Sequence record: OQ743992 | Source of the DNA: Escherichia phage vB_EfeM_pEP20 | DNA length: 64,000 nt | Direction: 5' to 3' (one strand) | Part shown: positions 1 through 64,000 of the stretch, in pieces | Layout of the letters: each line of letters begins with the position of its first letter | Position numbering within the stretch: the first letter of the stretch is position 1 | Notes under the pieces: generated by a model | The model's database searches: none | What the model was told of the DNA's origin: nothing | What the model saw: only the letters and a program-made list of their open reading frames with translations | Translations under genes and position numbers: made by a program

Positions 1-997
1 GATTAGCATTCTGCTCTTTATCAATTTCCATCTTCTTAATCATATACTTCAAAGGTGGTTCTTTAGGAGCTACAAAATCTCTGGGAATGCCAAACATATC
101 ATACAGTGTGGCAGCATTATAGTAAACCCACTCATGAAGAAGCTTTGTATTTAACCCAACTACAGCACGTCCTTCGGAGAAGATATAATACGACCATTTC
201 TCTTCACTTTCAACTACTTCATCTAAGATTACTTTAATCTCTGGAAGAATTTGTTGGAAAGCTTTTTGCCACTCATCATCTCTTAAAGTTTCTTTTAAAA
301 CTTCAATATCAATTTTAGTGTGAAGGATTTCGTCAAGCATAATCTTCTGGACAGCTTGAGCAATACCTTGAAATTTATCTTGAGCATCAAGTGCAAAAGT
401 ACATGCAAAGGATGCCATAAAAGAAATACCTTCAAGTGCAGTCACTGCAAATAGACCTTTTAGAATCACTTTATGGAAGTGCAAAGGGTCTTTATCCAGA
501 AGTGAGTCACGGACATAACTCAGTCGATAGTTTATACCTTCATCCAGCAATTCTTCAAGAACACGATTCACAGTTTTTAATCGGTCTTGTACAGCAATGT
601 TCTGGTTAATCTCATCTAAGATTGTTTCAGGATTTTTAATACACTGTCTTACAATCTCCGAGTAAGTAAGAGCATGTAGGTTTTCAATCTCAGACTGCTT
701 CATAATTGCAGTTGCATAAATGTCATCAGAGATGAATGGTGCAAAGGCAAACGCTAAGCTCTTAGCAACTTGGGTATCTGCTTCCCACTGCCACTTAAGA
801 ATCTCAAGCATTACACCTGACATTGATGCTGGTACACTCTCAAAATCAAGACGTGATTGTTCAAAAGGGAACTCATCTTCTGACCAGTCTTGTGCTTTTT
901 GTTGTTTATATAGCTCAAAGATTTTTGGGTAGTGCTTATTAAGTGAGTCGAATGTTTTTCTCTCACCACCTAAAAAGATTGGGTGTTGGTTAATCAT
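1..997 (-). CDS. nrdB: ribonucleotide reductase class Ia small subunit (NrdB); C-terminus cut by window edge
   Basis: Minus-strand translation from ATG at 997 (MINQHPIFLGG...) is open to position 1 and shows NrdB di-iron signatures (LHALTYSE, ALEGISFMASFACTFAL, DEILH). Start overlaps the upstream ORF stop (ATGA). Not in the ORF track because it is truncated. Confidence 0.85.
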   Translation of the reverse strand, partial: MINQHPIFLGGERKTFDSLNKHYPKIFELYKQQKAQDWSEDEFPFEQSRLDFESVPASMSGVMLEILKWQWEADTQVAKSLAFAFAPFISDDIYATAIMKQSEIENLHALTYSEIVRQCIKNPETILDEINQNIAVQDRLKTVNRVLEELLDEGINYRLSYVRDSLLDKDPLHFHKVILKGLFAVTALEGISFMASFACTFALDAQDKFQGIAQAVQKIMLDEILHTKIDIEVLKETLRDDEWQKAFQQILPEIKVILDEVVESEEKWSYYIFSEGRAVVGLNTKLLHEWVYYNAATLYDMFGIPRDFVAPKEPPLKYMIKKMEIDKEQNAN

Positions 998-1335
998 AGC
1001 GTGATTTCTCCTTTCTTTATCATCTCTAAGGCTTGTTTTCTGTCTAAAACTTCCCAATTTTCTTTGTTAAACATGTCATAAGGTCTTGCATAGATTTTAC
1101 CATCTGCTGTAGAGATGTAAGAGACACCATCGACCCATGAGTCATCATTTTGTTTTATCATCACATCTGTGCTACTTACATAGTACAGTGTTTTCCGAGG
1201 TTTGTGGAGCAAGTATATGGGTCTCTCATGTTTTTCTATTAAGTCTTTCATAGTTTCTCCAAAGTTAATTTTAGAGGGTCTTTTACGACCCTCATAGTTA
1301 TTAAAACTAAACACCACAACCCTCGCAATAAGCAT
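994..1335 (-). CDS. hypothetical protein (113 aa) between nrdA and nrdB
   Basis: Track ORF with start/stop overlaps to both neighbours; no recognisable motif. Confidence 0.5.
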   Translation of the reverse strand: MLIARVVVFSFNNYEGRKRPSKINFGETMKDLIEKHERPIYLLHKPRKTLYYVSSTDVMIKQNDDSWVDGVSYISTADGKIYARPYDMFNKENWEVLDRKQALEMIKKGEITL

Positions 1336-3541
1336 CTTGCAGTGCAGATTTACCTACACCAATGCGACTGTTAAGGTAGTACATGGTTTTCATACCTACT
1401 GAGTTGGCATAAATCATGTACTTCAAAGCTTGAGCTAATGATACCTTCTTAGCTTTTGCGTAGTCAACATAGAAATCTGAAGAGATAGCTTGACCAGTGA
1501 ACTTTTGAACAATTGCATAACAATCAATCAGGTCAAAGGTGTCAATATCCCAAGCAATTTCATAGACATACTTCAACTCTTCGTAATCTGGAACAATAAA
1601 TAGTACGTTACCAGTTGCAGACTTTTTAGTTAAAATAAAGTCACGAATTGGATACAAGCCGTTTGTCGTATTAGTTGCCAGTGAAGAACTCTCATTAGGC
1701 ATGTAAGCTTCTAATACAGAGTTACGGATTCCACCATTTTCTTTAATACGTTGTGCTAAGTCATCCCAATCATAACGAAGTTTTGCATCATGCTTCTCAT
1801 CAATCTTCCTGTTAGCTGTCTTCTGAGGAACCCAACCTTCAGGATACTTCGTGAACTGCATATACTCAGGTACACCACGCTCTTTAGCAAGTCTTAAAGA
1901 AGCTTCGTGTAAGTAGTAAGAGTGCATTTCAGCAAGTTCATGAAGCTTCGTCTTACCTGCTCTTGAAGAATAGTTCACGTAGTTTTTTGCAAGGTAATGA
2001 GCCACATTTGTAAGGCCAATCCCAACAGAGCGACGCTTCTGAACATGGTTGCGCATCGACGGATACGGATAATCCATAAGGTCAATAACGGAGTCAACCA
2101 TTGCAAGAGCATAATAAGCAACGTCAGCGTATTCATCTTCTGAAATTCTCCCTGCAACCAAACTAGCTAGGAAGCAAAGAGCTACCTCACCATCCTCTTT
2201 CACAGCATCATCTCTGTAAAGGTCTGTCTCTTTCTCAAAGCCATACACTGGCAACACAATTTCCATACAAAGATTTGACATCTTCAAAGGCTCTTTGAAT
2301 GGTGTATGTGTGTTTGCATTATTTGTGAAGAATGGATACACACGACCTGTTGCATAACGCTGCTGGATAAACAGTTTAGCAATTTCACGAGCCTTTACTC
2401 GTCTGTGCTTAACACCTGAATGTACTGCGTGACCAACTGCCATAGCAAACTCATCAGCAGATGCTGTGTAGAACATGTCATAGAGTCTTGGTGCATCCTT
2501 GTAAGAGAATAGCAACCAGTCTGTATCATATTGAACGCACTGCCAGAAATAATCATTTGTACCAAATGAGTAGTCCATCTCGTTAATACGTTTAGAAGGA
2601 ACCGTTGTAGGGTGCTTCAAACGCAGTAAATCTTCAATCTGCGGGTCTAGAGCAGTGTAGAAGTTGTTAGCTGAACCACCACGGCTCTTCTGTTTGTTTG
2701 CCTCTACAGATGAACGTACAAGCTTGTAATAAGGCAGTTTACCCATATGCTCAATAGTATTTTGACGGATACCATCACCAATAGTGCGAGTCTCCATCAG
2801 CATTCCAATACCAGCTTGCTTTGTGGTCATGTCATAGGCAACCTTTGCGGCAATACCTAGAGATTCAGCAGTATCATTCGCTTTAATCAAACAGCATGAC
2901 GCATAACCTGATTTAGTAGCTCTTAAACCATTCAGATAAGGCGTAGGAGCATTAATCTTCAGGTCAGATAGGTAAGTGTACAGCTTAATAACATCTTGTA
3001 GTCTACGGTGCTTTGGTTGCTTCTCAAAGGCTTTCATAGCCATACCCATAAACATAAACTGTGGTGACTCAAAAAGTCTTCCCGTTTTAATATCACGGAT
3101 ACCATACTTGTCTCTAAACTGTTTCAACACTGCATAGCCGTAAGATATATCTTTTGAGTGCACAATGTACCCTTGCAGATATTCAAGTTCTTCCTGAGAA
3201 TAGTCCATCTTCTCCCAAAGTCCTGCTCTCTCCATATTTTTAACGAAGGTAACCAGCGTAGGAACCTTAGTAAAGCCTCCAAAGGCTTCTTTGTAGATAA
3301 TACCCAGAAGTAGCCGTCCAGCCATGTCTGAGTACTCTTGGGTTTGTTTATCAACACAAACATCAATCATGGCTTGGTGCATCTCTTTTGTAGTGCAACC
3401 CTCGTAGACACGCTTCATGGCTTCCATAGTGACTTCTGACCAGATAATTCCACGCTTGTCTGCCCATGATGCCCACTTATTAAGTCTTTCTGGGTCAAAG
3501 CTTACTACTGTACCGTTTGATTTTTTAATTGTCTTAATCAT
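1307..3541 (-). CDS. nrdA: ribonucleotide reductase class Ia large subunit (NrdA)
   Basis: 744 aa ORF with the catalytic NLCMEIVLP motif and C-terminal CEGC tail typical of class I RNR alpha. Confidence 0.9.
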   Translation of the reverse strand: MIKTIKKSNGTVVSFDPERLNKWASWADKRGIIWSEVTMEAMKRVYEGCTTKEMHQAMIDVCVDKQTQEYSDMAGRLLLGIIYKEAFGGFTKVPTLVTFVKNMERAGLWEKMDYSQEELEYLQGYIVHSKDISYGYAVLKQFRDKYGIRDIKTGRLFESPQFMFMGMAMKAFEKQPKHRRLQDVIKLYTYLSDLKINAPTPYLNGLRATKSGYASCCLIKANDTAESLGIAAKVAYDMTTKQAGIGMLMETRTIGDGIRQNTIEHMGKLPYYKLVRSSVEANKQKSRGGSANNFYTALDPQIEDLLRLKHPTTVPSKRINEMDYSFGTNDYFWQCVQYDTDWLLFSYKDAPRLYDMFYTASADEFAMAVGHAVHSGVKHRRVKAREIAKLFIQQRYATGRVYPFFTNNANTHTPFKEPLKMSNLCMEIVLPVYGFEKETDLYRDDAVKEDGEVALCFLASLVAGRISEDEYADVAYYALAMVDSVIDLMDYPYPSMRNHVQKRRSVGIGLTNVAHYLAKNYVNYSSRAGKTKLHELAEMHSYYLHEASLRLAKERGVPEYMQFTKYPEGWVPQKTANRKIDEKHDAKLRYDWDDLAQRIKENGGIRNSVLEAYMPNESSSLATNTTNGLYPIRDFILTKKSATGNVLFIVPDYEELKYVYEIAWDIDTFDLIDCYAIVQKFTGQAISSDFYVDYAKAKKVSLAQALKYMIYANSVGMKTMYYLNSRIGVGKSALQDAYCEGCGV

Positions 3542-3557
3542 TTTTGAATCCTACAGG

Positions 3558-3581
3558 TGAAAAGAGCCTCCGAAGAGGCTC
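3558..3581 (-). terminator. rho-independent terminator/attenuator upstream of nrdA
   Basis: Minus-sense hairpin GAGCCTC-TTCG-GAGGCTC followed by TTTTCACC, then the nrdA RBS. Confidence 0.5.
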
Positions 3582-3587
3582 CCTAGT

Positions 3588-3962
3588 TTAAATCTTGAAA
3601 ATTTGCTCATTCTGCCACATATCGTAAAACTTATCACTTACTTTTGTGACTGAAGAAGTGTGCATACAATTCAGTAAGAACCATGAGGATGTATTATCCT
3701 CCATAAGTGTTTCAAGTTTTTGTGTGGCATTCACATCCATGTCTGAAACAACGTAATTACCTCGCATCTTGCAAACAATTCTTCCAAACAAGATTGCACT
3801 TCTACCTCTTCGGTCGTCACAGTACATAACTGTGTCTCCGTGCTTAACATCTTGTCCGATACTATCAACACCTAATTTAGCACCTGAGATAATGTCATCA
3901 TAAGATAACTTTTTTTGCTTTAGACACGGTATTTCTCCAAGTTTCTTTTTAGATATAGCCAA
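3588..3962 (-). CDS. hypothetical protein (124 aa)
   Basis: Track ORF in a same-strand gene string. Confidence 0.5.
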   Translation of the reverse strand: MAISKKKLGEIPCLKQKKLSYDDIISGAKLGVDSIGQDVKHGDTVMYCDDRRGRSAILFGRIVCKMRGNYVVSDMDVNATQKLETLMEDNTSSWFLLNCMHTSSVTKVSDKFYDMWQNEQIFKI

Positions 3963-4252
3963 CCATAGTCAGTTCTTTCTACACCCATGAAGAGTGGAGC
4001 CATTACAACTTTACCAAAAGTATTCCTGTGTTGACAGATTTCAAAAGAATACTCTTTCTCAATATCAATCCCGTATTTGTATAGGACTGCTTTTAAAACT
4101 TGTTCATTATCCAGAAGTGTATCTGGAGTCTCACCATACTTCTCAAGTAACGGGTCATTCATAAACACCGTCATAGAGATATTGTAGTTTGAGAAGTGGC
4201 TCTTCTGAGCCACACCTTCTTTATTAATGTTCTGTGAATCCATTATAACCAA
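3920..4252 (-). CDS. hypothetical protein (110 aa)
   Basis: Track ORF, tightly packed with neighbours. Confidence 0.5.
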   Translation of the reverse strand: MVIMDSQNINKEGVAQKSHFSNYNISMTVFMNDPLLEKYGETPDTLLDNEQVLKAVLYKYGIDIEKEYSFEICQHRNTFGKVVMAPLFMGVERTDYGWLYLKRNLEKYRV

Positions 4253-4979
4253 CCCCTTTTAACCAGCACTTCAGGTTATTAGCATCATAATTCAGTTTCG
4301 GGTATGAGGTTACATGGAACTGCTCACCATCATAGTAGACAATATCTGCAATCCATAGTCCGTTCTCTTTACAGAAATCTTTATCTGCTTTAGAGGTAAT
4401 TGGATTAACTTCTACAAAACCATCTACACCCAAATCCTTTAAGCTACATACAATACCTTTGCAGATAACGCATGTATCAGATACTACCACAAAAAGTTCT
4501 TGGCTTTCAAGTTCTACAATGTATTCACCAAGTTGAACTTTAGGGAGATTTGATTGCTTCATAATCTTCCCATCGGCTGCACGGGCAATCGCATACCACT
4601 CTTTACCATCAACTACTGACATTCTGATGATACACTCTTGACCAGTACGCTTCTCAATATCTGCAAGACGTTTTAAAGCTTCTTCATAGTCGTCTGTGTA
4701 CTTCAGGTCATTATTATGGCAAACAGCTTCCATAGCACCATTGTGGTCATGTTGTGACAGATAAATTAGACCGTCAAGAACATATTGCAAATCTGCCTGA
4801 GCATCCAGTGTCTCAATGGGGTCTTTCTCTTCAATTGCTTTTACAAGCTCTTTTGCTTCTTCAAGCATACACAGAGACTGGGATTTCAAAGATTCCCAAT
4901 ACTCATCACTGTAAGGTTGCTTTTGGGTGTTTCCGCAACGAAGATTCCAGTTTTTTACTGATTCTCTTGAGTTAAACAT
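4224..4979 (-). CDS. hypothetical protein with glutaredoxin/NrdH-like CxxC C-terminal region
   Basis: 251 aa; C-terminal VVVSDTCVICKGIVCSLKDLGVDGFVEV resembles a redoxin CxxC module; sits in the RNR neighbourhood. Confidence 0.45.
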   Translation of the reverse strand: MFNSRESVKNWNLRCGNTQKQPYSDEYWESLKSQSLCMLEEAKELVKAIEEKDPIETLDAQADLQYVLDGLIYLSQHDHNGAMEAVCHNNDLKYTDDYEEALKRLADIEKRTGQECIIRMSVVDGKEWYAIARAADGKIMKQSNLPKVQLGEYIVELESQELFVVVSDTCVICKGIVCSLKDLGVDGFVEVNPITSKADKDFCKENGLWIADIVYYDGEQFHVTSYPKLNYDANNLKCWLKGVGYNGFTEH

Positions 4980-5217
4980 TCGGACTCCTTAAAAATCTAT
5001 TAACTTTTAGCTCTCGTGTTTCAATATATTCCAGATGCTCACGTAACTCTTGACGTTTAAGCATTAGGTGCTGCATTTGAGATTCAACAGCTTCAACTTC
5101 TTTAATTATTGACTCTCTGGCATTTGCAAGAATGCGCTCAAGTTCTTCAATCTTGCTGTCAACCTTTGCTACATGGCTCACAGCTTTACTTTTGTTAAAC
5201 ATTTTATTCTCTCTCAA
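4972..5217 (-). CDS. hypothetical coiled-coil protein (81 aa)
   Basis: Track ORF rich in E/L/R/K heptad-like sequence. Confidence 0.45.
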   Translation of the reverse strand: MRENKMFNKSKAVSHVAKVDSKIEELERILANARESIIKEVEAVESQMQHLMLKRQELREHLEYIETRELKVNRFLRSPNV

Positions 5218-5223
5218 TAGTTA

Positions 5224-5721
5224 TCAAGCACAGTTTGATTTCATTACCTTATGGATTCTTTTTTCAGCATCTTCATAAGTTTCTTTAGTAATAAACTTAA
5301 TTGCTGCAATATTGGCATTGTAGAAGAGTCTGAGCTTAGAGTCAATCCTTTTTGTCATGACATCGAATTTATGTTGAAGGTTTGCTTCGCCATAAACTAG
5401 ACCACCTTTCGTGTAGTAGGTTTGGATAATGTAAAAGTCAAAAAATTCTTTTCCAAAGCTCTCAATATCCTTTTTAATATACTCAGAAGAAGTCTCATAA
5501 GTCATCCAATCACTCTCCTTAGTGACTACCTTCTTCCGAGTCTTACCAGCAACTTTTCTTTTGGTCACACTATTAAGCTGTTTCTTTCCGATATAATATT
5601 GTCCGGTTTTCTTACAGTGTACTAAATAGACAAAGCCAAAATGTTTAGTGGGGTCAACTTCCCCACATAAAGATACCCAATGACCATAGGTAGGACAATT
5701 GCCAAATCCTTTAATCTTCAT
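5224..5721 (-). CDS. putative GIY-YIG family endonuclease (free-standing homing-endonuclease-like)
   Basis: N-terminal FGFVYLVHCKKTGQYYIGKK fits the GIY-(10-11 aa)-YIG pattern, followed by a basic region. Confidence 0.5.
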   Translation of the reverse strand: MKIKGFGNCPTYGHWVSLCGEVDPTKHFGFVYLVHCKKTGQYYIGKKQLNSVTKRKVAGKTRKKVVTKESDWMTYETSSEYIKKDIESFGKEFFDFYIIQTYYTKGGLVYGEANLQHKFDVMTKRIDSKLRLFYNANIAAIKFITKETYEDAEKRIHKVMKSNCA

Positions 5722-6751
5722 TCATACACGGCTCCCAATTATATTTCTTAAAAGAGAAATTATCTTTTGGATTTCTCTCTTGATATGCTATCCAGAAATG
5801 CTGCTCCATTAACTCTAATGGTGTCTTTGTGATAGTCTGTCCATCCCATGATACATAGGTGTATGACTCTTTTTTAGCATAGAGTTCATAGATAGCATCA
5901 AGGCACTCTTTATAGGTCTCTTTACCATCTAAAGCATTCATCACAGCTACTTTACCAGCACCTTTAAGGCCGAAGTAGTTATCTGCATTATCCCCAGCAA
6001 CAGCCTGATAACACAAGAATTTAAAACCTACACCAACTGTTTTTGCAGCTTTTGGTTTTGATTTGATAGGACAATCCCAGATATCTCCAACATTATTGTC
6101 AGCAATAAAAATTAGTGGTGACTTCTCATAGGTCATATCAATACAATAAGTCCCTTCAGCTTGTCGAAGGTCTTTGTCAATACTCATAAGAGCAGCCTTC
6201 TTACCCATCTTTTCAGCTTTAGCAATTACGATGGAGTCGGCTTCGAAGCCTCCCTTTAAGAGCTTGAACTCTGGTCTTGACAGAAGATATTCACGACAAG
6301 CAACTAAGTGTGTTGGTGTGACAGCATCTTTACGGTTACCTTGATATTGGTGCTCAAGACCTTTCACGTCTTTATGTTTATGTACACCTTTCTCTGTTAA
6401 GTAACCTACCCAAGTTCTTTCTTTACCAACAACCTTAAGCCATTCCTGAAGAACCTGCTGAGTAGCCATGATAGCTTCTTTTTCACTCTTAGCTTCTTTC
6501 CAAGTCTGTCTTTCCCATTCATCTTCATCAAATGCTAGGCCAAGCTCTTCTACAAGGATTCTCTGGTCTGCTAACCATCTTGCAGCATCTTTTGCATTAT
6601 CAAATGGTTCAGATTCTTCTGCTGTGAGTTTATTGACATATTTATATTTTGCTTTCTCAACTACACAAGCACCTTTATAGGCAATACTATCAGAGTCAAT
6701 AAAGACATGTGTAACTGAATCGGGAAGTTTTGTTAGCGTATACTTCTCCAT
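5711..6751 (-). CDS. 5'-3' exonuclease / flap endonuclease (FEN family)
   Basis: 346 aa with acidic N-terminal cluster (HVFIDSDS) and H3TH-like CYQAVAGDNADNYFGLKGAGKVAVMNAL, as remembered for phage T5 D15-type exonuclease. Confidence 0.75.
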   Translation of the reverse strand: MEKYTLTKLPDSVTHVFIDSDSIAYKGACVVEKAKYKYVNKLTAEESEPFDNAKDAARWLADQRILVEELGLAFDEDEWERQTWKEAKSEKEAIMATQQVLQEWLKVVGKERTWVGYLTEKGVHKHKDVKGLEHQYQGNRKDAVTPTHLVACREYLLSRPEFKLLKGGFEADSIVIAKAEKMGKKAALMSIDKDLRQAEGTYCIDMTYEKSPLIFIADNNVGDIWDCPIKSKPKAAKTVGVGFKFLCYQAVAGDNADNYFGLKGAGKVAVMNALDGKETYKECLDAIYELYAKKESYTYVSWDGQTITKTPLELMEQHFWIAYQERNPKDNFSFKKYNWEPCMNED

Positions 6752-6813
6752 TGTGACTCTCCATATGAAAAAGCCCCATACTAAGTACAGGGCTTTAAAG
6801 TAACTTTTAGAGA

Positions 6814-7671
6814 TTAGTCTTCTGTATCGAAGTCTTCATCTCCTTCGTCATCTGGGTCTGGCAAGTCTTCGTCGTCACCATCATCAGAATCATTCGAAGG
6901 TTTGTGGTCTTTTGCGTCTTCTTCAGTGATTTCACCGTTATCTTCAACACCATCAAGACCAAGCATAGCCAGTTCGTCTTCATCCAGTTCAGGTTCGCCA
7001 TTAGCACCGTTACCACCAGTGTAAGGTACAAGGGTATCAATGATAAACTGTTCCTGAATAGGTTTTGTCAGAACATTGTTCTCAAAGGTGTAGAAGTGAG
7101 TAGAAAGAATCACACTACCAAAAGAACCATTACCAACTGCAATATCTGGATGAATTACATCATAGTTCTTGTCATCTTCATGCTTATCAGATGCTTGAGC
7201 TTTGATTTTCTTCATCGGCTGTTTAACAGCTACACGCTTACCATTTACTTCTTCAATCAGCATTACAGGGAATGACTGTTTAGCTGTCCACACAGCACCA
7301 TCTTTATAAGCTGCTGCACGACTTACTTTCAAGATGTAGTAAGTGTCTGCTTCAAAAGGTGGTTTGCAACCAAACTTCTCTTCGAAGTCATCTGCATCAA
7401 CTGCTTCAGTAGTAACTTTATCCCAACCTTCTGGGTTTTTCTTAGACTTAGTGAACTCTTTAAACAGCTTGTTACCATCTTCTGCCAGAATTGAAACACT
7501 ATAGTTGCAGTCTTTTCCTGGGAATTTCTTATCAATGGATTTACCTTTTCCCGGACGTGGTGAAGTGTTCAGGTAATAAAACCAAACATCTTTCAGCAGG
7601 TAACGCAGAGTTTGACGTTCAGTACCATTGTACTTCTCTACCGGAGCTTTCATTTTAACAACTTTAGACAT
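6814..7671 (-). CDS. single-stranded DNA-binding protein (putative)
   Basis: 285 aa ending in a strongly acidic tail (DDGDDEDLPDPDDEGDEDFDTED), the hallmark of phage/bacterial SSB C-termini; located among replication genes. Confidence 0.6.
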   Translation of the reverse strand: MSKVVKMKAPVEKYNGTERQTLRYLLKDVWFYYLNTSPRPGKGKSIDKKFPGKDCNYSVSILAEDGNKLFKEFTKSKKNPEGWDKVTTEAVDADDFEEKFGCKPPFEADTYYILKVSRAAAYKDGAVWTAKQSFPVMLIEEVNGKRVAVKQPMKKIKAQASDKHEDDKNYDVIHPDIAVGNGSFGSVILSTHFYTFENNVLTKPIQEQFIIDTLVPYTGGNGANGEPELDEDELAMLGLDGVEDNGEITEEDAKDHKPSNDSDDGDDEDLPDPDDEGDEDFDTED

Positions 7672-7743
7672 TATTTAAACCTCTATCTCAATTTATGAAG
7701 AGTACCAATTCTAATTTGTTGATACTCTATTGTCAAACATTAA

Positions 7744-7893
7744 TTACTGGAAGTTGTGCTTATCTTTAGAAGCTGCTTTACGTGCAGTTTTTCCAGTTCT
7801 TACACGCTTCTCTTCATAGTATTTTGCTGGTTTTCCAGCAGTGGCTTTTAAGGAATCCCCAAAAACTTTTTCAAATGCTTTAGAGTGTTTCAT
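7744..7893 (-). CDS. small basic hypothetical protein (49 aa)
   Basis: Hand-found ORF (MKHSKAFEKVFGDSLKATAGKPAKYYEEKRVRTGKTARKAASKDKHNFQ) below the track cut-off; start overlaps the next gene. Confidence 0.3.
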   Translation of the reverse strand: MKHSKAFEKVFGDSLKATAGKPAKYYEEKRVRTGKTARKAASKDKHNFQ

Positions 7894-8183
7894 GATATTC
7901 TCCGATATACTTGATATTCAAACACATTTTCTTTAATTATAAACAGCCAACCAATATTATGTCGAGGTATAGTAATAGTGACTGTTATTATACTGTGATG
8001 GAACTTTTCTTCTACCTCAACGCCTCCATCACATTTCATGTAGAGCATTCTATAGAACCTATCAACCTTTGTCAAACACTCTTCCTGAAATTCATTTAAA
8101 CTTTTTTCTTCAAAGAAGGGTATGAACCCCTCTCTTTTATAACTATCACTCAGTTTCGAATGGGCAGTCATCTGCATCCTCAC
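7890..8183 (-). CDS. hypothetical protein (97 aa)
   Basis: Track ORF. Confidence 0.4.
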   Translation of the reverse strand: MRMQMTAHSKLSDSYKREGFIPFFEEKSLNEFQEECLTKVDRFYRMLYMKCDGGVEVEEKFHHSIITVTITIPRHNIGWLFIIKENVFEYQVYRRIS

Positions 8184-10137
8184 TTAATACAGGTGGAATC
8201 GTTGAGCTTTGACGCTGCTCTTCAGTATAAACTTCACCAGTCTCACGGTCAAACACTTCATCCTCGTAATGAGGTAAGGAGTCATCATAATGGTCTTCAG
8301 CTTCACCAATACCAAACTGTTGACGAATATTCTCTGCTGCACCATCAATGTCAACACCACACCCAGAAGCTTTGATAAGACGTCCTGTGTCTGGATTGTA
8401 CCAAGTATGACCAGCGATACCTGTTGACTTACCATGACGACGACACTTAGTTAACTTGATTTTTGTCAAGTTTTTCTTAACAGGGTCTGGGTCAACCTTG
8501 TTACGCATTAACAGAATGTTGTTCATGGAAATCTGGAAGTATGCACCAGAACCCTTAATGTCCTCTTCAGAGATATCTCCACCTTCAGAGTTAGCTTTCT
8601 GACCACCTGCACTCTTACGAACGTGACAGACGTTAACCTGTGCATACTGATAGCGTTTGCAACGACGCAGTAGTTCAGACAAAACTTCCTCTTCATCAGT
8701 ATCAGAACGTGACAGAGCCAACGTAATAGGGTCAAGAATAATAATCTTACAGTCTAAACTGTTAACAAGATAGTCAACAAATTCCAGCAGGTTATCTTGG
8801 TCAATTGCCCCTTGATGGTCAACGATATGGATACGACGGCCTTTAGATAGTTCTGCGTGTGCTTCCTTCAATTCATCCCAATCACGTTCGTCATAAGGAA
8901 TCTCAGAAATCTGCTTGCTTAGGTGAATTGCACAGAGCATCTCCATCAACTCTTCATAGGTGTCTTCTACAGGAATTACACCGATATTGTAATCAGTTTC
9001 TTTCCAAGCTGAATAAATCATCTCACGAGTGTAAGCTGACTTACCTACTGAAGATGGTGCTGCAATAGTTGTAATCTCACCTAAACCATAACCACCATAA
9101 GTCAGCCTGTTCAAATCCCCGAAAGATTCTGGGAAAGGAATCAATGGAATCTGACCACGATTCTTCATTGCCTCAAAACCATCTGCAAAGTTCTTGATAC
9201 CAGCAGGACAGTAACGAGGTGCATTGTAGATACGCTGCTTAAATCCTTCCAGAACTGTGTCTTTCTCTTTATAGAACTTTGTCCACCATTCATTAAGGTC
9301 TTTTACACCTTCTGGATACTGGAACAAACGAACCTTCTCAATAGGTAAGATGCCAGCAGCCTCTTTTGTTGCTTTAGCACCTGCTTCATCGTTATCAAAG
9401 CACAAGTAAATCTCATCAAATGATGTGATGTACTGATAGTTGTCTTTGATAGACTTAATGTTTGCACCTGATGGAACAGATACGTGACAGTAATTCTTAC
9501 GACGAGACTTATCTTTAATTGCCAGAGAAGTCATGTAGATAGCTGTCGCACATTCCATCTCACCTTCCCAGATGAATAGTCGGTTCCCACCTTCTGGAGC
9601 AATCCATGAACCGAACATTGCCAGTTCACCTTTAATATCTCCAACACCACCTGAAAAGTCTTTTAACTTACCACGTAGGTGTTCTTTTGGATGGTCTTCT
9701 GGGTAACGGTGACGAACACGGTAACCAACATGTTCTAGCTTGCCATCTTCATTACGTTTGTAAGTCGGATAGAAATGTGCATCAATTTCACCGTCACTAT
9801 CAATGTCAACCTTAATACCTAAACGCTCAAGGACTTTTGCAGGAATCTTCCTGTCTTTCAAATCCATTGCTTCTAGGTTTTCTTTTACATCATCTAAATC
9901 CATTCCACGGAAAGTACGGTTTTTATTATCTGAACCAGTAGAATAAGTGCTCACGATTTGTCCTTTATCAAAATCCCACTCTGGGAAACCTTTGTTACAG
10001 CTAAAGCAAGTCATCGAATAAGAACCATCGTCATGATGGTAGATTGAACCCGCATCTGATGAACCACAACGTGGACATGCACAATGACCAATAAACTGAC
10101 CAGCCTCTTTCAATTTACGACCTTTAGACATTAGCAC
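8146..10137 (-). CDS. DNA primase-helicase (zinc ribbon + primase + DnaB-like helicase)
   Basis: 663 aa; N-terminal CPRCGSSD...CFSCNKG zinc ribbon, central primase-like region, C-terminal P-loop (APSSVGKSAYT) in a DnaB/gp4-like helicase region. Confidence 0.8.
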   Translation of the reverse strand: MLMSKGRKLKEAGQFIGHCACPRCGSSDAGSIYHHDDGSYSMTCFSCNKGFPEWDFDKGQIVSTYSTGSDNKNRTFRGMDLDDVKENLEAMDLKDRKIPAKVLERLGIKVDIDSDGEIDAHFYPTYKRNEDGKLEHVGYRVRHRYPEDHPKEHLRGKLKDFSGGVGDIKGELAMFGSWIAPEGGNRLFIWEGEMECATAIYMTSLAIKDKSRRKNYCHVSVPSGANIKSIKDNYQYITSFDEIYLCFDNDEAGAKATKEAAGILPIEKVRLFQYPEGVKDLNEWWTKFYKEKDTVLEGFKQRIYNAPRYCPAGIKNFADGFEAMKNRGQIPLIPFPESFGDLNRLTYGGYGLGEITTIAAPSSVGKSAYTREMIYSAWKETDYNIGVIPVEDTYEELMEMLCAIHLSKQISEIPYDERDWDELKEAHAELSKGRRIHIVDHQGAIDQDNLLEFVDYLVNSLDCKIIILDPITLALSRSDTDEEEVLSELLRRCKRYQYAQVNVCHVRKSAGGQKANSEGGDISEEDIKGSGAYFQISMNNILLMRNKVDPDPVKKNLTKIKLTKCRRHGKSTGIAGHTWYNPDTGRLIKASGCGVDIDGAAENIRQQFGIGEAEDHYDDSLPHYEDEVFDRETGEVYTEEQRQSSTIPPVLSEDADDCPFETE

Positions 10138-10324
10138 CTCTTCGTTGCAGTTCTGCCTTCAATCCATTTTCAATCTTGTCCAGTTCATGAATCTCATCTG
10201 CAATCTCTTTCCTTCGTGATTCAACTCTCTTAAGACGTTCAATCATTACCTCATTGGAAAGAGATGAGAGTTCCACTAAACGATGGTCAATAACCTTAAA
10301 ATTATCTTTTACTCTCATCTTCAT
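10124..10324 (-). CDS. hypothetical protein (66 aa)
   Basis: Track ORF, coiled-coil-like. Confidence 0.4.
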   Translation of the reverse strand: MKMRVKDNFKVIDHRLVELSSLSNEVMIERLKRVESRRKEIADEIHELDKIENGLKAELQRRGANV

Positions 10325-10332
10325 TCTCTCTT

Positions 10333-11076
10333 TTAAATTTTCAGGATAGCTCTTAGCTTACTTTCAAGGTCTGCAAGAGTACCATTATTATGGATAATGT
10401 CACGCGCATATTTGGTAGAAATTCCATTTTCTGAAACATGTGATGAAACCTTGTCCACATTGTCTCTTTTTACTTCAATAGTCTGGTGTGCAAATCTACT
10501 CAGCCACTCAGCTTCAGAGTCAAACCTTAAGTCACTGATTAAAACAACACCCTCTTGATTCATAAGTGAACAAGATTCAAAGAAGCGAGCCATTCGTTTT
10601 TCAAGGTCTTTAGCCCAGAATTTGTCACCCATAACTTTACGGATAACTTCGGTGCCCCAAATCTGTTGAATCTGTCTTGATGAGAATTTATACTTTTTAC
10701 TAAATCCAAGACGTGTTAATATGGTAGGTTTAGCAACCTTCTTCAGTTCCATAATTAATCGTCCTGTTAACTCTGACATAAGTTTGAAGTCCGTATGGTA
10801 ACGTTCGCCTCTGAAGGTAAACTCCATAGCTTCTGTAACTTTGAACAGGAGTTCAGAGTATGATAAATCAAAAACCTGTGGAATCTCTTTAGTTTCACCG
10901 TACAGGTCATTCCAAGTCAGGTCAAATATCTTTGATGCAGAGAGTTTAAGATTATCTGCATAGGCCATCACTTCAACATTGTAGCCGTACTCATCCTCTA
11001 AGATGTTCTTCACAATAGAACATGAAGTGTCTTTTCCAGAACGTGCCTTTCCAGTAAATGCAATAATATTACTCAT
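10333..11076 (-). CDS. deoxynucleoside monophosphate kinase (T4 gp1-like, putative)
   Basis: 247 aa; P-loop FTGKARSGKDT at N-terminus and overall layout resembling phage dNMP kinases (recalled). Confidence 0.65.
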   Translation of the reverse strand: MSNIIAFTGKARSGKDTSCSIVKNILEDEYGYNVEVMAYADNLKLSASKIFDLTWNDLYGETKEIPQVFDLSYSELLFKVTEAMEFTFRGERYHTDFKLMSELTGRLIMELKKVAKPTILTRLGFSKKYKFSSRQIQQIWGTEVIRKVMGDKFWAKDLEKRMARFFESCSLMNQEGVVLISDLRFDSEAEWLSRFAHQTIEVKRDNVDKVSSHVSENGISTKYARDIIHNNGTLADLESKLRAILKI

Positions 11077-11095
11077 TCTATCTCCCTTAATTACT

Positions 11096-11120
11096 AAAAA
11101 GCCCCCAACTAAGGAGGCTT
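11096..11120 (-). terminator. rho-independent terminator candidate (minus strand)
   Basis: Imperfect hairpin GCCCCC-AACTAA-GGAGGC, followed on the minus strand by TTTTT. Confidence 0.35.
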
Positions 11121-11137
11121 GTAAGATTTATAAAGAC

Positions 11138-11950
11138 TTAGTGCAGTTGGTCACTAGTAATCTGTGATTGCTCTTTTTCAGCCATAGCTGAGACTTGCTT
11201 CACAAAATCGTCACCAAAGTTAATGCGCAGTTTTTCTTCAATGATTGAAGCGCCAATGTTTACCAAAACATCATTGATTGCTTGCATACTGACACCACCA
11301 GTCATCTCCTCAACGAACTCAATGGTTACCCCCAACATCTGAGAAAGTTGGATTAGTGCAACGATATTCATCATTGTAGAGATAGCTGGAATCATCAGAG
11401 CAACCTTCACCTGTAGCGGTTCTACATCAGCTACAGAGTCATCTTTCACAGCTTCTGCTAAAGAGTCTTTAGTTTGCTGGATAATCTCTTTGATTCGTGG
11501 GTTTAACTCTTCTACACCCCAATCAAGTTTTTCATATCGTGACAGCTTCTCTTCCATTCGCTTCTCAAGAGCAGCCATAACAGCACTTGTTGACGAAATT
11601 AACAGGTCAACTAGCTCATCATAACCTAAGAGCAGTAGTGAGTCTTTTTCTTCAGAGGTCATGGCAATATAGTCATTTTTCTGCATCTCATAGAAAATGA
11701 ACTCTGCAAGAGCATCAACACCTACAACGATAGATGCTAAAGCAAGTGTTTTATCACACAGCATCATATTAACCTGTTCTGCAAAAGCACCGTTATCAGA
11801 CTTGTCTTTAGGCAAGTTATAGCTTGCAGGCATAAACTGTTCTGTGTAGTTGTTTCCACGAAGAATCATAGCCATGCTTTCTACGGCATTGATTAAGAAT
11901 GCTTCGCCAATACCTTTTTCTTCAAGCATCTGGTCTACAGTAGTGTTCAT
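11138..11950 (-). CDS. hypothetical protein (270 aa)
   Basis: Track ORF. Confidence 0.5.
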   Translation of the reverse strand: MNTTVDQMLEEKGIGEAFLINAVESMAMILRGNNYTEQFMPASYNLPKDKSDNGAFAEQVNMMLCDKTLALASIVVGVDALAEFIFYEMQKNDYIAMTSEEKDSLLLLGYDELVDLLISSTSAVMAALEKRMEEKLSRYEKLDWGVEELNPRIKEIIQQTKDSLAEAVKDDSVADVEPLQVKVALMIPAISTMMNIVALIQLSQMLGVTIEFVEEMTGGVSMQAINDVLVNIGASIIEEKLRINFGDDFVKQVSAMAEKEQSQITSDQLH

Positions 11951-11951
11951 A

Positions 11952-12374
11952 TTATTTCTCTCTCAGTTGGTTAAGTTTCTTTCTAGAACATTTTAAGTTT
12001 TCGGATGAAGAAAAGTCAAGTGTCTTTTCAGAACGTGGATAGTAATGTCTATCCCAAGAAGTTTCAACATCATTAATCAGTGACGCTAGATTACACAGGT
12101 CTGTACCACTTTGCAACCTCTTTTTAAGAGAATCTAGTAAAGCAACCGTGTCTTTAGCTTTACGTCTAGCTGTAGCAACATCTTTCATATGCTCAAATAC
12201 AGAGCATTTTAAGTCATCTTCGTAGTCTTCAGACAACTCTATTTCATGTTGTATATCAACCATTCTCCTGTGATGGTGAGCATATTCCCGTTGAGCAGCA
12301 ATGTCAAGTTCTTCCAACTTCTGCAAAGCCCTAACAAAGTCAGCTATGTCTGGGTGAACAAACATTTTCTGCAT
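11952..12374 (-). CDS. hypothetical protein (140 aa)
   Basis: Track ORF; first gene of the leftward block. Confidence 0.5.
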   Translation of the reverse strand: MQKMFVHPDIADFVRALQKLEELDIAAQREYAHHHRRMVDIQHEIELSEDYEDDLKCSVFEHMKDVATARRKAKDTVALLDSLKKRLQSGTDLCNLASLINDVETSWDRHYYPRSEKTLDFSSSENLKCSRKKLNQLREK

Positions 12375-12550
12375 GTAAGCCTCTTTTAAGTAACTATTAA
12401 GTTTTAATCTTTTATCTTAACGTATTCTATACGTTATACTTTAAAGCTTTTTAAAAGCTATTAAATAATCTTTTAAGAGTTTTAAAGTATCTGTATAGTT
12501 AAACTGTTAAGTAACCTTTTAAGTAAAAACCCACTTCGCAAAGATTAACA

Positions 12551-12572
12551 CCTTGTCAAGTACATTGTCAAC
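12551..12572. promoter_or_regulatory. conserved 22-mer CCTTGTCAAGTACATTGTCAAC (first copy) in divergent intergenic region upstream of DNA polymerase
   Basis: Tandem TTGTCAA half-sites 12 bp apart; TATAAT at 12581-12586. Confidence 0.45.
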
Positions 12573-12631
12573 TTGCTTTTTATAATTTTTTGCAGTAATG
12601 TATGAGGTTAATGATTTTAGAGGGAGTAAAA

Positions 12632-14815
12632 ATGGAAAACGTAGATTTTAAAAACTTACATTTAGTTGGTGATACAGAAACTGATGGTTTACTCCTTGAG
12701 TTCACTAAAGTACACGTAATGGCTTTCGCAGACTATAAATCTGACGATGAAGAGCCACCTGTATGGGTCTTTACAGATGAGCCTATCCTCGGTCACAAGT
12801 ATACCAAGTACATTAAGGGTGGTTTGCGTGAAGGTGTTGAGTTTGCGTTAAAGGCAAAACGGCTTTGCATCCATAATGGTCTGGGTTATGACTGGTGGGT
12901 TTTCAATCACATTGCACCTGATTTATGGAACTTTGATAATCCAAAGTGTAAGCCGTGGAGTAATTTCTTTCAGGATTCTCTTATCCAGTCTCGTGTTCAG
13001 TGGATGGATAGACCAACTCCAAAAGGCTATAAAGGTGCTCATGGCTTGGCAGCGTGGGGTGCTCGTGTTGGTGTTCGTAAACCAGAGATTGAACATTGGG
13101 GTGTGTGGAATGCAGAAATCTTCACTCGTGTTGTAGAAGATATCCGTATTAACGCCAAAACTAAACGTGCACTGGATAATGAATATCTCAAACTTAAGAA
13201 GTGTGGTATAGACACTTATGAAACCTATATGAGAGCTAAAGAAACATCTTTCTGGATGAGTCAACAAGCTATCAATGGTTGGAAAGCTGATAAAGAGCTT
13301 ATGGAGTTCCATGTAAAGGAACTTGACAAGTTGACTAATGAGCTTGCTTCAGAAGTTGAACCACATCTTCCTCCAACTATTAAGACCAAAGGTAAAGTCA
13401 CTGGAGAAGAGTTTGCAAAAGCTTGGAATGAATATGTTGAAACATTCGGTCATGCAGATGGACTGAAGAGAATTACAAAGTACCCTAAGACGAAGTATCG
13501 CCAACAGGTACGTAACGGTGAGATGCAGACATACGAAATCAAGCCATTTGGGAAGCCAACTACAAAGATTTTTAACATTGAAAAGCGGAATTGCTATACA
13601 CCAACCAACTCCGTAACTGGTGAAGAGTACAAGGAAGGTTTTGTAGCAATGAAGGATGCTCGTGCAATTTGCAATGAGTTGAATGCAAAGATTGGTAAGA
13701 AGTGCAAAGACTGGAAGCCAGTAAAAACAGTTAAAACTGTGAAGTACTATAACAGCCATGTTGTTAACCACTTTGAACTTGAGTCAAGTCGCTACACAGG
13801 TTTGATTGATGCACCATATACACCAATTGAGTTCGAAGTTTCTCGTATGACTCAGGTAGCAGTTGTTAAAGACTACTTGAAATCAGTTGGTTGGATTCCA
13901 GATGACTGGAACTACAAGAAAGACTCAGATGGTCGTCCTGTTAAGGTTTGTCGCTTCAAAGACAACAAAAAGATGATTACAAAACATCCTAAGTGGGATG
14001 AGATGGTGGAACGGTGTGGTTTGAGTTATGTTGAACACGAAGGTGTCCAGTACATTGAACATAACTGGTCTGTTAAGAAGTACACAGATTTGCTTGAGCC
14101 TTGCTTAATCCGTACTTCACCAAAACTTACTGAATCATCTTATGACACGATTGAAGGTGAGCTTGGACAGAAGATTGCGAAATACTATACTTTGATGCAC
14201 CGACGTAGAACTATTGAGAACTCAAAAGATGATGAAAAAGGTTGGTTGAACCAGATTCGTCCTGATGGTCGCCTTAGTGCTGGTGCAATGGTGTTTGGTA
14301 CTTCAACTGGACGTATGACACAATATGGTATTGTAAACGTGCCGTCTGGTGCTGCTGTCTATGGAGCACCTATGAGGGAGGTCTGGACTTGTGAAGAAGG
14401 TACTAATATTGTTTCAGCCGACATGAATAGCGCCCAACTTGTGCTACTGTGTAACTTTATGGGCGATAAAGATTTCACTAAAGCGGTGACAGAGGGTAAA
14501 GAAGAGGTTGAATTTGTCAAACAAGAGGATGGTAGATACTATTGCAAACATTTTGACCAGTATCTAAACCCAGCTATTGACAAGTATTTACATTATGATT
14601 CTGAAAATGACTTATACGTGGTGTACTCAGGGACTGATGCACACACTTTGAATAGTATCTACTTCAGTCTTAATAAAGAGGAAGACATCTTGACATGTCG
14701 AGCTACTCAGGATACAAGTCTTCTTCAAGAAATTAGTAAAGGTCGTAAGAAAGCCAAAAATGGCATCTATGCGTCAGTGGCGCATGTAAAACGTTGTGAA
14801 TTGCTGGAAGCCTAA
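12632..14815 (+). CDS. DNA polymerase (family A), N-terminal segment: 3'-5' exonuclease domain and polymerase domain up to the O-helix
   Basis: ATG at 12632 preceded by AGGGAG. Exo motifs (LVGDTETDGL, HNGLGYDWW). Ends in RKKAKNGIYA, the first half of the PolA O-helix; the reading frame then runs into a stop. Confidence 0.8.
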   Translation: MENVDFKNLHLVGDTETDGLLLEFTKVHVMAFADYKSDDEEPPVWVFTDEPILGHKYTKYIKGGLREGVEFALKAKRLCIHNGLGYDWWVFNHIAPDLWNFDNPKCKPWSNFFQDSLIQSRVQWMDRPTPKGYKGAHGLAAWGARVGVRKPEIEHWGVWNAEIFTRVVEDIRINAKTKRALDNEYLKLKKCGIDTYETYMRAKETSFWMSQQAINGWKADKELMEFHVKELDKLTNELASEVEPHLPPTIKTKGKVTGEEFAKAWNEYVETFGHADGLKRITKYPKTKYRQQVRNGEMQTYEIKPFGKPTTKIFNIEKRNCYTPTNSVTGEEYKEGFVAMKDARAICNELNAKIGKKCKDWKPVKTVKTVKYYNSHVVNHFELESSRYTGLIDAPYTPIEFEVSRMTQVAVVKDYLKSVGWIPDDWNYKKDSDGRPVKVCRFKDNKKMITKHPKWDEMVERCGLSYVEHEGVQYIEHNWSVKKYTDLLEPCLIRTSPKLTESSYDTIEGELGQKIAKYYTLMHRRRTIENSKDDEKGWLNQIRPDGRLSAGAMVFGTSTGRMTQYGIVNVPSGAAVYGAPMREVWTCEEGTNIVSADMNSAQLVLLCNFMGDKDFTKAVTEGKEEVEFVKQEDGRYYCKHFDQYLNPAIDKYLHYDSENDLYVVYSGTDAHTLNSIYFSLNKEEDILTCRATQDTSLLQEISKGRKKAKNGIYASVAHVKRCELLEA

Positions 14816-15575
14816 GTCTGTAAAGATATGGTAATCAGCAGCGAAGTCTCTGTTAGGACTCCTAAAACAAAGGAGAGAGACAATGGCAGGTTACGAAGAG
14901 AGATTATGCACTGAGTGTGGTACGGAGTTTAAACCATATCAATACAATCAGAAACGGTGCAGAAGTTGTGTATTAAAGTTTGACAGAAGGGCAGAACACA
15001 GGGTTCTTACTAAGAAATGCCCTAGTTGTGAGAAGGTGTTCATGCCGAGAACAGCAAGGCAAGTTTATTGTTCGTCACATTGCGGTGAGAAAGGTAGAGT
15101 TAAGAATTACTACCTAAGAACATATGGATTGGAAAGAGGAGAGGTTGAGGCTCTACTCCGTGACTGTGATTACAAATGTCAAATTTGTGGCGGTGAAGGT
15201 TTTATCATGAATGGTTCACGACACAAGGCTAAACTTGTTGTTGACCATGACCATAAAACCGGAAAGGTAAGAGGTATGTTATGCCACAATTGCAACAGAG
15301 CTTTGGGGTTGCTTGCAGATAGTGTTGATAACATGCAAAGAGCAATTGACTATCTAAGCAAATGATATAACTATAGAGATTCCTAACAGAGAAACGTTCA
15401 GAGACTATCGAAAAGCATACTTAACGTATGAACTGAGTAGAGTAGGGTGGTAAGCTAATGACCATTCCCAAGTGCAACGGTAGTATTACTACTACGTGAT
15501 ATAGTCCGACACTCCGTAGAAATGCGGAGAAGTTCATAAGAGAACTGGTACACCTTGCGAGTGTATTGACCAGAT
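14774..15575 (+). mobile_element. intervening sequence in the DNA polymerase gene carrying an HNH endonuclease ORF; probable self-splicing group I intron (boundaries approximate)
   Basis: O-helix is split: exon 1 ends ...KNGIYA, exon 2 resumes VLFGAGDEKFAK. The second part has no RBS or ATG. The inserted ORF has its own RBS. Confidence 0.55.
14883..15365 (+). CDS. HNH homing endonuclease
   Basis: 160 aa; cysteine-rich N-terminus and the HNH core VVDHDHKTGKVRGMLCHNCNRALG; RBS AAAGGAGAGAGA upstream. Confidence 0.8.
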   Translation: MAGYEERLCTECGTEFKPYQYNQKRCRSCVLKFDRRAEHRVLTKKCPSCEKVFMPRTARQVYCSSHCGEKGRVKNYYLRTYGLERGEVEALLRDCDYKCQICGGEGFIMNGSRHKAKLVVDHDHKTGKVRGMLCHNCNRALGLLADSVDNMQRAIDYLSK

Positions 15576-16133
15576 GTATTGTTCGGTGCAGGTGATGAGA
15601 AGTTTGCTAAGACGATTAAAGCATCTACAACTGAGGAAGGTGCTTTAACTAAGCAAACATACTTTGTACGTCTCCCTAAAATTAAGAAGCTGCTGGATAA
15701 TTTAGAAGCAGACTTCAAAGCCACTAAGAAGGCTCTTGAAGAGGTATTTGGTAAGACTGCCGCAATCTCTAAAGGGGGTTTTGTAAAGGTTGCTGGAGCT
15801 TGGTTGTGGTGTAAATCTCCACATAAGTTATTGAATTATTTGCTTATGGGTTCTGAAAGTCAGGTTCAGAATGAAGCCATCAACCTTGCTTGTAGAAGAA
15901 CTTGTGAAGAGGGTCTTACAAAGTTGAATGGTCGAAAACCAGCTATTGGCGCTAGATTGCTTTTAGCATATCACGATGAGAATAGTTGGGAGTGCCCAGA
16001 AGACATGACGCAGGATGTTAAAGCAGTAATTGACTGGATGTATGGTCAAGCGTCAAGAAATTTAGGGCTTAAGAAAGAAACGCTTGTTACGGGCACTGGT
16101 AAGGTTGGTAAAAGCTGGCTTGAAGTACACTAA
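15576..16133 (+). CDS. DNA polymerase (family A), C-terminal segment (second half of O-helix to motif C)
   Basis: Frame opens after a stop at 15567-15569 with VLFGAGDEKFAKTI and includes the motif C-like LLAYHDE; the track start at 15579 is a non-ATG codon. Confidence 0.75.
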   Translation, partial: VLFGAGDEKFAKTIKASTTEEGALTKQTYFVRLPKIKKLLDNLEADFKATKKALEEVFGKTAAISKGGFVKVAGAWLWCKSPHKLLNYLLMGSESQVQNEAINLACRRTCEEGLTKLNGRKPAIGARLLLAYHDENSWECPEDMTQDVKAVIDWMYGQASRNLGLKKETLVTGTGKVGKSWLEVH

Positions 16134-16194
16134 TTAGTATTGACAAGGTGCTCATGGAAGAGTACCTTATACAATATCTTGTATAGGAGGACAT

Positions 16195-16413
16195 ATGACA
16201 CTTTCAGAGATTGAAGTTCAGTTGCAATGTGCAGGTTATTCTCAAAAAGAGATTGAAGGGATGTTTATTGTTCTTTGCAGTAGCTGTAGGAATTTGAAGG
16301 TAAACCCTGAAGTTCTACGTAGAGTAGATATCTTTATTGCTGGAGGTAAAATCGCAAAAGATAAGACAGGCTACTTAAAAGGTGAGCGTGTAAATATTGA
16401 GAGTTTACTATGA
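16195..16413 (+). CDS. hypothetical small protein (72 aa), paralog of 16616-16828
   Basis: RBS AGGAGG then ATG; shares the C-terminal GKIAKDKTGYLKGERVNIE motif with the downstream paralog. Confidence 0.5.
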   Translation: MTLSEIEVQLQCAGYSQKEIEGMFIVLCSSCRNLKVNPEVLRRVDIFIAGGKIAKDKTGYLKGERVNIESLL

Positions 16414-16619
16414 GCCACCGTGGAAGAACCCATGCAGCAATGATGAAAGGTGCTTCAAAGGAAACTATCAAGAACCGTAAGCAGAAGTTGTTTGAGAGAA
16501 TGAACAGGCTAATTGACAATTCATCTCTTTCAGGTTCTGAGAAGGTTTTCTTGAAAGGTAATCTGAAAAGCATTGCACAAGAACTTATTGATATTGAATA
16601 TTGGAGACATCAAAAATGA
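16410..16619 (+). CDS. hypothetical protein (69 aa)
   Basis: Track ORF with ATGA overlap to the upstream gene. Confidence 0.45.
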   Translation: MSHRGRTHAAMMKGASKETIKNRKQKLFERMNRLIDNSSLSGSEKVFLKGNLKSIAQELIDIEYWRHQK

Positions 16620-16828
16620 CACTTGCAGACGTTATTCAGCAACTTCACGATAATTGCTACACTCCAGAGTTGATTCAAGAGATGCTTATTGTGGTGATGC
16701 CTAGTAAGTTCGTAAAAGGTTTTAATAGTGAATCTTTAAAGTCTGCGCATATCCTTATTGTTGACGGTAAGATTGCAAGAGACCGCACAGGAGTCCTTAA
16801 GGGTGAACGTATCAGTATTGACCTCTGA
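16616..16828 (+). CDS. hypothetical small protein (70 aa), paralog of 16195-16413
   Basis: ATG at 16616 after GGAGA; C-terminus GKIARDRTGVLKGERISID matches the paralog. Confidence 0.5.
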   Translation: MTLADVIQQLHDNCYTPELIQEMLIVVMPSKFVKGFNSESLKSAHILIVDGKIARDRTGVLKGERISIDL

Positions 16829-16845
16829 GTATTGGGAACACCAAA

Positions 16846-17001
16846 ATGAAACGCAAAGTAAAATTATTTAGTTTATATGGGAGAGTCGGTAAAGGTTTTG
16901 ATTGGCAACTGCTACGCTCAGATGTTAAAAGCAACGAATTAGCACAACTCATCATAAACTACCGGCGTACATACAGAGAAGTAGAACATCGTGAACAATA
17001 A
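16846..17001 (+). CDS. small basic hypothetical protein (51 aa)
   Basis: Hand-found ORF MKRKVKLFSLYGRVGKGF... below the track cut-off. Confidence 0.3.
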   Translation: MKRKVKLFSLYGRVGKGFDWQLLRSDVKSNELAQLIINYRRTYREVEHREQ

Positions 17002-17016
17002 AACAGGAGATGTGTT

Positions 17017-17253
17017 ATGTGGAAAGCAGTAATTACACTTGGTGTTATTTTTCTAACTGGCTGCAACCCTTCTTATGAAGATAAGAATGCTTCTTATAGC
17101 CTCCCACCAGAAATGCAAGATTGTAAGGTCTATAAGTTACATGGTGATGCCATAAGCAGAGATATTGTTGTTGTCAGATGTCCAAACTCTCAAACAACAA
17201 CATCTTATAGCTATGGCAAAAATGGTCAATCACACACTACTGTTATTGAGTGA
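17017..17253 (+). CDS. putative lipoprotein (78 aa)
   Basis: Signal peptide with lipobox (VIFLTGC); RBS AGGAGA upstream. Confidence 0.5.
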   Translation: MWKAVITLGVIFLTGCNPSYEDKNASYSLPPEMQDCKVYKLHGDAISRDIVVVRCPNSQTTTSYSYGKNGQSHTTVIE

Positions 17254-17263
17254 GGTTTTCAAG

Positions 17264-17470
17264 ATGGAAGTCCTAGTAAACTATATCTATTGTTATGATG
17301 TTGTTCACTCCACTACAACCGTAGCTCAACGTAATCCAATCGTCCCACGAGAAGGTGAGTTGGTTCGCATCGAGGGTTGGACTTACACTGTGGGAAGCAT
17401 CATTCATAAGTTTGATGTTGCTGGTGATGTTCAAGTTATCGACGTAGAGATTGGTGGTAAGAGAAAATGA
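17264..17470 (+). CDS. hypothetical protein (68 aa)
   Basis: ATG at 17264 chosen over the overlapping longer track ORF (17165). Confidence 0.45.
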   Translation: MEVLVNYIYCYDVVHSTTTVAQRNPIVPREGELVRIEGWTYTVGSIIHKFDVAGDVQVIDVEIGGKRK

Positions 17471-17658
17471 ACAAAGAAGACAAGCATAAAAATGCTGTAC
17501 GAACTCCTGATGGAAAGGTTCAATCCTTCATCCTGACAGTTGGTGGAAAGCCGTTTCGTTGCCACTGCGGAGCAAACTGTTTTCATAAACCAGATAAAAA
17601 TGACTTAGAGCTTTACGCATGTAATGCTTGCAATACTTGGTATCACTCAGAGGAATAA
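17467..17658 (+). CDS. hypothetical cysteine-rich (zinc-finger-like) protein
   Basis: 63 aa with CHCGANC...CNAC cysteine pairs. Confidence 0.45.
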   Translation: MNKEDKHKNAVRTPDGKVQSFILTVGGKPFRCHCGANCFHKPDKNDLELYACNACNTWYHSEE

Positions 17659-17659
17659 A

Positions 17660-18763
17660 ATGACAATACTGTACAAACAAAATAAAGACGGCTCTTTTAA
17701 CGTCTGGTCATGCGTTGCTGTAGGTGACAAAGTTATTACAACCTACGGTAAAGAAAATGGCAAGATGATGTTTGAAGAGTACACAGTAGAACCGAAAAAC
17801 ATCGGTAAAAAGAATGAGCGTAACGCTGAACAGCAAGCTCTCTTTGAAGTTGCTGCTAAGTATAAAAAGCAAGTTGACCGCAAAGGCTATGCTTACACAA
17901 AAGAGTCTGCACAGAATACTGAGAAGGTAGGTGTGCAGCTTGCTCATGATGCTGCAAAGGTTAGTCATGCAAAGTATTTGAAATTCCCTGCTGATGCTCA
18001 ACCGAAGCTTGATGGTGTCCGTTGTAGGATTTCGAGGCACTTAAGCATTGGTAGTGTATTTACAGCATACTCTCGTGAGAATACTGTTTATAAAATCCCT
18101 ACTGAACTAATACCTGACATTATGGCAATGTTAAGGCTCCACAAAGATGTTGATGAATTTGATGGAGAGATTTATGCTCATGGGTGGGACTTAGAAGATA
18201 TCGTCTCCATGATTAAAAATGAAGACAATCCTGACAGACACTTGCTCAAGTTTTACTGGTACGATATCTGTGACAGTACTAAGACGTGGCCTGAGCGTAG
18301 AGATATTATTGAGACTTCACCACTGAATGACTTTAGAGACGGCTGTAAAGTTGTTCCTGTTAAGTCTCGTCGTGTAAATTCTTGGGAAGAGTTTGATGAA
18401 GCTCATGATAAGTGGGTTGAAGCCAAGTTTGAAGGTGCAATGTACCGTTCAATCTCTGAAGACTCCTTCTATGAGTGTTGTCACCGTTCATACTTCTTGA
18501 TTAAGCACAAGAAGATGCACACTGAAGAGTTTAAAGTGACTGGTGTAAAGACTGATAAGCGTGGTCATGGCAAGTTCGTTGTAGAGACTCTTCCTAACGT
18601 CTTTGTAGATGTCTCATGGAAGACTACTCATGAGAAGAAACAGTATCTTGCTGAACATCCTGAAGAGTTTATCGGGAAACCTTTGACGGTTCAGTTCCAG
18701 AAGATGACTCGTAAAGGTTCTTTACAGTTCCCTGTTGGCCTCGTTATACGAGATTATGAATAA
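17660..18763 (+). CDS. ATP-dependent DNA ligase (putative)
   Basis: ATG at 17660 after GAGGAA; contains KLDGVR, matching the ligase adenylation motif KxDGxR; about 367 aa like small phage ligases. Confidence 0.65.
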   Translation: MTILYKQNKDGSFNVWSCVAVGDKVITTYGKENGKMMFEEYTVEPKNIGKKNERNAEQQALFEVAAKYKKQVDRKGYAYTKESAQNTEKVGVQLAHDAAKVSHAKYLKFPADAQPKLDGVRCRISRHLSIGSVFTAYSRENTVYKIPTELIPDIMAMLRLHKDVDEFDGEIYAHGWDLEDIVSMIKNEDNPDRHLLKFYWYDICDSTKTWPERRDIIETSPLNDFRDGCKVVPVKSRRVNSWEEFDEAHDKWVEAKFEGAMYRSISEDSFYECCHRSYFLIKHKKMHTEEFKVTGVKTDKRGHGKFVVETLPNVFVDVSWKTTHEKKQYLAEHPEEFIGKPLTVQFQKMTRKGSLQFPVGLVIRDYE

Positions 18764-18769
18764 AAGTTG

Positions 18770-18797
18770 TTGACATAGAAAATTTGGTGAGTATACT
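18770..18797 (+). promoter_or_regulatory. sigma70-like promoter candidate
   Basis: TTGACA (18770-18775), 16-nt spacer, TATACT (18792-18797), just downstream of the ligase stop. Confidence 0.45.
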
Positions 18798-18839
18798 GAG
18801 CAGCATAAACCAACTGGTACTCACCAGCATCACTTAAGA

Positions 18840-19140
18840 ATCTTTAAGAGGGGTTTTTAAGTGAGGTATGGTAAGGCGCGGTGAGGTCAGGTAATGTGAT
18901 GTTTGGTTTGGTGCGGTGATGTGCTGTCCGGTAATGTCCGGTGCGGTAAGGTATGGGTAGTTAGTCTCAGCTACATTAAAATGAAACTTACCTTTTTAAA
19001 AGGTCTTTAAGAGGGTTTTTTAATAAGGTCTGGTGTAGTAGGGTTGGGCATGGTATAGTCCGGTGTGGTGTGGCACGGTATGGGTGGATGGTAGTAGCCA
19101 CGTTAAAAATCTACCAAGTTTCTAAAGAGTCTTCTGTTGA
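18840..19140. repeat. GGT-periodic repeat block R1 with conserved flanking modules
   Basis: About 300 bp non-coding with GG spaced every 6-8 nt and conserved modules (AAGGTCTTTAAGAGGGTTTTT header, GGTATGGGTAGTTAGTCTCAGCTACATTAAAATGA tail) shared with R2. Confidence 0.6.
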
Positions 19141-19173
19141 GGGTTCTTTACAAACAACTTAACAATCAACTAA

Positions 19174-19779
<606 letters not shown>

Positions 19780-19781
19780 TT

Positions 19782-20222
19782 ATGAATACAAAAGCATTAG
19801 CAGCAAAGTTTAGTTACGGTGACACTGTATCACATTCTGAGATGGACACCTTCTTAGGTATTGTGAAGCCAACTTATCAAGGCGACATTGTTAAGTACGA
19901 AGATGAAATGAAGGCTTATGCACTTACACGTCTAAACCGACTTGAGAAGTTTATTGAGAAGCTTCTTAAAGAAGAGAAGATTTATCTGGTTGCTTCAATG
20001 GGTGTTGGTTATCGTGTGGTTGAACCTAAACATCAAGCAACTATTGCAAAACGTAAAATGTCTGGTAAGATTGGTCGAGCTTTAAAGCAAGCCACTCAAG
20101 CTATTGAGAATGTGAACACTATGGAACTTAGCCATCAAGAACGCTCACGACTGATTGAACAGCAAAACCACTTAGCTGCTATGAAAGCTAACATTAACAA
20201 GCAACGTAGAAAACCTTTCTAA
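19782..20222 (+). CDS. hypothetical protein (146 aa)
   Basis: Track ORF 3 nt after the upstream stop. Confidence 0.5.
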   Translation: MNTKALAAKFSYGDTVSHSEMDTFLGIVKPTYQGDIVKYEDEMKAYALTRLNRLEKFIEKLLKEEKIYLVASMGVGYRVVEPKHQATIAKRKMSGKIGRALKQATQAIENVNTMELSHQERSRLIEQQNHLAAMKANINKQRRKPF

Positions 20223-20230
20223 GTTGACTA

Positions 20231-20257
20231 GGTAGCCTCTTCGGAGGCTCCTTTTTA
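20231..20257 (+). terminator. rho-independent terminator
   Basis: Hairpin AGCCTC-TTCG-GAGGCT followed by CTTTTT. Confidence 0.6.
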
Positions 20258-20259
20258 AA

Positions 20260-20520
20260 AGGTCTTTAAACAGGGTCTTTTAATAAGGTGCGGTGCTGTC
20301 CTGTTCTGTAGTGTCTGGTAAGACCTAGTAATGTTCGGTCAGGTATGGGTAGTTAGTCTCAGCTACATTAAAATGAGACTTACATCACTTAAGAGTCTTT
20401 TAAGAGGGTTTTTAAGTGAGGTGTGGCACGGTAATGTTAGGTAGGGTCAGGTCAGGTCAGGTGAGGTAAGGTAAGGTAATGTATGGAAGGATGGCAGTAG
20501 CCTTATAAAAAATCTGCCAA
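20260..20520. repeat. GGT-periodic repeat block R2 (second copy of the R1 module family)
   Basis: Same headers and tails as R1 in swapped order, with GGTCAGGTCAGGTCAGGTGAGGTAAGGTAAGGTAATG. Confidence 0.6.
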
Positions 20521-20537
20521 ATAAGCTATAAAATCTG

Positions 20538-20566
20538 TTGACAAGTCAGGTGTTATAGCCTATTTT
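20538..20566 (+). promoter_or_regulatory. sigma70-like promoter candidate
   Basis: TTGACA (20538-20543), 17-nt spacer, TATTTT; precedes gene at 20611. Confidence 0.35.
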
Positions 20567-20610
20567 TATACTCAATGTAATACAAAATTTAATATAGCTT
20601 TGAGGTTATT

Positions 20611-20994
20611 ATGAAAAAGGTTTTATTAGCCGCTGCAATGGTTATGGCAATGAATTTACCAGTCAATGCAACAGAACTTCCAAATGTAGACTTATCAGGT
20701 GTTCCAGAAGACACTTGTCAGATTGTTAAAGGTGTTGCTTTGGCTAATGGTGAGTTACTTAAACCAATCTCTGAAGAGTCTTTAACAGAGATGACTGACA
20801 AGGTAACTGACTATCAGTATCGTGTTCTTGGAGAGTATTTCCTGCAATCTGCAAATATTAAAGAAAAGCACCATGATGATATTGATGTACAGACTATGCT
20901 TAATCATCGTATTCAGTTTAAAGAAGATTTGATGCAAAAAGCTATGTATGGTGTTGAGTATTTCTTAGAAAACAGAAGCTGCACAGGTATTTGA
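20611..20994 (+). CDS. hypothetical secreted protein (127 aa)
   Basis: N-terminal signal peptide MKKVLLAAAMVMAMNLPVNA. Confidence 0.5.
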   Translation: MKKVLLAAAMVMAMNLPVNATELPNVDLSGVPEDTCQIVKGVALANGELLKPISEESLTEMTDKVTDYQYRVLGEYFLQSANIKEKHHDDIDVQTMLNHRIQFKEDLMQKAMYGVEYFLENRSCTGI

Positions 20995-20995
20995 T

Positions 20996-21208
20996 ATGGC
21001 TCTTAAAAAGTTACATCCCAGAAGCGGTTATGGTAAGATAATTGATGATACAGATGGCTTTACAGTCTTTACAGTTATCTGTCAAGATGATTCACAGATT
21101 GAGAAGACTCTTGATGATTATCTTAACGATGTACGTGAAAAGGTTAGGGCTACAAACATAGATTCATTGATTGACACTTCACGTAAACGGAAGAAGAAAG
21201 ATGAATGA
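20996..21208 (+). CDS. hypothetical protein (70 aa)
   Basis: Track ORF. Confidence 0.4.
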   Translation: MALKKLHPRSGYGKIIDDTDGFTVFTVICQDDSQIEKTLDDYLNDVREKVRATNIDSLIDTSRKRKKKDE

Positions 21209-21500
21209 GGTTTTTGACCCTTATGCTCCACAAGATGGTTGGGAGGCTGACAGAGAGGCTGAAATGGAGAGTTATATTTGTCCAATGGATGTAGACGAAA
21301 TGAGAGATTTCGTTGCACATCGTTTTAAGAGAGAGATTAAATCCAGAGGTCTTTCTCAAGAGCAAGTTGCTAAAATTTGTGGTATCTCTCAGGCTCGTGT
21401 ATCCAACATAATTAATCTCACTGGTAATGTCTCTCTTGAGTTTATGTTGGAAGTATGTGAAAAATTTGGTGTTAATTTTAATTTAAGGCTGGCAGATTAA
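21201..21500 (+). CDS. putative helix-turn-helix DNA-binding protein
   Basis: ATG at 21201; LSQEQVAKICGISQARVSNIIN resembles an XRE-type HTH. Confidence 0.5.
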   Translation: MNEVFDPYAPQDGWEADREAEMESYICPMDVDEMRDFVAHRFKREIKSRGLSQEQVAKICGISQARVSNIINLTGNVSLEFMLEVCEKFGVNFNLRLAD

Positions 21501-21501
21501 T

Positions 21502-21861
21502 ATGAAACGTGAAAACATTATCCACTCTGAAAACTTCGCATTAGGTTTTTATGGTGTACCGACTCACCTTGAAAAGTATTATGGTGTGAAGATTCTTTCC
21601 AATCTCATTATGGCTTACAAAGATGGTAAGATTAAGCATACTGAGAAGAAACGTGTCATGGGTTATATGGCTGTAGGTTCAGCAATCTCTAACATTAAGC
21701 TGGAAACAACTAGCAGTCAGATTGTAAAAGACCACTTCATCAAAGAGCTTTACCAGAATCTTGATGGTGTAGATGTTCAGGCTGTTTGGCTGGATGTTGA
21801 TGGTCACAACTACACAAGTTTCGTTTTCAAAAACGATGACATTAAGTGTCTGTTCCCATAA
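21502..21861 (+). CDS. hypothetical protein (119 aa)
   Basis: Track ORF. Confidence 0.45.
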   Translation: MKRENIIHSENFALGFYGVPTHLEKYYGVKILSNLIMAYKDGKIKHTEKKRVMGYMAVGSAISNIKLETTSSQIVKDHFIKELYQNLDGVDVQAVWLDVDGHNYTSFVFKNDDIKCLFP

Positions 21862-21874
21862 TAGGTGATTAACT

Positions 21875-22390
21875 ATGATTGATATCTACTTACAAGATGC
21901 TCATGCAGATTTCCTTAAAGCGATGCTTAAAAAGTTTATGGCTTCACAGTATGAGAATGAAGCATCTTTTAAAATAGTTACATGTGGCGATGAAGCTGGT
22001 TTTGTTGAGATTGAACATGAAGGTTCTGGAAAGACTGTTTGTAAGTTACCGGATAGCATGTTCTCTAGCACATTCTTAACAAAGAATAGCATAAATGTTA
22101 AGCTTGTGCCTCAGATTGAAACATACTCTGGTACAGATTACCCTAAAGGTTTTAAGTCACTGATGAAGTACTTCTTAGATGTCTTTGTGAGTAATCTTCT
22201 GAGAGAGGTAAAAGAAAGTCGTACAGTGTTGACTGTAGAGAATATGGGAGGCACTATTAGGGTTACTTCTGACTGTTTTGTTATGAGCCTCTTCGACTTC
22301 GTTCCTAAGAACTTTGATGGTATTCTGGATGAAGAAGACGACTGTGTAGACTTTATATTGGTTCTTGAGCCAGTTTTTGAGGTTAAATAG
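21875..22390 (+). CDS. hypothetical protein (171 aa)
   Basis: Track ORF. Confidence 0.45.
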   Translation: MIDIYLQDAHADFLKAMLKKFMASQYENEASFKIVTCGDEAGFVEIEHEGSGKTVCKLPDSMFSSTFLTKNSINVKLVPQIETYSGTDYPKGFKSLMKYFLDVFVSNLLREVKESRTVLTVENMGGTIRVTSDCFVMSLFDFVPKNFDGILDEEDDCVDFILVLEPVFEVK

Positions 22391-22651
22391 ATGAAAATTG
22401 AACACTGCTATGAGTCTGATGGAACACCTATCCGTTGTCCACATTGTGGATGTACAGACTTGCAAGGTGAGGTAAGTGAAATAGTAAACGGTCATATCGC
22501 TGAAGAGAGTACAAGGTGTACAGGGTGTAATGAAATTATCGCTTTCTGGGCCTATGGTTCATACCAACCGTCTCCACATTTTATCTACCATCGTAGTAAA
22601 GCTGTGAAGATTGTTATCAACTGGTTTATTAAGAAAGGATTTACAAAATGA
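22391..22651 (+). CDS. hypothetical zinc-ribbon protein (86 aa)
   Basis: CPHCGC ... CTGCN cysteine pairs. Confidence 0.45.
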   Translation: MKIEHCYESDGTPIRCPHCGCTDLQGEVSEIVNGHIAEESTRCTGCNEIIAFWAYGSYQPSPHFIYHRSKAVKIVINWFIKKGFTK

Positions 22652-23193
22652 TTAAATTAATCTTTGCAAGTGGTGAAAATGGGGAGTTTGGTACTCCAAC
22701 TGGTATGCCGTGGCCTAGACATAAACAGGACATGCAAGAATTTAAGAGACTCACTAAAAACAACTTAGTGGTAATGGGTAATGAGACTTTTAAGACTCTG
22801 GGTAGTAAACCTTTACCAGAACGTGCAAACCTAATCTTAACAAACTCTGTACCATACTTAGGTATAGACTTTGGCAAAGATGATGTAATGTATGCTAAGA
22901 CCAGTAAAGAGTCTTTTGGAGCATTTTTGAAGTATCTTGACAGCTCTATTGATGAAGATGTCTTTGTAATTGGTGGTGCAGGTATCCTTGTCAATGCTTT
23001 ACCGTATGCTGATGTAGTGTTCCATACAGTTTTCCATAAAGTTACTGAAGAGGCCACTGTTCATTTACCTTTTGAAAACTTCTTTGAAAAGTTGTATGAT
23101 AACCGTGTATTTACAAAGGTACAGTCAAAACCATCAGAGGATGGTAAAGCAACTTTTGAAATTTATGTTCCACAAGTAAAAGGACACTTTTGA
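22648..23193 (+). CDS. dihydrofolate reductase
   Basis: 181 aa with DHFR signatures (GMPW, VVMGNETFKTL, VIGGAGIL). Confidence 0.8.
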   Translation: MIKLIFASGENGEFGTPTGMPWPRHKQDMQEFKRLTKNNLVVMGNETFKTLGSKPLPERANLILTNSVPYLGIDFGKDDVMYAKTSKESFGAFLKYLDSSIDEDVFVIGGAGILVNALPYADVVFHTVFHKVTEEATVHLPFENFFEKLYDNRVFTKVQSKPSEDGKATFEIYVPQVKGHF

Positions 23194-23194
23194 T

Positions 23195-24094
23195 ATGTCA
23201 CAAGCAGATTCAAGTTATAAAAATATCCTGAACCATGTTTTATCAGTTGGTGAACTGCGTACTACACGAACTGGAGATGTTATCTCTGCATTTGCTCCAC
23301 CTCAGTTTCGTTTTGATATGCGAACTGGTTTCCCGCTCTTAACATCTAAACAGGTGTTTACACGGCAAGTTATTGGGGAAGCTCTATGGTTCCTGAACGG
23401 TGAGAATAAGCTGGGTGAACTTCGTTACCGTACTTGGGGTGAAAATGACGGAGAACGCTGGACTATCTGGTCAGATGATTTTAAACGCTGGTTAAGCTCT
23501 AACTATTCTTCTGAACAAGATTGGTTAGAGGATGCAGGTGGAAGAATCTACGGAGTTCAGTGGAGAAACTTTGAAGGTCATAATGGTTGTGTTGTAGACC
23601 AGTTAGAGACCTTAGTAACGAAGATGAAGGGTGATATCACAGACCGTTACATGCTTGTTAATGCTTGGAATGCAGCAGATATTGCAGCAAACTTAATGGC
23701 TCTAGCACCTTGTCATGTTCTGTTTCAGATTTATATCACTAACGAGGGTGAAGTTGACTTACAATGGTATCAGCGTTCTGTAGACACCTTTTTAGGACTT
23801 CCGTTTAATATTGCATCTTATGGATTTATTCTGGAAGTTCTTTGTAAGATGACTGGATACACTCCACGGTACTTGATAGGTGTTTTTGGAGATACTCAGA
23901 TTTATCAGAATCATATGAAGCAGGTTTATGAACTGATGAACAATGAAGAGTTTCATGCACCGACTTTTGAGATTGGTTTACAGCTTAACACTTTAAGTGA
24001 CTTAAAACATCTCACTGCAAGTGACTTTATCGGTGGTATTAACAATTACCAACATGCAGGAAAGATTGAAGCACCTTTGTCAGTAGGTAAATAA
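23195..24094 (+). CDS. thyA: thymidylate synthase
   Basis: 299 aa with RTGDVISAF, ALAPCHVLFQIYI (active-site Cys) and DTFLGLPFNIASYG. Confidence 0.85.
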   Translation: MSQADSSYKNILNHVLSVGELRTTRTGDVISAFAPPQFRFDMRTGFPLLTSKQVFTRQVIGEALWFLNGENKLGELRYRTWGENDGERWTIWSDDFKRWLSSNYSSEQDWLEDAGGRIYGVQWRNFEGHNGCVVDQLETLVTKMKGDITDRYMLVNAWNAADIAANLMALAPCHVLFQIYITNEGEVDLQWYQRSVDTFLGLPFNIASYGFILEVLCKMTGYTPRYLIGVFGDTQIYQNHMKQVYELMNNEEFHAPTFEIGLQLNTLSDLKHLTASDFIGGINNYQHAGKIEAPLSVGK

Positions 24095-24096
24095 AA

Positions 24097-24132
24097 CAAA
24101 AAAAAAAAAAAGGCTCCCGTAAAAAGGAGCCT
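24097..24132. terminator. bidirectional rho-independent terminator between convergent blocks
   Basis: A14 run, then hairpin AGGCTCC-CGTAAAAA-GGAGCCT; read from the minus strand the hairpin is followed by a long T run. Confidence 0.65.
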
Positions 24133-24138
24133 TAAACT

Positions 24139-24510
24139 TTACTTTTCAGTATTCTTTGTGTTCTTTTCAGTAATAGCTTGGAGAGCTGATACTGATTGAG
24201 CCAGATTGTTCACACTATCAGAGAATTTATCAAGAGTCTTAGTAAGTTTTGCGTTCTCACCCTTAACATTCTCTAACTGAACTTTCTGGTTCTCCATCCC
24301 TAGCTGAAGCAGCCTCATATCAGACTGTAAATCACGAATAGCTGAATAATTACTTTTGGAATAATTATCTAACTGCTGTAACTTTGTTGTGATAGACACT
24401 TCTTGTTTACCATCCGAAACTTGCATGGTGGTATACATCCCAATAACACTAAAAATACCAACTACAATTGCACCAATATTATTTTTAAAAGCTTCCTCTA
24501 GCCACTTCAT
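24139..24510 (-). CDS. hypothetical membrane-anchored coiled-coil protein (123 aa)
   Basis: N-terminal hydrophobic segment then coiled coil; function not assignable. Confidence 0.45.
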   Translation of the reverse strand: MKWLEEAFKNNIGAIVVGIFSVIGMYTTMQVSDGKQEVSITTKLQQLDNYSKSNYSAIRDLQSDMRLLQLGMENQKVQLENVKGENAKLTKTLDKFSDSVNNLAQSVSALQAITEKNTKNTEK

Positions 24511-24704
24511 TTATTCTCCCCCTTAAAAGCTTTTTCTAAGTTATCTACGAACTCATCATCAATAGGTGTGTCTGTTTTACTAGCAAGATATCTTGCAAGC
24601 CTAAAGAACACTTTCTCAATCATGTATTCACTTAGAAGGGATAAAATGAGTTTCCAGAAGAAGCTACCTAGATTTTTTAGAAGAATTGCTAGGATTGTAG
24701 GCAT
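24507..24704 (-). CDS. hypothetical small membrane protein (65 aa)
   Basis: Hydrophobic N-terminal segment. Confidence 0.4.
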   Translation of the reverse strand: MPTILAILLKNLGSFFWKLILSLLSEYMIEKVFFRLARYLASKTDTPIDDEFVDNLEKAFKGENK

Positions 24705-24783
24705 TTAATCACCTCATCAGCCAAGATGGTGAGAATACCCATAAAGAATATTAACACCATCTTAACAATCAGTCAACAAGGGA

Positions 24784-27141
24784 TTAAGCAGTTCTTACCC
24801 AAGCCATTAACTTATAGAACTGGTTAGTAACACTAAATGCTGAACCAGAACCAGTACCACCTGTGTTACCGCTAACTGTGTGGCTGTGAGCACCAATACC
24901 AACAGTGTGCGCGTGGTTGCCAGTTGTGTTGGTTACACCTGTCCAAGTTCTTGACGCGTGGAAATCAGCAGCAGCACCGTAAGTGAAGTCAGAGCCTGTG
25001 AAGCCATGTGAAGCCTGAGCACTACCCATCTGAAACGCACCGCCCGCAGTGTAGAATGCACTGTTATCACTTCTGAACCAACCAACCACACCAGAAATCT
25101 CCATGTTACCTCTATCGTGAGCATGGTTGCCAGTCGTATTTGTCGCCTTAGTACCATAATCAAATGATGAAGTGGTAGAAGAGAAACTATGCGTGTGTGA
25201 AGGTAAGTTACCAACAGATAACGTTACAGAGTCTGAACCCCCAGTTGTAGCAACATCTGAACCGTTTGCTGCTGCAATTCTAATAGTTCTACCAACACCA
25301 TTATTCAGGTACGTCCAAGTTAGACCAGGAAGTGCTGTATTAGGGTTAACATTACTGTTAAACCACGTCACAATACCTACTGGATAGATTTTATTCAGGT
25401 CTGTAGAGTTACTAATTGCTTCTGCAATCTTCTGGTCAGTTTCAGCTTTAGTGTATGCACCAATCTCTGAAGGGGTAGGTTTCTGAGCTTCAGTGTAAAC
25501 CTTAGACCATTCAACCTCAAAGCCAAGTGTGTCTCTGGCTGACCTGTACCACATCCCACCATTTTTCGATTCAAATCTTAATTGTGCAGATGGTGTTAGA
25601 GCTTTCGCATTAGAGGCCATGTGCAAGACTAAACGGTTTTGCCCGCTAGATTTTGTCTCAAGATAGATTCCTGAGGGTTGGTCCCAAGCCACACCACCAG
25701 CAGCCTCGGTCTTCGAAGCTCTGAATGCTGACCAGAAATACTTTGAATCGGCTTCGGCTTTACCGTAATACCTTGCATCAAAGTTTGTGAAGTTGCTAGG
25801 TTGTACTTGACCACCAATTACTAAGTTTGCATTAATTGATACTTCGGAACCAATGCTTAGGCTTTTACCAGTTTTATAGTTATACAAACTAACAGTGTCA
25901 CTACCGTCGTCATTGCCAACATACCACCTATTCGTTCCATCATAATCCTTACCCCTAATGTAAAGTGCGGCGGTTGATTTTCCTTGTAACACGAGAGCTT
26001 CACCATTAGTGTTAATAACCTGCTTTGCAGTGAACGTGTTACTTCCATTAGTTCTTGCAATCGTACTTAATGTTGCTGCCGGAATATATCTAGAGTCGAT
26101 GTTAGCCCAATCTGAAGGTTGAACTTGACCAGTGATTCTGACATTTTTATTTGCTGATACTCCAGCAGCATCTAAGACCAAAGAGGTGTTAGTGGTGTAG
26201 TTGTAGATAGTTACACCATCACCTGAGCTACCTTTACCAAAATACCATAAGTTCCCGCCTTCATAATCTTTTGCAAGTAGATACAGGGATTCGTTTGCTG
26301 ATGCACATTGCAATGTGATAGCAGCAGCATTCGAGATAACACTCATAGTCCTAAATGTATTAGCACCTGTAAAAGTGTTATTACCAGCTAACTGTGCAAA
26401 TCTCTGATTAGCGACTGTCTGAGTAAAGTATCTAGCATCTAAGTTAGAGAAATCTGAAGGTTGGACTTGACCAGTGATTCTAAGTGACTTATTAAATGCT
26501 GCTGTTGCATCAAGGGTTAACATTGCACCAGTAGCATGATTGTACAAATATACATTAGTACTGTTTGCATTTCCCTGTCCAACATACCAAGTTTGCTGGT
26601 TATTAGAATCTCTACCTTGAATATATGAAGCACCTGCATTGGTTGCCTTCTTAAGAGTTAACTGCTCACCATCAGTTACGATTGCTTGCCTAATGCTGAA
26701 GTTATTTGTGACAGCAAGCCTTGCATATCTTGCATCATTCTCTTCATTAGTTCTCATACCAAGTTCATTAGGGCTTGGTTTATTCAAAGTATGATAAACA
26801 GTTGCCGACCTTGAAGCATCTGCAATAGTGAGTTTAAGACCATTTGAGTTAATTTTAAAAGTCTTTAAAATATCCCCAATAGTAATCTCAGAAGAATCTG
26901 TTGGGTCAAATACAGCCTTACCACCGTAAAGTAACTTGACAATACCTAAATCCCCCGTCATAGTGCTCCCAGCAATCTGAACAAACCTTTCTAGTTTGAA
27001 GGAAGCTAAGAAGTCTTGATAGGTCATTCTACGGTCTTCGTCGCCCAACATTTCAGGTCTTTTCTTAACTCTGATGTGCAATAGGTCTTCTGAACGAATT
27101 GTGTCGATTGAGTTTAATTGACTCAATTTGTAATCTGCCAT
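24784..27141 (-). CDS. tail fiber protein with three internal repeats and His-box C-terminal domain
   Basis: 785 aa; about 80-aa triplicated repeat (..LYNxxTGxxL...RITGQVQPSDxxNxDxRY); C-terminal GNHAH/GAHSH boxes. Confidence 0.7.
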   Translation of the reverse strand: MADYKLSQLNSIDTIRSEDLLHIRVKKRPEMLGDEDRRMTYQDFLASFKLERFVQIAGSTMTGDLGIVKLLYGGKAVFDPTDSSEITIGDILKTFKINSNGLKLTIADASRSATVYHTLNKPSPNELGMRTNEENDARYARLAVTNNFSIRQAIVTDGEQLTLKKATNAGASYIQGRDSNNQQTWYVGQGNANSTNVYLYNHATGAMLTLDATAAFNKSLRITGQVQPSDFSNLDARYFTQTVANQRFAQLAGNNTFTGANTFRTMSVISNAAAITLQCASANESLYLLAKDYEGGNLWYFGKGSSGDGVTIYNYTTNTSLVLDAAGVSANKNVRITGQVQPSDWANIDSRYIPAATLSTIARTNGSNTFTAKQVINTNGEALVLQGKSTAALYIRGKDYDGTNRWYVGNDDGSDTVSLYNYKTGKSLSIGSEVSINANLVIGGQVQPSNFTNFDARYYGKAEADSKYFWSAFRASKTEAAGGVAWDQPSGIYLETKSSGQNRLVLHMASNAKALTPSAQLRFESKNGGMWYRSARDTLGFEVEWSKVYTEAQKPTPSEIGAYTKAETDQKIAEAISNSTDLNKIYPVGIVTWFNSNVNPNTALPGLTWTYLNNGVGRTIRIAAANGSDVATTGGSDSVTLSVGNLPSHTHSFSSTTSSFDYGTKATNTTGNHAHDRGNMEISGVVGWFRSDNSAFYTAGGAFQMGSAQASHGFTGSDFTYGAAADFHASRTWTGVTNTTGNHAHTVGIGAHSHTVSGNTGGTGSGSAFSVTNQFYKLMAWVRTA

Positions 27142-27187
27142 TATAAATTTTCCTCTTAAAAGGGGCTACAAAGCCCCTGTAAAGAAA

Positions 27188-28363
27188 TTAAGCTGTTCTC
27201 TGCCATACATATACGACAAAAGATGGCTGCTCAACACTGAAAGCTTGACCACCACCCACAGAACCAGATGTCCCTGAGTGTGTATGTTCAGAGTTAGAGA
27301 CAGTAACAGTACCCGTATGACTGTGTGAACCAATATTAACAGTGTGGCTATGAGCACCAATTGCAACAGTATGGCTATGAGCACCAGATGATGCAGTTGT
27401 GCCTGAGAAGCTATGGGTGTGAGCACCTGCTAAATCAGTATAAATATTATTATCAATCCCAGCATAAGCAGATGCAGTAATAGCATTTGACCCACTTCTA
27501 TCATTACCCCTCAGTGGTACTCTATGGTTATGGTTACCATCATTACTTGTCGTGCCGCTAAACGTATGAGTGTGAGCACCAGCACTATTAGTCGTTTTTG
27601 TACCGTAATCAAAAGTTGATGTACTTTTTGAACCATAATCAAAACTAGAGATAGATACGCTTGCAGAGTGTGTGTGACCACCACCTGTTAGATAGATAGA
27701 GTGAGTATGTGCTGGTAAATTATTATTTGTTAATGCTACAGTCTGAGAACCAAACGTTGAACCAACAGGTCTAGAATCTGTATCATAACCAACTAGTGCT
27801 CTACCTTTAGAAACTAACTCCCAAGTACCTCCACAAAGCAAGTAAGTGGATGGGTTAGCAGAGTTAACAGATAGATGAATAGTCCCTACTGGATATGATG
27901 CTTGAATAGCTTTGTATAAATTATTCACTGCTCTCGCGGTAGCGTACTTATCAGCATCTTCGTTGTACAGGTTAGATGTTGTCCAGTTCTGAACATTACT
28001 TAAACCGACCTGTGCTTTAGTTGTATTGTGTGGGTTACTTTTGTCGTCAATATGCTGCTGAATTAAGTTATTCACTTCATCTGACGACATAATTTGTAGA
28101 TTAGCTCTTGCCTCAGCAACATTTACAATGTCTGACAAGTTATTAGCTGCAACTAATTGAAGAGAGTTAATAACATTATCAAGACCTACTTGTGATTTAG
28201 TTACACCATGAGGGTTATTCCTCAAAGATGCGTGAGGTGATAACAACTGTTCAAGCGTACATCTTTTATCCTCAACACCTTGCTTAAGATGGAAGATATC
28301 ACTCAAATCAATTGGTAAGGCCGCTTGTGGCAAGGCACTAATTTGAATTTCACCTACTGCCAT
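27188..28363 (-). CDS. tail fiber protein (paralogous His-box C-terminal domain)
   Basis: 391 aa; dense HTHS/HSHT boxes toward the C-terminus and the same terminal ...AFSV...RTA as the larger fiber. Confidence 0.7.
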   Translation of the reverse strand: MAVGEIQISALPQAALPIDLSDIFHLKQGVEDKRCTLEQLLSPHASLRNNPHGVTKSQVGLDNVINSLQLVAANNLSDIVNVAEARANLQIMSSDEVNNLIQQHIDDKSNPHNTTKAQVGLSNVQNWTTSNLYNEDADKYATARAVNNLYKAIQASYPVGTIHLSVNSANPSTYLLCGGTWELVSKGRALVGYDTDSRPVGSTFGSQTVALTNNNLPAHTHSIYLTGGGHTHSASVSISSFDYGSKSTSTFDYGTKTTNSAGAHTHTFSGTTSNDGNHNHRVPLRGNDRSGSNAITASAYAGIDNNIYTDLAGAHTHSFSGTTASSGAHSHTVAIGAHSHTVNIGSHSHTGTVTVSNSEHTHSGTSGSVGGGQAFSVEQPSFVVYVWQRTA

Positions 28364-28365
28364 TA

Positions 28366-28668
28366 TTAAGCTCCTACATATTCATATGTGTAAAGGTTTC
28401 TTGTACTTGTTGATGCAGTCCCAGTCTCAGACTTAATCAGATTCCAGCCATTAGCCACTAAATCTGGTTGCTCGGTTGCATATGAGCGAACTTCACCAAC
28501 AGTGCCATTTACTTTATTCAGCAGGTAGTTGATAATATAGTTGAACCACTGTCTACCCATAGGCTCACCCTTTAAAAGACCTGTCTCTTGAATTTCTGGT
28601 GGTGGTAAAACTTTTAACTGATTACCATCAGTATCCACTTCATTTGTAGACCAATTTAAAACTGCCAT
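28366..28668 (-). CDS. hypothetical tail protein (100 aa)
   Basis: Position in the tail module. Confidence 0.45.
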
Positions 28669-29522
28669 TAAGAATTTCCTTCTTGTTGTGATTTATCTTT
28701 TCTGCCTTTGACAATTTGTGCAACCTCAGCCATGATTCCATATGCACCACCTGCAACAGCTTCTTTACCAACGATGAAATATCCACTATTATTAGACCTA
28801 TCTACAGTCATGTAATCATCACTCTGTGAGTTTGCTGTTCTGTCAACCTTAAAGTAACCATCAATAACACCAGTATCTGCAAGACTACCTACTAAGTTAG
28901 ACTCCAGAGAGCCACCAGCGTTATTTGTGACAAGACCTCTGTTAGCATCAGTTACAAACCAGTTCTCTTTATCATCCACAATAGCAAGTGCTGAATCAGC
29001 AACCTCTACAGGTGTCCAAGCAGTCCCCTTTAAAGTAACATCTCTTAAGATAACAGCAGAACCAGTGGTTGTTGCAGAAATCTTTGATAGCGTATATGCA
29101 GCATCAAGAACGTTTTTTCTGGTGTTAATACGGATAACGATACCACCAGTCTTAGGAGTAATATGCTCAAAAATCTGAGAGAAAGTTGCACCATATAGCG
29201 TCATAATTGCTTTTTGCAAGAATGTTGGAGTAGTGTCAGAGCGTCTTAGGAAGATTTGGATATAAAGCATAGCTCTATATGTTTCATCATCAGCACCTAA
29301 AGGTCTAGGAACTTTAATCAGTGAGCCAATATTATCAAGTTGTTGGCCTACTGACGTCCTAATATTTCTCTCTGTGTGCATCTGCCAGCAAACATCCTCT
29401 AATGTTTGTAACTCATCAGTGATTGCTTTCAAGATACTTGTGTAGATAAACTTATCTTTAAACTGTGTTACAGTTCGTTCATCAAGTGTTTTGTAATAAA
29501 CACTATCAATCTTTTCAAACAT
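28668..29522 (-). CDS. hypothetical tail/baseplate protein (284 aa)
   Basis: Position in the tail module. Confidence 0.5.
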
Positions 29523-29524
29523 TA

Positions 29525-30993
29525 TTACTCCTTAGTGATGGTATACTGGCTACTTTCCCAAACAGTATATTGGTCACCGTCAACAGTAATTCTTGCTGTA
29601 GTATACTGCCCGTCACTAGGTGGAACTGATTGGTTATTTGATAATGCTACTTTAACTTCATTAATCTCAATACCTTTAATTACGTCATAGATATGTCCAT
29701 AGGTTCTGTTAGGGATAACATCATTACCAACCTTAAGAGTTCTTCCGTAGGCATTAATACCTTGTACAATGCTGTCTCTGATATCCTCTTCAGGGATTGT
29801 CAAGCTTTCTTCATCATATAAAGAGTAAGAGACTTTAACAAATGCGTATTTTGGTGTTGGTCTGCTGAAATAAATATTATGTGCCAAACCACCTAAATCA
29901 TGGGCTGTACCAAAAATTGAGCCATAAGCCCTAATACCAGCAGGTTTTGTATCCCAGATTGCTTGAGCTACATTATCATTTTGACCACCAACTACGACAA
30001 TCTTAAAAGATTTTGGTGGGAGACCTTCTGAGTTTGTCTCTTCAGTATCATTTTCAACACCTGAAGCATCTGAGACACCTTGAACTCTTTTAACAGCAGC
30101 TACAATTGCATCTAAAGTCCCTACACCAGTAACTGCTAAGGATTCTAAATATCTCTGTCTAAGTTCTGTGTCAGTTTCTTCGTTTCTACCAGTTGTTAAG
30201 TCATATCTGTTATAAATACTGTCAAGACCATCAACAGTTGTCTCAATCTCAATAAGCGTACCAGCCAAAGCAGGGGTAGCACCCACCTCTTCAGCTACTA
30301 CATCTGAAATAGTTGTAATTTTTGTAAAGGTCAGAAATGTTGTCGCAGTGACAACCATAGGGTTTGTTCTGGCAATGATATCACCCTCATCTTTATAGAC
30401 TCTCAATGATGCTCCATCATTAATGACTTCTGCCTTTGCTACAATACCACCATTAATAGCTTCTGCTAATTTTGTTAGAAGTGTGGTGATTGTGTCTGAT
30501 GAGGTTGGTTTATATGAGAAAATGACGTTATCAATAATAATAACATAATCTGCATCAGTTCGTAAAGAGTTAACTTCAAGGACAGCTTCAACACAATATG
30601 ATGGGGTTAGGGTAATGTTGTTAACTGGATAAAAGATATTTCCGGCAGTACTTCTTAATCTTGTTGTTGAAGGAATGGTAGCACCAGTCGTTCCAGTAAA
30701 CTCTACCTGACCTCTTGTTGCCTGTGCAACATATCTATATACAGCATTTAAAGCTGTAATATCATCAAGGTTAAAGCCTTCGGCCTTGTCAATTGTTCCA
30801 CCGTCATAGACTTCTGATAGAATCTCATGGGTATCTGCTAAAGACCTTGCAATTGAAGCTAGGAAGAGTCCTAATTGACTATCTTCAGAAACGTCAAGGT
30901 TTGGTGAAATATCTCTAAGAAGTCTTGATTTGATATTATCAAAAATCTCCTGATATCTTAGAGTTTGTAATCCTGTTGTAGTTAGTCCTGCCA

Positions 30994-30994
<1 letters not shown>
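29525..30994 (-). CDS. putative baseplate structural protein (489 aa)
   Basis: Size and position between baseplate-sized genes and fibers; no motif confirmed. Confidence 0.5.
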
Positions 30995-36378
<5,384 letters not shown>

Positions 36379-36379
<1 letters not shown>

Positions 36380-36618
36380 TACATTTTTCCTGCTCTTCTA
36401 AGTTCGTTGTAAGCAATTTCCTCTTTATACGACCTCTGAATTTCAAGAAATTGTCTCAATGATAATAAATCAGAGAATGTCATAGCAAAGAGTTGGTCAA
36501 GTGTTTCTTTACACCCTTCCATACCATAAATAGCAAGCACAAATTTCATCTCGTCTGCTTCTTCATAGGTTGCCTCTACAGCAGCATCAGTTAGTGGTGT
36601 CTGTAGAGTGTTACCCAT
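36379..36618 (-). CDS. putative tail assembly chaperone (79 aa)
   Basis: Small acidic ORF between chaperone-position gene and tape measure. Confidence 0.4.
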
Positions 36619-36620
36619 GT

Positions 36621-37019
36621 TTACTGAGAAGTTAGGCTTTTGAAAATGCTTGCTTCGAAAAAACTTCCGAAGTTTGCCTCCAGCGCAAATGCTAAGTAAT
36701 CAATAAATTCACCATAGTTTGCTTGGAAGTATGTATCAATATTAAGTGGGAAGTCATCAACAGTTGCCCCTTGAAATAGCAGGGTAGCCATTTCTTCAAG
36801 GTTAATTTCTTCAATTCTGTCAAAACAAGCCTCAACAAGTTCTTTAAATGGAACCATTGGAACTTCTTTCTTATCTTTATCAGTCAGACTTGATAGCATC
36901 TGTGCAAAAGTTGGAACAACAATTTTACCCAACTTCATAGACATCTTAATACCATCTCTTGCCCCAAGCAGAACGATATTTACTTTCTTACCATTAATTA
37001 CTCTAGCTTCTGTTTTCAT
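36621..37019 (-). CDS. putative tail assembly chaperone (132 aa)
   Basis: Position between tube and tape measure. Confidence 0.45.
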   Translation of the reverse strand: MKTEARVINGKKVNIVLLGARDGIKMSMKLGKIVVPTFAQMLSSLTDKDKKEVPMVPFKELVEACFDRIEEINLEEMATLLFQGATVDDFPLNIDTYFQANYGEFIDYLAFALEANFGSFFEASIFKSLTSQ

Positions 37020-37040
37020 TGTGATTCCTTAATACTTTTA

Positions 37041-37080
37041 AAAGAAACAAAAAAGGGGAAGACCTTTTAAAGTCTCCCCC
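37041..37080 (-). terminator. rho-independent terminator (minus strand)
   Basis: Imperfect GGGGAAGACC/GGTCTCCCCC hairpin; on the minus strand it is followed by a T-rich run. Confidence 0.45.
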
Positions 37081-37092
37081 TTATAGGATTTA

Positions 37093-37539
37093 TTAAACAC
37101 TTGACGCTGGAATTGTAGAAGTGTAGTCTAGCTTCTCACAACCAAAAATCCAAGTTTTAGAGTTCTGGTCACGACCAAGTTCAATCTGAGGTAGTTCCTG
37201 CAACCAAGCATTAATACCGGTTGCCAGAACAGAGCCTGATGGGTCGTAGATTACGAAGTTAGAAGAGATATCTTCTTCAAGTTCCATATTGTCTTGTTTA
37301 GCTTGAATTGCAGAAAGCATCTGATTAGAGAGAGAAGTCTGCATTAGCTCAATCTCAATAGTACCTGTCTTGTCTGCATTTCTTGTCAGAGCAACCTGAC
37401 CACCCGCACCTACAACTGGTGTGATAAGTGGTGATGTTCTCTGTAGACGTAAGAATGAATCTGGAGCAAAGCCTTCAATAGCAATGCCGTTCCAGCTACA
37501 TACAACGTCTTTAGGGGAATATTGCTGATACATAGCCAT
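37093..37539 (-). CDS. tail tube protein (putative)
   Basis: 148 aa directly downstream of the sheath gene. Confidence 0.55.
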   Translation of the reverse strand: MAMYQQYSPKDVVCSWNGIAIEGFAPDSFLRLQRTSPLITPVVGAGGQVALTRNADKTGTIEIELMQTSLSNQMLSAIQAKQDNMELEEDISSNFVIYDPSGSVLATGINAWLQELPQIELGRDQNSKTWIFGCEKLDYTSTIPASSV

Positions 37540-37554
37540 TCCAATTTACCTCTA

Positions 37555-38907
37555 TTATTCGTAAGCCACTGTACCTTTCAAGTCAACATCCAAGATAGCC
37601 CCTGCTAAGATACCTGAGAAGGTAACATCTTTCAGGATACGAGCTTTCTTGTCTGCTAAAGCAACTTGAGAGGCTTTAGGAACATTAACTGTGTAAGATG
37701 ACAGGAAGTTTCTGTTGACTGCTCTTTGTAGAGAGGTTTCAATGACTTGACGAATACGGGTAATACCAGTATCATCATAAGTAATCTTACCACCCTTCTG
37801 GTTAATTAGCAAGTCTCTCAGAGAAGTTTTCAGGTCTGATTCTAACCAGTCAACACCACGGATGATATCAATCCATTCCCCACCAGAAGTAATCCCTCTA
37901 CGAACCACTGGAACACCACCATCAAGGTCAATAAAGTTACAGTGACGTGCATCTAAAGCTGACTTCTGAATACTTGTCAGAGGTCTCTGATTAGATGGTT
38001 GTAGAGAAGCAGCTACACCAGTTAACTGTGCGTTACCCCAAGCAATTGAACCTGCATCATATGGAGCACCATAAGCAATGTATGCCATTTCTGGATAGTC
38101 TTCTGCTGCTGTGTGATGCCACAAGCAAACGGTACGAGTGTACTGACTCTTAGCAAGCTGTGCTGGAACATCATTTGAACTAGCTAATTCTGTACCTTGC
38201 AGTGCTGTTACATCAGAGTTAGCTGTAAAGAAAATCTTCTTACGAGCTTGAATCTCAGAAGCCATTGCTAAGACAAACTGTTGAGTTCTGTCTTCTGCTG
38301 CAATGAAATACCAGTCAGTTGAATAAGCTTCAATAGCTGCCAGAGCAGTCGATGCTGTGTCAGCAGTTGTACTTGCAATTGACACTGTTTGTGCTGTAGT
38401 AGTAACCTTCACGAAGTCGTTCACACCAGCTTTGGTGATTACCATTGTTGCTGAACCGCCAGCACCAGTTACATTGACAGTGACCTTATCTTTAATTGTT
38501 GGGTCAGCTTCAATCTGTGTTTTGAACTGCTGTAGCACTTTCTCAGCGGTATCTGATGTCTGTGCTGTATACTGGAATGGCTGGGAAACTCCACCGCTCA
38601 CAGCTACAGTTAAAGAATAATCTGTGCTCTCAGCAACCTCATCAGGAATTGATACAGTGTACTGCATAGCACGTCTACCAATATAAAGCTGGGTTACTTT
38701 AGGAGTCTGACTCCAAAGTTGTTTAGCAGCCTTATATGCAGCAGAGTTTTCATCGAAATCTTCAGCAACTTCAGTTAAGGAAGTGTAACCACGGACTCTT
38801 TCTTCAAAGTTATCTGTTGAAGCTAAAAATAGTGGTAGCCCAAAACCTTCTCTTGTAGTTCCTGCGGTGTTCAATGTAATATCTACATTAACAATTGGAT
38901 TCCACAT
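37555..38907 (-). CDS. tail sheath protein (putative)
   Basis: 450 aa, size and position canonical for a contractile-tail sheath. Confidence 0.65.
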   Translation of the reverse strand: MWNPIVNVDITLNTAGTTREGFGLPLFLASTDNFEERVRGYTSLTEVAEDFDENSAAYKAAKQLWSQTPKVTQLYIGRRAMQYTVSIPDEVAESTDYSLTVAVSGGVSQPFQYTAQTSDTAEKVLQQFKTQIEADPTIKDKVTVNVTGAGGSATMVITKAGVNDFVKVTTTAQTVSIASTTADTASTALAAIEAYSTDWYFIAAEDRTQQFVLAMASEIQARKKIFFTANSDVTALQGTELASSNDVPAQLAKSQYTRTVCLWHHTAAEDYPEMAYIAYGAPYDAGSIAWGNAQLTGVAASLQPSNQRPLTSIQKSALDARHCNFIDLDGGVPVVRRGITSGGEWIDIIRGVDWLESDLKTSLRDLLINQKGGKITYDDTGITRIRQVIETSLQRAVNRNFLSSYTVNVPKASQVALADKKARILKDVTFSGILAGAILDVDLKGTVAYE

Positions 38908-39507
38908 TTATTTTACCCCTTTGGAGTCTACATCTAGATGGATAGTGTATTCTGGTGGCTCTTGCCCTTCTTCGTAAGCTAATTCACCATCAACAATGAC
39001 ACGCTCAATAATACTTCCACGTTCATCCTTCAGGACTGAATTTTTTACAAGAGTTACAACAAGAGGCGCAGAATTTTCGAAATCTGTATTAAGATAAGTA
39101 TAGTCATTTGGGATAGCTCCAGTGTCTAAAACTGTAGCTCCCGTCTCTTCAAGAATTAAATCCCTGACTGAACTCATCTCTAATCGTTGTTTAAGCTCAA
39201 GCATGATGCTGTGAGCACCTTTACCATTCACCGTAATTAGTACAGGAATCTGAAAAGCAATTCTGTAGCAAACTACATCATCCTCAACAAACTTATCAAG
39301 AACCCAACCATAAGGTGTTGCAGCATCTTGACAATATACGGTAATAAATGGCTGGTCAGGTTTTAAACCTTTGTCATTTGAGTTATCAGAAGGGTAATCC
39401 CTAATTACATTTGGTCTATTATTTTTATCACGAGCTAGTCTGTGACCAATAACATCCACTAAGGTTCTAACTAGACCTTTTTCAAGTTCTGCTGTTTCTA
39501 ACTGCAT
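38908..39507 (-). CDS. hypothetical head-tail joining/tail completion protein (199 aa)
   Basis: Position between capsid and sheath genes. Confidence 0.45.
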   Translation of the reverse strand: MQLETAELEKGLVRTLVDVIGHRLARDKNNRPNVIRDYPSDNSNDKGLKPDQPFITVYCQDAATPYGWVLDKFVEDDVVCYRIAFQIPVLITVNGKGAHSIMLELKQRLEMSSVRDLILEETGATVLDTGAIPNDYTYLNTDFENSAPLVVTLVKNSVLKDERGSIIERVIVDGELAYEEGQEPPEYTIHLDVDSKGVK

Positions 39508-39883
39508 TCATTTTATCCCTTCTAATAATGATATATTCATAATGGGACGTATGGGCTAATTGCTGTGACCAATCCATAGTCATAAATACTTCATACTCAT
39601 GACCATCAATCATAACAATATCAGACTCATTCCACTCTACATCATCTGAAGTTCTAAGTTTATATGTAGTATACAGGATTCTTGTATCGGTAAGTCTAAT
39701 ACCTTCCGGTAAAGCAATCTGTGTACCATTCTTTACAGAACCTTTGATATATGGCTGGATATTACCTTTACAGTTAACCTCTACAATATCTTGTGAAGCT
39801 ACCCAATCACCATCATCATTGTAATAACCATCTTCAGAGGCTTTGCGCTTTACTACAAAGCTGTGTCTGTTTAAGAGTCTCAT
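39482..39883 (-). CDS. hypothetical head-tail protein (133 aa)
   Basis: Position. Confidence 0.45.
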   Translation of the reverse strand: MRLLNRHSFVVKRKASEDGYYNDDGDWVASQDIVEVNCKGNIQPYIKGSVKNGTQIALPEGIRLTDTRILYTTYKLRTSDDVEWNESDIVMIDGHEYEVFMTMDWSQQLAHTSHYEYIIIRRDKMNAVRNSRT

Positions 39884-40362
39884 TTTTTAATACCCTTCTT
39901 AGTAGAAATTTTATAAGCAAGGTTATCCCTTAAGTCACCTGTCTCAACAAGAGGTGCATTAAAGCCTTTTTTCTTGACTGTGGAAGGTGCGTTAGGAGGG
40001 AGGATAGCAGAATTACCAAAACCTCTTTTAATTGCCTTTTGAGCATTCTTTGCAAATGCTTCTAGGGTATTTGAAGGGTCTGTGTTGAGACTGCTAAGTT
40101 GCTTATATAGATTCTTCTTAGTCTGCTCTAACAAGGTCTGTCTGTTTAGCATCATAGTGATTTCAAACAACCTACGATATACTTTACCAGAAGCTGAGGG
40201 AACCCCAATAACTTCTTGCAAATACATTAAAGCAGGATAAGAAAAACCAGAGCTATGTTGACCTTGTTCTTGAAAATACCCAACTTGAGCATTAGCCGTT
40301 TGCAAGTTCTTCATAGCCCCGACTAATTTTGCTCTAGCGGGGTGAATAACCCTTTTAACCAT
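39880..40362 (-). CDS. hypothetical head-tail protein (160 aa)
   Basis: Position. Confidence 0.45.
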   Translation of the reverse strand: MVKRVIHPARAKLVGAMKNLQTANAQVGYFQEQGQHSSGFSYPALMYLQEVIGVPSASGKVYRRLFEITMMLNRQTLLEQTKKNLYKQLSSLNTDPSNTLEAFAKNAQKAIKRGFGNSAILPPNAPSTVKKKGFNAPLVETGDLRDNLAYKISTKKGIKK

Positions 40363-40811
40363 TATTCATCTCGCTCGATAATAAATACGCCATTAACACG
40401 GTTGCAGTAATCTCTGCCTTCGTATCTGGCAGCATCACCATATTCTGTGTATTTCTTGACAGAGCAAGGATTCTGACGACGCATATCAATATCGCACTGG
40501 TTAATACCACCTGCATAGGGTAGTCCTGAAACAGAGCTTTTAACAAGGTCGTCATAAACAGCTTTAAGAGATTTGAATCTGGAAGAGTTACGTAAATAAA
40601 CACCACCAACCTTCTCATCTCCCATCTTGGCTACTTGAAAGAGTAAATATTTAAGAGCTTTGATGGCTGCTTTCTTTTCATCCTTTCCAGATTCTAGATA
40701 GAACCACTCTAGCACAGACTGTTCAATAAGAATTTCATCATTATTGGTGTCTGTGCAGAGGATTCTTACTCTATCAAGAGGGTTATTGGCTGGGTCGCCT
40801 GTATAACACAT
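40362..40811 (-). CDS. hypothetical head completion/connector protein (149 aa)
   Basis: Position immediately after the major capsid gene. Confidence 0.45.
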   Translation of the reverse strand: MCYTGDPANNPLDRVRILCTDTNNDEILIEQSVLEWFYLESGKDEKKAAIKALKYLLFQVAKMGDEKVGGVYLRNSSRFKSLKAVYDDLVKSSVSGLPYAGGINQCDIDMRRQNPCSVKKYTEYGDAARYEGRDYCNRVNGVFIIERDE

Positions 40812-40832
40812 TCATAACCCTCCTTAAGAATA

Positions 40833-41939
40833 TTAGTCTGGTTTAGCGTCAGAACGAACGTCTACCAGCAACTGAGGACGTGTGCAGTATGGTAGCATGT
40901 AAGAGTGAGCTTCAAAGTCAATACCTTCGTCACGGTCTTTTTCGTATTCGAATACGTACAGTTCCTGACCAAGTGTATTTGCATAACCCATCTTAGGACA
41001 TGGACCATATGCCACTTCGAAGATGTTGTTTGCTTCACCCAACATAGAGACGTTAGGGAAAGCATGACCTACACCAACAGTTGCTGCTACGCTGTCAATG
41101 CTCACCAGAGTGTGAACCTTACCACGCTTGTCTTTGAACTTACCGTTGTACTGGACAAACTTAACACCACCGTAGTAGAAAGTGTTCATGTGAGCCTGAA
41201 CGCCGTCAGTACCACCAGTTCTCAGAGAACCAGTAATCTGTTGCCAAGCCAGCGGAGTCTGCTGTGCAAGATAAGCGTCACGAATCTTAGGATGCTTAAC
41301 CAGTTTGCTGAAGAATAAACGGTCAACAACTACGTGAATTTCTTCACCGTTGATTACAGTGCCAGTCTTAGCTTCGTCTTCCATGTGCATACGCAGTTCT
41401 TCAATAGAAGCGTCGATGTCAGCATTAGGGTTGTCAAGGTCGAAGTAAACAGTCTTCTTCTCAACGTCGAACTGCTTGTACAGGTCAGCATACAGAGTAC
41501 CACGAGCATCAACAACTTTACCCTTCAGAGCTTGCATAAACAGGAACTCACGAGTAATATCGAACTTGGTACGAATCTTCATCAGCTTCTTAGCACGTAC
41601 TACAGCTTCAGTAGTCAGTTCGTTTGCAGTGCCTGGCTGACGTACACCCTGAATTTCATCAGGAGTAATGCTTTCAACTTCTTTGAAGTACATCATTGGG
41701 AAGCTGATTTGACGAACACGCTCAGGTGCGCTAGTCTCTGCTTTACGGCTATCACGGTCTACCGCATCAAGCAAGCTAACATCCCAATCAGTCAAATCCA
41801 TAAGGAAAGTAGTTTGGGTGATTGGTGCTGAACGGAACAGACCTAAGTTGGAAATATACCCATAAGTATTTGGGATAGACTGGACTTCACCAGTCAGGTC
41901 AGCAAGGAAAAATCTGCTTTTTTCAGAATTAGTCAACAT
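40833..41939 (-). CDS. major capsid protein (lambda gpE-like)
   Basis: 368 aa following protease and decoration genes; C-terminal ...MLPYCTRPQLLVDV recalls the lambda E C-terminus. Confidence 0.7.
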   Translation of the reverse strand: MLTNSEKSRFFLADLTGEVQSIPNTYGYISNLGLFRSAPITQTTFLMDLTDWDVSLLDAVDRDSRKAETSAPERVRQISFPMMYFKEVESITPDEIQGVRQPGTANELTTEAVVRAKKLMKIRTKFDITREFLFMQALKGKVVDARGTLYADLYKQFDVEKKTVYFDLDNPNADIDASIEELRMHMEDEAKTGTVINGEEIHVVVDRLFFSKLVKHPKIRDAYLAQQTPLAWQQITGSLRTGGTDGVQAHMNTFYYGGVKFVQYNGKFKDKRGKVHTLVSIDSVAATVGVGHAFPNVSMLGEANNIFEVAYGPCPKMGYANTLGQELYVFEYEKDRDEGIDFEAHSYMLPYCTRPQLLVDVRSDAKPD

Positions 41940-41972
41940 TGTAAAATTCTCCAGAATGTCTTATTATTGTTA

Positions 41973-42350
41973 TTACAGGCCAGTTGGTACGAAATCGATA
42001 CCTTTAGCAGCCAGAGCTGTCTTGACTGCGGCAGCATCAACACCTGACTCAAGAGTAAGCAGGTCTTTTAGTTCTGCGTCGCGGTAAATACCAACAACTT
42101 TCAACTGACCGTGGTAAGACAGTTGCAGGTCTGCATAGAAGTTAACGATACATACCGAATCAGCCTGAGCTTCTTGCCCTGCTGTAACTTTAGTACCGTC
42201 TGCCTTCAGAACCTCACCTACACGATATTCTGTAGATGCCTGTGGGGTGTACTCTTTACGAGAGTGGCCTGTTGGGGTAACCTGTTCCCAAAGAATGATA
42301 TCATTCAGAGGTTCTCTTTTACCTAACTTAGTAAAACCTTGATATGCCAT
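41973..42350 (-). CDS. putative head decoration protein
   Basis: 125 aa between protease/scaffold and major capsid genes. Confidence 0.45.
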   Translation of the reverse strand: MAYQGFTKLGKREPLNDIILWEQVTPTGHSRKEYTPQASTEYRVGEVLKADGTKVTAGQEAQADSVCIVNFYADLQLSYHGQLKVVGIYRDAELKDLLTLESGVDAAAVKTALAAKGIDFVPTGL

Positions 42351-42361
42351 TATTGTGTTCC

Positions 42362-43708
42362 TTATTTGATAAGAGATTTTAGAGCATTCTGGAGAGCCAG
42401 TTTGCGTTGTTCAGCGGTGTCTTCGGAAGCATTCTTAGCTGGTTCTTTTTCTTCTTCAACTAAATCAGCTTCGCCGTCATTACCCACTTCTTCCATAGCG
42501 TTGGAATGTTCAAGAACAGCACCAGCAGTTTCTTTCAGCTTGGTAATTTCTGATTCTTTTTCTTCCATTGCAGAAGCATGGGACGCGATAGTTTCATTAA
42601 GTTTCTGGTTAGCACCTTCCATAGCATTCATAAACAGAACACTCAGAGGGTTATCAAGACCAGCACCTAAAATAGTCGTTGCAGCTTCTTTTGCATCAAA
42701 TCCAAAAGCTTCAGCAGAAGCAGAAATCTTATTAGTCAAATCTGACAAAGCAGCTTCCTGTTCTTTAGCTTTCATTTGAGCAACCTGAAGACGCAAAGCT
42801 TCTAGTTCTTGCTTTTCTTGTTCAGTCATTTCTTCACCTGAATTGTTAACGTTTAAACTTACAGGAGCCTCTTCAGAACCTTGTAAGTAATTTAAGAAAT
42901 CATCTTGAGACATGATTGAGTTAATTAAACCAAGTTCAAGAGCTTCCTGAGCAGAATAAACATTCGCCTCAGTATTCTTTACAGCTTCTTCAGAGAGATT
43001 ACGAGATTCAGCTACAAAACCTGTAAAGGTTGCGTAGGTATCATTAATTCTCTTTTGAAGTCTTTCTTTGCTTTCTTCTGAAAGTGCTTGGAATGGTGAA
43101 CCCATACCTTTAAACTCACCAGCTTTGATGACGTTAATTGTTACGCCATTCTTTTCAAATGCCTTAGTTAATTCCTGATGAACCATGATTACACCAATAG
43201 AACCAACATCTGCATCTGGTGATGCAATAATTTCTTCAGCAGAAGATGCAAGAGCATATGCAGCGGAACAAGCGAACTCATCTACATAAGCAATAATTTT
43301 CTTTTGGCCTCTTGAAGCCATAATGTGACGTGCTAATTCAAAGCAACCTGAAGCTTCACCACCACCAGAATCAATGTGCAGAACAATAGTCTTGATTGAC
43401 TCATCTGCTAAAGCTTCGTCAAAGCCTCTGCGTAAACCTTCATAAGAGCTTAAACCACCTGTGCACATTGCATCAATGAATGTCATACGATGAGTTAAAC
43501 CACCCATAATAGGGATAATGGCAATATCATCTTTTACTTTTAAAAGACTTCTTGCTTCACCTTTGGGTTTATCAAAGTTTACTGCTGCTTGGACATCACC
43601 CAGCAATCTGTTATTCACATAAGTTGCTGCTGAGTGAGCTAATGATTCAGTGGCTAGTAAAGGTTGGTTGAATAATCTATCAGCAAGTCTGAAGATATTC
43701 GAACTCAT
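42362..43708 (-). CDS. prohead protease (S49/ClpP-like) fused to scaffold-like coiled-coil domain
   Basis: 448 aa; ...HIDSGGGEASG... and ...DEFACSAAYALASSA... resemble S49 peptidase motifs; C-terminal half is E/K/A-rich coiled coil. Confidence 0.7.
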   Translation of the reverse strand: MSSNIFRLADRLFNQPLLATESLAHSAATYVNNRLLGDVQAAVNFDKPKGEARSLLKVKDDIAIIPIMGGLTHRMTFIDAMCTGGLSSYEGLRRGFDEALADESIKTIVLHIDSGGGEASGCFELARHIMASRGQKKIIAYVDEFACSAAYALASSAEEIIASPDADVGSIGVIMVHQELTKAFEKNGVTINVIKAGEFKGMGSPFQALSEESKERLQKRINDTYATFTGFVAESRNLSEEAVKNTEANVYSAQEALELGLINSIMSQDDFLNYLQGSEEAPVSLNVNNSGEEMTEQEKQELEALRLQVAQMKAKEQEAALSDLTNKISASAEAFGFDAKEAATTILGAGLDNPLSVLFMNAMEGANQKLNETIASHASAMEEKESEITKLKETAGAVLEHSNAMEEVGNDGEADLVEEEKEPAKNASEDTAEQRKLALQNALKSLIK

Positions 43709-43719
43709 TTTTACTCACC

Positions 43720-44052
43720 CTATTTGTTTAAATCTACAGAGACTGAAGAGATAACATAGATACCTTCTTCAGCAAAGAATTGAGGTTTGCTAAGAGCACC
43801 AGTTGCCACGCATTTATCGTTAGCATCCCACAAGCTATAGTGTGAGACCGTTGCAGAAGCTGGAACAGTAATGTTAACTGTGTCTTCTGAGGCAATTAAG
43901 CCATTATCCGGTTCAGAAAAATAAATAGCCACTGGCTGAGTAACCTTATTTGCTGTAGGGTCTGCCGTTGGGTCTACATTGTGTAAAATAATAGTCGTTG
44001 GGGTTAGCGTGGCGAGGATTTTATTCTTACCATCAATAGTTAATGTTCCCAT
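43720..44052 (-). CDS. hypothetical protein (110 aa)
   Basis: Track ORF in head module. Confidence 0.45.
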   Translation of the reverse strand: MGTLTIDGKNKILATLTPTTIILHNVDPTADPTANKVTQPVAIYFSEPDNGLIASEDTVNITVPASATVSHYSLWDANDKCVATGALSKPQFFAEEGIYVISSVSVDLNK

Positions 44053-44552
44053 TAATTAAACCTTACTTTTTGTTTAAGGACTGTTGAATGGTTACCAGAT
44101 TCATCTACCACATTTACAATCATATCATATACTTTACCTTTGACAAGTACTTTGTAATCATTTTGTGAAAAAATGTATTCAAGTCTGTTTGTTTCTTTAT
44201 TAACTGTCATTGGAGATTGAAATGCAGTGTCGAGGGTAATGAAAGCGGCTTCAATGCTATTAACATTGATACGTTTATTCTCGCAGTTATATAACTTTAC
44301 ACCCAAAAGGCATGAACTGTCAAATGGAATTTTAACAATTTCACTACAATTTCCTGAAATAAACGGTTTACCACTCATTGGTGCATCAAGTAACCTACAA
44401 ATAGTGAAAACGTCAGAGATTCCACCATCACTAACATAACCTGAAAGGCTGACCCTTGAGCCAGCCTCTACAGATAACTTATCAGTAATGATAAGGACAC
44501 CCCTATACGAATGCACTCGTGTAGCATTTGAAATAGAGATAACTTCAGCCAT
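44052..44552 (-). CDS. hypothetical protein (166 aa)
   Basis: Track ORF in head module. Confidence 0.45.
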   Translation of the reverse strand: MAEVISISNATRVHSYRGVLIITDKLSVEAGSRVSLSGYVSDGGISDVFTICRLLDAPMSGKPFISGNCSEIVKIPFDSSCLLGVKLYNCENKRINVNSIEAAFITLDTAFQSPMTVNKETNRLEYIFSQNDYKVLVKGKVYDMIVNVVDESGNHSTVLKQKVRFN

Positions 44553-46027
44553 TATTTATTTGCCTTATTTGCTGTGCTTGGGTCTTTCGCTGAAGGTGTC
44601 TTTGCAGTACCTTCTCCAGCGGTCTTATAACCATCTCCTGAACGGCTTTGGCTATTTGGAGAAAGCTTTTCAGATACTGGCTGAGACTCATCAGCAGGAG
44701 GAAGACCAATATGCTCTCTAAGTTTGTTAGATAGCTCTTTGTCAACTTCCAAAGCACCTACTGCAACAGTCTTCTGAATATAAGAACCAATTGCTTCAAG
44801 GTCTGGAGTTTCGATATCATCATATGTGATTTGTACATGTTCTTCATCATCCCACATATTAAGAGCATAAGTCTGTGCAACTAAATCACGGTTAATTACG
44901 TTCTTAATTTGCTTCAGCAGAATATCTACTGACATGGCTAATAGGCTTGTCTTAGAATCTGCAAGAGAGAATGAACCATATTTTGACTGACCCATAGCAA
45001 GAACATCTGACATGAATGCCATCATAATCTGCTTGGAATATCTATCAATAATAGAACCTGTATCATATGCTTTAGCACCCTGTCTAGAAACTAATGAGAA
45101 CTCAAAGATATCCTCTTTAGTATCTGGGTCGATATATCTAGGCCAGATTAAACCTGCTCTGTCATTAGCAATCATATCATTAACAACAGTTTTGCAGTAT
45201 TGTACGAAAGCTTTCTTTTCAGGTTCTGCATTTTCATCCAGATAATCTGGAGGTAAACCAATCTTTGGCATACCCACTAAGTCTCTTGAAACACCAACAG
45301 CTTCATACTCTTCAATCTGTACCTTATACTTCCACGGTACATAAGCGTTAAGCAATGGTGAACGACCTTCTGGGTTACCATACTCATCGTCATACTTAAA
45401 CAGCATGAATTTAGCTCGTGGAAGTTTTCTTGTTAGTGGTCTTTCTCCAAGATTAATTGCTCCAGCAATATGTGAAACATTTCTCAGATTTTGTCTGACA
45501 CCAGTAACTTTTCTAAAGTCTTCGTCAAAATACCACTTATCAAGTGTTGACTGGTTTCTGATTGGTAATTTAGCCCACCCAATTAGACCATCATCAAATT
45601 TTGACTGGTACTTTCCTTTTTTACCCTGACGTTTCTTATAAACCTTTTCGTTAACACAGAACCCATAAGTGCAGAATGACATTACAGAGTTAATAAAATC
45701 TGCCCAATCATGCTCCATGTCATCCATTAAAGAATTAAAGAAGTCTGCTCTTTCAAGCATTTTAGGGTCTTGCTCTTTTCCCTTTGGAGGTACGAATCTC
45801 CAGTTGACTTTTCTGACAAACATCTTAATAATATTTACAGATGCTGCTACAGCAGGGTCACGCATCATTAATTGGAAAGTTTTAATACTTTCGGGGAACC
45901 TTAGTGCCTGACGAGGTTCTTCATAGATTCTACCATTCTTAACCTTCAGACCCAAAGAACCTACTTCACCCATTCTAAATGGTGGTAAGCTTTCTTGTGT
46001 TTCTGTAATTTCTGCCATTCTTCTCAC
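44552..46027 (-). CDS. portal protein (putative)
   Basis: 491 aa immediately downstream of large terminase. Confidence 0.65.
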   Translation of the reverse strand: MRRMAEITETQESLPPFRMGEVGSLGLKVKNGRIYEEPRQALRFPESIKTFQLMMRDPAVAASVNIIKMFVRKVNWRFVPPKGKEQDPKMLERADFFNSLMDDMEHDWADFINSVMSFCTYGFCVNEKVYKKRQGKKGKYQSKFDDGLIGWAKLPIRNQSTLDKWYFDEDFRKVTGVRQNLRNVSHIAGAINLGERPLTRKLPRAKFMLFKYDDEYGNPEGRSPLLNAYVPWKYKVQIEEYEAVGVSRDLVGMPKIGLPPDYLDENAEPEKKAFVQYCKTVVNDMIANDRAGLIWPRYIDPDTKEDIFEFSLVSRQGAKAYDTGSIIDRYSKQIMMAFMSDVLAMGQSKYGSFSLADSKTSLLAMSVDILLKQIKNVINRDLVAQTYALNMWDDEEHVQITYDDIETPDLEAIGSYIQKTVAVGALEVDKELSNKLREHIGLPPADESQPVSEKLSPNSQSRSGDGYKTAGEGTAKTPSAKDPSTANKANK

Positions 46028-46034
46028 CTAGCTA

Positions 46035-47651
46035 TCAACGTCTAAGCCCCTCATATGGGTTTCCTCTCACTAAGTCTGTGTGAGCACCCATTGATGGTGG
46101 CTTGAATAATTTAACTTCATTAAGACTGTTGAAAGCATCACTGGTAGCATCCACTTGGTCATCTTTAGTTTTACCATCACCACAAAAACCTTCAAGTTCT
46201 TGGAAATAAGCTTCGTTCCAACTACCTCTCAAGACTTTTACAAGTCCAGCTTCAGAAGCAGCAGAAAACCCCGCAAAGCGGGTAACTTTATCTTTATTTG
46301 TTGGTTTAGCTCTTGCGCGATAACCTTTCTCGGCAAGTTTCCTGATGAGGGATGTTGCATAGGATTTACCAGCAGCGCCTGGGTCTTGAGGGATAAAAAT
46401 ACCAGTTCGCTTACCGTCACTTTCAGCAGTCAAATTAATTTGTGTTTCGACTCCAGAGGGTCTATCTCTAAATCTTACTACATCAATGATATAATAGCAA
46501 CCGTCTTTTTTAGATTTACCCATCTTAACACCCGCTGTCCAGTCTGGGTTAGGGTTAATTTCAGATGGTAAAGTCGCTGCTAAGTCCCATGCTCTGACAT
46601 CAAATACGTCTTCTGGGAGTGAATCAACAATCTCACACCACTGTCTTTGCCAATAGTTTGAACCTTCTGCACGAGCCTTCCAGTTACCGAAACGAAGTCT
46701 TGCAACGTTTACAGGTGTGTTGTTTTCCAACTTACCACGATATTTAGGTTCTAAGAAGTCAAGAATTGGGTTATCATCAATCGTACCAGAGATGAAGGTG
46801 TATGTTTGAGGAATCTCAAGAGGGAACATTTCAAGAATCTTGTCTCTCTCCCAATCAGAAACCATCACACCATCATTCATAACATACCAACGAATACGAC
46901 CGCACTTCTCAGGGTCTGGGTAACCTTCTTCATCTAAGAAAGGCTCTACCCAATCATAAATGAAGTGGTCTCTATCTGGGTTCATAGAAATCTTCATGTA
47001 TGAGTCACTTTCAGCACCAGAACGTAGACGAGTCTGTAGGTATGAAATCTGTGAAGCAGAGAAGTGTGTACCTTCGTCAAAGTAGATAGCTGAGTATTCA
47101 ATACCCTGATGACCTTCAGCGTGCTTTTCAAGTTCTAGGTAGGTAAACTTGATAGTTGCCCCAGAAGGGAATGTGATAGTCATCTTCTGCTCATGAGGAA
47201 CCCCACCAAACTTACCAAATAGTTTCTTTGCAGCAGGCCATAAACCACCTTGTAACTGTGTTGTATTTTGACGGAAATATACAGCATTATAGTTAGGGTC
47301 TTCAATAAACCTTAAAGAGTCCATTAATAATGCAGCAGTTTTACCAGCACCAGCAGCACCACCATAGAGAACCAAGTCAGCATTAGTATTTAAAAAGACC
47401 TCTTGAGAACCCGGCTGAGGGGCTACATAGTTCTTATCAGTCATCAATTTGAAGATAAGTCTAACTTGGTCTGGTGTGTATCTTAATAAAGTCAGAATTT
47501 GAGTTGGAAGGAATTTAGAGGGGTCTTTACCGTATGATTTGATAATTTCTTTTACTTCATCAGGAAGCCCCAACTCTCCAGCTAGGACTTTCCTAACATC
47601 TTCCACTCGCTTCTGCTTAATAGCATTTAAGTCCATTAAGCACCTCCGCAA
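46035..47651 (-). CDS. terminase large subunit
   Basis: 538 aa; Walker A LYGGAAGAGKT, Walker B-like AIYFDEGTH, C-terminal nuclease-like acidic motifs. Confidence 0.85.
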   Translation of the reverse strand: MRRCLMDLNAIKQKRVEDVRKVLAGELGLPDEVKEIIKSYGKDPSKFLPTQILTLLRYTPDQVRLIFKLMTDKNYVAPQPGSQEVFLNTNADLVLYGGAAGAGKTAALLMDSLRFIEDPNYNAVYFRQNTTQLQGGLWPAAKKLFGKFGGVPHEQKMTITFPSGATIKFTYLELEKHAEGHQGIEYSAIYFDEGTHFSASQISYLQTRLRSGAESDSYMKISMNPDRDHFIYDWVEPFLDEEGYPDPEKCGRIRWYVMNDGVMVSDWERDKILEMFPLEIPQTYTFISGTIDDNPILDFLEPKYRGKLENNTPVNVARLRFGNWKARAEGSNYWQRQWCEIVDSLPEDVFDVRAWDLAATLPSEINPNPDWTAGVKMGKSKKDGCYYIIDVVRFRDRPSGVETQINLTAESDGKRTGIFIPQDPGAAGKSYATSLIRKLAEKGYRARAKPTNKDKVTRFAGFSAASEAGLVKVLRGSWNEAYFQELEGFCGDGKTKDDQVDATSDAFNSLNEVKLFKPPSMGAHTDLVRGNPYEGLRR

Positions 47652-47657
47652 ATAGAA

Positions 47658-47858
47658 TTATTCAGAGTCTGTAGCAGTCTCTTCTTTCTTAACTTCGAAC
47701 TTTGCATCAACAGCGTCAAGAAGTGCATCCATAGAGGCTTCTTTGATATCAATACCTGTTGCTACAGATAATCTGTCTGCAATTGCCATGATAGTGTTCT
47801 GCATAAATTCTAGCTTTTTGTTAGCTTCATAAAGTTCTTTATAAACGGTCTCGCTCAT
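47658..47858 (-). CDS. hypothetical small protein upstream of terminase (66 aa)
   Basis: RBS GGAGAAAA then ATG; too small to call terminase small subunit. Confidence 0.45.
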   Translation of the reverse strand: MSETVYKELYEANKKLEFMQNTIMAIADRLSVATGIDIKEASMDALLDAVDAKFEVKKEETATDSE

Positions 47859-47894
47859 TATGTTTTCTCCAAATAATTAACCATGTTTCTCCTT

Positions 47895-47918
47895 AAAAAA
47901 GACGGTACAGAGACCGTC
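47895..47918 (-). terminator. rho-independent terminator (minus strand) between tRNA array and structural block
   Basis: Hairpin GACGGT-ACAGAG-ACCGTC, followed on the minus strand by TTTTTT. Confidence 0.5.
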
Positions 47919-48080
47919 AAGGAGAAACCACAATGTACGTCAGAGACATACTGTATAAGTCTTCTTATAAAGTATAACTCTGTAAAAAAGCCCTGTCTAA
48001 AAATACTCTTCGGTAGCGAAAGGAAGAATACTTATAGCAGGGCATTATTATTATTTTAATTGAGAGAGAGTAAAATAACT

Positions 48081-48156
48081 TGGAGAATCCGAAGGGACTC
48101 GAACCCTTATAAACCTGTTTTGCAGACAGGCACATAGCCATTTCTGTCACGGATTC
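48081..48156 (-). tRNA. tRNA-Cys (anticodon GCA)
   Basis: Hand-folded: perfect 7-bp acceptor, anticodon loop CTGCAAA, T-arm AAGGG-TTCGAGT-CCCTT, discriminator U, CCA encoded. Confidence 0.75.
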
Positions 48157-48160
48157 AAAT

Positions 48161-48253
48161 TGGAGGAAGATACCAGACTTGAACTGATACACCGATTTCT
48201 CAGCTACTGGCAGTTTAGCAAACTGCTCCCTTACCTTTTAGGGTTAATCTTCC
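48161..48253 (-). tRNA. tRNA-Ser (anticodon GCT), class II
   Basis: Perfect acceptor GGAAGAT/ATCTTCC, anticodon loop TTGCTAA, about 20-nt variable arm, T-loop TTCAAGT. Confidence 0.75.
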
Positions 48254-48254
48254 A

Positions 48255-48989
48255 TTATTTCTGTAATGCGTTCTTCATTTCTGGTGTTGCAATAGTGTCA
48301 ATTACACCAGTTTTACAAGCATCATCAAACCAGTCTGGTAAGATACCTGCTAAGAACCCATTGATATTCGTTTTAAGGTACTCTGCAATAAGGGCAGCTT
48401 CTTCTTCAATCATCTGCACAACTTCATCTGCATAAGCTGTAATCTTTGAGATACCTTCATTAATCTTGCTAACAGCTTGGTTAGCTAAATCAGAAATAGT
48501 ATCAAGACCTTTATCAATAGCATCTTGTAAGTCACTTAATACATCGTTAACACCGTCTAGTGCACTGTTAATTGTGTCAATAGCTTTTTGACCATATTCT
48601 GTAGCAACACCCATAATACCACTAAATGGTGTACAACCAACTTGCTCTCCTGCTGCACCCATAACATTGGAATATCCTTTTGCTACCTGCATACGTGATG
48701 AAAACTCATCAATGGACTTTTGACCGTAATCTGTCAGTGTCTTAGTGGTTGATGTAGTGCTTGTCAGACTCGTTGTAAAGCTGTTAAGCAGAACTGTTGT
48801 AAGTCCAGCGGCAACAAGTTTATCCTTTATTGTAGGGTCTGTTACAGAGCTAATAGAGCTTACAAGTGATGTAGAGGCAGCTACGGTTCCACCGAGAACT
48901 GCTGCACCAGTAATAAGGGGATTAGAAAACCCTCTACCGGTTTTTAAGAGACCAAAAATCTCCTTACCTTGTTCTGTCATCTCTTTCAT
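48255..48989 (-). CDS. hypothetical protein with hydrophobic segment and coiled-coil region, embedded in the tRNA array
   Basis: Start taken at ATG 48989 (MKEMTEQ...) behind AAAGGTG; the longer track start would overlap a tRNA-like gene. Confidence 0.45.
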   Translation of the reverse strand: MKEMTEQGKEIFGLLKTGRGFSNPLITGAAVLGGTVAASTSLVSSISSVTDPTIKDKLVAAGLTTVLLNSFTTSLTSTTSTTKTLTDYGQKSIDEFSSRMQVAKGYSNVMGAAGEQVGCTPFSGIMGVATEYGQKAIDTINSALDGVNDVLSDLQDAIDKGLDTISDLANQAVSKINEGISKITAYADEVVQMIEEEAALIAEYLKTNINGFLAGILPDWFDDACKTGVIDTIATPEMKNALQK

Positions 48990-49005
48990 TAAGCACCTTT
49001 GAAAT

Positions 49006-49080
49006 TGGTAGTTCAGTGGGATTTGAACCCTCTTCTCATGTTTTTCAGACACGCGCTTTAACCATATAAGCTACTTGGAC
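49006..49080 (-). tRNA. tRNA-like gene with Phe-type anticodon arm (GAA); acceptor stem does not pair, possible pseudo-tRNA
   Basis: Good D-arm (GCTT/AAGC) and anticodon arm (loop CTGAAAA), T-loop TTCAAAT, but 5' GTCCAAG cannot pair with 3' TGAACTA. Confidence 0.35.
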
Positions 49081-49087
49081 TATAAAT

Positions 49088-49163
49088 TGGGGTGACCTAC
49101 GGGATTTGAACCCGTATAGACCATGTTCACAGCATGGGTCATTACCATTTATGATAAGGCCAC
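49088..49163 (-). tRNA. tRNA-His (anticodon GTG)
   Basis: Acceptor GTGGCCT/AGGTCAC, D-stem TCAT/ATGA, anticodon loop CTGTGAA, T-arm ACGGG-TTCAAAT-CCCGT. Confidence 0.7.
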
Positions 49164-49194
49164 ATTTAAGGACTCTCGTAAGAATCCTTAGAAG

Positions 49195-49270
49195 TGGCAG
49201 CGGCATAAGGATTTGAACCTTAATAAGACAGCTTCAGAGACTGCTGCATTGCCAGTTATGCTATACCGCT
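49195..49270 (-). tRNA. tRNA-Gln (anticodon CTG)
   Basis: Acceptor AGCGGTA/TGCCGCT, D-stem GCAT/ATGC, anticodon loop CTCTGAA. Confidence 0.6.
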
Positions 49271-49275
49271 AAATT

Positions 49276-49354
49276 TGGTACTCCATATCGGATTCGAACC
49301 GATACATAACACAGATTTTAAGTCTGGCCTCTCTGCCAATTGGAGTAATGGAGC
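49276..49354 (-). tRNA. tRNA with Leu-type anticodon TAA but short variable arm (atypical)
   Basis: Acceptor GCTCCAT/ATGGAGT, perfect T-arm ATCGG-TTCGAAT-CCGAT, Leu-like D-loop AATTGGCAGAG, anticodon loop CTTAAAA, discriminator A, variable region only about 7 nt. Confidence 0.5.
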
Positions 49355-49356
49355 AT

Positions 49357-49432
49357 TGGCGGGGGATGCTGGAATTGAACCAGCTTCTTCGATTTCAAAG
49401 ACCGAGGTTTTAACCTTGTAAACTAATCCCCT
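49357..49432 (-). tRNA. tRNA-Gln (anticodon TTG)
   Basis: D-stem GTTT/AAAC, anticodon arm TCGGT-CTTTGAA-ATCGA, T-arm GCTGG-TTCAATT-CCAGC; first acceptor pair mismatched. Confidence 0.6.
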
Positions 49433-49440
49433 TTAAATCT

Positions 49441-49998
49441 TTACTTTCTTAGTGGATGAATAAAGAATGCCAACATAACTCTTTCCCTTGAGAATGCTCT
49501 TTCTTCTGGGACAACACTTTTTAGTTTCCATCCAATATAAATTCTCCAGTAAAACTGTTTACCAAAGACTTTAATTGATGGGATAAAAGCGAATAATCCC
49601 CAAGCATTACTGTTCCACATTAGGAGATAACCAGTCTGATTATCTTCAGGGTCAGAACTTACGTTGATATTACCTTTCCACTTAGTAACATCTTTTACAT
49701 CTCTTCCTAATACATGGTAAGAGAAGTTATAAGCTTTGTTTCTCCAGAGCCATCCAACTCTCTGCATATAAACACCAAGCTTACCAATCTTTCTAATCTT
49801 AGCCCATCTCTCAACGTGGCCTTTGTCACCATCAATCGGGTTGTCATAGGTCTCCATCCATCTGAATCCAAAAGGTAGATGCCCTTTCTTCTCGCTGTAG
49901 AATGGAACCACAAATGGTGCTAAGATTACTGCTAAGATTGCTGCAAATGGTTCTAGCAAAGCTAGGAAAATCCATGAAGCATATTTTAAATATCTCAT
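49441..49998 (-). CDS. hypothetical membrane protein (185 aa) inside tRNA array
   Basis: N-terminal hydrophobic helices (IFLALLEPFAAILAVILAPFVVPF). Confidence 0.45.
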   Translation of the reverse strand: MRYLKYASWIFLALLEPFAAILAVILAPFVVPFYSEKKGHLPFGFRWMETYDNPIDGDKGHVERWAKIRKIGKLGVYMQRVGWLWRNKAYNFSYHVLGRDVKDVTKWKGNINVSSDPEDNQTGYLLMWNSNAWGLFAFIPSIKVFGKQFYWRIYIGWKLKSVVPEERAFSRERVMLAFFIHPLRK

Positions 49999-50237
49999 CG
50001 TCTAATCCTTGTAAGGAGATAAGTGTTATTATTTGTTTCTGAGTTTTCTGGTAACATTGTCTCAAAATTGACACTTTTAAGTTGTCTTCCACCAAAGTAA
50101 TGACCAATAAATTTTTCTACTCTTATTGGGTCGCATTCCCAGCCGACTTTCAAGAAAATGTGGGTATCTATAGTGGGAACCCTTACAAACTCAACACTAT
50201 TGGAATTTTCATGTTCAACGACTATTAATGTTTGCAT
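49995..50237 (-). CDS. hypothetical protein (80 aa) inside tRNA array
   Basis: Track ORF with overlap to downstream gene. Confidence 0.4.
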   Translation of the reverse strand: MQTLIVVEHENSNSVEFVRVPTIDTHIFLKVGWECDPIRVEKFIGHYFGGRQLKSVNFETMLPENSETNNNTYLLTRIRR

Positions 50238-50245
50238 AAATCCCT

Positions 50246-50321
50246 CTTACTTAATTGGCGCAGGATAAGGGATTCGAACCCCTATTAACAGCTTCGTAGA
50301 CTGTTGCTCTATCCATTTGAA
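50246..50321 (-). tRNA. tRNA-Arg (anticodon ACG)
   Basis: Perfect acceptor GCAGGAT/ATCCTGC, anticodon loop CTACGAA, T-loop TTCGAAT. Confidence 0.7.
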
Positions 50322-50326
50322 CTAAT

Positions 50327-50404
50327 CCTGCAAAATTGGTGTTCCAAGACGGATTCGAACCGTCACTAGTACAAGGTTTGAGCTTGCATCCTCTGCCAAT
50401 TGGG
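50327..50404 (-). tRNA. tRNA with Leu-type anticodon CAA but short variable arm (atypical)
   Basis: Acceptor GTTCCAG/TTGGAAC, Leu-like D-loop AATTGGCAGAG, anticodon arm GCAAG-CTCAAAC-CTTGT, perfect T-arm GACGG-TTCGAAT-CCGTC, discriminator A, 6-nt variable region. Confidence 0.5.
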
Positions 50405-50405
50405 A

Positions 50406-50480
50406 TACTGGAACATGGTACTCACTAAAGGACTTGAACCTTTTTCTTCATCTTGTAAGGGTGATGTTTTACCATATAAA
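50406..50480 (-). tRNA. tRNA-Val (anticodon TAC)
   Basis: Acceptor ACTCGCT/AGTGAGT, D-stem GTTT/AAAC, anticodon loop CTTACAA, T-arm AAAGG-TTCAAGT-CCTTT. Confidence 0.65.
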
Positions 50481-50577
50481 CTAAGCGAGTGTGAAAAGAG
50501 GTCTGAAGTTGTGCCGCTAACTCAACTCCGTGGAATTTGTTACGGTCTTCAGTTGACTCAAAGCGGTCTTTCACTTG

Positions 50578-50653
50578 ACCTCTAAATTGGTGCTCCCACA
50601 AGGATTCGAACCCTGATAAGTTGCTTACAAGGCAACCGTAATAGCCAATTATA
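50578..50653 (-). tRNA. tRNA-Thr (anticodon TGT)
   Basis: Acceptor GCTCCTA/TGGGAGC, anticodon arm GTTGC-CTTGTAA-GCAAC, T-loop TTCGAAT. Confidence 0.65.
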
Positions 50654-50660
50654 CGATAGG

Positions 50661-50735
50661 AGCATTAATTTGGAGCATCCAGAGGGAATCGAACCCTCAA
50701 CCTCAGTTTGGAAGACTGTAATTTTCCCGTTTAAA
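50661..50735 (-). tRNA. tRNA-Gly (anticodon TCC)
   Basis: Perfect acceptor GCATCCA/TGGATGC, anticodon loop CTTCCAA, T-arm GAGGG-TTCGATT-CCCTC. Confidence 0.7.
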
Positions 50736-50741
50736 CTATGG

Positions 50742-50817
50742 ATGCACTAATTGGTGGAGTCACTGAGAATTGAACTCAGTTCCCAAGTTTGCAAAACTCG
50801 AATTTTAACCATATAAA
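50742..50817 (-). tRNA. tRNA-Ala (anticodon TGC)
   Basis: Acceptor GGGGTCA/TGACTCC with the G3-U70 pair, anticodon loop TTTGCAA, T-arm CTGAG-TTCAATT-CTCAG. Confidence 0.75.
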
Positions 50818-50824
50818 CTATGAC

Positions 50825-50900
50825 CCCCATTGTTTGGTACAGGTGGATGGAATTGAACCCATCGTCTTACTGATTAAGAGTCAGCCGCATAACCATTTTG
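50825..50900 (-). tRNA. tRNA-Lys (anticodon CTT)
   Basis: Acceptor GCAGGTG/CACCTGT, anticodon arm GCTGA-CTCTTAA-TCAGT, T-stem GATGG/CCATC. Confidence 0.6.
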
Positions 50901-50907
50901 CTACACC

Positions 50908-50984
50908 TGCATTAATTTGGTACACCTAGAGAGATTCGAACTCACACTGAGCAGATTCTAAGTCTGCTGCCTCTACCAGTTGGG
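50908..50984 (-). tRNA. tRNA with Leu-type anticodon TAG but short variable arm (atypical)
   Basis: Acceptor GCACCTA/TAGGTGT, Leu-like D-loop CAACTGGTAGAG, perfect anticodon arm GCAGA-CTTAGAA-TCTGC, T-loop TTCGAAT, discriminator A, 5-nt variable region. Confidence 0.5.
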
Positions 50985-51249
50985 CTATAGGTGCATTAAA
51001 TCTTTTTAGAGAACTTCTAAGAACCTAAGCAACAAGGTTCCACAACAAGCTGTAATAACCTTAGAAGCCCTCTAAAAAGACCTAAATAGGTCTTTGCATA
51101 GTCTTGTTTAATCCGGTGACTAGAACCTTTGGAGAGCTTGATATTATCTCTTCTCCGTGACACCTACTAGGTGCTTTATCAGTGTGTACGACAATACACG
51201 AGGGATAAACCGAAAATGCGAGCAAGCATGGACGGTATAAATCTTATTA

Positions 51250-51339
51250 GGCGGTAAGTAAAGGAGTCGAACCCTCACCGTATCTCTACAGTGGCAACTG
51301 TTTTCAAGACAGTTTGGCTACCATTAGCCGCTACCTACC
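51250..51339 (-). tRNA. tRNA-Ser (anticodon TGA), class II
   Basis: Acceptor GGTAGGT/ACTTACC, perfect anticodon arm ACTGT-CTTGAAA-ACAGT, 20-nt variable arm, T-loop TTCGACT; CCA not fully encoded. Confidence 0.65.
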
Positions 51340-51352
51340 CCTAATAAGACTT

Positions 51353-51435
51353 TGGCATGGGACGGAGGAGTTGAACCACTTTGAAACGGTTTTGGAGGCC
51401 GTTGCTCATGCCTTAGAGTCTTAACATCGTCCCAT
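51353..51435 (-). tRNA. tRNA-like gene with Trp-type anticodon loop (CCA) and expanded 5' D region (atypical)
   Basis: Perfect 7-bp acceptor ATGGGAC/GTCCCAT with discriminator G and CCA; loop CTCCAAA on stem ACGG/CCGT; about 8 extra nt before the D-arm and a weak T-stem. Confidence 0.4.
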
Positions 51436-51587
51436 ACTTTAATTCGAAGCTTACCGTATTTTCGCAACACTGTAAAGCCCCTTCTCAGATTATTTACATG
51501 TTCTGGAAAACATGAGATACAGACCACCTCCTTACACGGAGACCCGATAAGGTCGTCTAAGCAATCTGCTAACTATTTGGCACACCC

Positions 51588-51664
51588 TACAGGATTCGAA
51601 CCTGTAACTAACGATTTAGAAGACCGTTGCTCTATCCAATTGAACTAAGGGTGCATTAATCTTT
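51588..51664 (-). tRNA. tRNA-Arg (anticodon TCT)
   Basis: Acceptor GCACCCT/AGGGTGT, D-stem GTTC/GAGC, anticodon arm ACGGT-CTTCTAA-ATCGT, T-arm ACAGG-TTCGAAT-CCTGT. Confidence 0.7.
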
Positions 51665-51991
51665 AAAGACTCTCTTAGAAAGCCCTTAAAGATGCCCACC
51701 TTATTAATCATACCGTGGGCTAGTACGCCAAATTCTTTGATGAGGGATTGGAAGACCTCACTGGTGTTTAGCCTATCAAGCTACTGCCAGAAAAACATTG
51801 TCGTTTGCATTTATTTTAAATTTGCAAAATAGACGCTACGCAACGAAAACTATTCAGAATATGTACAACAAATTTCCCCACATTGTGTTACGTCTAACGC
51901 TCATGTATTGGTGTTTGAATTATACATATTATGAATCATTTTTAGTTACTATAAAGCGGTCACATCTCAATGTCAACAACTTTATTGAAAT

Positions 51992-52067
51992 TGGTGCTGG
52001 TAGGTGGAATCGAACCACCGATATTCCCTTATCAGGGGAGTGTTATAACCTTCTTAACTATACCAGC
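51992..52067 (-). tRNA. tRNA-Ile (anticodon GAT)
   Basis: Perfect acceptor GCTGGTA/TACCAGC, D-stem GTTA/TAAC, anticodon loop CTGATAA, T-arm GGTGG-TTCGATT-CCACC. Confidence 0.7.
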
Positions 52068-52068
52068 T

Positions 52069-52145
52069 TGGAGGTTCAGATGGGAATCGAACCCACATTC
52101 ATAGGGCTTATGAAACCCCTGCATTACCTTATCTGCGACTGAACC
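52069..52145 (-). tRNA. tRNA-Met (anticodon CAT)
   Basis: Acceptor GGTTCAG/CTGAACC, anticodon arm with three consecutive G-C pairs and loop TTCATAA, T-arm GTGGG-TTCGATT-CCCAT. Confidence 0.65.
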
Positions 52146-52149
52146 ATAT

Positions 52150-52225
52150 TGGTAGAAGTAGAGGGATTCGAACCCATCGCCTGTCAGATTAAAAGTCTGC
52201 CGCATCACCATTCTGCTACACTTCC
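52150..52225 (-). tRNA. tRNA-Lys (anticodon TTT)
   Basis: Acceptor GGAAGTG/TACTTCT (two G-U pairs), anticodon loop CTTTTAA, T-loop TTCGAAT with a weak stem. Confidence 0.55.
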
Positions 52226-52229
52226 ATTA

Positions 52230-52373
52230 AATTATCTTTGTAGATAAGCTACCCAGACTTGCTTAAGGTCTGTAGCGATGTGCCTTTTTGGGTTTAAATC
52301 TAGAATTTACCCTTTCACCCTTTGTGGTCGCATACTCACAGGTAAGCTTAATAACTTATCTACAAAGATAATT
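52230..52373. repeat. 19-bp perfect inverted repeat (AATTATCTTTGTAGATAAG) enclosing about 106 bp
   Basis: Arms at 52230-52248 and 52355-52373 are exact reverse complements; the enclosed sequence holds hairpin CCCAGAC-TTGCTTAAG-GTCTG. Confidence 0.6.
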
Positions 52374-52374
52374 A

Positions 52375-52506
52375 CCAGACCGTTGTTTATCATCTTAAGT
52401 GCTACCATTACACCAACTCGACATCTGCCGAGTGAAGGAATCGAACCTTCGCCTTTTCTTTACCGGAGAAATAGATTGTTTAAAGTTTGCTGTAAACGGT
52501 CTTCTG
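52375..52506 (-). ncRNA. candidate Y-RNA-like ncRNA U1 with embedded tRNA-like module (YrlA-like architecture)
   Basis: Minus-sense 5' CAGAAGACCGUUUACAGCAAAC ... ACGGUCUGG 3' with termini pairing (AGACCGU/ACGGUCU); interior has hairpin UUUCU-CCGGUAA-AGAAA, T-arm GAAGG-UUCGAUU-CCUUC, closed acceptor-like hairpin ACUCGGC-AGAU-GUCGAGU, D-arm GUG-UAAUGGUAG-CAC. Confidence 0.5.
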
Positions 52507-52519
52507 TAAATTTGTTGAG

Positions 52520-52604
52520 CCAGACCAAGTTTTAAATTTTTCAAAATTAAATTGGCTTGAAATTTTAAGTAACTTGCTGAATTTGGTCTTCTGCTCCTTT
52601 AAAG
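52520..52604 (-). ncRNA. candidate Y-RNA-like ncRNA U2
   Basis: Minus-sense 5' CAGAAGACCAAAUUCAGCAAG ... UUGGUCUGG 3'; terminal stem AGACCAA/UUGGUCU covaries with U1/U3. Confidence 0.45.
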
Positions 52605-52690
52605 AATACTCGTAAGAACTCTTTAAGGGAGGGGCTAAATAGCCCTCTCAAACATCATTTTGAAATACTTATTATAATTTGGCGGTTACG

Positions 52691-52768
52691 AAGGGATTCG
52701 AACCCTCATCATCTCCCGTGACAGGGGAGTATTTTAACCAGATTAAACTACATAACCTTCATTTGGTG
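52691..52768 (-). tRNA. tRNA-Asp (anticodon GTC)
   Basis: Acceptor GGTTATG/CGTAACC, perfect anticodon arm CTCCC-CTGTCAC-GGGAG, T-loop TTCGAAT. Confidence 0.7.
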
Positions 52769-52774
52769 TGCCGT

Positions 52775-52862
52775 GTAGGAGTCGAACCTACCGAGTCTTA
52801 ATGACAAGGGATTTACAGTCCCCACCGCTACCATCTACGGGATAACGACACATTTAAATTTG
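52775..52862 (-). tRNA. tRNA-Tyr (anticodon GTA), class II
   Basis: Acceptor GTGTCGT/ACGGCAC, anticodon loop CTGTAAA, long variable arm, T-arm GTAGG-TTCGACT-CCTAC. Confidence 0.65.
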
Positions 52863-52871
52863 GCGGTTAGT

Positions 52872-52948
52872 CAGGGATTCGAACCCTGTGCCATTCGCTT
52901 AACAGGCGACCGCACATACCTTATGTGCTTCCTAACCTTAATACATTG
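52872..52948 (-). tRNA. tRNA-Asn (anticodon GTT)
   Basis: D-stem GCAC/GTGC, anticodon loop CTGTTAA, T-arm CAGGG-TTCGAAT-CCCTG; last acceptor pair mismatched. Confidence 0.65.
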
Positions 52949-52959
52949 CCAGACCGTGT

Positions 52960-53020
52960 TTTTTCTTTTATCCACAAAAAAGTAGTTTGTTGCTGAATAC
53001 GGTCTTCTGCAAAATTGGAG
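52960..53020 (-). ncRNA. candidate Y-RNA-like ncRNA U3
   Basis: Minus-sense 5' CAGAAGACCGUAUUCAGCAAC ... CACGGUCUGG 3'; internal hairpin CUUUUUU-GUGGAU-AAAAGA. Confidence 0.45.
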
Positions 53021-53026
53021 GCGGGT

Positions 53027-53103
53027 GCAGGAGTCGAACCTGCCGATACCATGCTAATGAGACATGTGAGACGCCCTTTCTCTATACCCGCAATTCTTAA
53101 TGA
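53027..53103 (-). tRNA. tRNA with anticodon CAT (second Met, or Ile2 if lysidine-modified)
   Basis: Anticodon arm CATGT-CTCATTA-GCATG, T-arm GCAGG-TTCGACT-CCTGC; first acceptor pair mismatched. Confidence 0.6.
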
Positions 53104-53114
53104 CCAGACCAAAT

Positions 53115-53187
53115 CTCTTCTTTGTCCGATTTCGTGTCAGATGAATAAGCTTAAGTTTGCTGTAATTGGTCTTCTGTCAAAACTGGC
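53115..53187 (-). ncRNA. candidate Y-RNA-like ncRNA U4
   Basis: Minus-sense 5' CAGAAGACCAAUUACAGCAAAC ... UUGGUCUGG 3'; same conserved 5' core and covarying terminal stem as U2. Confidence 0.45.
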
Positions 53188-53194
53188 GTTCCAG

Positions 53195-53272
53195 AAGGGA
53201 TTTGAACCCTCAAATATCCACTTTGAAAGAGTGGTGACTTTACCATTTTGTCTACTGGAACATTAATTTGGT
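53195..53272 (-). tRNA. tRNA-Glu (anticodon TTC)
   Basis: Perfect acceptor GTTCCAG/CTGGAAC, perfect anticodon arm CCACT-CTTTCAA-AGTGG, T-loop TTCAAAT. Confidence 0.7.
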
Positions 53273-53279
53273 CTCTGTT

Positions 53280-53356
53280 GGAGGACTTGAACCTCCGGCC
53301 TTACCGCCCCAAACGGAACGCTCTACCAAGCTGAGCTAAACAGAGATAAACTTTTC
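53280..53356 (-). tRNA. tRNA-Pro (anticodon TGG)
   Basis: Perfect acceptor CTCTGTT/AACAGAG, D-stem GCTC/GAGC, anticodon loop TTTGGGG, T-arm GGAGG-TTCAAGT-CCTCC. Confidence 0.7.
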
Positions 53357-53475
53357 AAACTCTATGTAACCACTTTAACATTATTTTTTAGTGGTTGTCA
53401 AGAACTTTTTTTAAAATATTTTTCAGTATCTTAGAAAAGCTCTCATTTCGTTTCTATGTAGAACATATTAAAGGG

Positions 53476-53501
53476 TATTAAACACATTGTCAATACCCTT
53501 T
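53476..53501 (-). terminator. hairpin downstream of the Ro60-like gene (terminator or promoter-overlapping operator)
   Basis: Minus-sense GGGTATT-GACAATGTGTTT-AATACCC followed by TTTAATAT; the same stretch contains TTGACA, so it may be a promoter for the tRNA array instead. Confidence 0.35.
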
Positions 53502-53511
53502 TTAAAACTTT

Positions 53512-54927
53512 TTACCAGATGTAACGGTCAATCATTACTGCTTTGAGCATTACGCTGATTGGGTCAAACTTCTCACCACCGAGCAGAGCTTTTAAAGTGG
53601 CTGGAGAGAACCCTGATACCATTGCTACACCGTTATCCTTAACAGACACTTCGCAAGTACCATTACGGTTTGCTAAGTACCAGAATACCAGTTGTGGCAT
53701 TTCGTATCCAGCTTTTTTGTACTTACTACGAATTGCTTCAAAGTTTGTACGACCATTTGCACCATCAACCTGATTGAACTCCATATCAGAGAAGATGATA
53801 AGCTTACTTGGCATATCTTTCTGAGTCAAGTTGTTTCTCTTACCTGTCTCAAGAATACGGTCAAAAGCTGCTTGTAAGTTAGTTGAGCCATATTCAACAT
53901 GACGCATCACCTGACGATGACGGTTTTTCAAATCACCACTCAGTTCGATGAAATGAGGGTTTGTTGAATAAACCATTAACTCATTCTTAAAGCAACCCGT
54001 ATTGCGTTCTGCTACATACAAGGCAAGGGATACACCAATATCAAGGGCAGTGATTGAACCAAGATTCACCCAAGACATTGAGCTTGAAACATCAGTCATA
54101 CACAGGATGTTCTCACCTTCTGCCATCCAGTTTGGTAGTGCTTTCCACTGCTCATTAGCCACATCTGCATTACCATACTTAATAGATTTAATCACATCGT
54201 ATGGGTAAACAGCACCAGCGTTAATCTTAACCTCACCCTTTGAGAGTGACTCGATGTAAGCTTTGTAACGTTCCCCATCTTTACGGTTAAAGAGTTTTTG
54301 GTAACGTGCAGTAGCGAGTGAAGGAATCTTGCTGTAGTCAATCTTACCAAACTCATTAGCAGAGATTTTTTGCTCAACCGTATCAGACAGTGCAGATAAC
54401 AGTGTGCGATACTCCTTCTCACTTAAGTTTGCAAACTTACAGAAACGTTTTACAAACTGTTTGTGGCGTGGTTTTACTCGTGGTAACCACTTAGCCGCTA
54501 AACCTGCTGTTGCAGGGTCTAGTAATGCTGCTTCTAAATGTTTGAAGGCATCTGTCTCAAAACGAGTGCCTACGAAGATTTTGAAGTCATCAAAACGACC
54601 AAGTTCTGCAATCTTATCCATAATGCGAAGAACCTGTGTAGGTTCTAAAACTTTATCTTCAATCGCTTGAAGTAAAACAGTTCGGAAAGCTTTACGCTCA
54701 CCCATACCTTCTCGTACATCTCGCATATGCAGTAAAATACGAACTGCAACATCAACATCCTCACGCAAAGCTTTGTAGAACAGGTCTGGTAAGATTTCTA
54801 CATTGCTACGGCTTGAGCCAGCGGCTTTGTAAAAGTCTACCAGAGCAGACATTGATGAAGTATGGTTTACAGCACCATTTTCAGTTCGACCTGCATGAAG
54901 GTGCGCATGTTTAAATAACTCGCTCAT
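53512..54927 (-). CDS. Ro60-like protein (TROVE-like helical N-terminal region + von Willebrand A domain with MIDAS motif)
   Basis: 471 aa; helical N-terminal 260 aa, then DVSSSM MIDAS motif and a C-terminal region that aligns from memory with the Ro60 vWA domain (DVSASM...LGSI, GSTN vs GGTD, IFSDME vs VFTDNE). Confidence 0.5.
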   Translation of the reverse strand: MSELFKHAHLHAGRTENGAVNHTSSMSALVDFYKAAGSSRSNVEILPDLFYKALREDVDVAVRILLHMRDVREGMGERKAFRTVLLQAIEDKVLEPTQVLRIMDKIAELGRFDDFKIFVGTRFETDAFKHLEAALLDPATAGLAAKWLPRVKPRHKQFVKRFCKFANLSEKEYRTLLSALSDTVEQKISANEFGKIDYSKIPSLATARYQKLFNRKDGERYKAYIESLSKGEVKINAGAVYPYDVIKSIKYGNADVANEQWKALPNWMAEGENILCMTDVSSSMSWVNLGSITALDIGVSLALYVAERNTGCFKNELMVYSTNPHFIELSGDLKNRHRQVMRHVEYGSTNLQAAFDRILETGKRNNLTQKDMPSKLIIFSDMEFNQVDGANGRTNFEAIRSKYKKAGYEMPQLVFWYLANRNGTCEVSVKDNGVAMVSGFSPATLKALLGGEKFDPISVMLKAVMIDRYIW

Positions 54928-55007
54928 ATTTTACTCTCTTCTCTCATTGTTGTTTGATGTGACAGACTTTAGAGCAACTTTGTAGAGTCTGTCAACACCT
55001 TTTAAAA

Positions 55008-55379
55008 TTATTTTTTAAGAGTCGCTACAGCAGAGAACGTTGGTTTGTTATCTGTCTGAGGCTGACCACCATTATCAGGGGTCTTCTTAGTGTCTGCTGC
55101 AATTGCTTTCATCTCACCTGCTGAGTGTGTCATGATAGTTTTACCAGCTTCCATCATCGACTTTAGGTTTACATCGTCAGTCGTCAAACCAAACTCTGCA
55201 AGCTTAGCAGCATCCCTTGTAACAATCGCCTCAAACAACTTTGCAGCAAACTCAGCAGAATTATCAATGGTCAGTTGAGCTTTTACGAGAGAGCTTTTGT
55301 TACGTGAGCCTTTCGGTCTTCCAGATGGGTTTCCGGACTGGCCTTTTTTAAACTGGCCTTTGTTTGTTCTGTTTTTCAT
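55008..55379 (-). CDS. hypothetical basic protein (123 aa)
   Basis: Track ORF with Gly/Lys-rich N-terminus (GNPSGRPKGSRNK). Confidence 0.45.
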   Translation of the reverse strand: MKNRTNKGQFKKGQSGNPSGRPKGSRNKSSLVKAQLTIDNSAEFAAKLFEAIVTRDAAKLAEFGLTTDDVNLKSMMEAGKTIMTHSAGEMKAIAADTKKTPDNGGQPQTDNKPTFSAVATLKK

Positions 55380-55508
55380 TGGTATGCCTCTTATAAGACC
55401 TCTTAAAAGGCTTTTAAGATAAAAGATAGATATCCAGAAAGATATCTGTTTAAATAGCCTTTTTAGAGGAACCTTTTAAGTTATCTTCTAAGTATTTATA
55501 AGCCTACA

Positions 55509-55530
55509 CCTTGTCAAGTACTTTGTCAAC
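55509..55530. promoter_or_regulatory. conserved 22-mer CCTTGTCAAGTACTTTGTCAAC (second copy) in divergent intergenic region
   Basis: Matches 12551-12572 at 21 of 22 positions; reverse complement carries two TTGACA boxes. Confidence 0.45.
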
Positions 55531-55620
55531 AACTTTTTTAACTTGCAATAGTTCTTGACTTGTTGTATGGATTACTGTACCATCTTACTTAAAGCTGTAG
55601 GTCTGCCTTGTTCTACAAAG

Positions 55621-55790
55621 GAGACTTAATGAGAAAATCAAATAAACCGAAGAAAGGTAAGAATACCAATCACTGCAAGGAATCAAAAAGGGTAGAGTTA
55701 ATCTACTATTCATCCTCTGAAATTGGTCTGTACCTGTTCTTTCAAAATTACAGAAGACAAGAGGATTATCTATGTGTAGTTCCCAATTAG
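55621..55790 (+). CDS. hypothetical small basic protein
   Basis: ATG at 55621 after AAGGAGA; shorter than the track ORF. Confidence 0.3.
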
Positions 55791-56005
55791 AAATCGCAGA
55801 TATTATAGATTTATATCAAACTGCAAAGAGTCATGGCTATATAACCTCAATTGGAAAGAATAGTCACTATGATGCTTTGACTGGAATGTATTTCAGGGCA
55901 ATGGCTCAATCTAGTGAACAACACTTAATGGTTTCTTCCAGTGAGTTTACTTCGTTTCTCTATTGCAGCAAAATTATAAATCGCAGGAGAACTGAAAAAT
56001 GTTAA
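55772..56005 (+). CDS. hypothetical protein (77 aa)
   Basis: Track ORF. Confidence 0.4.
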   Translation: MCSSQLEIADIIDLYQTAKSHGYITSIGKNSHYDALTGMYFRAMAQSSEQHLMVSSSEFTSFLYCSKIINRRRTEKC

Positions 56006-56589
56006 CAGTAAGTTTTAATTACAATAGTGATGGTTCTGTATCAATTAATTCACCATATGCAAATGACCTACTTAAAGAGCTAGTCAACCAGTGTGATAGA
56101 GGTCTTCACTATGTTCAAAATTCTTTTAAACAGAAGACTATTGCTAATAACTTGATGCGTGTAACAGTGACGACATCGAATCCAAATTATGACTTTGATA
56201 GTGAAAGTCCGTACTCATTAGTTGCACTTGGAGAGAGCAGCCAATTCAAACTTGTTTGCCACGACTCAGAAACATTCCTTAAGGTATTTTCCAACCTTAT
56301 CCATAATAATAAGTATAGTTACGTTGATGGTAGTGTAAACTTCTATCCAGCAAACTATACATGTTTGTTGGTTGATAATATGAGGAAAAGTAAGCAAGAG
56401 CCTACAGAAATTTCATTTGATGTGAACTCTAGTCCAGACGCAGAAACAAGTAAGAACTTTGATATGAGTTACGCATTGTCACTCAGTAAGAAATCCGAGT
56501 TCATTGATTATGTCAATGGATTTGGTTTTAAGTTTGATGAGAGTATGAATCTTAAAAAACTTAAGAACCTACTTAAGACCAAAGCTTAA
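55999..56589 (+). CDS. hypothetical protein (196 aa)
   Basis: Track ORF followed by a terminator-like hairpin. Confidence 0.5.
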   Translation: MLTVSFNYNSDGSVSINSPYANDLLKELVNQCDRGLHYVQNSFKQKTIANNLMRVTVTTSNPNYDFDSESPYSLVALGESSQFKLVCHDSETFLKVFSNLIHNNKYSYVDGSVNFYPANYTCLLVDNMRKSKQEPTEISFDVNSSPDAETSKNFDMSYALSLSKKSEFIDYVNGFGFKFDESMNLKKLKNLLKTKA

Positions 56590-56597
56590 GTGTGAAT

Positions 56598-56620
56598 AGG
56601 GGCTGATGCCCCTTTAACTA
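56598..56620 (+). terminator. rho-independent terminator candidate
   Basis: Hairpin AGGGGC-TGAT-GCCCCT followed by TTAACTATTT. Confidence 0.45.
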
Positions 56621-56636
56621 TTTATAAGGATATTTA

Positions 56637-57008
56637 ATGAAAGCTAAGAGTGCAAAAGACTTTTATTGCTTCCTACAATCCTATATCAATTCCGTGCAAA
56701 ATGGTGAAAGGTACAACCTTAATGATGTTATCCCAACACCTTTGACATGGAGACTCAGTAAATGGCCTGAAGAAGATATTACACCAACAAGCGAACAACG
56801 TACCTACAAACCTGAAATCAATATTCCAGATTCTGAGAATCTATTATATCCAATGTTCCATATTGTTGGTCTTGGAAGATTCCTTATGGATATCCAGTAT
56901 GTAATTGGTAAAGGTTATAAGGTTAAAGGCGTTGTTGTTGGTGATGTATCTCCGCATCACAAAGGTTATTTTAGACTAAACGCACATTTAGAGGCTAAAA
57001 AGAAATGA
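56637..57008 (+). CDS. hypothetical protein (123 aa), paralog of the N-terminal domain of the next gene
   Basis: Shares layout and motifs with residues 1-120 of the 57005-58138 product. Confidence 0.5.
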   Translation: MKAKSAKDFYCFLQSYINSVQNGERYNLNDVIPTPLTWRLSKWPEEDITPTSEQRTYKPEINIPDSENLLYPMFHIVGLGRFLMDIQYVIGKGYKVKGVVVGDVSPHHKGYFRLNAHLEAKKK

Positions 57009-58138
57009 TTAAAGCAAAGACTTACCCAGACTTCAAAGAGTTTGTGAAGGGCTTCATTGCAAATGTAAAGGCTGGTAAGAGATATGATTTTAGAACATAT
57101 CAAGAGGCTATTTTACCACTCACCTATAGTTCGTATTGGCCTGAAGCTGATATTGCAGAAGTTAAGAAGTTTGACTACAACCCAGACTATAAAGTCCCAT
57201 TTAGTGATGAGTTGCTTTACAGTGTTGGTGCTCAAATGAGAACTTCTGACTTCTTCATGGACTTACAATATGCAATTATCAATGGTAAAGACGTTGATAC
57301 AGTTTATTGTGAATGGCTGGCAAGAGTTAAACCATTCTCAATGTTGAATGCTAAGTTGAAGGATGCTATCAAGCCACCAGCAATTACTCAGCAACCAACA
57401 GGTCAAACAGTCAATGAGGGTGGCACACTTACTCTAAGCATTCTAGCAACTAACGCCACTGGATATCAGTGGAAAAAGGATGGTGAGGACATCCCTAGTG
57501 CCAATTCTGCAACTTATACAAAACAGTCAGTAGCACCTTCTGACGCTGGTGCATACACTTGTGTTGTATCTGGAGAGGGTGGAACAAGTGTTACCTCAGA
57601 TGCAGCAACAGTGACTGTGAACGCACTACCTGTGATTACCAAGCAACCTTCTAACCAGACTATTAATGAAGGTGGAAACATCAACTTAGCAGTTACTGCA
57701 ACTGGTGCAACTGGCTACCAATGGAAGAAAGATGGTTCTGACATTCCTTCAGCTACAAATGCTACCTATAGCAAGTCTGGTGCTCTGCCAGTAGATGCAG
57801 GTTCATACACTTGCGTTGTAACAGGTGCAGGTGGCTCTGTAACGTCTAACGCTGCAACAGTTACTGTGAATGCACTTCCAGTAATCACTCAACAGCCAAC
57901 CAATCAAGAAATCAATGAAGGTGAGACCTTAACACTGAATGTTGTGGCAACAGGTGCAACGGGTTACCAGTGGAAGAAAGGTGAGGAAGATATCCTCGAT
58001 GCAACCGCTGCAACTTACACTAAAGAAGGTGCAACCGCTGCTGATTCGGGAAGCTACACCTGTGTAGTTACTGGTGCAGGTGGCTCTGTCACATCTAACG
58101 CAGCAACAGTTACAGTTAGTCCAGTAGGAGGGGCATAA
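57005..58138 (+). CDS. protein with three tandem immunoglobulin-like (I-set-like) repeats
   Basis: Three copies of about 85 aa each containing ATGYQWKKDG ... D(A/S)G(A/S)YTCVV(T/S)GAGG ... ATVTV. Confidence 0.6.
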   Translation: MIKAKTYPDFKEFVKGFIANVKAGKRYDFRTYQEAILPLTYSSYWPEADIAEVKKFDYNPDYKVPFSDELLYSVGAQMRTSDFFMDLQYAIINGKDVDTVYCEWLARVKPFSMLNAKLKDAIKPPAITQQPTGQTVNEGGTLTLSILATNATGYQWKKDGEDIPSANSATYTKQSVAPSDAGAYTCVVSGEGGTSVTSDAATVTVNALPVITKQPSNQTINEGGNINLAVTATGATGYQWKKDGSDIPSATNATYSKSGALPVDAGSYTCVVTGAGGSVTSNAATVTVNALPVITQQPTNQEINEGETLTLNVVATGATGYQWKKGEEDILDATAATYTKEGATAADSGSYTCVVTGAGGSVTSNAATVTVSPVGGA

Positions 58139-58602
58139 TGCAACTCTCAAGAAAAGGTTTAGATGCTATTAAGTTCTTCGAGGGTCTGGAGTTAGAGGCT
58201 TACGAAGATTCTGCCGGAATCCCAACAATCGGGTATGGGACAATCCGTATTGACGGAAAACCTGTTAAGATGGGTATGAAGATTACCGCTGAACAAGCTG
58301 AACAGTATCTTCTCGCAGATGTTGAAAAGTTCGTTGCAGCAGTGAACAAAGCCATCAAGGTTCCAACTTCTCAGAACGAGTTTGATGCACTTGTAAGTGA
58401 AACATACAACATTGGCATTACAGCTATGCAGGACTCTACATTTATCAAGCGCCACAATGATGGTAATAAGGTAGGTTGTGCAGAAGCTATGCAATGGTGG
58501 AACAAGGTTACAGTCAAAGGTAAGAAGGTCACTTCAAACGGCCTGAAAAACAGACGTAGAATGGAAGCTGACATTTATCTTGACAGCGTATATCCAAAGT
58601 AA
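58138..58602 (+). CDS. endolysin (GH24 lysozyme family)
   Basis: 154 aa; FEGLELEAYEDSAGIPTIGYGT matches the T4/lambda-type lysozyme catalytic E-D-T region; RBS GGAGGGG. Confidence 0.8.
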   Translation: MQLSRKGLDAIKFFEGLELEAYEDSAGIPTIGYGTIRIDGKPVKMGMKITAEQAEQYLLADVEKFVAAVNKAIKVPTSQNEFDALVSETYNIGITAMQDSTFIKRHNDGNKVGCAEAMQWWNKVTVKGKKVTSNGLKNRRRMEADIYLDSVYPK

Positions 58603-58612
58603 TATCTTCATA

Positions 58613-58645
58613 GGCTCCTTCTGGAGCCTTTTTTTTTTTTTTTTT
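58613..58645 (+). terminator. strong rho-independent terminator
   Basis: Hairpin GGCTCC-TTCT-GGAGCC followed by a long uninterrupted T run. Confidence 0.8.
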
Positions 58646-58664
58646 ATTTTCTAAGGAGAAAACT

Positions 58665-59063
58665 ATGAAACTTTGGGCTGATGACGTTGGGACTTTTAAG
58701 TACACTCGCAATGGCTCAATGGTGAGAATCATTGGGAGTAACATTGTTACAATTGGTGATAGAGTGCACACAATGTTCACTGTTGAGTTAGCTGAACTCT
58801 CACCTATTGAATCTGCTAACAACGGCCTGTTCAAGTTTGAGACTTACCATGTAAATGAACACGGGCAGTTTAATACTCTAGGGGAAAGTGGCCTTGATAT
58901 TATTTCAGAACACCCCTTGACAAGAGAGCAGCTTGCGAGTTACTATAAAACAGTTCTTGAAAGGACTTTGGCAACACATGAGCATGAGGCCAGATACCAC
59001 ATAGAACGATGTGAAGTTTTAAGAGCAAAAATCGAACAAGCAGAGAGAGGTTTTTATGAATAA
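58665..59063 (+). CDS. hypothetical protein (132 aa)
   Basis: Track ORF after RBS AAGGAGA. Confidence 0.5.
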   Translation: MKLWADDVGTFKYTRNGSMVRIIGSNIVTIGDRVHTMFTVELAELSPIESANNGLFKFETYHVNEHGQFNTLGESGLDIISEHPLTREQLASYYKTVLERTLATHEHEARYHIERCEVLRAKIEQAERGFYE

Positions 59064-59451
59064 TAATAGTCATATCCACGTTAAAGTTGATGTCAGTCGT
59101 TACAGCGAAAATGAAGAATTAGACCTGCAAGATGCTCTTCTCTTTGAGAAGAATGGTAATCCCCATTTGCATTTTGAAGGTACAAACACATATCTCCACA
59201 GATGCCGAGATGATGCAGATGGTTGCCCTGTTTTTGCTTGGTATAATTTAGAGTTTCCACTTTATGCCATCCACTACCCAGATGGTGGAGAAGACTGGAC
59301 AACTCAATCAATCTTTGATGAGCTTAACGGTATTCCAGTTGAGCAAGAAGAGCAGGAGCCTATTGAGCTGACCTTCACCTTCGTCAAAGAAGAGGCGGTT
59401 GGTGATTTGTCAGTAACTGAAGCTATTCAGGTAACACAGGTCATTCGTTAA
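59056..59451 (+). CDS. hypothetical protein (131 aa)
   Basis: Track ORF. Confidence 0.5.
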   Translation: MNNNSHIHVKVDVSRYSENEELDLQDALLFEKNGNPHLHFEGTNTYLHRCRDDADGCPVFAWYNLEFPLYAIHYPDGGEDWTTQSIFDELNGIPVEQEEQEPIELTFTFVKEEAVGDLSVTEAIQVTQVIR

Positions 59452-59744
59452 TGAGTAAAGTGCAGGTTGTTTTCCCTATTTGTGACTTCTCACTAGAGCG
59501 TGAACTTGACCTGTACGAAGAAATTACTGACGAAATTATCTGGTCTGTTGTAGAAGAGGCTATCAAGAAACTGTATGGTGGCCTCTTAAATCCATCAAGT
59601 AAAAAGCTCAACACTAAACAAGTAGCTGATACGTACACTTCATATGATGCCTACAACAAACCTTTTGAGAATACCTGCTTTGACCTTATGGTAGGTAATA
59701 ATAAAGTCAACTATTTCTTCGTCAGAGAGTTTAACGATGAGTAA
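59451..59744 (+). CDS. hypothetical protein (97 aa)
   Basis: Track ORF. Confidence 0.45.
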   Translation: MSKVQVVFPICDFSLERELDLYEEITDEIIWSVVEEAIKKLYGGLLNPSSKKLNTKQVADTYTSYDAYNKPFENTCFDLMVGNNKVNYFFVREFNDE

Positions 59745-60081
59745 GCTCAATGTCACAGTGTACAAAAACTTCTCAGACATCAAAGAGTCTTTAACCAATA
59801 AGCTTGACATGCAACGGAAAAGACTCTTTTTAATGTATGACATTGATAACTACAACCACCCTAAAGAGTTTAATTACAAAGATGGTACAAAGGTTGTTGA
59901 ATTTGAAGATTCTGTAACGGTGTATGTCAAACATGACTTACCAGCAAAGTACATAGGGATGTTAGAGTACTATATATTCAAGCATACAGGTATGCGTGGT
60001 GAGTCTGTCAAGATATCTTCTATAGAAGTTTTTGAGAAACCTAACACACAACTTAAAAAGTATTTAATGAGGAAACTGTAA
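59737..60081 (+). CDS. hypothetical protein (114 aa)
   Basis: Track ORF. Confidence 0.45.
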   Translation: MSKLNVTVYKNFSDIKESLTNKLDMQRKRLFLMYDIDNYNHPKEFNYKDGTKVVEFEDSVTVYVKHDLPAKYIGMLEYYIFKHTGMRGESVKISSIEVFEKPNTQLKKYLMRKL

Positions 60082-60662
60082 TGTCAGAAGAACATGAGCA
60101 TATCCAACCAGAAGTTACATTAGTCAAACATTTCGGGAATGTAGAAGGCTGTGTAGCACTTTTTCAGACCAACATCAATTCCCCAGTCAAACTGTGCAAA
60201 TTGACGATAAACACCAACAATATCAGTGTATGTGTGAATGAAGAAGTCCAATACTTCAAATTCAATGATAAAGAGGTTGATGCTGCACTATTAAAATATA
60301 GAGCAAATCTTGAAAAAGATATTGACCATAAAGAGGTGGTAAGTCTCTTTGCAGACCTTCATAAGCTTCTTGATAAGGTTGAAAAAAGAACATACTACAT
60401 GAATAATGGCTCTATCATTACCACTATGATTTCACCATGTATCTCTGAGCCAATCTTCACAGATGATGGTGCTTACTACATCGTAGCTTCGGCAGTATCT
60501 GATTGGTGGTTAAAGAACAATGCCCTGAAAACAGTGATTGAGGCTATCAGAGAGCACATCCCTACATTCAGTCCGTGGAAAGGGAAAGGTGATGAATTTA
60601 TCGCACTATTGAGTGAAGAGAGTAACAAGCGTAGCGCATTACTGCCTAAAAAATACTCTTGA
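60081..60662 (+). CDS. hypothetical protein (193 aa)
   Basis: Track ORF. Confidence 0.5.
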   Translation: MSEEHEHIQPEVTLVKHFGNVEGCVALFQTNINSPVKLCKLTINTNNISVCVNEEVQYFKFNDKEVDAALLKYRANLEKDIDHKEVVSLFADLHKLLDKVEKRTYYMNNGSIITTMISPCISEPIFTDDGAYYIVASAVSDWWLKNNALKTVIEAIREHIPTFSPWKGKGDEFIALLSEESNKRSALLPKKYS

Positions 60663-60734
60663 CCGAATATACAATATTAACTATGATGGGAGCTATCGAG
60701 AGGTAGTTCCCTTTTTAGTTTCTGGAGAATAGAT

Positions 60735-61280
60735 ATGCCTAAAGTGAAAGAACACGATAAAATTATTTTGTATGTTAAACAGAACCCTTCAAAGAGTGTG
60801 GAGGCTGTTGTAACACATGTCTCGCACACTGGCACAGTTTATTTTCGACCACTGAAGAACTTAGACTTTGACATAACACAAAGCTACACATTTAGTACCT
60901 CTGCAAGACTGTGCGCAGGAACTGTTTACTCAACTGCTGAGATTGAGTCTTTAGCTTTCACAGGTGCTTACAAGGACTTTATCGGGATTGCTTTAAAGGG
61001 CTCTGAGGAATCTTTTAAATTTTTCATGGATGCTGCTAATGGTGGTCGTAGATATACCATTCCAGTCTTTAAGAAAGTTGATACAGAGATTGTCAACAAG
61101 TGCGAAGAAATTAGCAGTGACCTGAAGGAACTTAAAACATCTGTGCAGAATGCAATTTACATTATTGAAAAGAATCACTTAGAAGTTCTTTTCAGAGATA
61201 TGCTGAAAGCAGGGTTTACTCCAGACGAAATTACAAGAGAAACTCAACGTCAGTTCAGAAATGCTATGGTAAAAGAATGA
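60735..61280 (+). CDS. hypothetical protein (181 aa)
   Basis: Track ORF. Confidence 0.5.
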   Translation: MPKVKEHDKIILYVKQNPSKSVEAVVTHVSHTGTVYFRPLKNLDFDITQSYTFSTSARLCAGTVYSTAEIESLAFTGAYKDFIGIALKGSEESFKFFMDAANGGRRYTIPVFKKVDTEIVNKCEEISSDLKELKTSVQNAIYIIEKNHLEVLFRDMLKAGFTPDEITRETQRQFRNAMVKE

Positions 61281-61495
61281 AAAAACTAACTACAGTTGAA
61301 GACTACTACAAACTATCCCTGTTAGAACAGTATCGTAGAAGCCAGAATATCAGGAAATGCTACGGTAAACACGCTGAAGGTGACTTTTACCGTTGCTATG
61401 ATGCAGATTTAAAAGGTGTAACACCTAGAGGGAAAGTCCTGCAAAGACTTGTTGACCTTGAGTGGAACAAACGATTGAGAGGTGTTGGAAAATGA
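61277..61495 (+). CDS. hypothetical protein (72 aa)
   Basis: Track ORF. Confidence 0.45.
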   Translation: MKKLTTVEDYYKLSLLEQYRRSQNIRKCYGKHAEGDFYRCYDADLKGVTPRGKVLQRLVDLEWNKRLRGVGK

Positions 61496-61995
61496 TTTAC
61501 GAAGAAAGATACAAGATAGATTTTCAGGATACTCGCCATCAGACTTCTTTAAGAGTGACGAAACCAAATGGAGATACTGGTATCATAGCTCATTTTGGTG
61601 GTGATTATTGGTACGGTACAGGTTGCTTTGAAGGCTACAATAAAGAATATTTGAAAGCTTTCTACAGAGACTTTACAAATGACTACAACAGGGTTGTTGA
61701 CGAAAAGAATAAGTGTATTAAGCATGAATACCATGCCAGAGGTTGTCTGAATATTGCTATGATACTGGTTTTCTTCTTAGCAACATTACTAGCCGTCTCA
61801 GCAATCAGCTACATAGCTCAAGACTCGACTATTACACAGATTACTGCAAAGGTACATGCTATTTGGTACTTGTACGCTGTTCCTTTAGCTGGTATCATCA
61901 TCTCACTACTAAGATTCAGAGTTCATAAGAAACGACTTAAGGACTCTGAGGTTAAACTTGAAGAGGTAAGTAAAGAATGCAACCTACAATTATAG
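61492..61995 (+). CDS. hypothetical membrane protein
   Basis: ATG at 61492 after GAGGTG; two hydrophobic helices in the C-terminal half. Confidence 0.45.
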   Translation: MIYEERYKIDFQDTRHQTSLRVTKPNGDTGIIAHFGGDYWYGTGCFEGYNKEYLKAFYRDFTNDYNRVVDEKNKCIKHEYHARGCLNIAMILVFFLATLLAVSAISYIAQDSTITQITAKVHAIWYLYAVPLAGIIISLLRFRVHKKRLKDSEVKLEEVSKECNLQL

Positions 61996-62071
61996 CTGTA
62001 TGTGTTCGTTTTGCAATCGCTGAAATGATTAACAAGGCAATCTTGAAAGATGCTTATGGAGAAACTAAGTA

Positions 62072-62296
62072 ATGATTAAGACACCTGTACCAATTTTTGG
62101 ATTTCCTTCTATTGAAGAGTTCAAAGTTTATCTTGATAAAAACTTCTACAATGAGCAGCCTGTTACTCTGCTGAAGAGTGACTTATCAGAGCTTCTTGAT
62201 ATGGTTATCAAGGCAACTTCTGAGAAGGAACCTGAACAGAAAGCTGAGAAGAAGACTAGTAAGAAATCCGATAAGAAGGCTGAAAAGTCTGAGTAA
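62072..62296 (+). CDS. hypothetical protein (74 aa) with lysine-rich C-terminus
   Basis: Track ORF. Confidence 0.45.
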   Translation: MIKTPVPIFGFPSIEEFKVYLDKNFYNEQPVTLLKSDLSELLDMVIKATSEKEPEQKAEKKTSKKSDKKAEKSE

Positions 62297-62349
62297 TAAC
62301 TTGAGGGGTTACTTGATAGCCCCTTTGTAGAAACTTAGAAGGTAGCGAA

Positions 62350-62814
62350 ATGAAAATTAAAGAAGTCGTTCAAAAAGCCATGCTTAACAATTCAACTAAA
62401 CATGAAATGTACATAGAGATTTGTGATAAACTGAATTGTTCAAGACATGCTGCTAAGGTTCTTGTAAGTTGCTTTATCTGGGAATGCTCAGAGGCTTACA
62501 TGCAATATGTAGCGTTTGAAAGTTCTCACTTACTAGGTGATGTAGAAGTTGGTGAGAAGCTAAAAGAACCTGAGATGAAAACAGTTCCTAAAGTTGGTAA
62601 TGTATACCCTCTTAAAGACTTCAAGACTGGAAAGATTGTTGCAAAAGGTGTAGTAGAATCTGTTTATCACGATGGTAAATACTTACTTAAAATATTTGAG
62701 TATGATAGCCACTACACACACTTATGTGGGATTACATTCTTAGTAACAGAAGAAGACCTCATTAAGAACAACGGCAATAAGTTTGCAGTTCCAGCTTACC
62801 AAGTTTTACGATAA
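62350..62814 (+). CDS. hypothetical protein (154 aa)
   Basis: Track ORF. Confidence 0.5.
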   Translation: MKIKEVVQKAMLNNSTKHEMYIEICDKLNCSRHAAKVLVSCFIWECSEAYMQYVAFESSHLLGDVEVGEKLKEPEMKTVPKVGNVYPLKDFKTGKIVAKGVVESVYHDGKYLLKIFEYDSHYTHLCGITFLVTEEDLIKNNGNKFAVPAYQVLR

Positions 62815-62818
62815 TGGT

Positions 62819-63376
62819 ATGATAGATATGGAAAAAGATAACTTAAAAGAAGTTGAAGGCAACTACCTAGTCCTTGATTGGAGTGATGTGCAAGAAGCTC
62901 TCTCCAAAGAGAGTCTTAGCATACTAGAGCAACTTATCTTCTCAGTAAGGCATATCAGAGAAGTTAAAAATGGTAAAGAGCCATTAGAAGGAATCTTTGT
63001 AGAGAAGTCTTATCCGTTCTATGAAGACACTTTGCAGAAAGTTAAGATGTACTTTAAACAGAAGAATCGTAAAGCGGTCACTATGGTATCTCTTGGTGGA
63101 CAGAGCATGTCTGTGATGGAAGATATCAACCCTAAGAGACCGAGTAAAGGTGTTTGTATAAAAATCACAGGTCATGAAGAGTATATCTCAGTGGATGACT
63201 TTAGTTTATTCTGCAATGGTTCTTGTGTCTTTAATGGTTTTCACTATGATATCCGAGTGTACCCAATCAAGGGAGATGATATCATGATGCAGGTATTCGA
63301 TAATAACAATGGATTTACTCATTTTTATCAGACAACCAAGTCATCATTGAAAACAGTTCTGGAAACACTGATTTAA
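62819..63376 (+). CDS. hypothetical protein (about 185 aa)
   Basis: ATG at 62819 chosen; the track start at 62783 overlaps the upstream gene. Confidence 0.45.
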   Translation: MIDMEKDNLKEVEGNYLVLDWSDVQEALSKESLSILEQLIFSVRHIREVKNGKEPLEGIFVEKSYPFYEDTLQKVKMYFKQKNRKAVTMVSLGGQSMSVMEDINPKRPSKGVCIKITGHEEYISVDDFSLFCNGSCVFNGFHYDIRVYPIKGDDIMMQVFDNNNGFTHFYQTTKSSLKTVLETLI

Positions 63377-63385
63377 AATATCTTA

Positions 63386-63412
63386 AGAGCCTCCTTAATT
63401 GGGGGCTTTTTA
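63386..63412 (+). terminator. rho-independent terminator candidate
   Basis: Hairpin GAGCCTCC-TTAATT-GGGGGCT followed by TTTTTAATTTTT. Confidence 0.5.
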
Positions 63413-63479
63413 ATTTTTATAAAATTTTATCGGTTGTCCCAACCTCTGGGTCACCATCATATGTGAATAAAATATCTAT

Positions 63480-63760
63480 CCTTCTTAACAGCCTTCTTAA
63501 TCTTACTCTCTATATAGTTATATAGTACTATATAGTATCTTAGTAACTATCTAGTGGTCTTAATAGCCCCTCTGTATAACCCTTCTAAATAGCCTTCTAA
63601 CAAGCCCTCTAATAAGCCTTCTAAACAACCTATACAATCACCTTAACCACCTCTCTATAGCCTCTTAGAAGCCCCTATACACCTCTTAATCTCTATGTCA
63701 GCTATGTTACCCTCTATAGGTGTTCACTAGGTGTTACTAAGCCTCTATATAGACTGTTTT
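63480..63760. repeat. cluster of short direct repeats (iteron-like) in non-coding right edge
   Basis: CCTTCTTAA x2, TATATAGT x3, (A)GCC(T/C)TCTAA(N)A x4, CTCTATAG x3, followed by an AT-rich stretch. Confidence 0.55.
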
Positions 63761-64000
63761 AACAAACTTAACAGGAATATCTTTACAGACCTTATCTCAC
63801 AAGGTCTAACACGGTACTAACAAGGTATCTTATAAGCCTGTTTATACCTGTATTTTTAAAAGGCTGTATAGGTAATTATTCAGAATTTTAAAATTTTTAT
63901 AAAATAGGACTATCAAGTCATTTTTTAGGGTCTTTGAAGGAACTGAAAAATATCTGTAGAGTTGATTCGGTAGAATCTACCTCATGATGTATATCTGCTT

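Follow-up and report, generated by a model that had tools for sequence, protein, structure and literature searches.

Background

In a canonical class I elongator tRNA (Rfam family RF00005) the acceptor branch follows the 7/5 rule, with a 7-bp acceptor stem joined by a 2-nt linker to the D-arm and stacked on a 5-bp T-stem, and it is this branch that RNase P, EF-Tu, the synthetases and the ribosome are thought to measure. The tRNAs that break the rule have so far been mainly tRNA-Sec, the allo-tRNAs and a few metagenomic phage tRNAs. Mukai et al. (2017) described allo-tRNAs of the 8/4 and 9/3 types, (8/4) tRNA-Ser and tRNA-His in phages, and bulged (8/4) tRNA-Sec and tRNA-Cys; some of the non-7/5 tRNAs lie in phage tRNA clusters, and 8/4 and 9/3 members have been shown to work in E. 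coli translation. The allo-tRNAs carry a long variable arm and a tRNA-Sec-like D-arm (long stem, tetraloop), and they have Ser or Ala identity. A second kind of departure is that of bacterial tRNA-His, in which an unusual RNase P cleavage leaves a G-1:C73 pair and thus an 8-bp acceptor stem. Phage tRNA arrays also contain pseudogenes and chimeric remnants of tRNAs.

Here we examine a tRNA-Phe gene from the genome of Escherichia phage vB_EfeM_pEP20 (sequence record OQ743992), of which a stretch of 64,000 nucleotides, referred to below as the window, was analysed. We propose that this single conserved tRNA-Phe(GAA) of a 26-gene array has a non-canonical cloverleaf with a displaced closing helix and serves translation, a reading that we regard as probable. 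The gene resembles a canonical class I elongator tRNA in its standard D-arm and anticodon arm, its T-loop, its encoded CCA, and its U33 and A37, and differs from one in that the 5′ strand of the acceptor stem is offset from the D-arm, an A is bulged, the T-stem has three Watson-Crick pairs instead of five, and the linker measures 1 or 3-4 nt, depending on the reading, rather than 2. The longer acceptor stem gained at the expense of the T-stem is a trait of the non-7/5 tRNAs of Mukai et al., as is the single bulged A in some of their members. Unlike an allo-tRNA, however, it has a 6-nt variable region, a 4-bp D-stem, a 9-nt D-loop and a Phe anticodon; its bulge lies in the 5′ strand of the acceptor stem and not at position 51a, and it reaches 12 pairs only when the pair between positions -1 and 73 is counted. 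Judged by its sequence, it is not an allo-tRNA. It shares with tRNA-His a nucleotide at -1 that can pair with the discriminator in every lineage, and the CCA would therefore directly follow the helix, but it has Phe identity and the T at -1 is the norm for its array. Like pseudogenes and chimeric remnants it has a low covariance-model score, the lowest among the called tRNAs of the array; unlike them, it has kept all its helices and has undergone compensatory evolution across five lineages.

Results

The tRNA array and its only tRNA-Phe gene

The window is 98-99% identical to the Felix O1-like phages of E. coli and Salmonella (Ounavirinae, Felixounavirus). The tRNA array called by ARAGORN runs from 48081 to 53345 on the - strand; its 26 genes serve 19 amino acids and include one tRNA-Phe(GAA) only. 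The initial annotation had marked a tRNA-like gene here with a well-formed D-arm, a well-formed anticodon arm (loop CTGAAAA, anticodon GAA) and a T-loop, and all of these are borne out by the sequence and by ARAGORN, which calls a tRNA-Phe GAA at 49081..49006 (-). The gene and several of its parts are the following.

49006..49081, - strand: tRNA-Phe(GAA) gene, 76 nt including the encoded CCA, called by ARAGORN and Rfam RF00005
49055..49071, - strand: D-arm, stem GCTT/AAGC (4 bp) and 9-nt loop ATATGGTTA with G18 G19; invariant and 100% paired
49037..49053, - strand: anticodon arm, 5-bp stem and loop CTGAAAA, anticodon GAA at 49046-49044
49018..49030, - strand: T-arm, three G:C pairs (GGG 49030-49028 with CCC 49020-49018) and T-loop TTCAAAT
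49008-49006, - strand: encoded CCA, preceded by discriminator A49009; 3′ end of the tRNA-Phe

Read along the - strand, the gene consists of a T before the 5′ end and then AGTCCA, A, GT, A, GCTT, ATATGGTTA, AAGC, G, CGTGT, CTGAAAA, ACATG, AGAAGA, GGG, TTCAAAT, CCC, AC, TGAACT, A and CCA. The variable region is 6 nt long, and the nucleotides of the tRNA core are present in the sequence and in the invariant alignment columns (U8, A14, G18 G19, A21, G53 T54 Ψ55 C56, A58 and C61), as is a 7-nt anticodon loop with U33 and a purine at position 37, which is A37 in the window.

The Rfam RF00005 match spans 49080..49010 and scores 40.1 bits against a gathering score of 29 (E = 5.5e-6; a local search with the Rfam tRNA model gave E = 1.9e-7), and no other tRNA that ARAGORN calls in the array scores as low. 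The gene is 98-100% identical to the annotated tRNA-Phe of Felixounavirus genomes, and many relatives annotate the locus as tRNA-Phe (e.g., Felix O1, wV8, SUSP2, Mordin and phiEa104). None of the annotations or literature examined for this tRNA comments on an offset acceptor geometry. Between the tRNA-Lys(TTT) and tRNA-Asp genes of the same array, at 52426-52490 (-), lies a sub-threshold tRNA-like sequence (Rfam 24.7 bits against the gathering score of 29; no ARAGORN call) that has a good T-arm and anticodon stem, a much reduced D-arm, three acceptor mismatches, and a loop CCGGUAA with C33; it may be a decayed tRNA. Promoter-like sites upstream of the array and a terminator-like site after tRNA-Cys were found in numbers at the level expected by chance.

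Downstream of the tRNA-Phe, and separate from it, lies a protein-coding gene.

48255..48989, - strand: DUF7217/phrog_2114 ORF, 244 aa

The start of this gene at 48989, as first proposed, is indeed the ATG of the 244-aa ORF; it opens 17 nt past the CCA, behind an AAAGGUG ribosome-binding site, and does not overlap the tRNA. A longer version of the ORF from GTG 49052, and the annotation in wV8 that overlaps the tRNA, use an upstream start. The ORF lies among the tRNA genes of the array, flanked by tRNA-Phe and tRNA-Ser(GCT); its product weakly resembles tape-measure and ‘GTP-binding domain’ PHROGs, and depending on the GenBank record it is labelled a membrane protein, a holin or a predicted receptor-binding protein. 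The neighbour downstream of tRNA-Phe is instead a tRNA-Lys in phiEa104 and a tRNA-Ser in L067, an uncultivated lineage described below. Since the tRNA-Phe is kept in both of these without the adjacent gene, its conservation is independent of the DUF7217 gene. The idea that its 3′ end had been remodelled by that gene start finds no support, given the gap between them and the same architecture in phiEa104 and L067.

The acceptor stem pairs in a shifted register

The acceptor stem had been described as non-pairing, on the grounds that GTCCAAG (49080-49074) cannot pair with TGAACTA (49016-49010). The observation is right for the canonical register, in which U49073 and A49072 serve as U8 and A9 and the window sequence forms a terminal G·U only, but the conclusion drawn from it is wrong: the acceptor strands do pair once the 5′ strand is moved 1-2 nt upstream of where the D-arm would place it. 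The fold returned by ARAGORN starts at A49081 and pairs AGUCCA with UGAACU in five Watson-Crick pairs and one C·A, leaving a 3-nt linker and a 3-bp T-stem. Software thus returns an alternative fold with a paired acceptor stem, the outcome that had been named at the start as refuting a non-pairing stem. The two strands are as follows.

49076..49082, - strand: 5′ strand of the acceptor helix, T49082 (position -1) and A49081-A49076 (AGTCCA)
49009..49015, - strand: 3′ strand of the acceptor helix, T49015-T49010 and A49009 (discriminator, or partner of T49082)

In the window, A49081-A49076 face T49015-T49010, and T49082:A49009 is a possible extra pair. Taken alone, six of seven pairs at one of a few offsets would be expected with a chance of ~0.05-0.1 by a rough estimate; the match in a single sequence is only modestly improbable, and relatives were therefore collected. 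By eye, the sequence downstream of the T-arm does not contain CTTGGAC, the complement of GTCCAAG, and the gene does not contain an uninterrupted 9-bp acceptor stem.

Covariation across five lineages

The relatives comprised 251-275 GenBank phage records, 29 IMG/VR contigs and 17 metagenome loci. The tRNA-Phe is present in every relative examined (251 GenBank Ounavirinae and 46 IMG/VR and metagenome loci), and these collapse to a few distinct sequences from Felixounavirus, Suspvirus, Mooglevirus and Kolesnikvirus. A fifth lineage, L067, is an uncultivated contig of 84.9 kb that was found by a scan for the D-arm pattern and that shares the His-Phe-Ser gene order. Two alignments were built, one of six distinct variants and one of nine. 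The acceptor strands vary between the lineages and remain complementary in the shifted register.

Felix O1/wV8: 5′ UAGUCCA, 3′ UGGACUA
SUSP2: 5′ UGGGUUA, 3′ UAACCCG
Mordin/Moogle: 5′ UAGCUCA, 3′ UGGGCUA
phiEa104: 5′ CGGUCUA, 3′ UAGACCG
L067: 5′ UAGGUGG, 3′ CAACCUA (one G·A mismatch)

It is this covariation among the relatives that gives the shifted stem its significance. In the six-variant alignment, columns 3-9 and 70-76 are 95% paired and five of the seven pairs have changed on both sides, a count that rises to six of seven once L067 is added. With the two-pair extension treated in the next section, the closing helix in the shifted register is 96% paired in the nine-variant alignment, with compensatory changes in 7/9 pairs. 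The whole shifted and extended structure is 98.4% paired there, 11 of its 21 pairs having changed on both sides; none of 500 shuffles reached 98.4%, and every control in which the strands were slid gave at most 44%. The anticodon stem is 100% paired, with changes on both sides in four of its five pairs, while no variant departs from the anticodon GAA or from CUGAA in the loop, and a purine (A or G) occupies position 37 throughout. The two alignments agree on the registers. RNAalifold, with no structure supplied, gives the same non-canonical consensus cloverleaf; the minimum free energy (MFE) folds of the Felix O1 consensus and of SUSP2 are this same cloverleaf, and the MFE fold of phiEa104 retains the shifted 7-bp acceptor helix and the 3-bp T-stem. 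The alignment of the homologous locus, which had been proposed as a check on the unpaired stem, thus reveals an acceptor helix that pairs and covaries across five lineages.

Two other registers were considered. The canonical one, with G49080 as position 1, was rejected, as its helix is only 17-19% paired across the relatives (19% in the nine-variant alignment). The exact register of ARAGORN (seven positions from A49081, with an A·C seventh pair and a four-layer T-stem) has the six good pairs in common with the shifted helix, but neither its seventh pair nor its T-stem layer of A·A or A·G is ever a standard pair.

A scan of genome contigs gave no match to the tRNA-Phe in bacterial or archaeal genomes. 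Scanning IMG/VR with a pattern of the T-arm and anticodon returned only the same 29 loci again, a metagenome scan for distant homologues returned only known variants and one chimera, and the D-arm pattern on its own gave L067 as its sole new lineage, its other matches being unrelated sequences or tRNAs in the ordinary register. The L067 gene (IMGVR_UViG_3300045988_048813, 8159-8233) has the bulged A, the 3-bp T-stem and a loop CUGAAGA, and the contig has no close relative in GenBank. Its tRNA-Phe adjoins tRNA-His and stands directly before tRNA-Ser(GCT), without a DUF7217 gene, and terminase-like, portal-like and protease-like ORFs lie within 2-7 kb of it.

Two further loci bear on the history of such genes. 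The chimera, L041 (OGVK01000038.1, ~5341-5370), is a tRNA-Phe of the phiEa104 type up to the T-loop and then has a foreign 3′ end, …GGGTTCGAATCCGAATGCCCCCGCCA. It shows that recombination or deletion occurs between neighbouring tRNA genes in arrays of this kind, and it suggests such a fusion as one possible historical origin of the offset acceptor strand. On an unrelated viral contig, L066 (IMGVR_UViG_3300044577_000032, ~10810-10900), we found a tRNA in the ordinary register that reads GACCAAG-TA-GCTTATATGG; its 5′ strand and D-arm nearly match GTCCAAG-TA-GCTTATATGG of the window, and it pairs normally with CTTGGTC. The likeness may be a coincidence, or the 5′ half of the Ounavirinae gene may once have been part of a canonical tRNA.

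Bulge, extended helix and short T-stem

Between the shifted stem and the D-arm, the 5′ strand continues past an unpaired A into two further pairs, which involve nucleotides with other roles in the textbook cloverleaf.

49075, - strand: bulged A, invariant in 9/9 distinct variants and unpaired in the RNAalifold consensus
49073..49074, - strand: G49074 and U49073 (the textbook U8), predicted to pair with C49016 and A49017 and so to lengthen the acceptor helix
49016..49017, - strand: A49017 and C49016, canonical T-stem positions 64-65, here partners of the extended 5′ strand

The first pair of the extension (column pair 11:69, G49074:C49016) is G:C in six variants and U:A in three, and the second (column pair 12:68, U49073:A49017) is U:A in six and U·G in three; by lineage, Felixounavirus and Suspvirus have the extension as G:C followed by U:A, and Mooglevirus, Kolesnikvirus and L067 have it as U:A followed by U·G. 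RNAalifold and the MFE fold of the consensus predict it independently of each other. The T-stem consists only of GGG/CCC because positions 64-65 are paired with the extended 5′ strand. Among the canonical T-stem pairs, 49:65 (column pair 53:69) can form in 6/9 variants and is C·A in Mooglevirus, Kolesnikvirus and L067, and 50:64 (column pair 54:68) forms in 0/9, being A·A or A·G throughout. The support for the extension is thinner than that for the shifted stem and probably reflects a single evolutionary event.

On this prediction the acceptor branch is a bulged 9/3 if T49082:A49009 is counted (9 + 3 = 12 pairs with -1:73) and an 8/3 with a bulge and 11 layers if it starts at A49081 (8 + 3 = 11); an equivalent description that leaves U8 free is 7(+bulge)/4. 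With 11 layers the CCA end would fall short by one layer, a deficit that retention of the -1:73 pair or stacking of the bulged A into the helix would make good; that the bulged A does so is speculation on our part. A 3-bp T-stem is weak. The remaining 25 members of the array are ordinary 7/5 tRNAs, with a linker of 2 nt and seven acceptor-stem positions in the usual register, and the oddity is therefore specific to Phe. Weak T-stems occur elsewhere in the array as well, in the tRNA-Lys genes CTT and TTT (50835-50910 and 52150-52225, -), where ARAGORN pairs 2-3 positions only; both have acceptor stems and linkers in the normal register.

Mature ends

Where the mature tRNA begins determines which of the two counts applies. 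Most of the other tRNAs in the array have, like tRNA-Phe, a T at -1 and an A after the CCA, and ARAGORN shows a complete N73-CCA end in 23 of those 25; a 5′ end at A49081 fits this pattern, as tRNA-Phe then has the same two flanking bases and an encoded purine-CCA. The preference of E. coli RNase P for U at -1 and its docking on RCCA also favour A49081. On the side of a 5′ end at T49082, positions -1 and 73 can pair in all lineages, and the branch reaches 12 layers only with that pair. The two positions are complementary in 9/9 variants (U:A in seven, U·G in one, C:G in one), and they are so in 12/25 of the other tRNAs as well, because the spacers are T-rich. The covariation of -1:73 was set aside as proof of a retained -1 nucleotide; it is too weak for this, because a purine discriminator and a preceding T at -1 are usual among the tRNAs of the array.

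A start at T49082 would also allow a canonical 7/5 mature tRNA with a 7-bp acceptor stem, a 4-nt linker and C49008 as the discriminator, whose encoded ‘CAA...’ would be trimmed before the CCA-adding enzyme of the host rebuilt the CCA. The T49082:A49009 pair is indeed kept in all lineages (as U:A, U·G or C:G), a stack on G49:C65 is possible in Felixounavirus and Suspvirus, and some T4 tRNAs need CCA addition. We nevertheless consider such a molecule very improbable. The array encodes complete CCA ends in nearly all its other members, its usual T at -1 makes a pairable -1:73 commonplace, Mooglevirus, Kolesnikvirus and L067 cannot form the T-stem pairs 49:65 and 50:64, and a C73 discriminator would be unusual for Phe.

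The neighbouring tRNA-His(GTG) (49088-49163, -) is a canonical 7/5 tRNA with C73 and without G-1, the T before its G1 being unable to pair with C73. G-1 is normally required by E. coli HisRS. In several related GenBank records the gene appears as tRNA-OTHER or pseudo, and in Sf14 its tRNAscan-SE His isotype score is 31.6, below those for Ile2 and Arg.

A private mismatch in the window copy

The one imperfect pair among the six that ARAGORN forms in the window arises from a substitution that no relative shares.

49013, - strand: private substitution, A where all relatives have G; turns C49078:G, the fourth acceptor pair, into C·A

Over the aligned region the window and wV8 differ only here (TGAACTA in the window, TGGACTA in wV8). 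For the 49 nt centred on 49013, 0/251 GenBank records are identical to the window; 208 fall in the 95-99% band and, among the matches listed, all are at 98.0% (one mismatch). The A is likewise found in 0/46 of the IMG/VR and metagenome loci. It is not the cause of the failure of the canonical register, and it only worsened the appearance of the stem.

With A at 49013 the predicted energy of the cloverleaf rises from -16.7 to -9.8 kcal/mol, a loss of ~7 kcal/mol (6.9) in stability, and in the window copy an alternative fold at -10.3 kcal/mol becomes the MFE structure (z-score +0.9). A reading in which the family is functional and the window copy has recently been inactivated, as an incipient pseudogene, or in which A 49013 is an error of sequencing or assembly, draws on this predicted opening in the middle of a 6-7 bp helix, after which the cloverleaf is no longer the MFE structure, and on the absence of the A from every relative; we hold it to be unlikely. 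The nearest relatives diverge by 1-2% over 751 nt around the gene, and about one private change per 76 nt is therefore expected neutrally. C·A mismatches can be tolerated as protonated wobble pairs, the natural variant L022 has one at the neighbouring pair, ARAGORN and Rfam still call the gene, and the rest of it is undegraded. Other changes confined to single sequences are a U·G in phage dune, a U·G in the anticodon stem of ESCO45 and a deletion in the D-loop of L27. Among the polymorphisms within the genus, two keep pairing as G·U (dune and ESCO45) and two give C·A (the window and L022), from which no selection can be inferred because random transitions would give the same split. The change from G to A probably weakens the tRNA without abolishing it; the change could be a polymorphism that is tolerated, a mutation with a mildly deleterious effect or an error of sequencing.

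Discussion

Identity and proposed function of the tRNA-Phe

On sequence evidence the gene is most likely a functional, structurally non-canonical tRNA-Phe(GAA), neither a pseudogene nor the product of remodelling by a neighbour. Three options had been offered at the outset (a pseudo-tRNA, a tRNA with unusual processing, or a remodelled 3′ end), and the second comes nearest to the truth. A pseudo-tRNA finds no support for the gene family, which is present in all relatives examined, keeps GAA and CUGAA invariant and compensates its stem changes; uncompensated stem decay, drift of the loops and patchy presence are not seen in the family, and the window allele has one uncompensated change. Measured against RF00005, the gene scores above the threshold and has a four-helix cloverleaf backed by covariation, and it lacks the canonical arrangement of a 7-bp stem, 2-nt linker and 5-bp T-stem.

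Of the features relevant to PheRS, the sequence shows the GAA anticodon and a discriminator that is a purine (A or G). In tRNAscan-SE the Sf14 homologue scores 13.8 with the Phe isotype model, and several other isotypes score higher. Our literature search found no report of tRNA-seq, end-mapping, expression or charging for Ounavirinae tRNAs, and the paper on the tRNAs of Sf14 does not discuss tRNA structure. In the course that we propose, the gene would be transcribed with the rest of the array, host RNase P would cut 5′ of A49081, where the U at -1 and the purine-CCA fit the array pattern, and exonucleases would trim the 3′ end to the encoded CCA, giving a 76-nt tRNA. Host PheRS would then charge it by way of the GAA anticodon, and it would decode UUC and UUU during infection, probably late. 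A computational study of the Moogle-like phage Sf14 suggested, without direct evidence, that the phage relies late on its own tRNAs.

An acceptor branch that is non-canonical and one layer short, together with the low Phe isotype score, could also be explained if the RNA were shaped like a tRNA and did other work, for example by marking processing sites in the polycistronic array, by acting as a decoy against a host defence that targets tRNAs, or in regulation; the odd branch would then reflect the lack of any use on the ribosome. Mukai et al. raise roles of this kind for some non-7/5 tRNAs, and phage tRNAs are reported to counter tRNA-targeting defences. We find this improbable, because GAA, U33 and a purine at 37 have stayed invariant across five lineages while the stems changed, because the CCA is encoded and U8, A14, G18 G19, T54 Ψ55 C56 and A58 are present, because the gene is the sole Phe tRNA in an array for 19 amino acids and fits the decoding set, and because its conservation is independent of the neighbouring genes.

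Meaning for the Ounavirinae

On a stronger proposal we judge the case to be evenly balanced: that the Ounavirinae, including the Salmonella typing phage Felix O1, use a non-7/5 class I elongator tRNA-Phe that is processed, charged by PheRS, and accepted by EF-Tu and the ribosome in E. coli and Salmonella. The non-7/5 form would be either the bulged 9/3 with the CCA directly on the helix or the 8/3 of 11 layers. Within the literature searchable here we found no description of this structural feature of the Ounavirinae tRNA-Phe.

For the annotation of these genomes, the low covariance-model and isotype scores of tRNA-Phe and of the neighbouring tRNA-His call for caution. The phage does not lack a tRNA-Phe, and its seemingly ‘broken’ stem is the result of a textbook register combined with a private mismatch, on top of a genuine oddity of structure that the entire subfamily shares. 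The cloverleaf of this tRNA-Phe departs from the 7/5 rule, and if the stronger proposal is true, it would be the first non-7/5 tRNA in a cultivable model phage to combine an ordinary short variable loop with a role in reading sense codons. It may be of use for the engineering of tRNA scaffolds, and Felix O1, wV8 and the phages of the BASEL collection would offer an easy test bed for how much variation in the acceptor branch the translation machinery of E. coli tolerates.

Follow-up and report, generated by a model that had tools for sequence, protein, structure and literature searches.

Three leucine tRNA genes in the tRNA array of a Felix O1-like phage most probably encode functional type I (i.e. 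armless) leucine tRNAs, members of a family that is widespread in phages and Actinomycetota. The window, i.e. the whole stretch of DNA analysed here, comprises 64,000 nt of the Felixounavirus Escherichia phage vB_EfeM_pEP20 (OQ743992), a phage type whose hosts are E. coli and Salmonella. The relevant features are given below with their window positions.

48081-53345, minus strand: tRNA array of 26 tRNA genes (ARAGORN), all on this strand
48161-48253 and 51250-51339, minus strand: tRNA-Ser genes with long arm (ARAGORN; folds)
52764-52851, minus strand: tRNA-Tyr gene with long arm (ARAGORN; folds)
49276-49354, minus strand: type I tRNA-Leu(UAA), 79 nt including CCA (ARAGORN taa; Rfam RF00005, 47.5 bits)
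49304-49310, minus strand: variable region of Leu-UAA, GUUAUGU
Leu-UAA arms: acceptor GCUCCAU/AUGGAGU with G1.U72; D-arm CUC-CAAUUGGCAGA-GAG; anticodon arm CCAGA-CUUAAAA-UCUGU with a C27.U43 mismatch; T-arm AUCGG-UUCGAAU-CCGAU, then A73
50337-50414, minus strand: type I tRNA-Leu(CAA), 78 nt including CCA (ARAGORN caa; Rfam RF00005, 43.6 bits)
50365-50370, minus strand: variable region of Leu-CAA, ACUAGU
Leu-CAA arms: acceptor GUUCCAG/UUGGAAC; D-arm UCC-CAAUUGGCAGA-GGA; anticodon arm GCAAG-CUCAAAC-CUUGU; T-arm GACGG-UUCGAAU-CCGUC, then A73
50918-50994, minus strand: type I tRNA-Leu(UAG), 77 nt including CCA (ARAGORN tag; Rfam RF00005, 57.3 bits)
50946-50950, minus strand: variable region of Leu-UAG, UCAGU
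Leu-UAG arms: acceptor GCACCUA/UAGGUGU with G1.U72; D-arm GCC-CAACUGGUAGA-GGC; anticodon arm GCAGA-CUUAGAA-UCUGC; T-arm GUGAG-UUCGAAU-CUCUC with a U50.U64 mismatch, then A73

All three leucine genes passed as tRNAs, with RF00005 scores above the gathering score of 29 (E-values from 5e-8 to 1e-10) and ARAGORN in agreement. The initial annotation, which was silent on strand, had located Leu-UAA exactly and placed the two others 10 nt too low (at 50327-50404 and 50908-50984). Its central claim, namely that three tRNAs with leucine anticodons are devoid of the long variable arm, was borne out by ARAGORN, Rfam, cloverleaf parsing and alignment with E. coli leu genes alike. Variable regions of 7, 6 and 5 nt were obtained for Leu-UAA, Leu-CAA and Leu-UAG, respectively, by hand reading and by a script whose parse of Leu-CAA was done on an orthologue; pre-CCA lengths amounted to 76, 75 and 74 nt. 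Parsing thereby reproduced the ranges first proposed (5-7 and 74-76 nt), all three variable regions being smaller than the stem-loop of more than 10 nt that characterizes class II. In the covariance-model alignment of Leu-UAA, the variable loop contained just a few inserted bases. Single-sequence MFE folds did not display a clean cloverleaf for two of the three genes, which is common among tRNA genes.

The only long tRNAs of the array were Ser-GCU (93 nt), Ser-UGA (90 nt) and Tyr-GUA (88 nt), whose variable regions of 15-21 nt served as an internal control. The absence of any class II leucine gene from the array, also noticed initially, was confirmed with ARAGORN and by a permissive Rfam scan of positions 47600-53600, which yielded no extra tRNA save one sub-threshold match of 65 nt. 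Since bacterial SerRS and TyrRS depend on the long arm to recognise their tRNAs, its loss would be possible in tRNA-Leu alone, which would explain why the serine and tyrosine tRNAs of the array keep it. The RefSeq annotation of the close relative NC_041979 shows an identical array gene order, and every tRNA listed in the stretch examined there lies inside the array (locus tags gt001-gt026). Small ORFs with DUF7217 and DUF7338 interrupt the array (Pfam). A DUF2828/DUF7788 protein, for which a PDB sequence search gave no match, adjoins it.

Alignment with E. coli leuZ, leuX and leuW, one of the checks initially suggested, revealed about 70% column identity and a gap of 8-10 nt exactly at the variable arm. 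The phage genes share with these host genes, and with the tRNA-Leu UAG of phage T5 (85 nt), their anticodons, A73, A15:U48, the encoded CCA, the 3-bp D-stem and the 11-nt D-loop AAUUGGYAGA. They differ from these class II tRNAs in the size of the variable region (5-7 nt instead of 13-15 nt), in position 13 (C instead of G or A) and, for two of the three, in a G.U pair at 1:72. A blastn comparison of Leu-UAG with 5,426 complete E. coli genomes gave no match and host genes aligned only with the aforementioned gap, so the phage leucine genes are not recent host copies. Fresh arm deletions of host genes, suspected from phage matches to leuZ ending at position 46, were likewise rejected since the three matches examined were ordinary class II; the tRNA-Leu of Klebsiella phage Pylas, Aeromonas phage ZPAH34 and Salmonella phage As2 are class II tRNAs of 83-85 nt.

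The determinants of E. coli LeuRS comprise A73, A14, A15:U48, G18G19, A20a, G18:U55, G19:C56 and U54:A58 (Giege and Eriani 2023, PMC9976931), and this repertoire was retained in each of the three genes. Discriminator A73 directly precedes the encoded CCA. C13-A14-A15 opens the D-loop and U48 closes the variable region, which provides A14 and the A15:U48 Levitt pair. G18G19 and A20a lie within an 11-nt D-loop on a 3-bp D-stem (D-arm of 17 nt), and the UUCGAAU T-loop supplies the bases for G18:U55, G19:C56 and U54:A58. As the initial annotation had proposed, leucine-type D-loops and discriminator A were found in all three, in register with E. coli tRNA-Leu (CAAUUGGCAGA or CAACUGGUAGA against GAAUCGGUAGA of leuZ). 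The anticodons UAA, CAA and UAG are leucine anticodons, which matters for decoding, charging needing none. Each gene thus combines the features of the type I tRNA-Leu family: a leucine anticodon, a variable loop of 4-7 nt, A73, A15:U48 and a leucine-type D-arm.

These features were shared with 109 unique IMG/VR genes and 139 genes from bacterial genomes among the matches listed. Within the 109 filtered IMG/VR type I genes (unique, among the matches listed), A73 occurred in 106 and A15:U48 in 103, A15 being fixed by the search pattern for part of the sample so that independence there is limited to U48 and A73. U48 was present in 91 of the 92 type I leucine tRNAs with 5-nt loops, as opposed to 150 of 426 other tRNAs (35%), again among the matches listed. 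The initial statement that phage tRNA-Leu is normally class II was only partly right; short-arm tRNA-Leu is frequent in phage genomes. The rarity that it implied was overstated, the short form being frequent in both phages and Actinomycetota, with a type I representative characterised in Streptomyces coelicolor (PMC6614811). Short forms were also recorded in Mycobacterium, Streptomyces, Cronobacter and Erwinia phages. With Leu-UAG, blastn retrieved annotated tRNA-Leu from phages of Mycobacterium, Streptomyces, Cronobacter, Pseudomonas and others; the matches covered positions 8-75, and the record spans approximated the query span, without a long-arm insertion. In two small IMG/VR samples, some 30-50% of the tRNA-Leu genes were of type I, and arrays of 9-34 tRNAs per 8 kb containing type I leucine genes were encountered in several phyla. 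In a full-text literature search, no description of armless tRNA-Leu in phages came up; the sole finds were the Streptomyces study and a single sentence about a mycobacterial cluster. Given how common it is among other phages and actinobacteria, short-arm tRNA-Leu is an under-described yet not unique kind of tRNA.

The type I tRNA-Leu(CAA) of S. coelicolor is charged by a bacterial LeuRS (Fan et al. 2019, NAR, PMC6614811) and resembles the phage genes in its short variable loop and in having a bacterial-type LeuRS as reader; that study, the one biochemical work on a bacterial type I tRNA-Leu, called this type rare. Unlike the Streptomyces type I tRNA, the phage genes are virus-encoded, form a set of three isoacceptors and belong to a phage without a class II partner; moreover, they reside in an Enterobacteria phage, and an Enterobacteria LeuRS was reported unable to charge the Streptomyces tRNA. 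Actinomycete chromosomal type I genes have the D-arm CCCAAYUGGYAGAGG, U48, A73 and the UUCGAAU T-loop in common with them, and Leu-UAG matched a gene on an Actinomycetaceae-binned contig at 41 of 43 positions from U8 to G49 (hand count). The 11-nt D-loop of the Felix genes is the one typical of E. coli tRNA-Leu, whereas one extra D-loop base is present in the type I genes fetched from phages of Mycobacterium and Streptomyces and in some of those on actinomycete chromosomes. Behra et al. 2019 (PMC6582537) mentioned a short-variable-loop tRNA-Leu(TAG) from clusters of tRNA genes in mycobacteria. Like the phage genes, it is armless and sits inside a dense tRNA array, where an HNH endonuclease gene also occurs; yet this is a bacterial genome island, mentioned in a single sentence without identity-element or distribution analysis. 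Animal mitochondrial tRNA-Leu is also of type I: its variable loop is short, and A73 and A14 serve as determinants (PMC9976931). It is served by a dedicated mitochondrial LeuRS and has a relaxed, often mismatched structure, in contrast to the phage tRNAs, whose core is canonically bacterial and which have to rely on the host's cytoplasmic-type enzyme.

Why these tRNAs are armless is a separate matter. Genome economy, relaxed constraint or an advantage may lie behind the loss. Arm loss could be adaptive if it made phage tRNA-Leu invisible to host factors recognising class II tRNAs (tRNA-directed toxins or defence enzymes), so that leucine decoding would survive inactivation of host tRNA-Leu. 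Such an advantage, although compatible with the three genes being functional leucine tRNAs, appears unlikely. It would fit the recurrence of the armless form across phages of unrelated hosts and the escape of phage tRNAs from tRNA-targeting defences through sequence changes (PMC10264068). Yet no E. coli or Salmonella defence was found described as targeting tRNA-Leu via its arm, class II tRNA-Leu is kept by many phages (T5 and N4-like phages included), and many Actinomycetota carry solitary chromosomal type I genes for which defence escape offers no obvious motive. In the IMG/VR loci listed, the variable region measured 4-7 nt in 114 leucine genes and 11-19 nt in 26, while all serine and tyrosine genes had at least 14 and 10 nt, respectively; only leucine tRNAs lose the arm, a pattern for which relaxed constraint together with a deletion bias accounts equally well. 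With similar reserve, we mention the rather doubtful idea that armless tRNA-Leu forms a mobile, largely virus-borne lineage that passes from phage to phage across unrelated hosts and also enters Actinomycetota, perhaps driven in its spread by an advantage of armlessness such as escape from class II-recognising host factors.

As for what the genes do, we infer that they are expressed, leucylated by the host LeuRS and used in translation. The phage array would be transcribed and processed as host tRNAs are, CCA being encoded as in E. coli tRNA genes. Host LeuRS would then charge the three tRNAs with leucine via A73 and the core that the D-loop forms with the T-loop and the variable region, the E. 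coli enzyme presumably ignoring both anticodon and long arm. Leu-UAA would read UUA and UUG, Leu-CAA would read UUG and Leu-UAG the CUN codons, all of which predominate in the AT-rich phage genes and are minor in the host. Leucine codon shares in the window (GC content of 39%) were 27% for UUA, 27% for CUU, 15% for CUG, 13% for UUG, 12% for CUA and 6% for CUC. Two details of the anticodon loops count against this functional reading: Leu-UAG has A37 where CUN-reading E. coli tRNA-Leu has G37 (m1G), and C38 of Leu-CAA breaks the A36A37A38 motif. The window, which leaves 24 kb of the genome outside its scope, contained no aminoacyl-tRNA synthetase among its ten ORFs of at least 450 aa, and hence no phage-encoded LeuRS among them.

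The literature is divided on whether the arm is needed. Arm-less variants of E. coli tRNA-Leu are charged (PMC9976931), whereas E. coli LeuRS, described as type II-only, reportedly left the S. coelicolor type I tRNA-Leu(CAA) uncharged (PMC6614811). In crystal structures, its C-terminal domain (K809, R811) touches the variable-arm backbone (PMC12360207), and arm loss may thus lower affinity. The failure of the E. coli enzyme on this heterologous substrate favours the view that the three phage genes are not leucine acceptors in vivo, i.e. that they are uncharged decoys, regulatory tRNA-like RNAs or decaying pseudogenes, as do the one-stem mismatches in Leu-UAA and Leu-UAG and the presence of Leu-UAG in only about a third of Felix-like genomes. 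We nevertheless consider this view very unlikely. Core bases are intact, mismatches being confined to a single one in Leu-UAA and another in Leu-UAG; all three genes retain the complete LeuRS identity set as well as an encoded CCA; and the three anticodons fit the most-used leucine codons of the phage. Furthermore, the genes hardly change among more than 200 genomes, in which the identity of the region around them ranges from 80 to 99%: of 263 phage records, 215 had Leu-UAA at 99% identity or more, and of 291 records, 247 had Leu-CAA at 95% or more. Compensatory changes were observed both in the subfamily and in the wider family. Erwinia phage Roscha1, from the same subfamily, carries three type I leucine tRNAs with an identical D-arm and different acceptor and anticodon stems. 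Among the matches listed from IMG/VR, 123 unique type I leucine tRNAs displayed canonical pairs in 86-100% of cases at each stem position, with 4-6 pair types, against about 40-75% in shuffled controls; this holds apart from T53, an invariant G-C pair.

Charging with a different amino acid, whereby the phage would recode leucine codons, is highly improbable, its one argument being the unusual architecture. G3:U70, the alanine determinant, is absent from the three sequences, and most other synthetases read the anticodon and would consequently reject UAA, CAA and UAG. SerRS, for its part, would find neither a long arm nor G73. Identity switches are possible in principle because LeuRS, SerRS and AlaRS ignore the anticodon (PMC11028032). 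Yet A73, A15:U48 and the leucine-type D-loop make up the leucine set (PMC9976931) and, once anticodons were masked, leucine tRNAs made up 22-23 of the 25 closest neighbours in a set of 1,029 unique phage tRNAs. Finally, that the apparent shortness of the arm stems from hand folding or from the gene caller, with a long arm or another boundary overlooked, has a practically negligible probability: although the earlier folding was done by hand and misplaced two genes by 10 nt, the automated prediction foreseen as its check assigned no other isotype, ARAGORN and Rfam independently gave identical boundaries without any model of at least 84 nt at these loci, 74-76 nt before CCA leave no space for an arm, neighbouring tRNA genes start just 1-7 nt away on both sides (ARAGORN), and the leucine genes of NC_041979 are annotated at the same lengths of 79, 78 and 77 nt.

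The long variable arm is treated by textbooks and recent structural papers as defining non-mitochondrial tRNA-Leu. Here, the tRNA-Leu genes of a well-known coliphage group are exclusively armless and retain all E. coli leucine determinants, and a sizeable share of virus-encoded tRNA-Leu has the armless form. For tRNA annotation, this means that filters based on length or class should not discard short tRNA-Leu in viral genomes. The three natural substrates, together with one well-studied enzyme, offer a simple test system for the part played by the arm in charging, editing and decoding, and they raise the question of whether phages gain from its loss. If armless tRNA-Leu did prove to be a mobile lineage, E. 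coli LeuRS would have natural type I substrates, contrary to the published type II-only statement.

An ARAGORN search of the window returned 26 tRNA genes, every one of them minus-strand, within 48081-53345. Three of them carried leucine anticodons, each scoring well above the gathering score (29) of the Rfam tRNA model:

49276-49354, minus strand, tRNA-Leu(UAA), 79 nt including CCA (ARAGORN; RF00005, 47.5 bits)
50337-50414, minus strand, tRNA-Leu(CAA), 78 nt including CCA (ARAGORN; RF00005, 43.6 bits)
50918-50994, minus strand, tRNA-Leu(UAG), 77 nt including CCA (ARAGORN; RF00005, 57.3 bits)

The initial annotation had described, from folds made by hand, three Leu-anticodon tRNAs devoid of the long variable arm, and no class II (long-arm) Leu gene elsewhere in the array. 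Both automated predictors agreed, giving Leu anticodons and no arm; its first interval was exact, whereas the second and third had each been placed 10 nt too low (ARAGORN). The variable regions were of 7 nt (GUUAUGU) in Leu-UAA, 6 nt (ACUAGU) in Leu-CAA and 5 nt (UCAGU) in Leu-UAG, both on reading and in a scripted cloverleaf parse, and the Rfam alignment of the UAA gene displayed only a few inserted bases in the variable loop. Since the genes measure 74-76 nt before CCA and adjacent tRNA genes begin 1 to 7 nt from them on either flank (ARAGORN), there is no space for an extra arm. The only long tRNAs of the array were two tRNA-Ser (93 and 90 nt) and tRNA-Tyr (88 nt), which formed clear extra stem-loops on folding. 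Nor did a permissive Rfam scan across the array reveal any class II Leu gene. Its sole addition was a sub-threshold 65-nt tRNA-like match (52426-52490, minus strand; RF00005, 24.7 bits, E = 0.086) in the 450-nt gap between tRNA-Lys and tRNA-Asp, perhaps a tRNA gene in decay or some tRNA-like element. The short-arm organization (type I) is thus confirmed by ARAGORN, Rfam, the parse, gene spacing and the permissive scan.

Aligned with E. coli leuZ (UAA), leuX (CAA) and leuW (UAG), the phage genes shared the D-arm (3-bp stem and 11-nt loop AAUUGGYAGA), the discriminator and the T-loop, but were gapped by 8-10 nt exactly at the position of the host arm. Leucine determinants in E. coli comprise A73, the Levitt pair A15:U48, the D-loop bases G18G19 and A20a, plus the tertiary pairs G18:U55, G19:C56 and U54:A58, with no crucial role for either anticodon or long arm (Giege and Eriani, PMC9976931). 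All of them are carried by the three genes, with D-loop C13-A14-A15-U16-U/C17-G18-G19-Y20-A20a-G21-A22, U as last variable base, T-loop UUCGAAU and A73. With anticodons masked, tRNA-Leu made up 22-23 of the 25 nearest neighbours of each gene among 1,029 unique phage tRNAs, a set comprising 13% Leu and enriched for type I Leu by its mode of collection. Judged by every sequence determinant tested, the three genes are tRNA-Leu, also in their predicted function; it is architecturally that they fail the class II definition.

Some positions set them apart from their host counterparts. A G1.U72 wobble tops the acceptor stem of Leu-UAA and Leu-UAG, in contrast to G1-C72 in E. coli tRNA-Leu; among the matches listed for IMG/VR loci L008-L127, it occurred in 43/109 unique phage type I tRNA-Leu, 8/25 phage type II Leu and 99/779 other phage tRNAs. 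Leu-UAG carries A37 in place of the G37 (m1G site) of CUN-reading E. coli tRNA-Leu, and C38 in Leu-CAA breaks the A36A37A38 motif required for i6A37 and thereby for 2'-O-methylation of position 34 (PMC9976931). Modification of the phage tRNAs may hence differ from that of their host counterparts.

The array region was 95-97% identical to that of many Escherichia, Salmonella and Shigella phages of genus Felixounavirus (Felix O1-like, subfamily Ounavirinae). In the related RefSeq genome NC_041979, where all listed tRNAs of the fetched stretch belong to this array (locus tags gt001-gt026), the same genes are annotated as tRNA-Leu of 79, 78 and 77 nt; the genes are thus already public, their architecture being without annotation. 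Among 263 phage records matching Leu-UAA, 215 reached 99% identity or more, and among 291 matching Leu-CAA, 247 reached 95% or more, while identity of the flanking 5.4 kb ranged from 80 to 99%. At 90% identity or more, Leu-UAG was found in only about 92 phage records, versus about 250 for the two others. It is therefore an accessory member present in about one third of these phages, and the array is mosaic within the genus. Erwinia phage Roscha1, a more distant member of the subfamily, also displayed three tRNA-Leu (77-78 nt), whose acceptor and anticodon stems were wholly different yet compensated, the D-arm being unchanged.

Three further ORFs were recorded, the first two conserved and lying between tRNA genes, the third just past tRNA-Pro (53269-53345):

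48255-49052, minus strand, DUF7217 ORF of unassigned function (E = 1e-89)
49441-49998, minus strand, DUF7338 ORF of unassigned function (E = 4e-62)
53512-54927, minus strand, 471-aa ORF with DUF2828 and DUF7788

The NC_041979 equivalent of the 471-aa ORF is annotated 'RNA-binding protein', and a search for PDB sequence matches returned none; its place beside 26 tRNA genes may be meaningful.

The short form extended well beyond this lineage. By blastn, positions 8-75 of Leu-UAG matched annotated tRNA-Leu genes in phages of Mycobacterium, Streptomyces, Gordonia, Cronobacter, Klebsiella, Pseudomonas and Enterococcus, as well as in a cyanophage and a crAss-like phage; record spans approximated that of the query, ruling out a long-arm insertion. 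Run on three of these phages, ARAGORN gave the following:

Mycobacterium phage Roots515, three tRNA-Leu of 74-76 nt
Streptomyces phage Elmer, two tRNA-Leu of 76 nt
Cronobacter phage CR3, two tRNA-Leu of 74-75 nt, with long Ser and Tyr

When IMG/VR was scanned with a pattern that favoured the short form, at least 140 well-formed tRNA-Leu emerged, with variable regions of 4-7 nt in at least 114 and 11-19 nt in at least 26; among the matches listed at these loci, all tRNA-Ser (at least 14 nt) and all tRNA-Tyr (at least 10 nt) kept longer ones. In less biased samples, loci found through non-Leu tRNAs gave 14 short versus 12 long Leu, and those anchored on tRNA-Met 10 short versus 25 long among 35 unique Leu (among the matches listed). 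Armless genes thus represent roughly 30-50% of virus-encoded tRNA-Leu in these two small samples. Class II tRNA-Leu occurred in N4-like phages, some jumbo phages and phage T5 (85 nt), and the latter being a classical model phage may partly explain why the short form has drawn little comment. In an N4-like tRNA cluster, Klebsiella phage Pylas (L128, 353-428) displayed a 76-nt annotated "tRNA-Pyl" with an amber-reading CUA anticodon, which could be a suppressor tRNA.

Signs of selection were observed at the family level. Among the matches listed, 123 unique IMG/VR type I tRNA-Leu displayed 86-100% canonical pairing at every stem position, with 4-6 pair types each except for the invariant G53-C61; shuffled controls reached about 40-75%, G53-C61 aside. 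In a filtered set of 109 (among the matches listed), A73 occurred in 106 and A15:U48 in 103, A15 being partly fixed by the search pattern and U48 and A73 free of it. U48 was present in 91/92 type I Leu with 5-nt loops versus 150/426 other tRNAs (among the matches listed).

Mitochondria, Streptomyces and mycobacterial tRNA clusters had already furnished type I tRNA-Leu, a kind that the phage genes fit. A type I tRNA-Leu(CAA) of Streptomyces coelicolor has been characterised (Fan et al. 2019, PMC6614811), and a short variable loop was remarked in a tRNA-Leu(TAG) belonging to a mycobacterial tRNA cluster (Behra et al. 2019, PMC6582537). Scanning one bacterial genome per species (L132-L251) with a Leu-specific type I pattern yielded tRNA-Leu in 125 of the 126 matches listed. 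Most were solitary chromosomal genes of Actinomycetota (Mycobacterium, Nocardia, Pseudonocardia, Amycolatopsis, Streptomyces and Micromonospora among them) with anticodons CAA, UAA, CAG or UAG. A minority belonged to dense arrays of other phyla (9-34 tRNAs per 8 kb), on contigs attributed to Acidobacteriota, Planctomycetota, Lachnospiraceae and further groups. The phage genes are very similar to this family: one type I tRNA-Leu from an Actinomycetaceae-binned contig equalled Leu-UAG at 41/43 positions from U8 to G49 (hand count). Recent copying from the host was rejected because Leu-UAG had no blastn match among 5,426 complete E. coli genomes. The fetched actinomycete-phage genes and some chromosomal ones displayed one extra D-loop base, whereas the phage genes studied here have exactly the 11 nt of E. 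coli, which could make them acceptable to enterobacterial LeuRS.

E. coli decodes leucine chiefly through CUG. The phage (39% GC) uses UUA (27%), CUU (27%), CUG (15%), UUG (13%), CUA (12%) and CUC (6%), and anticodons UAA, CAA and UAG would supply UUR and CUN decoding. No aminoacyl-tRNA synthetase was found among window ORFs of at least 450 aa, so that charging would fall to the host LeuRS. Bacterial TyrRS is arm-dependent. SerRS also depends on the long arm (PMC9976931). Bacterial LeuRS, by contrast, recognises A73 and the core of the tRNA rather than the arm. Only tRNA-Leu should thus be able to lose the arm, precisely the pattern seen in the array and in every sample examined. Against a leucine-accepting function stand the reported failure of E. 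coli LeuRS to charge a Streptomyces type I tRNA-Leu (Fan et al., PMC6614811), contacts of its C-terminal domain with the arm backbone in structures (PMC12360207) and one stem mismatch each in Leu-UAA and Leu-UAG. On balance, the three genes are likely to encode working type I tRNAs that accept leucine and serve phage translation.

The simplest reading of the arm loss is relaxed constraint combined with the way phage genomes tend to lose bases they can spare. Armlessness might instead be adaptive, as an escape from host factors recognising class II tRNAs, which precedents render plausible: MenT3 requires the long loop of tRNA-Ser, AbiEii seems to favour class II tRNAs and phage tRNAs are known to evade anticodon nucleases (PMC10264068). 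Yet ordinary chromosomal type I Leu genes in Actinomycetota argue against a purely defensive origin, and we consider this explanation improbable. The commonness of type I tRNA-Leu in phages, their exclusive use by a whole coliphage lineage and the conflict with a published statement restricting E. coli LeuRS to type II tRNA-Leu all appear undescribed in the searchable literature.

Follow-up and report, generated by a model that had tools for sequence, protein, structure and literature searches.

A tmRNA-related RNA family of enterobacterial phages with a predicted antisense domain against host tmRNA

A structured RNA in the tRNA array of a Felix O1-like phage

The spacer C element is found within the tRNA array of Escherichia phage vB_EfeM_pEP20, a Felix O1-like phage, and appears to drive a structured, tmRNA-derived RNA from an internal sigma-70 promoter. 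The predicted RNA carries a reading frame with a clear coding signature that resembles a tmRNA tag, appears to lack a tRNA-like domain, and belongs to a large RNA family that is spread among phages and prophages of enterobacteria and has gone unannotated. Its 5' domain is complementary to host tmRNA, and it is plausible, if somewhat short of probable, that by pairing with this host molecule the RNA replaces its tag template or blocks it.

The window, a 64,000-nucleotide stretch of this phage's DNA (OQ743992), has its tRNA array on the minus strand, where ARAGORN predicts 26 tRNAs (48081-53345). A preliminary description singled out three intervals of the array (51000-51249, 51436-51587 and 51665-51990) as free of credible tRNAs and ORFs, and proposed that they might encode stable small RNAs like those of the T4 tRNA region, or internal promoters and processing sites. 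ARAGORN indeed places no tRNA inside the intervals, and Rfam gives no tRNA match above threshold there. Their mechanical ORFs are only 27-67 amino acids long, and none is conserved as a frame. Some relatives annotate spacer ORFs as hypothetical proteins, and the frames of the 46- and 48-amino-acid examples are not conserved. One spacer ORF was rejected because RNA covariation or compensatory changes and a strand-specific G-U pair overlie the frame, and another because it is interrupted by an HNH gene insertion.

Two of the hairpins described earlier, AAAGACC-TAAATA-GGTCTTT (51076-51095) and CATGTT-CTGGAAA-ACATG (51497-51514), were recovered as claimed. The third, GCCCAC...GTGGGC, is present at 51694-51720, but it is one stem of a pseudoknot rather than a free hairpin. 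Stable folding extends to the spacers as wholes, with minus-strand z-scores against shuffled sequences of -3.72, -2.05 and -5.65 for spacers A, B and C. The recurrence of GGTCT is also real: 17 GGTCT/AGACC sites occur in 1,610 nucleotides of array spacers versus 1.9 +/- 1.4 after shuffling, an approximately ninefold enrichment that none of 2,000 shuffles reached. Conservation in relatives, whose absence had been named as evidence against function, is strong for all three spacers. Sequence comparison indicates that each of the three spacers has a functional place in a polycistronic tRNA/noncoding RNA locus on the minus strand. Coordinates are collected in Table 1.

Table 1. Features of the spacer C RNA and of neighboring elements in the window
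Feature	Position	Strand	Description
Leader hairpin, 90 nt, 26-nt arms	50996..51085	-	Inverted repeat I1; ends 2 nt before tRNA-Leu(UAG) 5' end
Spacer A ultra-conserved core	51076..51205	-	Includes hairpin 51076-51095
Noncanonical tRNA-Trp(CCA)-like gene	51353..51435	-	7-bp acceptor stem AUGGGAC/GUCCCAU, then GCCA
Spacer B	51436..51577	-	Framed hairpin AGACGACC...GGUGGUCU (51521-51558), hairpin 51497-51514, nearly invariant stretch
Spacer C	51655-51991	-	Sigma-70 promoter and structured RNA (predicted)
Leader hairpin 5' of tRNA-Arg(UCU)	51659..51693	-	Inverted repeat I18
H-type pseudoknot	51694..51727	-	Stems S1 and S2, loop AUUAAUAA
Pseudoknot S1	CGUAC 51723-51727 with GUAUG 51709-51713	-	96.6% paired
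Pseudoknot S2	GCCCAC 51715-51720 with GUGGGC 51694-51699	-	All four pairs covary
Hairpin H2, UGAGG-UCUUCCAAUC-CCUCA	51741..51760	-	Conserved loop GGUCUUCC
Helix-5-like hairpin	51761..51790	-	Helices 2 and 3 of alignment A2; encloses tag end and stop codons
Tag reading frame	51773..51808	-	GCA AAC GAC AAU GUU UUU CUG GCA GUA GCU UGA UAG
A-rich linker AUAAAU	51809-51812 and flanking bases	-	Nearly invariant
Short hairpin AUUUU-GCAAAUUU-AAAAU	51813..51830	-	At tmRNA PK1 position; helix 1 of alignment A2
Anti-tmRNA 5' domain (predicted)	51826..51852	-	Motif UAGUUUUCGU (51843-51852), then GCG.CUAUUUU
Insertion of about 92 nt, long hairpin	51853..51944	-	Between promoter and 5' motif of the RNA
Internal sigma-70-type promoter	51948..51976	-	TTGACA-17 nt-TATAGT, 11 of 12 consensus positions
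Circularly permuted tRNA-like element	52375-52510	array	Closing stem, T arm, acceptor-like stem-loop, D arm

Promoter and boundaries of the spacer C RNA

The internal promoter anticipated in the preliminary description is predicted in spacer C, just after tRNA-Ile in array order, with near-consensus hexamers and a transcription start near 51941. It is conserved in Felixounavirus, Mooglevirus and Suspvirus relatives, and the Felix O1 genome paper reports a promoter, P45, with identical hexamers and spacing. A comparable promoter ends 6-12 nucleotides before the GTTTTC motif in 32 of 95 unique family members, which places this conserved motif at the transcript 5' end.

The insertion between promoter and motif, whose hairpin arms (51846-51868 and 51920-51942) form inverted repeat I4, is found in the window and a subset of relatives (111 records) and is missing from many others. 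The predicted RNA is about 290 nucleotides in the window and about 195 nucleotides in relatives that lack the insertion. In the minimum-free-energy fold, the insertion pairs with the 5' motif, which would leave the seed partly sequestered in the window.

The leader hairpin upstream of tRNA-Arg(UCU) carries insertions in some relatives. The RNA probably ends with this hairpin on its 3' side, if RNase P cleaves at 51654/51655 as expected. Conserved leader hairpins abut the 5' ends of both tRNA-Arg and tRNA-Leu and are candidates for the processing sites that had been proposed; leader-hairpin-type motifs (D19) occur at 49165, 51662 and 52599.

Conserved structure of the spacer C RNA

The predicted RNA comprises, from 5' to 3', the antisense domain, a small hairpin with the AUAAAU linker, the tag, a hairpin, a pseudoknot and the leader hairpin, followed by tRNA-Arg. 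Within the family alignment, 87.7% of cells are paired, versus about 40% when partners are slid. Changes on both sides of a pair occur in 101 cells versus 29.9 in shuffles, none of 500 of which reached 101. The hairpin at the PK1 position is paired in 80.9% of cells. In the helix-5-like hairpin, CUGG/CCAG alternates with CUGA/UCAG, UGGC/GCCA and UGCAA/UUGCA. In H2, pairing reaches 99.4%, with covariation at three of the five pairs (UGAGG, CAAGG, UAGGG and CGGGG variants). Pseudoknot stem S1 occurs as CGCAC/GUGUG, CGUAC/GUAUG, CGCAG/CUGUG and CGCAU/AUGUG, and its near-invariant G-U pair identifies the minus strand as the one transcribed. This strong covariation and the family-wide conservation argue for the kind of small RNA suspected earlier, here positioned after the promoter.

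A tRNA-like domain beside the tag was sought by inspecting three loci by eye (L001-L003), by running ARAGORN at relaxed settings and by scanning for T arms. The candidates were neighboring tRNAs or closed tRNA-like hairpins at variable positions, and all were rejected. No T arm lies between the spacer C promoter and tRNA-Arg, and the scan found none within -450 to +500 nucleotides in 62 of 105 unique family loci; in the remaining loci, the position of the T arm is not fixed. Hairpin loops of the form ACGAAA(C) in other modules were considered as intramolecular partners of the 5' motif (53125-53141 in the window, and in L001, L009, L011 and L036); as they give only 6-7 base pairs, they are no more than a lead.

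The tag reading frame and comparison with tmRNA

The tag frame translates as ANDNVFLAVA followed by two stop codons. Ten codons and a stop are retained in all 95 unique relatives, whereas the other two frames vary in length. The family form is AN[DE]xxxLx[AV]A, with an invariant Ala-Asn start and invariant Leu and Ala positions. Changes within the frame include synonymous ones, among them CTG/TTG for Leu, four GCN codons for Ala and all three stop codons. An AUG-initiated small ORF over the resume codon (AUG CAA ACG...) was rejected, its length varying among 5, 7, 9 and 13 codons.

The RNA resembles tmRNA in its A-rich upstream element and GCA resume codon. Its stop codons lie inside a helix-5-like hairpin and a pseudoknot follows, an arrangement that corresponds to tmRNA in part. 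Like that of E. coli (ANDENYALAA), the tag has 10 codons and starts with Ala-Asn-Asp/Glu. The resume context AUAAAU-GCA is nearly invariant. Its A-U-A occupies positions -6 to -4, the place it also has in AAUAGUC-GCA of E. coli; this corresponds to the A-rich element A84-U85-A86 before the E. coli resume codon, in which A86 carries functional weight. The RNA lacks the acceptor stem, the T arm, the CCA end and the P2 helix of tmRNA. A simple hairpin replaces PK1 upstream of the tag, and one pseudoknot rather than three follows it, so that PK3 and PK4 are without counterparts. Also unlike tmRNA, its 5' domain is antisense to host tmRNA, and its genes are phage-borne and occupy tRNA-gene niches, where the RNA is often the first in a series of structured RNA modules.

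A covariance-model search, proposed earlier as a check, did yield tmRNA matches in spacer C, where the tmRNA and tmRNA_permuted models align at the tag frame, all of them below threshold. Rfam tmRNA models score 15-33 bits across the RNA and its family, against a gathering score of 47 bits; in the window, the values are 15.2 bits for tmRNA and 20-25 bits for tmRNA_permuted. ARAGORN makes no tmRNA call in the window.

For spacer C, the suggestion of a small RNA is supported, and this RNA appears to be tmRNA-derived and not T4-like. With the stable RNAs of the T4 tRNA region (species 1 and 2, RNA C and D), it shares being a small non-tRNA RNA within a phage tRNA cluster, predicted here to be released by tRNA-processing enzymes. 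No T4-like phage occurs among the non-tRNA matches listed for the array spacers of the window.

Distribution of the family

The spacer C element is found in 649 phage records from unrelated groups, including Felix O1-like, ViI-like, N4-like, P1-like and lambdoid phages, and almost all of these records leave it without annotation. In some, the opposite strand is wrongly annotated at this site as encoding a hypothetical protein. Among 5,426 complete E. coli genomes, 756 have a match, but coverage of the query reaches 80% or more in just 137. The remaining matches are mostly partial (29-37% of the query among the matches listed) and lie on plasmids of about 91-114 kb; the one such plasmid inspected (L132) is P1-like. 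E. coli strain PM4-5 is an example of a strain with the lambdoid copy. The element is 95-100% identical among Ounavirinae relatives, versus 68-84% for the flanking tRNAs.

Conceivably the spacers are ordinary ones that contain nothing beyond a promoter, the leaders and trailers of pre-tRNAs, and hairpins for processing, and that owe their conservation to recent recombination among close phages. This is in keeping with the leader hairpins at tRNA 5' ends, with the array region being an indel hot spot with HNH insertions, and with its number of promoter-like sites, which does not exceed chance (14 versus 15.1 expected). However, even where no tRNA context exists, in prophages and in phage families that are unrelated, the spacer C element is 70-82% identical, and the reading does not account for the covariation, pseudoknot, coding signature and antisense specificity. 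It is highly improbable overall, and for spacer C it is already contradicted.

A 5' domain complementary to host tmRNA

The motif UAGUUUUCGU is the exact reverse complement of tag codons 3-6 of E. coli ssrA, whose sequence was retrieved and verified as the antisense target. Such a 10-nucleotide complementarity was not accepted as proof, as it arises against the whole tmRNA in 5.8% of shuffles, and the antisense case therefore rests on an extended, family-wide pattern. The 5' domain in the window aligns locally with the reverse complement of ssrA nucleotides 81-106 at a score of 28, versus 15.3 +/- 2.1 for shuffled sequences, none of 300 of which reach it. Twelve members were tested in this way. 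Scores range from 28 to 36 against 15.5 +/- 2.1 for shuffles, and in nine of the members no shuffle of 300 reaches the observed score; L003, L014 and L069 score 20-22, values reached by 4-11 of 300 shuffles.

Across the family, the antisense score is 28.8 versus 13.3-16.9 for own-MLD, sense, reversed and complement controls. Counted by member, 103 of 104 score higher for antisense pairing than for the controls (sense, reversed and complement-only), and 103 of 104 likewise score higher than for the match to the RNA's own tag region. The target always lies within E. coli tmRNA nucleotides 68-106, which span the 3' strand of PK1, the linker, the resume codon and tag codons 1-6. The duplex predicted with the host segment has an energy of -35.8 kcal/mol, versus -21.5 with the RNA's own tag region and -20.1 with a shuffled host segment. 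The third antisense block overlaps the RNA's own hairpin and might alternatively descend from a former PK1 strand.

The exact 33-nucleotide target is present in Escherichia, Klebsiella, Enterobacter, Citrobacter and related genera, and is common to all known hosts of family members. The members found are in Enterobacterales phages or in contigs of unknown host.

Base-pairing RNAs of phages and prophages include DicF and the anti-sRNAs AgvB and AsxR of O157 prophages. Like these, the spacer C RNA is a promoter-driven short RNA with a conserved single-stranded seed, complementary to a host RNA, at or near its 5' end. Unlike them, its predicted target is the stable noncoding tmRNA rather than an mRNA or sRNA, its complementarity covers about 30-39 nucleotides in three blocks, and it also bears a translated-looking tag frame. 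Our search of the open-access literature found no phage anti-tmRNA or tmRNA mimic.

Possible action on trans-translation

Perhaps the 5' end of the spacer C RNA anneals to host tmRNA, an event that would open the RNA's own hairpin and mask the host resume codon and tag codons. The phage resume codon and tag template would then be placed beside the host tRNA-like domain and SmpB. During infection, trans-translation would in this case append a tag specified by the phage, or tagging by the host would at the least be prevented. The 3' end of the RNA would arise where RNase P cleaves at tRNA-Arg. The full version, in which a phage split-function RNA docks on tmRNA and hijacks host trans-translation so that the template is replaced and a phage-chosen tag is added, is possible, though less likely than not. 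Several considerations count against a tag swap. An elongating ribosome can unwind short duplexes, we know of no precedent for a base-paired tag template acting in trans, and the phage tags still look like degrons, making a benefit doubtful. The modeled sequestration of the seed by the 92-nucleotide insertion counts against the mechanism in the window.

Alternatively, the RNA might be a pure antisense inhibitor or sponge that only binds, blocks or destabilizes host tmRNA, the tag being a leftover ssrA fragment or a scaffold. The strength and family-wide extent of the antisense domain fit this idea, as do the apparent lack of a tRNA-like domain and the location of the seed at the transcript 5' end in a third of members, which is seen in many base-pairing sRNAs. 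However, a leftover would not keep 10 codons and a stop in every one of the 95 relatives with synonymous turnover, and the near-invariant resume context also speaks against it. We regard a pure sponge as unlikely, if worth serious consideration.

Phage tmRNA annotations and the permuted element

Genome announcements report an ssrA gene or tmRNA in Moogle and Felix O1, and with default settings ARAGORN calls a permuted tmRNA with the tag ANDNVFLAVA in Citrobacter phage Mordin. As a gene model, the Mordin call was rejected: its 5' tRNA domain lies inside tRNA-Lys, which makes it a chimera. In this call, the only one dissected, the tag is joined to a Y-RNA-like element that has no relation to it. 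The spacer C tag is probably what underlies the published ARAGORN tmRNA calls in Felix-like phages.

In the window, the permuted element lies at 52375-52510 and was considered as the source of the GGTCT stems. Its T, acceptor-like stem-loop, D order is like that of YrlA Y RNAs, and it is near a gene for a Ro60-like protein. The 7-base-pair acceptor stem covaries across three genera, and in Mordin GCCA is encoded after it. The stem lacks G3-U70: the window and phiSUSP1 have C3-G70 instead, and Mordin has A3-U70. By inspection, the YrlA motif GNCGAAN0-1G is absent from the 5' arm CAGAAGACCGUUUACAGCAA, and no Rfam family matches the element.

These observations bear on whether the spacer C RNA is one piece of a phage multi-piece tmRNA that takes its acceptor function from the permuted element. 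The idea draws on the Mordin call, on the announced tmRNAs, on the covarying acceptor stem with its GCCA, and on the YrlA RNA of M. smegmatis, which is cut by RNase P and receives CCA. However, besides the chimeric nature of the call, the tag RNA and the permuted element lie apart, with three tRNA genes and a promoter between them, the acceptor stem is not conserved in sequence and lacks G3-U70, and the YrlA order beside a Ro60-like gene offers a different identity for the element. The 62 unique loci in which the T-arm scan found no canonical T arm also argue against it. A multi-piece tmRNA is improbable.

The Ro60-like gene heads the tRNA array. The top 11 PDB matches of its protein model, which has a mean pLDDT of 89, are all Ro60/TROVE structures. 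Unlike solved Ro60 proteins, the phage protein is a DUF2828/DUF7788 member and is only 11-16% identical to Ro60 structures. The spacer C RNA might be a protein decoy or ribonucleoprotein component, its tmRNA-like body titrating or recruiting a factor specific for tmRNA pseudoknots or the mRNA-like region (SmpB, S1 or RNase R), or binding the Ro60-like protein, possibly through the GGUCUUCC loop, with tmRNA pairing secondary. In addition to the place of the gene, Y-RNA-like framed modules in the array share AGACC/GGUCU stems, and the H2 loop GGUCUUCCGA resembles the published vertebrate Ro-binding motif GGUCCGA. However, P1-like (L132) and lambdoid (L001, L133) members are widespread and have no annotated Ro60-like gene in the 4-6 kb around them, the H2 loop is different in P1, and the coding signature is left unexplained. 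A decoy role is distinctly unlikely.

Spacers A and B and a noncanonical tRNA-Trp-like gene

Spacers A and B are apparently strongly constrained RNA segments. The core of spacer A is 89-100% identical in Felixounavirus, Mooglevirus and Suspvirus, with flanking tRNAs at 71-74%, and is a candidate stable RNA. Spacer B is 85-99% identical across the three genera, above the neighboring tRNAs. In the leader hairpin that reaches tRNA-Leu, the arms are conserved and the apical part is variable. Rfam gives no family for either spacer; its microRNA-precursor matches to the leader hairpin reflect hairpin shape alone, and only such microRNA hairpin artifacts were returned. Spacer A was not found in an Erwinia phage or in other groups, and neither spacer has homologues outside the Felixounavirus, Mooglevirus and Suspvirus relatives examined.

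The preliminary description had tacitly treated approximately 51340-51435 as a tRNA. In the window, ARAGORN makes no call there and Rfam gives only 21.3 bits on its tRNA-Sec model. The tRNA-Trp-like gene at this site is conserved and has the anticodon loop CUCCAAA, a weak D arm and, in the window, a U-U mismatch in the T stem. Its anticodon stem covaries (CGG/CCG versus UAA/UUA). ARAGORN calls a variant (L114) as tRNA-Trp, and an HNH endonuclease ORF lies just downstream of it.

Implications

To our knowledge, tmRNA is universal in bacteria and is usually regarded as a self-contained molecule. If the proposed action on tmRNA is correct, an RNA that combines the template half with an antisense handle would show that phages directly target ribosome rescue, and a base-paired tag template in trans would be an undescribed mode of tmRNA reprogramming. 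It would also be a natural tool for re-tagging or for blocking trans-translation. The spacer C RNA would explain and correct scattered phage tmRNA calls, at least those with the Mordin-type chimeric pattern. Hundreds of genomes of phages for therapy and biocontrol carry the element without annotation. The presence of a Ro60-like protein, Y-RNA-like modules, tRNAs and the spacer C RNA in one locus points to a phage toolkit for RNA and translation.

Spacers in the tRNA array

The window matches Felix O1-like myophages, and 278 phage records match positions 50900-52100, the best being Escherichia phage HMD-P10 (98% identity). ARAGORN predicts 26 tRNA genes at 48081-53345, every one on the minus strand and none of them a tRNA-Trp. 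Three intervals in this array (spacers A, B and C) had been described in a preliminary description as free of tRNAs and of credible ORFs, and indeed neither ARAGORN nor Rfam calls a tRNA there, and only short mechanical ORFs are present. The three hairpins that it reported are confirmed in place, and the GGTCT motif does recur, with 17 GGTCT/AGACC per 1,610 nt of array spacer versus 1.9 +/- 1.4 in shuffled sequence (0 of 2000 shuffles reached 17). Each of the three spacers is more stably folded than its shuffled counterparts, with z-scores of -3.72 (A), -2.05 (B) and -5.65 (C). The broad interpretation, that the spacers may hold stable small RNAs, internal promoters or processing sites, is supported as well, and spacer C proves much more specific than was suspected. 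A 96% match to Felix O1-like tRNA-region sequence also occurs in GenBank GU169904.1 (Staphylococcus phage SA1, 147 kb), which is probably a mixed or chimeric assembly.

Features of the tRNA array and of related loci (window coordinates unless a locus is named)
Feature	Coordinates	Strand	Description
Spacer A	50995-51249		Gap in tRNA array
Spacer B	51340-51577		Gap in tRNA array; ~51340-51435 counted as tRNA in the preliminary description
Spacer C	51655-51991		Gap in tRNA array
Predicted sigma-70 promoter	51976-51948	-	TTGACA-17-TATAGT; 11/12 consensus; directly after tRNA-Ile
92-nt hairpin insertion	51853-51944	-	Separates promoter from seed; pairs partly with seed
Noncanonical tRNA-Trp(CCA)-like gene	51353-51435		Within spacer B; perfect 7-bp acceptor stem, then GCCA; anticodon loop CUCCAAA
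HNH ORF, ~135 aa	L114 7937-8368; L130 ~1846-2250		Between tRNA-Trp-like gene and tRNA-Ser
Permuted-looking tRNA-like element	52375-52510	-	Closing stem AGACCGUU/AACGGUCU, T arm, acceptor-like stem-loop, D arm
Family D13 modules	52515-52597, 52945-53013, 53100-53180	-	Frame CAGAAGACC-N5-CAGCAA ... GGUCUGG; flanks covary
Ro60-like gene, 471 aa	53512-54927	-	Heads tRNA array; Pfam DUF2828 + DUF7788

A tag-encoding RNA in spacer C

The minus strand of spacer C reads AUAAAU GCA AAC GAC AAU GUU UUU CUG GCA GUA GCU UGA UAG, which encodes the tag ANDNVFLAVA followed by two stops and is close to its E. coli counterpart, ANDENYALAA. The frame comprises 10 codons plus a stop in 95 of 95 unique relatives, among which codon 1 is GCA (Ala), codon 2 is AAC or AAT (Asn), codon 3 is GAT, GAC or GAA (Asp or Glu), codon 7 is CTG or TTG (Leu), codon 10 is any of the four GCN (Ala), and the stop is TAA, TGA or TAG. 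Because this frame is constant with variant codons, whereas the two other frames vary in length across the same relatives, it is, on comparative evidence, a coding signature.

Thirty-five sequences (alignment A2) were scored against a structure that we specified, with four elements: a small hairpin upstream, a helix-5-like hairpin in two parts that surrounds the stop codons, a hairpin termed H2 and an H-type pseudoknot. Paired cells make up 87.7%, versus ~40% with partners slid, and 101 cells are changed on both sides, versus 29.9 in shuffled alignments (0 of 500 reach 101). Pairing reaches 99.4% in H2 and 96.6% in pseudoknot stem S1, where a G-U pair that hardly varies identifies the transcribed strand. 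For spacer C, the small-RNA idea therefore gains support in the form of a putative covarying structured RNA shared by a family. The covariance-model search that had been suggested yielded only Rfam tmRNA matches below threshold: RF00023 scored 15.2 bits in the window over model positions 56-294, with both model ends missing, and tmRNA_permuted scored 20-33 bits in the window and in three loci of relatives (L001-L003).

Distribution of the spacer C element

Sensitive BLAST matches ~125 nt (51693-51817) at 70-82% identity in phages unrelated to Felix O1, and a focused search with the element finds 649 records, nearly all unannotated at that position. The element is found in Kuttervirus, Taipeivirus, Gamaleyavirus, Klebsiella phages of 46-49 kb, Sashavirus, Erwinia Kolesnikvirus, and a lambdoid Enterobacter phage, where it lies just after gene Q. 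A pattern scan of IMG/VR gives at least 120 further loci. Complete E. coli genomes match in 756 of 5426 cases, only 137 of them with at least 80% query coverage; most of the others are partial (29-37% of the query among the matches listed) and lie on plasmids of ~91-114 kb, one of which (L132) was inspected and is P1-like. The element sits between dmt and tRNA genes in P1-like plasmids, and between Q and the holin gene in a lambdoid prophage. Among Ounavirinae relatives it is 95-100% identical, versus 68-84% for the adjoining tRNAs.

In phage or prophage contigs of 40-65 kb (L001, L009-L014, L021 and L036), the tmRNA-like RNA is one module of a long-hairpin array. In the hairpins beside it the stems, ACAGGTAAGAGCATTG...CAGTGCTCTTTCC and GTTGTGGTG...CACCACAAC, are conserved and the cargo varies; part of this cargo comprises a T arm and a closed acceptor-like hairpin. 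Rfam has no match to these flanking arrays. Relatives have hypothetical proteins annotated opposite the tmRNA-like RNA, at positions homologous to 51692-51832 (+) of the window, examples being wV8 gene 49 and AYO145A orf048; these are most likely spurious gene calls.

Absence of a tRNA-like domain

Nothing resembling a T arm or acceptor end occurs between the promoter and tRNA-Arg in the window, and neither the window nor L001-L007 gives a tmRNA call with ARAGORN at default settings. A canonical T arm is absent from -450 to +500 nt in 62 of 105 unique loci; where one is present near the element, it is mostly part of an ordinary tRNA, at a variable distance. Genome announcements report "the tmRNA gene, ssrA", found by ARAGORN, in Citrobacter phage Moogle, and state that Felix O1 also encodes it. 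An ARAGORN call of that kind was reproduced in Citrobacter phage Mordin, where the T arm and GCCA come from a different element ~600 nt upstream and are joined to a "5' tRNA domain". That domain lies within tRNA-Lys. Since the call is chimeric, it detects the tag and not a real tmRNA. Searches of open-access literature turned up no description of the family, its missing tRNA-like domain or its antisense domain.

A 5' domain antisense to host tmRNA

In ~100 of 110 unique cores, the motif (U)AGUUUUCGU(C) occurs 44-60 nt upstream of the resume codon, which is the first tag codon. Its reverse complement matches tag codons 3-6 of E. coli ssrA exactly, as checked against the fetched sequence. A lone 10-mer match is reached by 5.8% of shuffles and is weak evidence. 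The complementarity spans three blocks in tmRNA nt 68-106, namely the 3' strand of the pseudoknot PK1 (UAAAAAGCCGC), the linker with the resume codon (UAGUC-GCA), and tag codons 1-6.

Local alignment of 12 members to this target gives scores of 28-36, versus 15.5 +/- 2.1 for shuffled sequence, and in 9 of the 12 the observed score is reached by 0 of 300 shuffles; L003, L014 and L069 score lower (20-22) and are reached by 4-11 of 300. The family-wide mean is 28.8, and the control scores are 13.3 for the RNA's own tag region, 13.6 for tmRNA sense, 13.3 for tmRNA reversed, 16.9 for tmRNA complement-only and 14.7-16.5 for other parts of the same RNA. The sense, reversed and complement-only controls all score below the antisense alignment in 103 of 104 members, and so does the match to the own tag region, again in 103 of 104. 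The duplex predicted with the host segment has an energy of -35.8 kcal/mol; pairing with the own tag region gives -21.5, and with shuffled host sequence -20.1. The phage tag departs from the host tag exactly at the specific positions of the antisense domain. The exact 33-nt target is present in Escherichia, Klebsiella, Enterobacter, Citrobacter, Kluyvera, Kosakonia and other genera. From sequence complementarity, we infer that the 5' domain of the spacer C RNA is antisense to host tmRNA.

Promoter and hairpin insertion

Promoter-like sites across the region number 14, versus 15.1 by chance, and so are not above chance. The predicted spacer C promoter is nevertheless conserved among relatives in Felixounavirus, Mooglevirus and Suspvirus, which supports the earlier proposal of an internal promoter. 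Its hexamers and their spacing are identical to those of P45, a promoter given in the Felix O1 genome paper. In 32 of 95 unique family members the 5' motif follows the end of a sigma-70 promoter by 6-12 nt, which places the seed at the 5' end of the transcript. The 92-nt insertion is found in 111 records and is missing from many relatives. Because its 60-nt core recurs in phiEcoM-GJ1-like 52-kb phages (flopper, PYps3T), the sequence suggests a small mobile hairpin element.

Spacers A and B

The tRNA-Trp-like gene has a covarying anticodon stem (CGG/CCG versus UAA/UUA) and a T stem weakened in the window by a U-U mismatch, which is G-U in most relatives. ARAGORN calls a tRNA-Trp in the variant at locus L114, and an HNH endonuclease ORF lies directly downstream of the gene in L114 and phiSUSP1. 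The spacers appear to be homing-endonuclease landing sites. The remainder of spacer B shows 85-99% identity among three genera, and some relatives have a 23-nt hairpin insertion in it. Other relatives carry endonuclease genes elsewhere within the same gaps.

The core of spacer A (51076-51205) retains 89-100% identity even in Mooglevirus and Suspvirus, compared with 71-74% there for the tRNAs on either side. This spacer includes a 90-nt hairpin that stops 2 nt short of the tRNA-Leu 5' end. No homologues of A or B were found beyond the Felixounavirus, Mooglevirus and Suspvirus relatives examined, and Rfam matches neither. A covariation test is precluded for both because variation is nearly absent; they are probably stable RNAs or protein-binding segments.

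Framed modules and a Y RNA-like element

The acceptor-like stem of the permuted-looking element has 7 bp and a loop of 4-8 nt. It covaries across three genera (GUCGAGU/ACUCGGC in the window, GGCGUGU/ACACGUU in phiSUSP1, and GAAGGGU/ACCCUUC then GCCA in Mordin), and G3-U70 is absent from all three. This element is the piece that ARAGORN borrows for its 'tmRNA' calls. YrlA Y RNAs have a T, acceptor-like stem-loop, D topology and are encoded next to Ro60; the element has the same order and also has a Ro60-like gene nearby. It therefore fits a YrlA-type Y RNA, a reading supported by the Ro60-like nature of the gene that heads the array.

The product of that gene matches PHROG 850, annotated "RNA-binding protein". 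Its AlphaFold model is confident (mean pLDDT 89), and the top 11 PDB matches of the model are all Ro60/TROVE, one being a Thermus phage Ro60. As modeled, the protein is a structural homologue of Ro60/TROVE-vWA. It has >2,300 relatives, and the named ones among 120 listed come from phages (Escherichia, Yersinia, Vibrio).

Recurring AGACC/GGUCU stems frame at least four modules (family D13), and a similar frame lies within spacer B at 51521-51558. A 97-nt gap between tRNA-Thr and tRNA-Val, at 50491-50587 (-), contains three GGTCT sites and a CUGAAG/CUUCAG stem, and may be a further framed module. The module at 53100-53180 includes a hairpin (53125-53141) with the loop CACGAAA; RNA arrays of other phages (L001, L009, L011 and L036) have similar loops, ACGAAAC, with complementarity to a portion of the UUUUCGU seed. 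A 22-nt inverted repeat (52230-52251 / 52352-52373, 95% complementary, enclosing 100 nt) forms another long leader hairpin, just upstream of tRNA-Lys(UUU) in the sense of transcription.

Possible function of the spacer C RNA

Translation of a tag frame that lacks a start codon implies trans-translation, which requires an alanyl tRNA-like domain and SmpB. Because the RNA has no tRNA-like domain of its own, but has a specific handle on host tmRNA, docking on host tmRNA is favored. Docking would mask the resume codon and first tag codons of the host and would also melt the hairpin of the phage RNA itself. This would bring the phage resume context to ~20 nt from the duplex end, close to where host PK1 lies. 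The phage tag might then replace that of the host or, at the least, host tagging would be inhibited, a proposal to which we assign slightly less than an even chance. The spacer C RNA is a member of a large and unannotated phage RNA family that joins a tmRNA-type tag template to an anti-tmRNA domain, and the mechanism proposed for it is open to direct test.

Follow-up and report, generated by a model that had tools for sequence, protein, structure and literature searches.

In tRNAs the acceptor and D stems are, as a rule, separated by two unpaired bases, and the exceptions, such as tRNA-Pyl, have connectors of 0–1 nt (PMC7609411). A connector of 9–10 nt is not among the exceptions in that review of non-canonical tRNAs (PMC7609411), and no description of a tRNA with such an expansion of the D region was found in the searchable literature. 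Unusual tRNAs of another kind are known from phages: the 8/4 and 9/3 tRNAs described by Mukai et al. in 2017, some of which come from phage tRNA clusters, are functional in E. coli, and 8/4 versions of tRNA-Ser and tRNA-His occur in such clusters (PMC5389517). For bacterial tRNA-Trp the identity elements are the discriminator G73, the anticodon C34C35A36, the first acceptor pair A1-U72 and, as a minor element, the pair G5-C68 (PMC9976931). Among phages, the Felix O1 genome paper gives 22 tRNAs, and Trp is absent from the entries in the accessible portion of that paper. A 2025 study on the tRNAs of the Moogle-like phage Sf14 lists 26 tRNAs for 19 amino acids, and a Trp tRNA is not discussed there.

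Here we describe a candidate tRNA-Trp gene with a 9–10-nt connector in phages of this kind. The window analyzed is a stretch of 64,000 nucleotides from Escherichia phage vB_EfeM_pEP20 (sequence record OQ743992), a Felix O1-like phage; the gene with its surroundings, 1.4 kb in all, matches 282 phage records at 80–99% identity, mostly Felixounavirus of Escherichia, Salmonella and Shigella and their relatives. In the window ARAGORN recovers 26 tRNA genes. All of them occupy the minus strand, from 48081 to 53345, and together they cover 19 amino acids; Trp is the only amino acid without an ARAGORN tRNA in this cluster. The candidate occupies a gap of ~238–239 nt between tRNA-Arg(TCT) and tRNA-Ser(TGA). 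The cluster also holds at least one degenerate tRNA-like remnant. In the order of the minus strand, the setting of the candidate is as follows:

51948-51976, minus strand: sigma-70-like promoter TTGACA-17-TATAGT, agreeing with the consensus at 11 of 12 positions; a consensus match only
51578-51654, minus strand: tRNA-Arg(TCT), found by ARAGORN and Rfam, 142 nt upstream of the candidate and in the same orientation
51353-51435, minus strand: candidate non-canonical tRNA-Trp(CCA) gene of 83 nt, with an encoded CCA end and a cloverleaf that has covariation support
51250-51339, minus strand: tRNA-Ser(TGA), found by ARAGORN, 13 nt downstream of the candidate and in the same orientation

The strong promoter-like site precedes tRNA-Arg(TCT), the candidate and tRNA-Ser(TGA), and our scan detected no terminator-like site between TTGACA-17-TATAGT and the candidate. 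It would be the transcription start for a unit that includes the candidate, and the presence of a promoter-like site with no terminator ahead of the candidate suggests that its RNA would be made within a multi-tRNA transcript. The sequence TTTACA-17-TAAGCT directly upstream of the gene was also considered as a promoter; it fails the scan criteria, and only the site at 51976–51948 passes.

Positions within the gene (p) correspond to window coordinates as 51436 - p. Read along the minus strand from 51435 to 51353, the 5' part of the gene is ATGGGAC GATGTTAAGA CTC TAAGGCAT GAG C AACGGC CTCCAAA ACCGTT, and the 3' part, which follows ACCGTT, is TCAA AGTGG TTCAACT CCTCC GTCCCAT G CCA. It can be divided into these elements:

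51429-51435, minus strand: 5' strand of the acceptor stem, positions 1–7, ATGGGAC, in perfect pairing with 51357-51363
51419-51428, minus strand: extra connector, positions 8–17, GATGTTAAGA, which replaces the usual 2 nt
51405-51418, minus strand: D-arm with the pairs C18-G31, U19-A30 and C20-G29 and the 8-nt loop UAAGGCAU; pair 19-30 shows a compensated change
51385-51403, minus strand: anticodon arm with the stem 33–37/47–51, a C38.A46 mismatch and the 7-nt loop CUCCAAA; four covarying pairs
51393-51395, minus strand: anticodon CCA, which reads UGG (Trp); invariant in 54 of 54 copies
51364-51380, minus strand: T-arm with the stem 56–60/68–72 and the loop UUCAACU; G57-C71 is replaced by U-A in Sf18 and Sf14
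51353-51363, minus strand: 3' side of the acceptor stem, GTCCCAT, then the discriminator G and a CCA end that is encoded; unchanged across the 16 unique full-length sequences

A first-pass annotation made from the sequence of the window had pointed to tRNA-like features between 51353 and 51435, and all the elements that it described are found there. The acceptor stem ATGGGAC/GTCCCAT, the discriminator and the CCA end, which it had called perfect, are each borne out by the sequence, with G as the discriminator. All seven acceptor pairs are retained in 16 of 16 unique sequences, the A1-U79 pair alternating with G1.U79 in relatives. The same annotation placed about 8 extra nucleotides ahead of the D-arm; the displacement holds, with the D-stem beginning at position 18 and not at 10, and the extra length is refined to 6–8 nt, a range that reflects different ways of drawing the D-stem. 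The 3-bp stem (18–20/29–31) is within the canonical norm of 3–5 bp for the D-arm, and its nearly invariant loop (TAAGGCAT in the DNA) contains the GG motif. The anticodon loop likewise fits a canonical tRNA (C/U-U-C-C-A-A-A/C, with U33 and a purine at 37), and CUCCAAA is identical to the anticodon loop of E. coli tRNA-Trp. The variable region is short (4–5 nt). In the T-stem, which had been noted as weak, the window copy carries the A.C and U.U mismatches A56.C72 and U58.U70. This weakness is in part specific to the window: the A56.C72 mismatch is constant and limits the stem to a maximum of four pairs, with three in the window copy, and U58.U70 is a G.U pair in most relatives. The T-loop fits UUCRANY, being UUCAACU in the window and UUCGAAU or UUCGAUU in divergent relatives.

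All the listed Trp identity elements occur in the candidate. The equivalent of G73 is the invariant G at position 80 (window 51356), that of A1-U72 is A1-U79 (G1.U79 in some relatives), and that of G5-C68 is G5-C75.

ARAGORN makes no call for the candidate, whether in the window or in isolation, at the default or the 90% threshold, and the Rfam tRNA model (RF00005) has no match at E<=10, even when the ~238-nt gap alone is searched. The sole Rfam match of the candidate is to tRNA-Sec (RF01852), with a score of 21.3 bits where the threshold is 47 bits. A "tRNA-Trp" reported by ARAGORN at the 80% threshold is an artefact, in which the acceptor stem drew on artificial padding sequence. The first-pass annotation had allowed that software might find a canonical cloverleaf with different boundaries; neither ARAGORN nor Rfam found one. 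GenBank annotations made with tRNAscan-SE (Sf17, Sf18, CHB7 and Sf14) have no tRNA at this locus, and none of 40 records among the matches listed from a BLAST search with positions 2–31 carries a tRNA annotation there. The removal of any 6-nt block within positions 9–19 yields a tRNA-Trp(CCA) of 77 nt at the default ARAGORN threshold; this test was run on the window, consensus and Mordin copies, all three of which gained the call. The standard finders thus miss the gene because of the ~7 extra nucleotides beside the D-arm. A covariance model built from the candidate likewise aligns canonical tRNAs with a gap of 6–7 nt in the D region.

To study the conservation of the gene we collected 54 copies, of which 16 are unique, from GenBank phages of three genera, namely Felixounavirus, Mooglevirus (Mordin, Sf14, Sf17, Sf18 and Henu11) and Suspvirus (CHB7), and from IMG/VR contigs and metagenomes. 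The candidate form is present in ~229 GenBank phage records of the three genera, including Felix O1 (NC_005282, 26533-26615) and Sf14 (MF327003, 16053-16135), where the copies are unannotated. On the cloverleaf with the displaced D-stem 89.6% of the cells are paired, versus 29–50% in slid controls, and two-sided changes that preserve pairing are seen at six base pairs, versus none in each of the six slid controls. In the D-stem, U19-A30 becomes A-U in 4 of the 16 unique sequences (the Mooglevirus/Suspvirus group). The anticodon stem contributes four such pairs: A33-U51 to G-C (G.U intermediates also occur); A34-U50 to U-A (a single U.G intermediate occurs); C35-G49 to A-U; and G36-C48 to A-U. 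In the T-stem, G57-C71 is replaced by U-A in Sf14, Sf18 and the copy L030 alone. Two copies (L040 and L044) show anticodon-stem swaps with no D-stem swap, and L040 retains G36-C48; as the swaps occur in differing combinations, more than one event is recorded. Variation at unpaired sites is confined to positions 32 and 38 in the anticodon loop and 57, 59 and 60 in the T-loop, all of which are also variable in ordinary tRNAs. Every copy keeps U33, the anticodon CCA, A37, the D-loop GG and the T-loop UUC. There are no indels in the 53 full-length copies, and beyond the two constant mismatches uncompensated breaks of pairs are confined to a metagenomic singleton (L041) and to the U58.U70 variants.

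Sampling is shallow (the covariance-model build had an effective sequence number of 1.14), and the compensated changes represent few events, some of which were perhaps spread by recombination. In the collinear subset, where the spacer is as conserved as the tRNAs, the gene is no less variable than the adjoining spacer. The argument for selection that the sequences offer is one from the pattern of change and not from its amount, and at the present sampling depth the constancy of the anticodon and the extra segment has only weak significance. Conservation in ~229 genomes together with covarying stems argues that the candidate is not a chance resemblance, and we consider it very probable that the locus encodes an RNA that is tRNA-like, structured, under selection and functional in some way. 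Two of the options raised at the outset, a small insertion and an unusual tRNA, gain support from these comparative data, which include the displaced D-stem with its swap at 19-30. The further option of a manual misfold is excluded; no program drew a cloverleaf with other boundaries.

Positions 8–17 are identical in every copy. Two of the copy collections had been selected by the sequence of the insert, so the invariance was tested again with an independent 3' anchor and with BLAST. The 3'-anchor search of IMG/VR returned the same 25 contigs, with the segment identical in 25 of 25. BLAST of positions 2–31 gave 229 GenBank records, 196 of them at 100% identity; of the remainder, the examples among the matches listed differ at one site, in keeping with the compensated change T19A. 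By a hypergeometric estimate the probability of finding no variable site among the 10 of the segment, given 21 of 83 overall, is ~0.04, which is suggestive and not strong.

In terms of structure, the connector amounts to 10 nt before the D-stem, or to 9 nt if G8 pairs with C72, and in both cases departs from the canonical 2-nt rule. Energy folding leaves positions 9–17 mostly unpaired and G8 paired with C72 (probability of being unpaired 0.02–0.04). The energies are taken from three other sequences, the values for the window copy being unreliable, with the U58.U70 mismatch forced to pair. With the predicted G8-C72 pair the acceptor stem may have 8 bp and the T-stem 4 bp; for the Mordin copy this 8/4 cloverleaf is the structure of minimum free energy. 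G8 and C72 are both invariant and so show no covariation; C72 otherwise faces A56 in the constant A.C mismatch. A D-stem in the ancestral register (11–13/30–32), with a D-loop of 16 nt, was considered and rejected: it is broken in 4 of the 16 sequences and is 4–5 kcal/mol less stable.

The same locus exists in a second form. In 23 phage records, all of them from these three genera, a different tRNA-Trp(CCA) of 71 nt, followed by the gene for a 134-aa HNH endonuclease, stands exactly in place of the candidate: the exchange runs from the candidate's first base to shortly beyond the CCA, between identical flanks. The HNH protein belongs to PHROG 2255 (E = 3e-45), and its Pfam matches are sub-threshold. 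Carriers of the replacement include wV8, several O157 typing phages, BPS17L1, VpaE1_ev78, phiSUSP1, Sf19 and SFPB; the window has the endonuclease-free form. Some GenBank records label the alternative allele pseudo or "other". One or the other form is present in 252 of the 253 records that match the spacer. Despite their very different sequences, both alleles have the anticodon CCA, a discriminator G and the A1-U72 pair, and the occupation of one locus by two such unlike Trp-anticodon tRNAs provides independent evidence that the function of a Trp tRNA is maintained. Free-standing homing endonucleases, such as SegB of T4, occur in phage tRNA clusters. From the arrangement of the genes, this site may be a homing target of the HNH element, which would bring along its own replacement tRNA.

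The origin of the candidate can be approached through Erwinia phage phiEa21-4 (Kolesnikvirus, Ounavirinae), which has a canonical 76-nt tRNA-Trp annotated in its RefSeq record. This gene is the best non-self match of the covariance model of the candidate (41.5 bits) and, like the candidate, sits in the tRNA cluster of a related phage. The two have in common a 15-nt anticodon-arm core, CGGCCTCCAAAACCG, which includes the C31.A39 mismatch that closes the anticodon loop, as well as the CUCCAAA loop, A1-U72 and the discriminator G, and the phiEa21-4 T-loop UUCGAAU is the T-loop of the Moogle-type copies. They differ in that the phiEa21-4 tRNA has a 2-nt connector and a 4-bp D-stem, whereas the candidate has ~7 extra nucleotides and a re-registered 3-bp D-stem; the candidate also lies elsewhere in the cluster, and it encodes CCA against the TCA of phiEa21-4. 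When the two are aligned, GUUAA of the candidate (11–15) corresponds to the 5' strand of the D-stem and the start of the D-loop in phiEa21-4, and ~7 nt (GACUCUA) are added ahead of the GG motif. We infer that an insertion in the D-loop might have supplied a new and stronger 5' strand, CUC (18–20), which pairs with GAG (29–31), and that the old 5' strand of the D-stem would have been left within the 9–10-nt connector, which is probably looped out. There are no intermediate forms among the 113 viral contigs with the anticodon-arm core, which comprise canonical Trp genes of 72–80 nt, chance matches in coding sequences and Felix-type copies only. The 3' part of the gene has no match in the genomes of 185,579 bacterial and archaeal species, which argues that the gene was not borrowed from a sequenced host.

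Taken together, these observations lead us to favor a working, structurally non-canonical phage tRNA-Trp with the anticodon CCA, which we regard as probable. The candidate would be co-transcribed with its neighbors in the minus-strand tRNA operon and cut out by tRNA-processing enzymes of the host, its CCA end being already encoded. Host tryptophanyl-tRNA synthetase would then charge it, and the charged tRNA would read UGG and bring the phage tRNA set to all 20 amino acids. Each of these steps, from transcription and processing to Trp charging and use in translation, is predicted from the gene and its surroundings; with every Trp identity element present, charging by the synthetase and reading of UGG are the natural expectation. 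Against this reading, a connector of such length might interfere with the tertiary core at U8, A14 and position 9; its absence from the reviewed exceptions, the rejection of the gene by the tRNA finders, the T-stem mismatches and loop-closing C.A of the window copy, and the shallow sampling weigh against it too.

A different account, which we consider possible though unlikely, is that the locus specifies a tRNA-shaped RNA that serves some purpose besides decoding. Such an RNA could be a processing signal (punctuation for RNase P or RNase Z), a decoy or sponge for a tRNA-targeting defence of the host or for a tRNA-binding protein, or the site could be the DNA target of a homing endonuclease. 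Covariation speaks for a selected fold and not for charging, the expanded D region might be incompatible with the ribosome or EF-Tu, an extra segment of invariant sequence would suit a specific binding site, and the locus is the very site at which the HNH cassette is present or absent. Such a role is nevertheless hard to reconcile with the retention of the complete Trp identity set and the anticodon, with a replacing allele that is likewise a Trp-anticodon tRNA, with Trp being the sole amino acid missing from the cluster, and with variable positions that are the same as in decoding tRNAs; a processing signal, in particular, would not require CCA, G73 or a fixed anticodon. We think it improbable that the gene is a decaying tRNA-Trp pseudogene, inactivated by the insertion and persisting through the close kinship of the phages. 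Its rejection by tRNA finders, the mismatches in its T-stem and anticodon stem, a conservation no better than that of the adjacent spacer, the other degenerate remnant in the cluster and the labelling of the alternative allele in some records as pseudo or "other" would all fit with decay. Yet six compensated pairs stand against none in the shifted controls, the gene is kept in ~229 genomes of three genera with no indels, and its pair breaks, the constant mismatches aside, are limited to L041 and the U58.U70 variants. Moreover, the C31.A39 mismatch that might be taken as damage is present in the canonical phiEa21-4 tRNA-Trp too.

Two other readings have a very small share of our confidence. The lone match to the tRNA-Sec model could be taken to mean that the cloverleaf drawn here is a misfold of an ordinary canonical tRNA with other boundaries or of a selenocysteine-type tRNA. 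We hold this to be highly improbable: the match is far below the threshold (21.3 versus 47 bits), the anticodon is CCA and not UCA, a long variable arm is lacking, the D-stem has 3 bp against the 6-bp criterion for tRNA-Sec, and ARAGORN offers no alternative cloverleaf, its single relaxed call having used the padding. The chance that the locus is instead a gene for a small protein is close to nil. An ORF of 67 aa on the minus strand (51324-51527) is open in the window, and several GenBank records annotate it as "hypothetical protein"; but in most relatives the frame is broken by in-frame stops upstream of the candidate, on which ground the protein-coding reading was rejected. The ORF also runs into tRNA-Ser, and the substitutions are paired in the manner of an RNA helix and not concentrated at third codon positions.

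If the favored reading of a working tRNA-Trp is right, Felix O1-like phages carry tRNAs for 20 amino acids, versus 19 in the reports to date. Felix O1, a classic phage, is heavily used in Salmonella typing and biocontrol, and a working Trp tRNA would bear on the question of why phages encode tRNAs, be it to replace a degraded host pool or to evade defences. It would also be a natural tRNA that tolerates a large insertion in the structural core beside the D-stem, which is of interest to tRNA structural biology and to the engineering of orthogonal tRNAs. The gene further exposes a blind spot of standard tRNA annotation.

A more specific proposal, for which we see little likelihood, is that the invariant connector is not a tolerated insertion but a functional module that alters recognition by host factors. 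In one variant the module would allow escape from a host defence that cleaves tRNA-Trp, and in the other decoding would be relaxed and UGA read as well by the CCA anticodon, as with the Hirsh suppressor. According to one paper, retron Eco2 nicks the acceptor stems of several tRNAs, tRNA-Trp among them, and is evaded by most Felixounavirus species; for a role of the connector this is a lead only. As for the second variant, no recoding of UGA was seen in the window, where TGA ends 11 of 56 long ORFs and the next stop follows within 0–12 codons. Should the connector prove to be such a module, the candidate would be the first natural tRNA from a bacterial system shown to function in translation with a long acceptor-D connector. 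In E. coli tRNA-Trp, the Hirsh UGA suppressor (G24A) and the A9 mutants reportedly show that changes in the D-arm and at position 9 relax decoding. The candidate resembles these mutants in being a tRNA-Trp(CCA) altered in the D-arm/position-9 region; they are point mutants, whereas the candidate has a 7-nt expansion.

Among natural tRNAs, the 8/4 tRNAs and allo-tRNAs share with the candidate that they first surfaced as weak matches of tRNA-Sec models (PMC5389517). The 8/4 class, however, has a long variable arm and Ser, His or Ala identities, in contrast to the short variable region and Trp identity of the candidate, and the allo-tRNAs have a long D-stem closed by a tetraloop, where the candidate has a 3-bp D-stem and an 8-nt loop (PMC5389517). 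The long acceptor-D connector of the candidate is not a feature of 8/4 tRNAs, and its own 8/4 pairing is only predicted. With tRNA-Pyl and tRNA-Sec the candidate shares a departure of the connector or D-arm from the norm of 2 nt and 3–5 bp (PMC7609411). In those tRNAs the departure takes the form of connectors of 0–1 nt or a longer D-stem, and in the candidate of a connector of 9–10 nt; unlike them, the candidate has a sense anticodon and comes with no dedicated synthetase or elongation factor. Finally, the alternative allele resembles the SegB-type systems in that an endonuclease is present or absent within a tRNA cluster and the adjacent tRNA is swapped along with it. It differs from them in that the enzyme is of the HNH and not the GIY-YIG type, and its homing is putative; the tight either/or relation between the candidate and the HNH-linked tRNA-Trp lends itself to the study of homing endonucleases that bring a replacement tRNA with them.

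The tRNA-Trp of the alternative allele proved to be atypical too, with a D-stem of 3 bp, a D-loop of 5 nt and a total length of 71 nt (minus strand, positions 1124-1194 in each of L002, L003 and L004, loci retrieved from relatives and numbered in their own coordinates). Thus, neither Trp allele in this group of phages has a normal D-arm, and the two depart from the norm in opposite directions. ARAGORN called the alternative-allele gene in BPS17L1 and VpaE1_ev78 and made no call on the SFPB copy, which has one D-loop base different; the GenBank labels for this gene include tRNA-Trp, tRNA-OTHER, tRNA-Pseudo and tRNA-Leu, or are missing altogether.

Another tRNA-Trp-like gene was encountered in an unrelated viral contig (L125, IMG/VR contig 3300045391_000883, approximately 1690-1790), where the T-loop region contains an insertion of about 17 nt (…GGGGGTTCGGCGGCGGAGCCGCGTCCCTCC…). 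ARAGORN made no call on this gene, which may be another phage tRNA-Trp of a non-canonical or interrupted type.

Variation among the relatives also extends to the adjoining tRNA-Arg(TCT) (window 51578-51654, minus strand), in which it takes the form of blocks that are restricted to the anticodon arm and resemble paired stem swaps. Allelic tRNA variants with swapped stems may be a general trait of the tRNA cluster. In the collinear relatives, the spacer between this gene and the candidate tRNA-Trp, upstream of the latter, is conserved about as well as the tRNAs themselves. At 51490-51533, it contains the following elements:

51533-51525, minus strand: strong Shine-Dalgarno-like AAGGAGGTG, ahead of the mini-ORF
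51513-51490, minus strand: 7-codon mini-ORF, ATG TTT TCC AGA ACA TGT AAA TAA
51514-51497, minus strand: hairpin CATGTT/AACATG, overlapped by the mini-ORF

The gap that separates tRNA-Lys from tRNA-Asp (455 nt) holds two further elements, probably tRNA remnants:

52426-52490, minus strand: second tRNA-like element, Rfam tRNA 24.7 bits (sub-threshold; threshold 29 bits)
~52398-52421, minus strand: apparent 5' half of another tRNA, GTCGAGTTGGTGTAATGGTAGCA, directly after the preceding element

In the former, the T arm and anticodon arm are perfect, but position 33 is a C, the acceptor stem is degenerate and the D region is very short. Matches to the Rfam tmRNA and permuted-tmRNA models were weak (15-25 bits against a 47-bit threshold), and an ARAGORN 'tmRNA*' call in Mordin extends across several tRNA genes; all of these (window 51655-52050, minus strand, and 1697-2446 of the retrieved locus L001) are most likely artefacts assembled from tRNA-like ends.

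Protein genes also occupy gaps of the cluster. In the window, two of these match domains of unknown function:

49441-49998, minus strand: DUF7338 match, E = 3.5e-62
48255-49052, minus strand: DUF7217 match, E = 1.3e-89

Endonuclease-type or hypothetical genes are found in gaps at these positions of the retrieved loci:

L023: 105-518
L024: 106-519
L022: 1860-2345
L025: 740-1081
L003: 1338-1685
L157: 1-116 and 604-996

The gap genes are annotated as HNH in PHB11 and Felix O1 (ORF44/45), as PD-(D/E)XK in CHB7, as endonuclease VII-like in VpaE1_ev78, and only as hypothetical proteins in pEC-M719 and Henu11. The endonuclease-type genes differ by relative and by inter-tRNA gap within the same tRNA cluster, apparently a hotspot for mobile endonucleases.
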